In this document: positions 1 to 20,166 of the stretch, one piece after another | Layout: each line of letters opens with the position of its first letter | Position numbering within the stretch: the first letter of the stretch is position 1 | Source: Candidatus Jordarchaeia archaeon | GTDB taxonomy: Archaea > Asgardarchaeota > Jordiarchaeia > Jordiarchaeales > Jordiarchaeaceae | Reading direction: 5' to 3' | Length of the DNA: 20,166 nucleotides | NCBI GenBank assembly: GCA_029856435.1 | Contig: JAHQXB010000085.1 | Coordinates: 1 to 20,166, forward strand | Position numbers and translations under genes: made by a program | The notes under the pieces: generated by a model | Seen by the model: only the letters and a program-made list of their open reading frames with translations | Database searches by the model: none | What the model was told of the DNA's origin: nothing

Positions 1-276
1 CTTCCCACAATGGAAAAGAAGCCAAAATAGCCCTCCCTTTCGGGGAAAGGAAACATATAACACCAGGTCGGCTCCCAGGAGCTAAATACATACAAATAGA
101 GCTATTCTTCTTGCCTCAAACAATAAGGTTATTATTAAGAATCTCCACACTCTACATAACGTGAATATAACTCGTAAAAGTGTGTATTCCTTCATAAGTG
201 TTGCGAACTCAAAAAAAAGAGGGTTAGAAGGTAAATCCTTCTAAAACTTATTTCCAAAGTTAGTGAGGGAGAAGGT

Positions 277-2064
277 ATGGGGAGTTCAAAAAAGTGGAAA
301 AAGCTAAAAATGTTATTCTTTGCGGCTGTTCTATTTACAGCAACAGTTACAGTGTTCATCTCGAACAATAATTCAGACATATATCCGCTCATCAACCTGT
401 ACATAATTGGCGTCTCCCAAGGCTCTCCCAGCCTCATTCAGGGAAAGATGGAAATTTCGTCTGACTACACTTTTTCCGGAAACATCTATGAAACGATAGT
501 GGTCGCAGCGGACAACATTGTGATAGACGGAAAAGGCTACACTCTGCAGGGCTCATGGTCTGGATGTGGCTTCAACTTAACTGGCAGGGGCAACGTAACC
601 ATAAAAAACGTCATAGTTACAGGGTGGCAATACGGCTTCTACCTATACAACAGCTCAAACAACACCCTCACGGATAACATTGCAAACAACAACCGCTACA
701 ACTACCACGGTGGCTACTGTGGCTTCTACTTATCCAATTCAAATAACAACACTCTATCAAATAACACTGCAAACGGCAACGGCTGGGGCTTCTACCTAGC
801 AAACAGTTCTAATAATACCCTTTCAAACAACACCGCCAGAGAAAATGGATATAGTGGCTTCTTCTTGGAGGAGAAGTCTTGCAATAATAGTCTTTCGGGT
901 AATACTGCTGCCAATAACTATTGGGGTGGCTTCCACCTGTACCGCTACTCGAACTACAACAATCTTTCTGGCAACACCGCTAGGTATAATGGTATGGCTG
1001 GCTTTGAACTGTGGTCCAGCTCATACAACAATGTTGTAGGTAATGTTGTCGTAGACCTTTGGGGTAGGGATGTAAACTACGACTCTCCTTCAGTTGGCAA
1101 CATCATTGAGAATAACACAGTCACCGCCACGGGGCCCTCTCTACTAGCTACTCTGTTTTATAACTCCTATGTTACGTGTGTCTTTTATCAGCGGAGCGTA
1201 CCTTTTGCTTCAAATTTCCAGGTGGTAGTTTTACTTGTTACGTTGCCCACAGCTATACTGATATGCTTATTGTTTGCCTATAGGAGGAGAAAAGGTGCGG
1301 GGGGAGTTGTAGGGGGCTGGAGATGGTCTAGAGATGCAATCCTAACGGGTGCGGTCGGCGGAGTAATGGGGGCCGTAACGTCAGTCGTGGGGACGGTTTG
1401 GGTAATTGAAGCCTACAACTTGTCATCTGAAATAGACATTTACTTAGCGCAGCTAAGTTACTATCTCTACATATTGGCTCCTTGGATGTCGTTTCAAAGC
1501 TTCCTTTATCATGGAGAACCCATTATGGCTTTTCCCTTCTTTTATTCTTCTGCTCCTCTATTCTTCGAATTATCTCTTATAATGTGCATTTTTCTCATTG
1601 TGACCAGTGTTTTAATTGCTACTGGTTTCTTGGGCACATACGATATCGGTGTAGGGGCCGCCAACATAATTGGCTCCATCTTGGGAAGCATGGGAATCAT
1701 ATCAGGAGCATCGCTTATCATTATGGGAAGCCTAACAGTTGGTTACAGATACGCAGGTGCACCCATGGAAATGAGTTCGATCCCATTTTTACCTGTGCCT
1801 ACTCCGAATTTTCAAATTATGTGGATAGGCTTCACGACACTCGGCTTCGCCTTCATCGTGCTGGGTGCTGCAGGTTACTCGATACGTGATATGACCAATA
1901 GTCCAGAGGCTTCTCAAGCTGCCGGAATCCTATGCATTATAGGTGCAACGTTTTTCATTATAGGTGGCTACGTCTGGCCCATGATACCAGTTATAGCCTT
2001 TGCGCTAATACTCTTAGCGTTCATACTTTGGTCTAAGGTTTTCTATTCCTCGAGAGAGATTTGA
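277..2064 (+). CDS. NosD-like right-handed parallel beta-helix protein with N-terminal signal/anchor and a polytopic C-terminal membrane region
   Basis: 595 aa ORF, ATG at 277 after GAGGGAGAAGG. Hydrophobic segment at ~aa 12-28, then YTFSGNIYETIVVAADNIVIDGKGYTLQG typical of NosD/pbH1 proteins, repeated GFYLxNSSNNTLSNNTA units, a TM helix ending in RRRK, and ~7 further hydrophobic segments. Confidence 0.85.
   Translation: MGSSKKWKKLKMLFFAAVLFTATVTVFISNNNSDIYPLINLYIIGVSQGSPSLIQGKMEISSDYTFSGNIYETIVVAADNIVIDGKGYTLQGSWSGCGFNLTGRGNVTIKNVIVTGWQYGFYLYNSSNNTLTDNIANNNRYNYHGGYCGFYLSNSNNNTLSNNTANGNGWGFYLANSSNNTLSNNTARENGYSGFFLEEKSCNNSLSGNTAANNYWGGFHLYRYSNYNNLSGNTARYNGMAGFELWSSSYNNVVGNVVVDLWGRDVNYDSPSVGNIIENNTVTATGPSLLATLFYNSYVTCVFYQRSVPFASNFQVVVLLVTLPTAILICLLFAYRRRKGAGGVVGGWRWSRDAILTGAVGGVMGAVTSVVGTVWVIEAYNLSSEIDIYLAQLSYYLYILAPWMSFQSFLYHGEPIMAFPFFYSSAPLFFELSLIMCIFLIVTSVLIATGFLGTYDIGVGAANIIGSILGSMGIISGASLIIMGSLTVGYRYAGAPMEMSSIPFLPVPTPNFQIMWIGFTTLGFAFIVLGAAGYSIRDMTNSPEASQAAGILCIIGATFFIIGGYVWPMIPVIAFALILLAFILWSKVFYSSREI
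634..1050 (+). repeat. Six in-frame pbH1 beta-helix coding repeats (22-29 aa period)
   Basis: Units start with GGCTT at 634, 721, 787, 856, 928 and 1000 and encode GF(Y/F/H/E)L...S.NN.L..N.A. Confidence 0.8.
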
Positions 2065-2327
2065 TGCCCCCGCGGCTGAAGTCAGGGTCTCTTACCAACA
2101 GCTTACCCCTAAAGTAGTTAAAACTTATTGTGTCCCCCATGGATAAAATTCTTTCAAATAATTCTGAAAATATTTTTTTCGTTCTTCAATGTCTTTTTAG
2201 CTATGCTTTGAACATTCAAATTTATTATCACTCAAATACTTTAATAATTTACTCAACATTATAGCATTATAAGTGAGAGTGTTTTTACTGTTTATTTTCT
2301 GTTCGCTTATCAGTTATAAGTTTCATT

Positions 2328-2927
2328 TCAAGCTTCCATTTTTTCGTATTCTTTAGCGCGATTTTCGTTAACTTTTCTCATTACCTCTTCATATAAGCTG
2401 TTGCCCTTTGAATCTATAGTGACGAGTAGAGGCCCAAAATCTTCAACCTGAAATTCCCAGATTGCCTCGGGCATTCCCAAGTCCAACCAGTAAACATTCT
2501 TTACCTCCCTTATTTTTTTCGCATAGAGAGAAGCGGCTCCCCCCACGGTTTCCAAATATGCCGCACCACAATCCTCAATGGCTTTAATGGTTTCCCTTCC
2601 CATTCCCCCCTTACCAATCACCAGGCGGACACCCCACTCTCTAATAGCTTTAGACTCCTGATCCGTGAACCTCAGACTAGTTGTGGAACCTGCAGACACC
2701 ACAAACCATCTTTCACCTGTTTTCCTTGTGATTGGGCCGCAGTGCCAGTGCACAGCACCCTGAAAATTAACCGGAAGTTTTTCACCCTTATCCAAAAGGT
2801 TAAAGGCACGAGCAAAGGCCATATCCCTCCACGAAAATACGACCCCATCTAAATATACCAAGTCGCCAACCTCCAGACTGCGCACCTTAACTTCTGAAAC
2901 CGGAATCCCAAACTTTACCTGCTTCAT
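2328..2927 (-). CDS. Class I Fe-S hydro-lyase (fumarate/tartrate dehydratase family), beta subunit (FumA C-terminal/TtdB-like)
   Basis: 199 aa. LEVGDLVYLDG start, RD motif, GSTTSLRF (family GPTTSxRM), IGKGG, DLGMPEAIWEFQVEDFGPLLVTIDSKGNSLY. Lies 4 bp downstream of the alpha subunit. Confidence 0.9.
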   Translation of the reverse strand: MKQVKFGIPVSEVKVRSLEVGDLVYLDGVVFSWRDMAFARAFNLLDKGEKLPVNFQGAVHWHCGPITRKTGERWFVVSAGSTTSLRFTDQESKAIREWGVRLVIGKGGMGRETIKAIEDCGAAYLETVGGAASLYAKKIREVKNVYWLDLGMPEAIWEFQVEDFGPLLVTIDSKGNSLYEEVMRKVNENRAKEYEKMEA

Positions 2928-2931
2928 CCTC

Positions 2932-3831
2932 TTATTTCCCTCCCTTAGGATGAGTCAGATATTCCACTGTTCCATCTGAGTAGATTCTAGCCGTTGAACG
3001 GCGCAGGGCCCAACAGTTGAAAGCAACTGCTATAGAGGAAAAAGCGGTGTGGCTTCCCCGAATCTCAAGATGTAAAGCTAGAGCAGTGGTTTTTCCACCC
3101 AAGCCCCCGGGACCAATGCCGAGCCTATTAACAGTTTCGAGCAAACCTCTTTCTAATTCTGCCACTTTTGGATCTGAATTAGGAGCCCCAGTAGGTGCCC
3201 TAAACAGAGCCTTCGTAGCCTCACACACCGCAATTTCGGGGTAGCCTCCTAAGCACACGCCAATAATTAGAGGGGGACAAGCATAGATGGCACCCATAAC
3301 TGCATCTATAACAGCTCTTTTAATGCTGCTTAAGAGTTTCTCGCCAGAAAAAATCCTGTTCAACGATGTGGCGAAGGATGAGGCTCCTCCTTTCGGTATT
3401 GCGGTTATCTCCAAATAGTTTGCGCCTGGTTTATAGTCGTAGTGTATATATGGTATTCCCCAACCAACGTTTGTACCGGGATTCTCCAATGTTAGCGGTT
3501 GGACAATATTTTCGCGTAAAGGCGTTTCCTTCGTCGCCCTCCTTGTCGCTCTCTCCAGGGCTACACGAACGTCCCCCCCAATTTCAACAAATTCGCCGAG
3601 TGTCACAAAGAAGATAGGAATTCCCGTGTCTTGGCATAAGGGCCGAGACTCTTCCTTGGCAACCTGTGCTGCATTAATCATCGTTTCTAAAAAAATTTTA
3701 GCACGTTCATTGCTCTCATTATTGTATGCTCTGCGTAAAAGATCCATATATTCGCCTGATAACTCCACCGCAGCTCTGCTCAAAAGCCTATAAGCAGTAT
3801 TTGAAATCAGCTCTTCTCCTATTTCAACCAT
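2932..3831 (-). CDS. Class I Fe-S hydro-lyase, alpha subunit (FumA N-terminal/TtdA-like)
   Basis: 299 aa. CQDTG, ACPP and NCWALRR supply the three cluster cysteines; GIGPGGLGG present; GGTGG 4 nt before the ATG. Confidence 0.9.
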   Translation of the reverse strand: MVEIGEELISNTAYRLLSRAAVELSGEYMDLLRRAYNNESNERAKIFLETMINAAQVAKEESRPLCQDTGIPIFFVTLGEFVEIGGDVRVALERATRRATKETPLRENIVQPLTLENPGTNVGWGIPYIHYDYKPGANYLEITAIPKGGASSFATSLNRIFSGEKLLSSIKRAVIDAVMGAIYACPPLIIGVCLGGYPEIAVCEATKALFRAPTGAPNSDPKVAELERGLLETVNRLGIGPGGLGGKTTALALHLEIRGSHTAFSSIAVAFNCWALRRSTARIYSDGTVEYLTHPKGGK

Positions 3832-3912
3832 AATTCCACCAAGTTCAAATCTTGTAAATGCCTCCGCCTAATCTTATATCACCTTTATGAGTTTCATAAG
3901 GAACTTATATAA

Positions 3913-5574
3913 TCAAAGTGACTGGACAGGTTGGGTTCGCAGCTTCATTTCTCCAGCCTCTAGGCGAATGACAATGTTCTTTAACCATTTTTCATCGTCC
4001 TGTTCAGGATAGTCCTCCCTATAGTGAGCTCCCCGGCTTTCTGTCCTCATGAGAGCCGACCTGGCCACCATTTCTCCAACATCCACGAAGTTTGCAACTT
4101 CCAATGCCTCACCAAGACTTTCCAATGATTTTTCATTCCCAATCCTCAGTTTAGGCAATTTTTCCTTCCTGATTTTAGCAAGTTCATTTATTGCCTTTTG
4201 GAGTTCTTCTGAATTTCTAATAACTCCAACATACTTCTCCATTACTCCCTGAATTTCTGCTCTTATCTGTGATGCATCCACACCCGCGTCACGCATGCAC
4301 ATTTCCAGAACTCGGTTTCTTTCCTCCTCAATTTGTGTTTCATTAACCTCGGGCATAGGCATCGATAATGCTTTTTCTGCAGCAAATTTTCCGGCTCTCG
4401 CTCCAAAAACCTGGGTTTCGGTGAGAGCGTTTCCACCAATTCTGTTCGCACCATGAATTCCGCCCTCCACCTCTCCAGCGGCAAAAAGACCAGAAATACT
4501 CGTCTCACAGTTTTCGTCGATTTTAACACCGCCCATAAAGTGGTGGACTCCCGGAGCCCACTCCAAAGGTTGCCAAGACGGGTCAATACCCTCAGCCTTA
4601 CAAGCCTCTCTAAACTTTGAAAAAAGAGGCCACATCTCTTCAGGCAAACCCGAAAGATCATTGTAAACCCCGCCGTGAACTGTACCCCTGCCCTCCCTTA
4701 TCTCTATTTGGGCTCGAATGGCAATCAGGTCACGGGTAACCTCTTCAGCACGCACCGGGTCATATTTCTTCATGTATCTCTCCCCGAGGACATTGTAGAA
4801 CCTGCCACCCCTTCCAGGCATTCCATCTGCGGGTGGAGGCTGCCCCCTCAACCCCGGCGGATAAATAATACAGGCTCTAAATTGGATAAACTCCATATCA
4901 GTCAGCTCAGCTCCCGCCCGGTAGGCCAAAGCGTATCCGTCCCCAGTAACATCCCGAGGGTTCGTGGTTAAACCGTAGAGTTGCCCGGCTCCCCCAGTGG
5001 CCAAAACAATTGTTTTGGCGTTGAAAACCAAAAATTCTCCAGTTTTGAGGTTTATCCCCGTGGCTCCCACAACCTTCCCATTGCCCGTTAATAGTCTTGT
5101 TATCATAATCCTCTCTAGAACTTTAATCCCCCTTCGTTTAACCTCGTTTACCAAACCGCTAATCCATGCTGAGCCGTAAAGGTCGGTGACTGGAAGAAGA
5201 CGATTGCGTGATGCCCCCGCACCGCCCACAGCTAAAAATTTTCCATTTTGCTTCATAAAAGGAGTTCCAAACCTATCCAGGTCTAGAGCCCTATCCCTAG
5301 CCTCACTTGTAAGTATTCTGACCAGTTTCTGGTTGTTCACCCTTGCGCCTCCCTCTACAATGTCCCTAAAGTAGATTTCTGGGCTATCGCTAGGTTCCAT
5401 GGGGGCTTGCATTATTCCCCCCGCAATGGGGGTGCATCCCGAGGGGAAACCACCCTTCGCAACAATTAACACACTGACACCTTTTTCGTGGGCCTCTATG
5501 GCTGCCCTAGTACCAGCTCCACCTGCACCGACGACCAGTACATCCGTAACAAAACTTCTTTGTCTAAATTCCAT
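3913..5574 (-). CDS. FAD-dependent oxidoreductase, SdhA/FrdA/NadB superfamily, TfrA-like (SGCT) flavoprotein; substrate uncertain
   Basis: 553 aa. DVLVVGAGGAG FAD motif, SGCT, LATGGAG, TGDG, HHFMGG, GLFAAGE, HGANRIGGNAL, RTESRGAHYREDYPE. GGGTGG before the ATG. Confidence 0.9.
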   Translation of the reverse strand: MEFRQRSFVTDVLVVGAGGAGTRAAIEAHEKGVSVLIVAKGGFPSGCTPIAGGIMQAPMEPSDSPEIYFRDIVEGGARVNNQKLVRILTSEARDRALDLDRFGTPFMKQNGKFLAVGGAGASRNRLLPVTDLYGSAWISGLVNEVKRRGIKVLERIMITRLLTGNGKVVGATGINLKTGEFLVFNAKTIVLATGGAGQLYGLTTNPRDVTGDGYALAYRAGAELTDMEFIQFRACIIYPPGLRGQPPPADGMPGRGGRFYNVLGERYMKKYDPVRAEEVTRDLIAIRAQIEIREGRGTVHGGVYNDLSGLPEEMWPLFSKFREACKAEGIDPSWQPLEWAPGVHHFMGGVKIDENCETSISGLFAAGEVEGGIHGANRIGGNALTETQVFGARAGKFAAEKALSMPMPEVNETQIEEERNRVLEMCMRDAGVDASQIRAEIQGVMEKYVGVIRNSEELQKAINELAKIRKEKLPKLRIGNEKSLESLGEALEVANFVDVGEMVARSALMRTESRGAHYREDYPEQDDEKWLKNIVIRLEAGEMKLRTQPVQSL

Positions 5575-5838
5575 TTACGCCACCCTAAACTGCTTTGAAC
5601 TGGTTTTTCGGTGATGCAGATTTATTCGGCTCCATCTCCCTAATAAGGCTCCAAATCGTGAAGGAAGCCCTATAAACACCCCTTTTTTGAGGCGAAACCG
5701 AACAATTATACATCACCTGGTTTTTCCTCGGTTTTTAATATAAATTCCCTTCGCTATTAAAATTTATACTATTTTTAGGGTGATATATCCTTAACCTTTT
5801 TTTCAGAATCTATTGTTTAGTGATACCCTCTTTCTTTC

Positions 5839-6057
5839 CTATTTTGTCGACTTACAATGTTGACATTTAATTTCTCGAATTGTTGGCCGAATGTATAGGT
5901 TCAGCAGCTCTCCGAGGGCAACGTTCTGGTTGTCTTTAAATGGAATGGGAAAGTTTTTGGGAGTATCCACACTAGGGGGAGGGCTGAGTATTATTAGGCG
6001 TTTAGTAAAGCTTGCATAAAATTCATGATATGAACCCTCAAAAGGTGAGGATTCCAT
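5839..6057 (-). CDS. Possible small protein (72 aa) with C-terminal CQHC
   Basis: ATG 15 nt after the MmgE/PrpD stop, same strand, weak AGGA upstream, fills an otherwise empty spacer. No family recognised. Confidence 0.3.
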   Translation of the reverse strand: MESSPFEGSYHEFYASFTKRLIILSPPPSVDTPKNFPIPFKDNQNVALGELLNLYIRPTIREIKCQHCKSTK

Positions 6058-6072
6058 AAAATTTCCTGCTGT

Positions 6073-7410
6073 TCAGTGCATAAGCTGCATTAATATGTGT
6101 ATGTTATCCAATTTTTCCAGTTCCAGCACTAGTTTCATTGACTCCTTAATTTTATCTTCGGTGAGGACGTAGCCTGCGCATATTTCGTATTTTTGCTTTA
6201 GTTCTTCCAGACCCGCAGTGGGCATTCCGTCCTTTACAAACTCTTCTCCCTTCTTGGTTTTTACCTTAACTCTGGATATTGCAGCTCCCAGTTCGTAGGG
6301 AACGAGTTTGTTGATTTCGGGGTCGACTTGAAACTTCGTCCTCTTCATGAATTCCACAATCTCTGGATCCCTAACCCTTTCATCTGTAAAGTCTTCAAGC
6401 CTTATGCCTCGTCCAAGCAGGGCGTCTGCCATAAAGAATGGCATGCTGAACTTTCCTTCAAGACCAGTTTTGGGTTCATGGTAAATCAGGTTGTCATAAA
6501 TTGCTTGAGTGGCTCCAACCTCGATGCTTTCCACGTTTTCTGGATCTATTTTGTGTTCTCTGATTATGGAGAGCAGAGCATTAATGGCCGCGTGTCCATA
6601 GTGGCAGCATGGGTACAACTTGTAGTATATTCCTGGTGCCACCAGTTCCCAAGGATTACCCAGCTTTTCCATCGCTTCCCTATTATACTCTCCAGTTGTC
6701 ACTTTGAGATATCCAAACTCTTCTTCCAGAGCATTTTTGTTTGAAGTGAATCCCTTTTTCGCAAGCGTAGCTGCCACGACGCCATTCTCAGCTGCCCTTC
6801 CCGCGTGAAAAGGCTTTGTCATGGTGCCAAAATTTGCTCTAACCCCCGAGGATTCGGAGGCCGCAATGCCAAATGCATACATCATCTGCTCCGAATCAAG
6901 ACCAAGCAATTTTCCAGCAGCTGCGGTTGCTCCGAAAGCACCCAGAGTCGAAGTGCAATGCCACCCCCTAGCCATATGAGGGGGATTCACAACCAAACCC
7001 AATTTACATTCAACCTCTACACCAACAGAATAGGCAAGAAGCAACTCCTTCCCAGAAGTATCCAATAACTCCCCAACTGCCAGAACAGCCGGAGCCACAG
7101 ACACCGATGGATGACCCAAAAGAGAAGGATTGCTATCATCGAAGTCCAAAGCATGTCCCAAAACCCCATTAGCAAAAGCCGCATCCTTACAAGAAGCCTT
7201 CAACCCCAAACCCACCACAGTTGAGGGACCCATAACTCTCATTTCTTCCAAGTATGACCTTATGATATTTCCAACAGGCTCAACTGAACCTGCAAGTGTA
7301 ACACCGAAATAGTCAAGGAGACTCTGCTTCGCAACCTTAAGTGCATCTGCGGGCAAATCCTTGTACTCTACGCTGCTCACAAATTCAGACATTTCCTCCT
7401 GCAACGACAA
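6073..7410 (-). CDS. MmgE/PrpD family protein (IDS epimerase/cis-aconitate decarboxylase-like branch)
   Basis: LLDYFGVTLAG, ANGVLGHALDFDD, GHPS, GWHCT, TKPFHAG and KLYPCCHYGH motifs. Start placed at TTG 7410 because GGAGGGAG lies just upstream; the ORF track uses TTG 7425. Confidence 0.9.
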   Translation of the reverse strand: MSLQEEMSEFVSSVEYKDLPADALKVAKQSLLDYFGVTLAGSVEPVGNIIRSYLEEMRVMGPSTVVGLGLKASCKDAAFANGVLGHALDFDDSNPSLLGHPSVSVAPAVLAVGELLDTSGKELLLAYSVGVEVECKLGLVVNPPHMARGWHCTSTLGAFGATAAAGKLLGLDSEQMMYAFGIAASESSGVRANFGTMTKPFHAGRAAENGVVAATLAKKGFTSNKNALEEEFGYLKVTTGEYNREAMEKLGNPWELVAPGIYYKLYPCCHYGHAAINALLSIIREHKIDPENVESIEVGATQAIYDNLIYHEPKTGLEGKFSMPFFMADALLGRGIRLEDFTDERVRDPEIVEFMKRTKFQVDPEINKLVPYELGAAISRVKVKTKKGEEFVKDGMPTAGLEELKQKYEICAGYVLTEDKIKESMKLVLELEKLDNIHILMQLMH

Positions 7411-7600
7411 CAAAACTCCCTCCAAATACCAAAAATCATTAATTAAAATTGGAACTTTACCACTAAAAGGATTTCGCCAGGAGCAGTTAACTCCATCTAA
7501 TTCAAAACGTAGAAAAACACTCAGGCTTTTATTTTACAACTATTAAAATGGTGTCATGCTAAAAAATTATTCTTTCTCTAATCATCCATTGTGCGTGTTT

Positions 7601-7682
7601 TGAAAATTTTCAAATTTTTGGTATAAAAATTGCAAAAAATTTATTAAATGGATAAAAAAGTGAAAAAAAATAAAACTGTGCG
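7601..7682 (+). repeat. Dispersed intergenic repeat, copy 1 (inverted relative to 13419-13501)
   Basis: Hand alignment with the reverse complement of 13419-13501 gives 68 identities in 84 columns, including exact blocks AAAATTGCAAAAA and AAAAAGTGAAAAAAAATAAAA. Confidence 0.7.
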
Positions 7683-7911
7683 GCGGGACAGTTAGAAGAA
7701 AAATTTTCCAACAAACATGTTAAATTCCTTTTTAGTTTCATTTACCAATTTGTTTTTACAATTTTTTGATGATTGAGAACCTTCTGATGAAGCTTGAACT
7801 TGGTCGAACCATCCTCATTACAGAAAAGCCCAAAGTTCGACGAAAAATGCGATAAAAAGCCCAACACAATAGAGATGCACAATTATTCAAATAAGTTTAA
7901 GATTCAAATTT

Positions 7912-9546
7912 TTAAGGTAGGTTGCGCTTGTTTGTTTTGTATGCGGTAACCGTTTTTAGTATGCGGTCATAGAGTTTTGTGAATCTTAGGATTCCCTTGC
8001 GAATTTTTCCCCTGTCATAGTCGCTGATGAATTTTTGGATGTTGTTGCCATATTCTTCTCGGCACTGGTGTATTATTTGTCCCACAAAAAGTGAGGCGAA
8101 TCCCGTGATTAGGGACAAAATTTTTCTTCTGGTTAAACTCTTCACACCGCGGTACTCACGGACAAGTGCTGGTAGCCATTTAAAGTTGTGTTCCCAACAT
8201 TCAAAAAGAAGCTCCACATGTGCTGGTGTCATGTCACTAATTGCAAAGGATTTTTCCCCGCCCAGACCGCCCATAGCCACGAAGAATAAGGGCACAATCA
8301 GACTCTTAAAATTCCTCAACATTCTAACGAGGTGAATAGTGTCCCACACATCTTCGTCAGTCTCATGTGGCAGTCCCAGAATTAGGGTTGAAACTGGAAC
8401 CCAGTAATTTTCACTCAGCACTTCAAAGGCTCGGACAACAACGTCAGGCCATTCCTCGTTGCTGAAAGGCTTGCATTTCCCATACATATGATGCTTGGCC
8501 ATTTTTGGACTCCCAGTTTCTATCCCGGTCTGTCCACTCAGCCAGTTCTTAGCATCTAAATCTAGTATATCAGATATTCCCTCAACTAGTTGGGGGGCTG
8601 CCGCCACGGAGCTTAGTGCAAAGTGACTAATCTCTATTGAGTCTACTCCCGGAAAGTTTTTGACCGCTTGGAAGAGGCTTATAACGGCCCCCTTGTTTAT
8701 GTTTAAACCTTTAGCTTTATATCTCAACACATCCTCAGCGTGGAGAAGAATACCATGGCTCCCAGACCTCAGGTTCACCTTTACTTCTTTGAGAATATAG
8801 TCGACGGGAAAACATCTGAAAAGCTTCAGGGTAGGTGTGCAGAATTTGCATCCCCTTCCACATCCCCTAGCAATTTCCACCAATCCACAAACACTAGGCC
8901 GCCTTATAAGAGGTATATCCTCTAAGGGAACAGGATCAGTATAGACAACCTCCGGAACATTCTCTCCCCTAACTGCCTTTTCAAAAAGGGGAGGCACAGC
9001 GGTGTCCCCCTCACCAACAACCACACAAGTTATTCCCAGCACTCTCCTCATTTTCCGATCCTCAAGTTGCCAGGCGCCGGGGCCCCCAACAAATATTTTT
9101 GGTTTGAACCCACTCAAACGGATTTTAAGTAGGGTGCGGAGGAACTCCCAAGCCATAAGAGGCAATCCTCCAAACAAGCCCCGGAAAGTCGTGGTTGCGG
9201 GACCAACCCCCAGAGGGTCAGTCTCAGTTATGCCCACGACCCTAGTATTGGGACCAAGAACCTGCGGTAGGTGTTCAGGACTGGTAACAATCACGTCTTT
9301 CTCATCAAAACCATATTCAAGGAGAGCAGCCTCAATCTTTCTGGTTCCATAAGGAGCCAAAACCGCCGCCCCCTCCCTATCCACATGCACAGAGGGGCTG
9401 AAAATTTTATAATAAAGGGGGGAGGGGATAAAGCCCGCTGGGACACAGGAACTGAAACCGAGAAACATACCCCCAAAGTAATTACTCATTAGAGTTCTAT
9501 CAGCAGTTAAAACAATGGGAACACCATTATGCAAGAAACGCACCAC
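7912..9546 (-). CDS. Radical SAM protein with N-terminal B12-binding-like/MiaB-type region (archaeal, function unknown)
   Basis: 544 aa, GTG start. CxxxCxxC motif (RGCGRGCKFC), VGGPGA loop, GQTGIETGS, ILGLPHET core strands. Confidence 0.88.
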   Translation of the reverse strand: MVRFLHNGVPIVLTADRTLMSNYFGGMFLGFSSCVPAGFIPSPLYYKIFSPSVHVDREGAAVLAPYGTRKIEAALLEYGFDEKDVIVTSPEHLPQVLGPNTRVVGITETDPLGVGPATTTFRGLFGGLPLMAWEFLRTLLKIRLSGFKPKIFVGGPGAWQLEDRKMRRVLGITCVVVGEGDTAVPPLFEKAVRGENVPEVVYTDPVPLEDIPLIRRPSVCGLVEIARGCGRGCKFCTPTLKLFRCFPVDYILKEVKVNLRSGSHGILLHAEDVLRYKAKGLNINKGAVISLFQAVKNFPGVDSIEISHFALSSVAAAPQLVEGISDILDLDAKNWLSGQTGIETGSPKMAKHHMYGKCKPFSNEEWPDVVVRAFEVLSENYWVPVSTLILGLPHETDEDVWDTIHLVRMLRNFKSLIVPLFFVAMGGLGGEKSFAISDMTPAHVELLFECWEHNFKWLPALVREYRGVKSLTRRKILSLITGFASLFVGQIIHQCREEYGNNIQKFISDYDRGKIRKGILRFTKLYDRILKTVTAYKTNKRNLP

Positions 9547-9883
9547 CAGAAAATTTTACCCAGCACCCCTTCATAACTCTATTTGGTGAACGCTTTTTAA
9601 TACAAGTTTCGGAGCGGAAACAAGCAAAGAGCTCCAACCCCACCTAGACAAAATAAAAATTCAAATCCGCGAAAAATAGGTTGAAACGGTTCAGTTTGAG
9701 GAAATACTTGTGTTTATACTCATATTCCTCTTCTTCAACAGTTTTCACTACCTTTTTTTCAGGTTGTAGGAGTTGAATAAGGTCCCAGTTAGAAAGGTTA
9801 ATTTGGCGGTTTATTCCAGCCTATTTTGAATTTTTTCGGTAGTGTTTTTATGGGAGTAAGCTTTTTTGTGGTTGGTGGTTTTG

Positions 9884-10552
9884 TTGTGTGAGTTTGTTGT
9901 GTCTTGGAGCGGTGGTAAAGAGAGTGCGCTGTCTCTCTACAGTGCTCTCCGTGAGGGTGTTAGGGTTTCCTATTTGGTGAGCTTTGTTTCAAGTGGTGGC
10001 AGGTCTATGTCGCATGCGCTGGACGTGAAACTGTTGAGGGCTCAGTCAGAAGCTATTGGTATTCCCCTAGTTACAAAAGAGGTTACTTGGGAGACTTATG
10101 AGCAGGGTTTTAAGGAACTGGTTAGTGAGCTGAAGACCAGAGGAATAGGGGGATGCATTTTCGGCGACGTGTGGATTGCGGAACACAGGGAGTGGACTGA
10201 GCGTGTGTGCAGAGAACTGGGAATAAAGGCCTTATCACCCCTTTTTAACAATAAACCAGAAAATCTCTTTAGGGAATTTATTGACTTGGGCTTCGAGGCG
10301 GTTGTAATTATGGTTAAAAGGGAATTTCTGGGGGATGAGTGGGTGGGACGCAAACTGGACCAAGAGTTTCTGGATGATCTGCTTAAGCACAGCAAAAAGG
10401 TGGACATCTTAGGAGAGTTGGGAGAGTATCACACGTTTGTCTATGACGGTCCAATATTCAAAAAAAGAATCAAAATTTTGGAATATAGAAAAGTCCCTAG
10501 AAACGGTTACACTTACTTGGATATTACTAAATTTAAGCTCATTGAAAAGTAA
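9884..10552 (+). CDS. Diphthine-ammonia ligase (Dph6)/MJ0570-like PP-loop ATP pyrophosphatase
   Basis: SWSGGKES PP-loop, MSH, AQSEAIGIP, FGDV, PLF, GELGEYHTFVYDGPIF. Start moved to TTG 9884 because GGTGG is at 9874-9878; the ORF track uses 9866. Confidence 0.88.
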   Translation: MCEFVVSWSGGKESALSLYSALREGVRVSYLVSFVSSGGRSMSHALDVKLLRAQSEAIGIPLVTKEVTWETYEQGFKELVSELKTRGIGGCIFGDVWIAEHREWTERVCRELGIKALSPLFNNKPENLFREFIDLGFEAVVIMVKREFLGDEWVGRKLDQEFLDDLLKHSKKVDILGELGEYHTFVYDGPIFKKRIKILEYRKVPRNGYTYLDITKFKLIEK

Positions 10553-10562
10553 AAGGGATCAA

Positions 10563-10635
10563 TCTCCCCTTGAAAAAGTATTGAGGAAGATAATAGACCG
10601 ATTAAAGATCAAGGGGAGAGGGTGATGCCTTTTTA
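10563..10635 (+). terminator. Stem-loop with downstream T-run after the PP-loop gene
   Basis: Perfect 11 bp inverted repeat TCTCCCCTTGA (10563-10573)/TCAAGGGGAGA (10609-10619), 35 nt loop, 10 nt after the stop, followed by CTTTTTAGTTT. Confidence 0.4.
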
Positions 10636-10914
10636 GTTTAAACGAAAATTTATTTAAAAATGATTATTAGGGGAGTACCCTGGAGAGGAAATCGCTTACC
10701 GAGTCTTTTTTAGGCTGAAAATGGGGGATGTATATCTCGGACTCCAATTGCAGAAATTAATGAATCTATAAAGAAATGCTCCTTTACCCTCCCATTAAAG
10801 CTTCCTTAAAGTTGGGAATTTAAAGGTTCAGAGCCCCTCCATTTAAGGTGGTAATGCTTTTATAGTGATTGGAAACTATTGTTTTGTATTCTACTAATGG
10901 TCGGTGGTAGGGTG

Positions 10915-12411
10915 TTGAATAGGGCTTCGATATCGGTTTTTCCGGTGAAAATTTTGGGAGAAGTGGATCCGCGGATTTATGGTCACTTCATTGAACACTT
11001 GGGTAGGTGTATCTATGGGGGAATCTGGGACACAGAGAAAGACACCCTCAACGAGAATGTTATTAGTAGCATTATGGATTTGAAGCCGCCGGTTATAAGA
11101 TGGCCAGGCGGATGTTTCTCGGACAATTATCACTGGATGGACGGGGTAGGCCCCGTGGATGAGAGACCTACAAGAGATAACATGCCTTGGAGTTTGCTGG
11201 GTCCAGAATATGGTCCATCGGAGACCAACAGATTTGGCACCGATGAGTTCATAGATTTCTGTAGAAGGGTGGGGGCGGAGCCTTACATTAACGTTAATGT
11301 GGGTTCTGGCACCCCCGAGGAAGCGGCAAACTGGGTAGAATACTGCAACGGCTCCCACAATAGTAGATTTGGCTCCCTAAGGGCTAAATATGGACACTTA
11401 AGGAAGCACAGCGTTAAATATTGGGGCATTGGAAACGAGCTATACGGGCCCTGGGAAACGGGACACATGAGCGCTGAGGAGTACGCGGAAAAGTTTATCG
11501 AGTACCATGATGCAATGAAGAGTGTTGACCCTGAAATCGAACTGGTGGCCGTGGGGGCGGATCAAAGGTTTCCCAACTGGACAAGAACAGTTCTCCAAAG
11601 AGCGGGAAAATACATTGACTACCTATCCATTCATTTCTACTTCACTGGGATTTTTCCCGAGGAGGGTGGAGGTGAAATTAGGGAGGATATCAAATCCTAC
11701 CAGCGAATCATAGCCTCATCATTCCTGCTCCAAGAAATATTGAAGTGGGTGAGGGAAACCATCAACTCCATCATGGGCAATAATAACAAGATAAAAATAG
11801 CAGTTGATGAGTGGAACCTGTGGTGGGACACAAAACAACTACTATCTGCAAACTATTCCCTGAGGGACGGGTTGTGGGCGGCCTCAGTTCTGAACAAGTT
11901 TATTAAAATGGCGAATGTAGTGAAGATGGCAAACATTGCCCAACTGGTCAACACCATTGGAATAATCCAAACAATGGATGGAAACGTTTTTCACACCGCC
12001 ACATATGAGGTCATAAAGCTCTACAGGGAAAACACCCAAGACTACGCGATAAGCGCAGAAGTTTCATCCCCAAAATTCTCATTCGAACCCCTGGGAATAT
12101 TAAAAGAGAAAAGGGAAGTACCCTGCCTAGACTGCTCGGCAACCATAAGCAAAGACGGCAAAAGATTAACCGTATTCTTGGTAAACTTCAACCATAAAGA
12201 CGAATTACCCATAGAGCTGGAAGTACCTAGACTTAGAACCTACCAGAAAATACTAATCAAGGAAATCAACGCCCCAGACATACACTCCAAGAACAACTTC
12301 CAAAAAAAAGAAATAAACCAAAAACAAAGAGAATTCACACAACTACCAGAAAAAATCGAGTACAATCTCCCCGCACACTCAATCTCCGCAATTATAGTAA
12401 CCAAAGACTAA
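10915..12411 (+). CDS. abfA: Alpha-L-arabinofuranosidase, glycoside hydrolase family 51
   Basis: YGHFIEHLGRCIYGGIW, RWPGGCF, WGIGNE (acid/base Glu), DEWNLW (nucleophile Glu), ANIAQLVN, C-terminal beta-sandwich ending LPAHSIS. Start set at TTG 10915 after GGTGG; the ORF track uses 10879. No signal peptide. Confidence 0.92.
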   Translation: MNRASISVFPVKILGEVDPRIYGHFIEHLGRCIYGGIWDTEKDTLNENVISSIMDLKPPVIRWPGGCFSDNYHWMDGVGPVDERPTRDNMPWSLLGPEYGPSETNRFGTDEFIDFCRRVGAEPYINVNVGSGTPEEAANWVEYCNGSHNSRFGSLRAKYGHLRKHSVKYWGIGNELYGPWETGHMSAEEYAEKFIEYHDAMKSVDPEIELVAVGADQRFPNWTRTVLQRAGKYIDYLSIHFYFTGIFPEEGGGEIREDIKSYQRIIASSFLLQEILKWVRETINSIMGNNNKIKIAVDEWNLWWDTKQLLSANYSLRDGLWAASVLNKFIKMANVVKMANIAQLVNTIGIIQTMDGNVFHTATYEVIKLYRENTQDYAISAEVSSPKFSFEPLGILKEKREVPCLDCSATISKDGKRLTVFLVNFNHKDELPIELEVPRLRTYQKILIKEINAPDIHSKNNFQKKEINQKQREFTQLPEKIEYNLPAHSISAIIVTKD

Positions 12412-12457
12412 AACCCCATCAACCAACCCAAACCCTAAAAAATGAGGGACGAAAATT

Positions 12458-13384
12458 TTGAGGGAAGACATTTTAAACGAAACATTCGATGACACATTCC
12501 CCTTTAAACCCCACTTCAAAACTATTAACGGCTTCAGAATGCACTATGTCGATGAGGGAAAGGGAGAACCCATAGTCTGCCTTCACGGGGAACCCACTTG
12601 GGGATACCTTTACCGCAACTTTATCCCTCCCCTATCCAAAACTCACCGCGTAATAGTTCCCGACCATATGGGATTCGGAAAAAGCGATGTACCCCAAGAC
12701 AAACCCTACACTCTAGCCCAACACATAGACAACCTCACCAAACTCCTCCTTGAACTAGACCTAAAGGACATAACTCTGGTGGGACAGGACTGGGGCGGAC
12801 CAATCATGTTCGGCTTTGCGGTAAACCATCCCCAAAGGGTGAAGAGGCTGGTGATAATGAACACCGCAGTGGGAGTTATGCCAGAGGGTTCCCGCACCTG
12901 GGTTACCAACATGGAGGAGCAGGGTACCTACGACGGATTTTTCGAAAATCTGAGAGAAACACTACCCATACTACTTAAGAGGGGTGGAGTGGGCAAGGAC
13001 ACCAAGGTTACTGACACCATGATTCGAGCCTATACCGCCCCCTTCCCTGATAAAGCTTCAACCAGGGGCGCAAAGGCTTTTCCACGTGACATCCCTGTGG
13101 GAATGAAACATCCAAGCGCCAAAGTAATGAAGGACATCCTAGATAAACTGCATATTCTACGAGACAAGCCCAAGATAATTATTTGGGGTTTGCAAGACCC
13201 CGTTTTTCCGAGAAGCACTATAGATTGGTGGCTTAAAATTTATCCTGGAACAAGGGTTTACGAGTTACCTGAAGCTAGTCACTTCCTACAGGAAGACGCA
13301 CCAGAAAAAATAGTTAAAATCATCCAAGAATTCCTTGGAGTAAAAAATGAAAAGCTCAAAAAAACCACTTGGCTCACCGGTTGA
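12458..13384 (+). CDS. Haloalkane dehalogenase-like alpha/beta hydrolase (HLD-I-type motifs)
   Basis: HGEPTWGYLYR, PDHMGFGKSD, QDWGG (Asp nucleophile plus halide-binding Trp), WGLQD (acid) and ASHFLQED (His base). TTG start after GAGGGA. Confidence 0.88.
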   Translation: MREDILNETFDDTFPFKPHFKTINGFRMHYVDEGKGEPIVCLHGEPTWGYLYRNFIPPLSKTHRVIVPDHMGFGKSDVPQDKPYTLAQHIDNLTKLLLELDLKDITLVGQDWGGPIMFGFAVNHPQRVKRLVIMNTAVGVMPEGSRTWVTNMEEQGTYDGFFENLRETLPILLKRGGVGKDTKVTDTMIRAYTAPFPDKASTRGAKAFPRDIPVGMKHPSAKVMKDILDKLHILRDKPKIIIWGLQDPVFPRSTIDWWLKIYPGTRVYELPEASHFLQEDAPEKIVKIIQEFLGVKNEKLKKTTWLTG

Positions 13385-13418
13385 CCGTTTGTCATTTTTC
13401 TCGTGGAGAGTGCCTCCT

Positions 13419-13501
13419 CGCAGAATTTTATTTTTTTTCACTTTTTAATCAATTTAGATGAACTTTTTGCAATTTTCATGGTGAAATTTGAAAAATTTTC
13501 A
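13419..13501 (-). repeat. Dispersed intergenic repeat, copy 2
   Basis: Reverse complement matches 7601-7682 at 68/84 columns. Begins 35 nt after the dehalogenase stop and is T-rich on the + strand, so it may double as a terminator. Confidence 0.7.
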
Positions 13502-13616
13502 GAATAAAGGGTTGAAAATGGAGGAGGAAGTTGGCAATGGAACTGGTTGAAGGTATCCTATTTGTTTCATCAGTGATAGTTTCATCGCCCTTTTTGGTTA
13601 TTTAATTCTTTTGGGT

Positions 13617-15773
13617 CTATTTGGCTATTTTTAGTGTTGGGAGGCCGTAGAGGTTGAATGTCGCCCAGAGTGTTCCAGGATATCTTTGTTTCAATTCCTT
13701 TTTGATTTCCCTCATCATTGTGCCTAGTGTTTCCTCGCCGGGAATAATTTTTTCGTAGAATTTCATGGCTACTTCTGAGGCTAGGTCCTCCGGTATTTCC
13801 CAAAGTGGTGCAATAACCGCTGCGGCTCCCCCGGTGAGAAAGGTTTTTGCTATGGCTGCAGTTCCTACGAATCTTTTGGCTCCGGTTCCCTTCCTCTCCC
13901 TAGTTTCCTCATGGAGATCTGCGAATATTATTGGGTTCCCTTCGATGTGGATTTTTTCAATTTCGTCCATTTCCATTGTGGCGTCGCTTAACACCAGCTT
14001 TGTTCTGGTGGGCTGCTGCTCATCGAATATCACTGAACATCGAATGTGGATTACATCTACCCCTTCGGATAGCGCCTTTTTGAAGCCGTCTCTATCTCCC
14101 TTTTCCGTTCCTGCCAGAATCAGTTCGCTTGCCTGTGCCCTCTTTAGGAATTCCTTCTCGCGGGTTGCCGTTTCTTTTCTGGTTTCTGCTGCCACCAGTT
14201 TTATTCTCAGTTTTTCTGCTCCCATTCTGGGTGGAGGTGTTCTATAGTCTAAGTTTTCGCTGAGGGTAATTTTTCCCAAGCAATGCTTGAGGCATAGGAA
14301 ATCTTCTTCGTCATAAGCTAGTTCAAAAGGAACGAAGAGATCCTCTGTCGCTAATATTAAGTGTCTGGGGTTCAGATATTTTATGGAATCCCTTATCCCT
14401 TTGGGAATCAGGCTGTATGCTTTTCTACCTATTTCGGTGAGAATGGTCGATACTCTCTGCGGTTGCTCCTTGTCAAAGGCAATATTCCTCATATGTAGTA
14501 GAAGTCTCTCTGCAGTGGTGGGGTCTATCTCACTTGAGCCGAAAAATTCGCCCCTTTGAACCAGTTCTTCAGCATGCCTAGTGAAAAGGTGGAAATATAA
14601 CCTGTTTTGGAAATGGTGAATCCTAAGTGTTGCATCCAAATCCACGTCCGGGTAAAGGGATAACTCAACTTTTCTCTTTGTTTCTAGGGCTTCTTCAGGT
14701 GTCTCCTTAACGAAAACATCTGCCACAACACGTTGCAAAATTACTCCTTGGAAGTAAAATTCCACAAAGAGTTTATGCCTACCCAACCTGCGGGGAGTAA
14801 GCCTAACTTGCAGTGTTCTCGTTTCCCCATCAATGGGCACTGAGATTTTCCTCCGAGGCTCACCAACATCAAAATTGGGAGCCAAAACCAGAACCTCAAT
14901 ATAAGTCCCCCTAATCTTTTCTACAATACCTTTAAAGGCTTCGGGTCGTCCAAAGAAGGTAATTTCCCCTTCCAGAACAAGGTTTAGAGCCTGCTCCTTA
15001 CCCATTTCCATAAATTCTCTATACGTGATTATCATATTACTCCTTAGCCCTTCCCCAAGCACTTTTTGGGGGATCCAAACCTTCTCCCTAGCTACTTTAG
15101 GCTCCGCAGCAAGTCTCTCACCGCTCTCTTCCCTCCACTTGCCAACCTCCTTCTGGTAGCGCTCAGTCTGTGGTTTTACCTCCACACCACCCACAATTTG
15201 AACTTCAAACTTTTGACTCAACTCCTTTATTTTGCTCTCCAACTTAAGAGTGTGGGGTAAATCCAGATTTTTTCCCAGCTCGAGGGCACCTTCATAATAT
15301 TTTAGGGCCTTTTTCCAGTCTCCCCCTTCCTCGTAGACCTGCCCCAAATATATTTGGATATTTGCTGAACTCTTTTTATCCCCTAACTTTTCAAATAGGC
15401 TGTGCACCCGTTCCAAGTGGCTAATGGCCCGTTCATAGTTGCGACTCTTTGCTAAATAGGTGACCAAAAGGTTAGTGTCGCTAAGAATCTCTTCCTCGTT
15501 TTTTCTCCTAATCTGGATTTCCAAATCTCTCTCAAAATATTCGGCGGCTCTGTCCCACTTTCCAAGAAAACCCTGAATCTTCCCCAAGGCTTTCAAGCAG
15601 AGGCTAACCTCAACCTCAGAACCTACCCTCCCAAAAACATCTAAAGCCCTTTCAAAGCGCAGCAACGCTTCATCCCAATCCTCCCGCTCAACCAAATCCA
15701 AGCCCCTTTCATAAAGAAATAAGCCCGTCTCCAACTCCAGTTCAGAAGAAGACAAGGTCAACCCGCTCCTCAC
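13617..15773 (-). CDS. TPR-repeat protein with central beta-sandwich region and C-terminal CHAT (caspase-like) domain lacking the canonical dyad
   Basis: N-terminal ~4 TPR-like units (A...FERALDVF, LGKIQGFLGKWDRAAEYFE, LGQVYEEGGDWKKALKYYEGALEL). CHAT hallmarks LFVPFEL, FLCLKH, AKTFLTGGAAAVIAPLWEI, FYEK, WATFNLYG.P. Start could be GTG 15773 or TTG 15761/15755. Confidence 0.87.
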   Translation of the reverse strand: MRSGLTLSSSELELETGLFLYERGLDLVEREDWDEALLRFERALDVFGRVGSEVEVSLCLKALGKIQGFLGKWDRAAEYFERDLEIQIRRKNEEEILSDTNLLVTYLAKSRNYERAISHLERVHSLFEKLGDKKSSANIQIYLGQVYEEGGDWKKALKYYEGALELGKNLDLPHTLKLESKIKELSQKFEVQIVGGVEVKPQTERYQKEVGKWREESGERLAAEPKVAREKVWIPQKVLGEGLRSNMIITYREFMEMGKEQALNLVLEGEITFFGRPEAFKGIVEKIRGTYIEVLVLAPNFDVGEPRRKISVPIDGETRTLQVRLTPRRLGRHKLFVEFYFQGVILQRVVADVFVKETPEEALETKRKVELSLYPDVDLDATLRIHHFQNRLYFHLFTRHAEELVQRGEFFGSSEIDPTTAERLLLHMRNIAFDKEQPQRVSTILTEIGRKAYSLIPKGIRDSIKYLNPRHLILATEDLFVPFELAYDEEDFLCLKHCLGKITLSENLDYRTPPPRMGAEKLRIKLVAAETRKETATREKEFLKRAQASELILAGTEKGDRDGFKKALSEGVDVIHIRCSVIFDEQQPTRTKLVLSDATMEMDEIEKIHIEGNPIIFADLHEETRERKGTGAKRFVGTAAIAKTFLTGGAAAVIAPLWEIPEDLASEVAMKFYEKIIPGEETLGTMMREIKKELKQRYPGTLWATFNLYGLPTLKIAK

Positions 15774-15805
15774 AAATAAGTCCTAGTGCTTATTAATTTA
15801 CTAAA

Positions 15806-15813
15806 TATTTAAA
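15806..15813 (-). promoter_or_regulatory. TATA-like box (TTTAAATA) for the TPR-CHAT gene
   Basis: Reads TTTAAATA on the minus strand ~33 nt before the GTG at 15773; position fits an archaeal promoter. Confidence 0.35.
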
Positions 15814-15864
15814 ACTATTCCCCTCACTAATAAATATAAACTATATATAAGACAGCACAGTAAA

Positions 15865-15888
15865 ATAGTAAAGGAAAATTTTTACTAT
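15865..15888. promoter_or_regulatory. Palindromic operator-like site ATAGTAAA-N8-TTTACTAT
   Basis: Perfect 8 bp inverted repeat with 8 nt spacer ~50 nt upstream of the TATA-like box; AT-rich, so it could be chance. Confidence 0.3.
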
Positions 15889-15958
15889 ACCTAATTTTCA
15901 CTAAGGAAATTAATAAGTGCATTTTTGGATAGGTTCACCCATCAGTCTATTTCTCGCA

Positions 15959-16283
15959 TAACCTCGGAGGAATGAGGAATAAGACACAATTTCTTGCACG
16001 TGTCTAAGTCAGATTATGAGGGTTAATCTGGCTTTAAAGGCTCCCTTTTCCGAAAAGGAGTGTTATTACCCATATGTTTAAACAATACTCCGGGGGCTGA
16101 ATTTTTGTGGTGTGAGCTTGCCTTAGCCTGTCTCTGCATCCCTTCCTACCTCCATTTTTTACAAAAAGGTGTTAAAAAAAGATGGGGAGATGGTTTCCTT
16201 CAGGCCAGCCACAAAAACAGATCCCTACAGGTAGGAGTGCTGCCTAAACATATGGTTATTACAGTTTCTTTTCTTGGAGGTTA
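15959..16283. ncRNA. Candidate structured non-coding element (unclassified ncRNA, cis-element or MITE-like fold-back)
   Basis: Nested inverted repeats 16070-16080/16245-16255, 16087-16091/16234-16238, 16102-16110/16209-16217, 16126-16130/16201-16205 and 16131-16140/16181-16190, plus hairpins at 15982-16005, 16008-16032 and 16041-16060 and a 7 bp closing pair 15959-15965/16277-16283. Confidence 0.5.
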
Positions 16284-16378
16284 ACGTTCACCAAAAAAGG
16301 CCTAAATAGAACCTCTTTTGGGGTTAGTTCTACTACCCGTTAAGTGGTCACGAAAAATAAAAGTGTTTCAGGTTGTAT

Positions 16379-16885
16379 TTATTGTTTCTCTTTCTCTTCT
16401 AGTATTATTTGCACTGCGAGTCTGGCAGCGTTTCCAACTACTGTTGAGCAGTGGTCCAGCATGCCGGAGGAGAAGGCTTCATTCAATTCTTTTTGGTCCC
16501 AAAGGTTATAGGTTCGCCCCATGAGTCTCTTTTGTATGTCGTGACATCGGCAAGCTCCAAACTTTTCTACAAACTGGTCGTGGAGCTTTTTAACCAATGA
16601 GTAGGCTTTCATTGGTTTAAATGGGTCTTTGAAGTCTTTTTTCTCTCTGGGATAAAGCCAGCTTATCACCATAGATGCTCCTACAAGTGCGCCGCAGGCT
16701 CCATTTCCCGTTAGACCCAAGCCATCAGCTAAACCGCTTGCAGCCTTAAACACATCTTCATTCCACATGCCCAAAGTCTCAAATATAGCAGCAATCACTG
16801 TTTGGGCGCATCCTGTATTCTCTTTTTCATACTTTTTACCCAGCTCGAAGGCTTTATCCAGAAGTTTCTTCTTCGACTCTGTCAA
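16379..16885 (-). CDS. C-GCAxxG-C-C family putative redox-active protein
   Basis: 168 aa. TGCAQTV, GLADGLGLTGNGACGALVG, CRCHDI and DHC give the family cysteine pattern. TTG start after GGGGTGA. Confidence 0.9.
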   Translation of the reverse strand: MTESKKKLLDKAFELGKKYEKENTGCAQTVIAAIFETLGMWNEDVFKAASGLADGLGLTGNGACGALVGASMVISWLYPREKKDFKDPFKPMKAYSLVKKLHDQFVEKFGACRCHDIQKRLMGRTYNLWDQKELNEAFSSGMLDHCSTVVGNAARLAVQIILEEKEKQ

Positions 16886-16947
16886 CTTTTCACCCCAAAT
16901 AGTTCCTTACGGAGGTAACACCATTTCTCAAAAGGTTTCATATTTGC

Positions 16948-16955
16948 TATTTATA
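16948..16955 (-). promoter_or_regulatory. TATA box (TATAAATA) for the C-GCAxxG-C-C gene
   Basis: TATAAATA on the minus strand preceded by purine-rich GGAAACAAA (BRE-like), ~63 nt before the start. Confidence 0.35.
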
Positions 16956-17027
16956 TTTGTTTCCAATTTCCCTTTTATCTCTTTATTCTTAATGAAAAGT
17001 TATTGTTTTAATCTATGAGGAGTGAAC

Positions 17028-17035
17028 TTTATAAA
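17028..17035 (+). promoter_or_regulatory. TATA box (TTTATAAA), divergent + strand promoter
   Basis: Consensus TATA with a purine-rich upstream sequence; would imply a ~250 nt leader before 17311. Confidence 0.3.
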
Positions 17036-17310
17036 TGCAATCAGTGTAAGAACCATATTCTGGCAGGATTTTTAACGGTAAAGTTGGGAATGCGGCAAAT
17101 AATGGCTTACCTCTACACCGTTTGAAACTGGAAACCCAAGTGGATTCATTTTAATGAGCGTCGGGGAAGACTGTGGGAATGCCCAGTTAAGTGTGTAAGG
17201 CTTGACTGGCAACTTTTCTTAGCAATTCTGGGAAGGGAAAAATTGGTGGGGAGGATAAATGATTTAAGCAGATTTTGATTTATTGGACTTCATGAGGAGT
17301 AGTTTCTAAA

Positions 17311-18297
17311 TTGGTTCATGAAACAAGCCTTGCGGAAAAGTTGAACAAGCTTAAGAATATCAGAGAAGTTGTTGATTTTATTGAGGAGCTTGAAAATGAA
17401 GCCTTTTATACTTCTGAAATTTTTTCTGACCCCGCTGATTATCCTGTTTTTAAAAAGCCTATAGACTTGAAGGATCTTCCCTTTTTGGATGAGGCTCACG
17501 TCGATATCAAAAATTTAGAAAAAATTGCTAAAAAGTCTAATAATTTTAGGGAAATTGGAAAATTCCTCACCAAAATTAACATTCTAAGCCCAAGCATCGC
17601 GGAGAAACTGGTGCAAGCCGTGTGTCTAAAAATAGACGCCGCCAATAGCCTTAGAGAAATATTACAGTGCCTCCATTCCATTATGGACAAGAACCATTCT
17701 GAAAACATAATAAACCCTTCCCACTTGAACATTCAGGATTATAGCACATTAAGGCTAGTATCTCTCATCGCCCAAGAATTGAATGTAGAAAAACTGGAAG
17801 AGAAAATTGCCCAATCAAAAAGGGTTCGCGACATATGGGAATGCTTACACATCTTAAAAATGTCAGGCGAAACAGTTGCAGACCAAGTACTAAACAATTT
17901 AGGAAATACACCAACCGCAGAGAAAGCTGGCAAAACTAGCAACCCCCACAATACTGGAAACTTGTTGAAAACCCTTCAAAAAATTAGCCCCCAAAAATGT
18001 AACCTCGTTCTCCAAGCACTCATAGAAAAATTGAGGAACACCACCAACCTAAACTATATTGGAAACTGCTATGGCGGAATAGCAAATTTCAGCACAGAAG
18101 TAGCCTTGGAACTCCTACCCCTAATAGCTGAAAAAATGAATCACTCAAATTCACTAAAGGAAGTGGGTGAATGTTTCAGAAAAATCTGTTGGTCTAATAA
18201 GAAAATCATTCCAGAACTGTTAAAGGCCCTAGACTCCGGGAAACAGGACTATCTCCGAAAAAGGTACAGCAGATACCTTAAAATCCCGAACGGGTAA
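17311..18297 (+). CDS. Hypothetical protein with degenerate ~35 aa helical repeats
   Basis: 328 aa ORF, TTG start after GAGGAG, coding-like composition, ~7 recurrences of an EK(I/L)...S.N(L/F)REIG.C(L/F)..I pattern. Confidence 0.8.
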   Translation: MVHETSLAEKLNKLKNIREVVDFIEELENEAFYTSEIFSDPADYPVFKKPIDLKDLPFLDEAHVDIKNLEKIAKKSNNFREIGKFLTKINILSPSIAEKLVQAVCLKIDAANSLREILQCLHSIMDKNHSENIINPSHLNIQDYSTLRLVSLIAQELNVEKLEEKIAQSKRVRDIWECLHILKMSGETVADQVLNNLGNTPTAEKAGKTSNPHNTGNLLKTLQKISPQKCNLVLQALIEKLRNTTNLNYIGNCYGGIANFSTEVALELLPLIAEKMNHSNSLKEVGECFRKICWSNKKIIPELLKALDSGKQDYLRKRYSRYLKIPNG

Positions 18298-18302
18298 CTC
18301 GT

Positions 18303-18827
18303 TCAAATCTGGGCCTTTAAGGATTTTTCATCAATGTTTCTTACCTTGCTTATGAAGCTGTTTAACCACTCATTTATGGCCACATCCGCCGCTATTTCTC
18401 CGCTCCTTATTCTGTTTAGAGTTTCTTCCAGGATTGAACCTGAATCTTTAGAGTCTCTTCCCCCCAATATTTTTTCGCCCTGTTTCTCGTCTAGGTCGAG
18501 GAGATAAAAATCGTGTAGGGCGGATATTCTTCCCCTCAGGTTTATTGCGGATAGTCTGGCGAAATGTTCCTCGCCAAGCACCACTATTACTGCTGTTTTT
18601 TCTGTGACTCTCATAAGGAAGCTGTTTCCATTGTGTATGCTGTCCCCCTCATGCATTTCCGATATGGGAAATTTCAAGTAGTGTTCAATGCACTTTTCTG
18701 GAACATCTCCCTTCATTCCAATAAGGGATTTATCCATACTGACAATTGCTATTCCTCTAGAATTCCATTTACCCTTATTCCTTTCCACGTCATCCATAAG
18801 TTTTTCAATTAACTGTTTCCGATTCAT
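18303..18827 (-). CDS. Hypothetical protein, N-terminal domain possibly roadblock/profilin-like
   Basis: Open frame converging on 18297. Start set at ATG 18827 (MNRKQLIEKL); the ORF track extends to 18893. Alternating helix and strand pattern. Confidence 0.72.
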   Translation of the reverse strand: MNRKQLIEKLMDDVERNKGKWNSRGIAIVSMDKSLIGMKGDVPEKCIEHYLKFPISEMHEGDSIHNGNSFLMRVTEKTAVIVVLGEEHFARLSAINLRGRISALHDFYLLDLDEKQGEKILGGRDSKDSGSILEETLNRIRSGEIAADVAINEWLNSFISKVRNIDEKSLKAQI

Positions 18828-19179
18828 ATCACAAACTTCCAAGAAGTAAATTGGTTTCCAGCCCATTCTATTATAAATGGCAAACTGATTCACGCTTAAA
18901 AAATGACTTTATGAGGACCCTCACAAGCTAAAGATATTTAGAAAACATGAAAACCACCAATTTCATGGAGGGAATTCCAAGAATTCTTACTTCATATTTC
19001 CTTAAAAACCCCACAAATGCAGCCCAGCCAATTTTTGATGATTACTCAAAAAAAAATGGGAAGAGTATAAATATTCTCAAAGAAAAATAATTAATTAGAA
19101 CAACGCGACCTCCAAACCAAAACTGGAAAAATGGGCTTCCATAAATAGTTCATAAAAAGAATGAAAGGGGTGAAAGCGG

Positions 19180-19515
19180 ATGAAGTCCACCTATGTTATT
19201 CTTAGTGAGCAAAAAGTGGAAGCATATAAAAAAAGAGCTATACTTTTCTCTTCCACATTTTTGGGCTTAAACCTTCTAGATTTTGTTGAAACAAAAATAG
19301 CATTGGCCAACGGCCTCTCTGAACTAAACCCCATTGCAAACATTTTTTTCCTCATTGGAATAGCAGAATTTTTCGAGGCAGCAACAACGTTAATAGTTAT
19401 CCTGTGTTTTTACCTCCTTTACAAAATAGACCCCAAACTTGCATGCAACCTCTCCTTTGCACTACTAATTTTCCTATCAGGAATAGTTATTTGGAATTTG
19501 ATTCAAATAATTTGA
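19180..19515 (+). CDS. Small membrane protein, DUF5658-like
   Basis: 111 aa, ATG after GGGGTGA. LNLLDFVETKIALANGLSELNPI matches the family LN..D...T.......E.NP pattern; three hydrophobic helices. Confidence 0.72.
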   Translation: MKSTYVILSEQKVEAYKKRAILFSSTFLGLNLLDFVETKIALANGLSELNPIANIFFLIGIAEFFEAATTLIVILCFYLLYKIDPKLACNLSFALLIFLSGIVIWNLIQII

Positions 19516-19542
19516 TGGTAAACAGCTGTTTTTTTGGATGCT

Positions 19543-19962
19543 TTAAACAAACATGGCGGTTGCTAAAGCTTTAGCAATAGTTTTGCCATCTTCACTGGTG
19601 ACCGTTAATTCCACGTTTACCAAGCGGCTTCCCCTACGCAGAACCCTCCCCTCACCCAACAGTTTGGCTCCCGGCTTGGCGGGGCTAAAGAAGCTAACGG
19701 TGAAGTCCACTGCCACAGAAAGCCTATCATACATGTTGGCAACAACCCCAAACAAATAATCAGCGAAAGCCATTATCGCTCCTCCGTGAACCCCACCAAA
19801 CTGGTTAACCATATTCCCACTGGTCAACATTTCCCCCTTTACTAAGCCTTCTTGCATTTCAATAATTCTAAAACCCATAAAACTGGCGAATGGTGATGAG
19901 TTAACCTCCTTCAAGTAAGCATCTAAATCCTTGACCATTTCCCTCGGCAAGTCACTCACCAA
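19543..19962 (-). CDS. PaaI family hotdog-fold thioesterase
   Basis: 139 aa. PFASFMG, NQFGGVHGGAIMAFAD, VSFFSPAKPG, GRVLRRGSR, VTSEDGKTIAKA. Confidence 0.9.
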   Translation of the reverse strand: MVSDLPREMVKDLDAYLKEVNSSPFASFMGFRIIEMQEGLVKGEMLTSGNMVNQFGGVHGGAIMAFADYLFGVVANMYDRLSVAVDFTVSFFSPAKPGAKLLGEGRVLRRGSRLVNVELTVTSEDGKTIAKALATAMFV

Positions 19963-20166
19963 ACCCCTAGATTATGGTGATTTCTGACCTTCAATCTTTT
20001 ATAAATTTCAATAAACGTATGTGTTTAGCTATCTTGTTTTATTTATCTTTTTTCCCGGGTGTTAGTGGTGTTCCTCAACTGTAAGGTATATAAGGGATAT
20101 CCATATATATCCTATATGATGAGCCATGAGAAGAGTAACCTTAAACAAGGGGAGACTCGTACTTGA

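Follow-up and report, generated by a model that had tools for sequence, protein, structure and literature searches.

The closest described systems are the Sulfolobus elements SM1 to SM4, which are reportedly short, non-coding, multicopy, intergenic MITEs whose terminal inverted repeats (TIRs) copy those of a resident insertion sequence (IS), and which are said to generate target-site duplications (TSDs) of their own and to be mobilized in trans. The element described here is like them in being short, non-coding, multicopy and intergenic and in carrying IS-like TIRs and its own TSDs, and mobilization in trans is also what we infer for it. It differs from SM1 to SM4 in its Asgard host, its termini (CCATATGTTTAA...), its 7-bp TSD, and in having a parent IS that belongs to no curated family. 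MITEs as such have long been known in archaea, as indicated by Redder 2001 and Brugger 2002, both cited in PMC13343696, and the papers devoted to Asgard mobile elements describe, among their contents, IS-like transposons, aloposons, integrated elements, and viruses; MITEs do not appear in the one of these papers that was consulted. Our literature search returned no paper joining Asgard archaea with MITEs in the transposon sense.

The window, i.e., the whole 20,166-nt stretch of Candidatus Jordarchaeia archaeon DNA that was analyzed, contains a segment between the C_GCAxxG_C_C and TPR-CHAT genes (positions 15959 to 16283) which the initial annotation had taken for a single structured element of 325 nt, with a novel ncRNA, a long cis-regulatory leader or 3′ UTR, or a non-autonomous fold-back element as candidate identities. 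We can assign window positions 16070 to 16255 with high confidence to a family of non-autonomous DNA transposons (MITEs), of which they form one copy. The 186-bp element is ordinary mobile DNA, not a new RNA gene. The features of the locus, in window coordinates, are the following:

13617 to 15773, minus strand: TPR-CHAT gene.
15959 to 16062, no strand: host spacer with three hairpins, outside the element; single copy in the genome and present in sister species without the MITE.
16063 to 16069, no strand: left copy of the TSD, TTATTAC; same 7-mer on both sides.
16070 to 16255, no strand: the MITE copy (the "rod"), 186 bp, self-complementary over its whole length.
16070 to 16091, plus strand: left TIR, CCATATGTTTAAACAATACTCC, kept at the left end of all copies.
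16102 to 16110, no strand: subterminal motif TTTTTGTGG, pairing with CCACAAAAA at 16209 to 16217.
16234 to 16255, minus strand: right TIR, reverse complement CCATATGTTTAGGCAGCACTCC, conserved in all copies.
16256 to 16262, no strand: right copy of the TSD, TTATTAC; same 7-mer on both sides.
16263 to 16283, no strand: host spacer to the right of the insertion, in which the 3′ arm of a proposed closing stem lies; outside the element and adjoining 16069 in two sister species (G001 and G003).
16379 to 16885, minus strand: C_GCAxxG_C_C gene.

A BLAST search of the archaeon's own assembly (G000; 3.54 Mb in 181 contigs) with the 325-nt segment as the query returned 27 matches at an E value of ≤1e-5, 20 of which were full-length copies with 82 to 90% identity; together with the fragments, the matches are distributed over ~25 contigs. 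Several of the fragments end at contig ends, as is expected where a repeat breaks a short-read assembly. The recurring part of the query comprised positions ~112 to 297 only, corresponding to window positions 16070 to 16255. When the copies were aligned with 50 nt of flanking sequence, the similarity started sharply at CCATATGTTTAA (CCATATG) and stopped just as sharply at TAAACATATGG (CATATGG). The TIRs, starting with CCATATGTTTAA, are 22 bp long and conserved in all copies, and the two ends of the family consensus agree with each other at 19 of 22 nt. The base pairings that had been listed from the sequence were all present in it, the 11-bp terminal pair lying, according to the inverted-repeat finder, within a 40-nt arm pair (16052 to 16091/16234 to 16273). 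The same program returned the listed 9-bp pair, TTTTTGTGG/CCACAAAAA, as an exact inverted repeat (16102 to 16110/16209 to 16217), and this pair is nearly invariant throughout the subfamilies. The element is under the ~500-bp size limit of MITEs and has no coding capacity; an overlapping 74-aa frame (16060 to 16284), mentioned in the initial annotation, has no Pfam match and is broken by 1- to 2-nt indels among the copies.

In the window, the filled site reads TTATTAC-[186 bp]-TTATTAC. Across the family, the 7-bp flanks match each other at 7/7 positions in 11 of the 20 copies and at 6/7 in four more, and their sequence differs from site to site. Two sister species have the spacer without the element. 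In contig G001:C73, similarity to the window breaks off after 16069 and resumes at 16256, the two matches overlapping by 7 bp, and the contig reads GAAAAGAGGGTTTATTAC|AGTTTCTTTTCC (...TTATTAC|AGTTTC...) with the 7-mer present once; G003:C188 matches in the same way and reads ...TTTTCAC|AATTTC..., the 7-mer again occurring once, as TTTTCAC instead of TTATTAC. Together, G001 and G003 present the precise unoccupied site in two sister species of the same genus, from which it follows that transposition brought the element to this site within the lineage leading to the Candidatus Jordarchaeia archaeon genome. The sequence to either side (15959 to 16069 and 16263 to 16283) is single-copy spacer that is also found in the sister species. 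With transposon borders at 16070 and 16255, and TSDs at 16063 to 16069 and 16256 to 16262, the view of the 325 nt as one unit was wrong, since only 16070 to 16255 is repeated in the genome. Of the candidate identities put forward in the initial annotation, the non-autonomous fold-back element is the right one for the 186-nt rod, on the evidence of its copies, TIRs, TSDs, and empty site; a copy-number and empty-site search, which had been suggested as a check, gave the 20 full-length copies and the empty site in G001 and G003. Overall, all six features by which a MITE is recognized were found: a short, non-coding sequence, TIRs, a TSD, dispersed copies, an empty site, and termini shared with an IS.

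Some of the insertion sites have flanks that can pair with each other across the 7-bp target. This was observed at ~4 of the 20 sites, where 8 to 11 of 11 to 12 positions pair (expected, ~4.5), namely at window positions 16044 to 16080 and at G000:C150:898, C79:34594, and C96:9125, all of which have left flanks resembling GAAAAGRAG. Intergenic hairpins that were already present seem sometimes to have received the element in their loop. A palindromic target as a general rule was rejected because it fits only those ~4 of 20 sites. Two other copies, G000:C150:848-1133 and G000:C112:3-288, have identical left flanks and different right flanks, the second being without a matching TSD; either the copies have recombined with each other, or the assembly was joined across the repeat.

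TIR-pair scans of the archaeon's own genome found one longer element with the same termini, G000:C115:5752-7835 (L009:753-2836), and no second full-length IS. This is a decayed ~1.9-kb IS, which probably represents the parent lineage of the MITE, with its transposase gene on the minus strand, damaged by a MITE insertion, one frameshift, and stop codons. The MITE that splits the gene (C115:7047-7230) is an unrelated one of 184 bp, with TIRs starting with GAACTTGTTAAAAAA and a 9-bp TSD (GGTACCCGC), and the genome has no fewer than 17 other copies of it with 82 to 93% identity; when it is excised together with one copy of its TSD, the transposase frame is continuous across the junction. Directly abutting the IS "B" end, at G000:C115:5722-5751, is a lone 30-nt copy of the "A" end that is identical at 26 of 30 positions to the real A end at 7835; it may be left over from a nested insertion or from ends that were joined end to end. 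The ORFs near other solitary TIRs had no transposase-family match, one being an ATP synthase subunit and most being without any family match.

A word-based search with the C-terminal fragment of the C115 transposase returned two proteins of 245 to 247 aa on contigs of 2.1 to 2.2 kb. The ENA metagenome contig L031 carries a near-intact, complete IS of 1,813 bp with ~80% DNA identity to the C115 copy and with the ends CCATATATTCAGACGAAACTCC and CCATATGTTCAGACAAAGCTCC (termini CCATATATTCAGAC.../CCATATGTTCAGAC...); L032, labeled "Thermoproteota archaeon," holds the right IS end and both ORFs. The MITE consensus ends have 15 to 20 of their first 22 nt in common with the IS ends (C115 and L031/L032), the left-TIR consensus matching end A of the decayed C115 IS at 20/22 nt and the right-TIR consensus matching the IS ends at 15 to 17/22 nt. 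Inside IS end B, TTTTTTGTTC is a T-run motif resembling the subterminal TTTTTGTGG of both MITE ends, at the same distance from the end. The likeness between MITE and IS is limited to the ~22-nt termini plus this weak subterminal resemblance; the comparison suggests that one IS end, present twice in inverted orientation, may have given rise to the MITE.

ORF1 of the parent IS (306 aa) has an N-terminal CxxC...CxxxxC zinc ribbon along with three invariant motifs, IDG, VSD, and HQxCxxH, and ORF2 (247 aa) has the motif RTNNxLE; in full-length relatives of 520 to 620 aa, the motifs of both ORFs are all found in one chain. The two closest near-intact IS copies, L031:446-2201 and L032:286-1863, both on archaeal contigs, have such a split transposase, the D, D, and C/H motif being located in ORF1 and the glutamate of TNNxLE in ORF2. 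The two ORFs of L031 overlap by ~60 nt near A-runs (A8 at 1290 to 1297 and A6 at 1322 to 1327), with ORF2 in the +1 frame, those of L032 share a frame with at least one stop codon between them, and the nearest database proteins stop where ORF1 stops. The split could represent recoding, a two-subunit enzyme, or decay.

Weak, partial Pfam and NCBIfam matches were obtained to MULE/Mutator, IS256, ISH6, ISL3, IS66, and ISKra4. The best NCBIfam scores were 15 to 55 bits against cut-offs of 150 to 240 (IS256, 27 to 37 versus 150; IS66, 25 to 55 versus 180), and the Pfam matches (MULE, Transposase_mut, DDE_Tnp_ISL3, and DDE_Tnp_IS66) were mostly just under or at the cut-offs. A few distant full-length relatives exceed the Pfam cut-offs (P0011: DDE_Tnp_ISL3, 32.9 versus 23; MULE, 32.2 versus 27.6); the transposases of L031 and L032 were above no family cut-off in Pfam or NCBIfam, and no single family was passed consistently. 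The parent transposase is predicted to be of the DDE type, is distantly IS256/ISL3/IS66-like, and fits no curated family.

The parent IS is like the Mutator-like group of IS256, ISL3, IS66, ISH6, and ISKra4 in the weak, partial match of its transposase to the catalytic core (second D plus C/H motif; TNNxxE region), in its N-terminal zinc ribbon, and in its length of 1.7 to 1.8 kb. It is unlike that group in that its NCBIfam scores are far below the cut-offs and the transposase of the closest IS copies is split in two ORFs. TSDs in the ISfinder families IS256, ISL3, IS66, ISH6, and ISKra4 are typically 8 to 9 bp long, versus 7 bp in the present family. A Rhodovastum protein with the RefSeq label "ISNCY family transposase," which denotes an unclassified IS, and unannotated relatives from Microvirga, Roseomonas, Deinococcus, Nostoc, Paenibacillus, and Methanoperedens show 30 to 43% identity to ORF1 over ~240 to 270 residues with the same order of motifs; they are often found on contigs of 1.6 to 1.7 kb that are typical of a repeated IS. 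These ISNCY-type relatives, likened to the parent IS at the protein level, differ from it in being mostly bacterial and in having single-ORF transposases of 520 to 620 aa. One RefSeq relative does not read as a single ORF, the length of its annotated CDS being indivisible by three. An exhaustive HMMER search yielded 117 cluster representatives, and relatives at 27 to 43% identity turned up in many bacteria, in Methanoperedens, and, within the same phylum, in 23 of the 201 genomes sampled. Relatives were recovered by an alignment-based scan; a search with a single protein found none, and when 150 Asgard genomes were searched with the weakly conserved middle part of the decayed transposase, it matched only itself.

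A plausible course of events is that the DDE transposase of a parent ~1.8-kb IS with the same termini mobilized the MITE in trans. The enzyme would bind both inverted repeats, excise or copy the element, and insert it through a 7-bp staggered cut, in this case at TTATTAC in the spacer between C_GCAxxG_C_C and TPR-CHAT. No intact autonomous partner was found in the archaeon's own assembly or in the genus, and no close intact transposase copy in the genus; only a decayed copy and short fragments are present there. Because the genome has just one close copy of the parent IS and that copy is decayed, the family looks here like an ageing and probably no longer mobile population.

Related full-length copies with 67 to 72% identity, each with its own 7-bp TSD, were found in three of the five other species of the genus; no MITE copy was found in the remaining two, one of which is represented by a complete single-contig genome. 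In the archaeon's own genome, a copy starting at G000:C111:30991 has the TIR CCATATGTTCAAACAGG... and is like the main subfamily of the sister species G003, so that at least two subfamilies coexist there.

That the locus is highly structured, as the initial annotation had it, is borne out. RNAfold gave −114.4 kcal/mol for the plus strand of 15959 to 16283 (z, −5.52; 0 of 100 dinucleotide shuffles as stable) and −100.7 kcal/mol for the minus strand (z, −4.53), and against the shuffles the fold of the 325 nt is thus more than chance; positions 16070 to 16255 alone fold as a rod of 63 pairs (z, −5.0 and −3.8 for the plus and minus strands, respectively). Each half of the element is similar to one and the same IS end, the two being inverted relative to each other, which would account for the rod-like fold. 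Among the 20 own-genome copies, the consensus rod of 60 pairs was 93.4% paired, versus 93.7% when the 3′ partners were shuffled among the copies, and one pair showed a double change versus 2.8 expected from the shuffles, so that substitutions between copies are not compensated. RNAalifold recovered only the TIRs and small helices from a cross-subfamily MAFFT alignment, in which there was one clear covariation in the TIR (position 10, T-A to C-G), equally expected from ends that have to fit one transposase. The rod is probably not an RNA under structural selection.

Single copies from diverged subfamilies fold either as full rods (z down to −9.1) or in branched form (z, ~−1.5 to −2.6), and whole-length self-complementarity recurs in subfamilies that are only ~70% identical. 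A family-level hairpin requirement, in DNA or in RNA, is conceivable. We regard it as unlikely that end-to-end self-complementarity is a functional requirement and more than a relic, whether because the unclassified DDE transposase acts on fold-back (hairpin/cruciform) DNA or because the host now uses copies as bidirectional archaeal terminators or insulators; a subset of insertions, which fall in loops of hairpins already present between genes, would be in keeping with structure-dependent targeting.

It is quite improbable that the copy in the window has been co-opted by its host, the rod with its central oligo-T serving as an archaeal terminator or insulator between C_GCAxxG_C_C and TPR-CHAT or altering the expression of TPR-CHAT. 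Oligo-T is an archaeal termination signal, and the center of the element has T6 on the plus strand and T7 on the minus strand. The copy follows the C_GCAxxG_C_C stop codon at a distance of 123 bp and precedes the TPR-CHAT start codon by 296 bp; as both genes are on the minus strand, the spacer presumably has the terminator of the former and the promoter of the latter. All 20 copies are intergenic, many of them 12 to 250 bp from a gene end. However, intergenic placement would also be given by purifying selection against insertions into genes, the orientation relative to co-directional neighbor genes is unbiased (five same, five opposite), the pairs are not maintained by compensatory changes, and the sister species are without the element at the same site. 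None of the fold, covariation, and orientation data indicates a strand-specific RNA. Outside the element, window positions 16291 to 16300 (CCAAAAAAGG) have a T6 on the minus strand ~80 nt past the stop codon of C_GCAxxG_C_C, a run that is largely conserved in the two sister species and plausibly is the archaeal terminator of that gene.

A structured ncRNA of 325 nt, a long cis-regulatory leader, or a 3′ UTR is a very unlikely explanation. The strong fold z-scores speak for such an RNA, as does the G+C content, which for the element is indeed higher than in the flanking spacer, as had been noted; the inverted halves of a transposon, however, explain the fold, the transposon boundary and its TSD split the unit, and the orthologous spacer of the relatives, which lacks the element, contradicts it. 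The novel ncRNA is further opposed by ends that match an IS-end family and by copies without covariation or strand bias, and no Rfam family matched at the gathering threshold anywhere in the window; a permissive Rfam scan of 15750 to 16450 (E ≤ 10) gave a single chance match outside the element. As for the three upstream hairpins of the initial annotation, their pairings are present and one, CAGAT/ATCTG (~16008 to 16032), is kept in the relatives, but they do not belong to the element and the others are not conserved as structures: their z-score of ~−2.7 in the window compares with −0.06 (plus) and −2.0 (minus) in the orthologous stretch of G001, and neither relative retains the 3′ arm of hairpin 1 (GTGTCT), both having unrelated bases in its place. 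Nor did the proposed closing stem, TAACCTC/GAGGTTA, hold up in the relatives, GGTTA having become GGTCA in G003, where one pair is lost with no compensating change.

To our knowledge, HUH-mediated insertion generates no TSD and needs no TIRs. The reading as a REP/BIME-like or IS200/IS605-derived palindromic element (PATE), whose mobility would depend on a Y1/HUH transposase recognizing single-stranded DNA hairpins, can be dismissed as extremely improbable since, although the element is palindromic throughout and IS200/IS605 elements occur in >65% of Asgardarchaeota genomes (PMC13343696), it is contradicted by the TSDs (clean or near-clean at 7 bp in 15 of 20 copies) and by termini that match a DDE-type IS.

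Overall, the data reveal a MITE family that is new but familiar in kind and derives from an IS lineage unplaced in current schemes. What is known of how MITEs work is unchanged by it. Fold z-scores alone would label each of its at least 20 copies a "novel structured RNA," and recognition of the family removes such false positives; the family also explains several contig breaks in the draft assembly. In metagenomic studies of populations, the differences in insertions could be used as strain markers. For the biology of these archaea, the family means that non-autonomous transposons have been active in an Asgard genus, with insertions that differ between its species, and that these transposons trace to a DDE transposase family which current IS classifications do not place.
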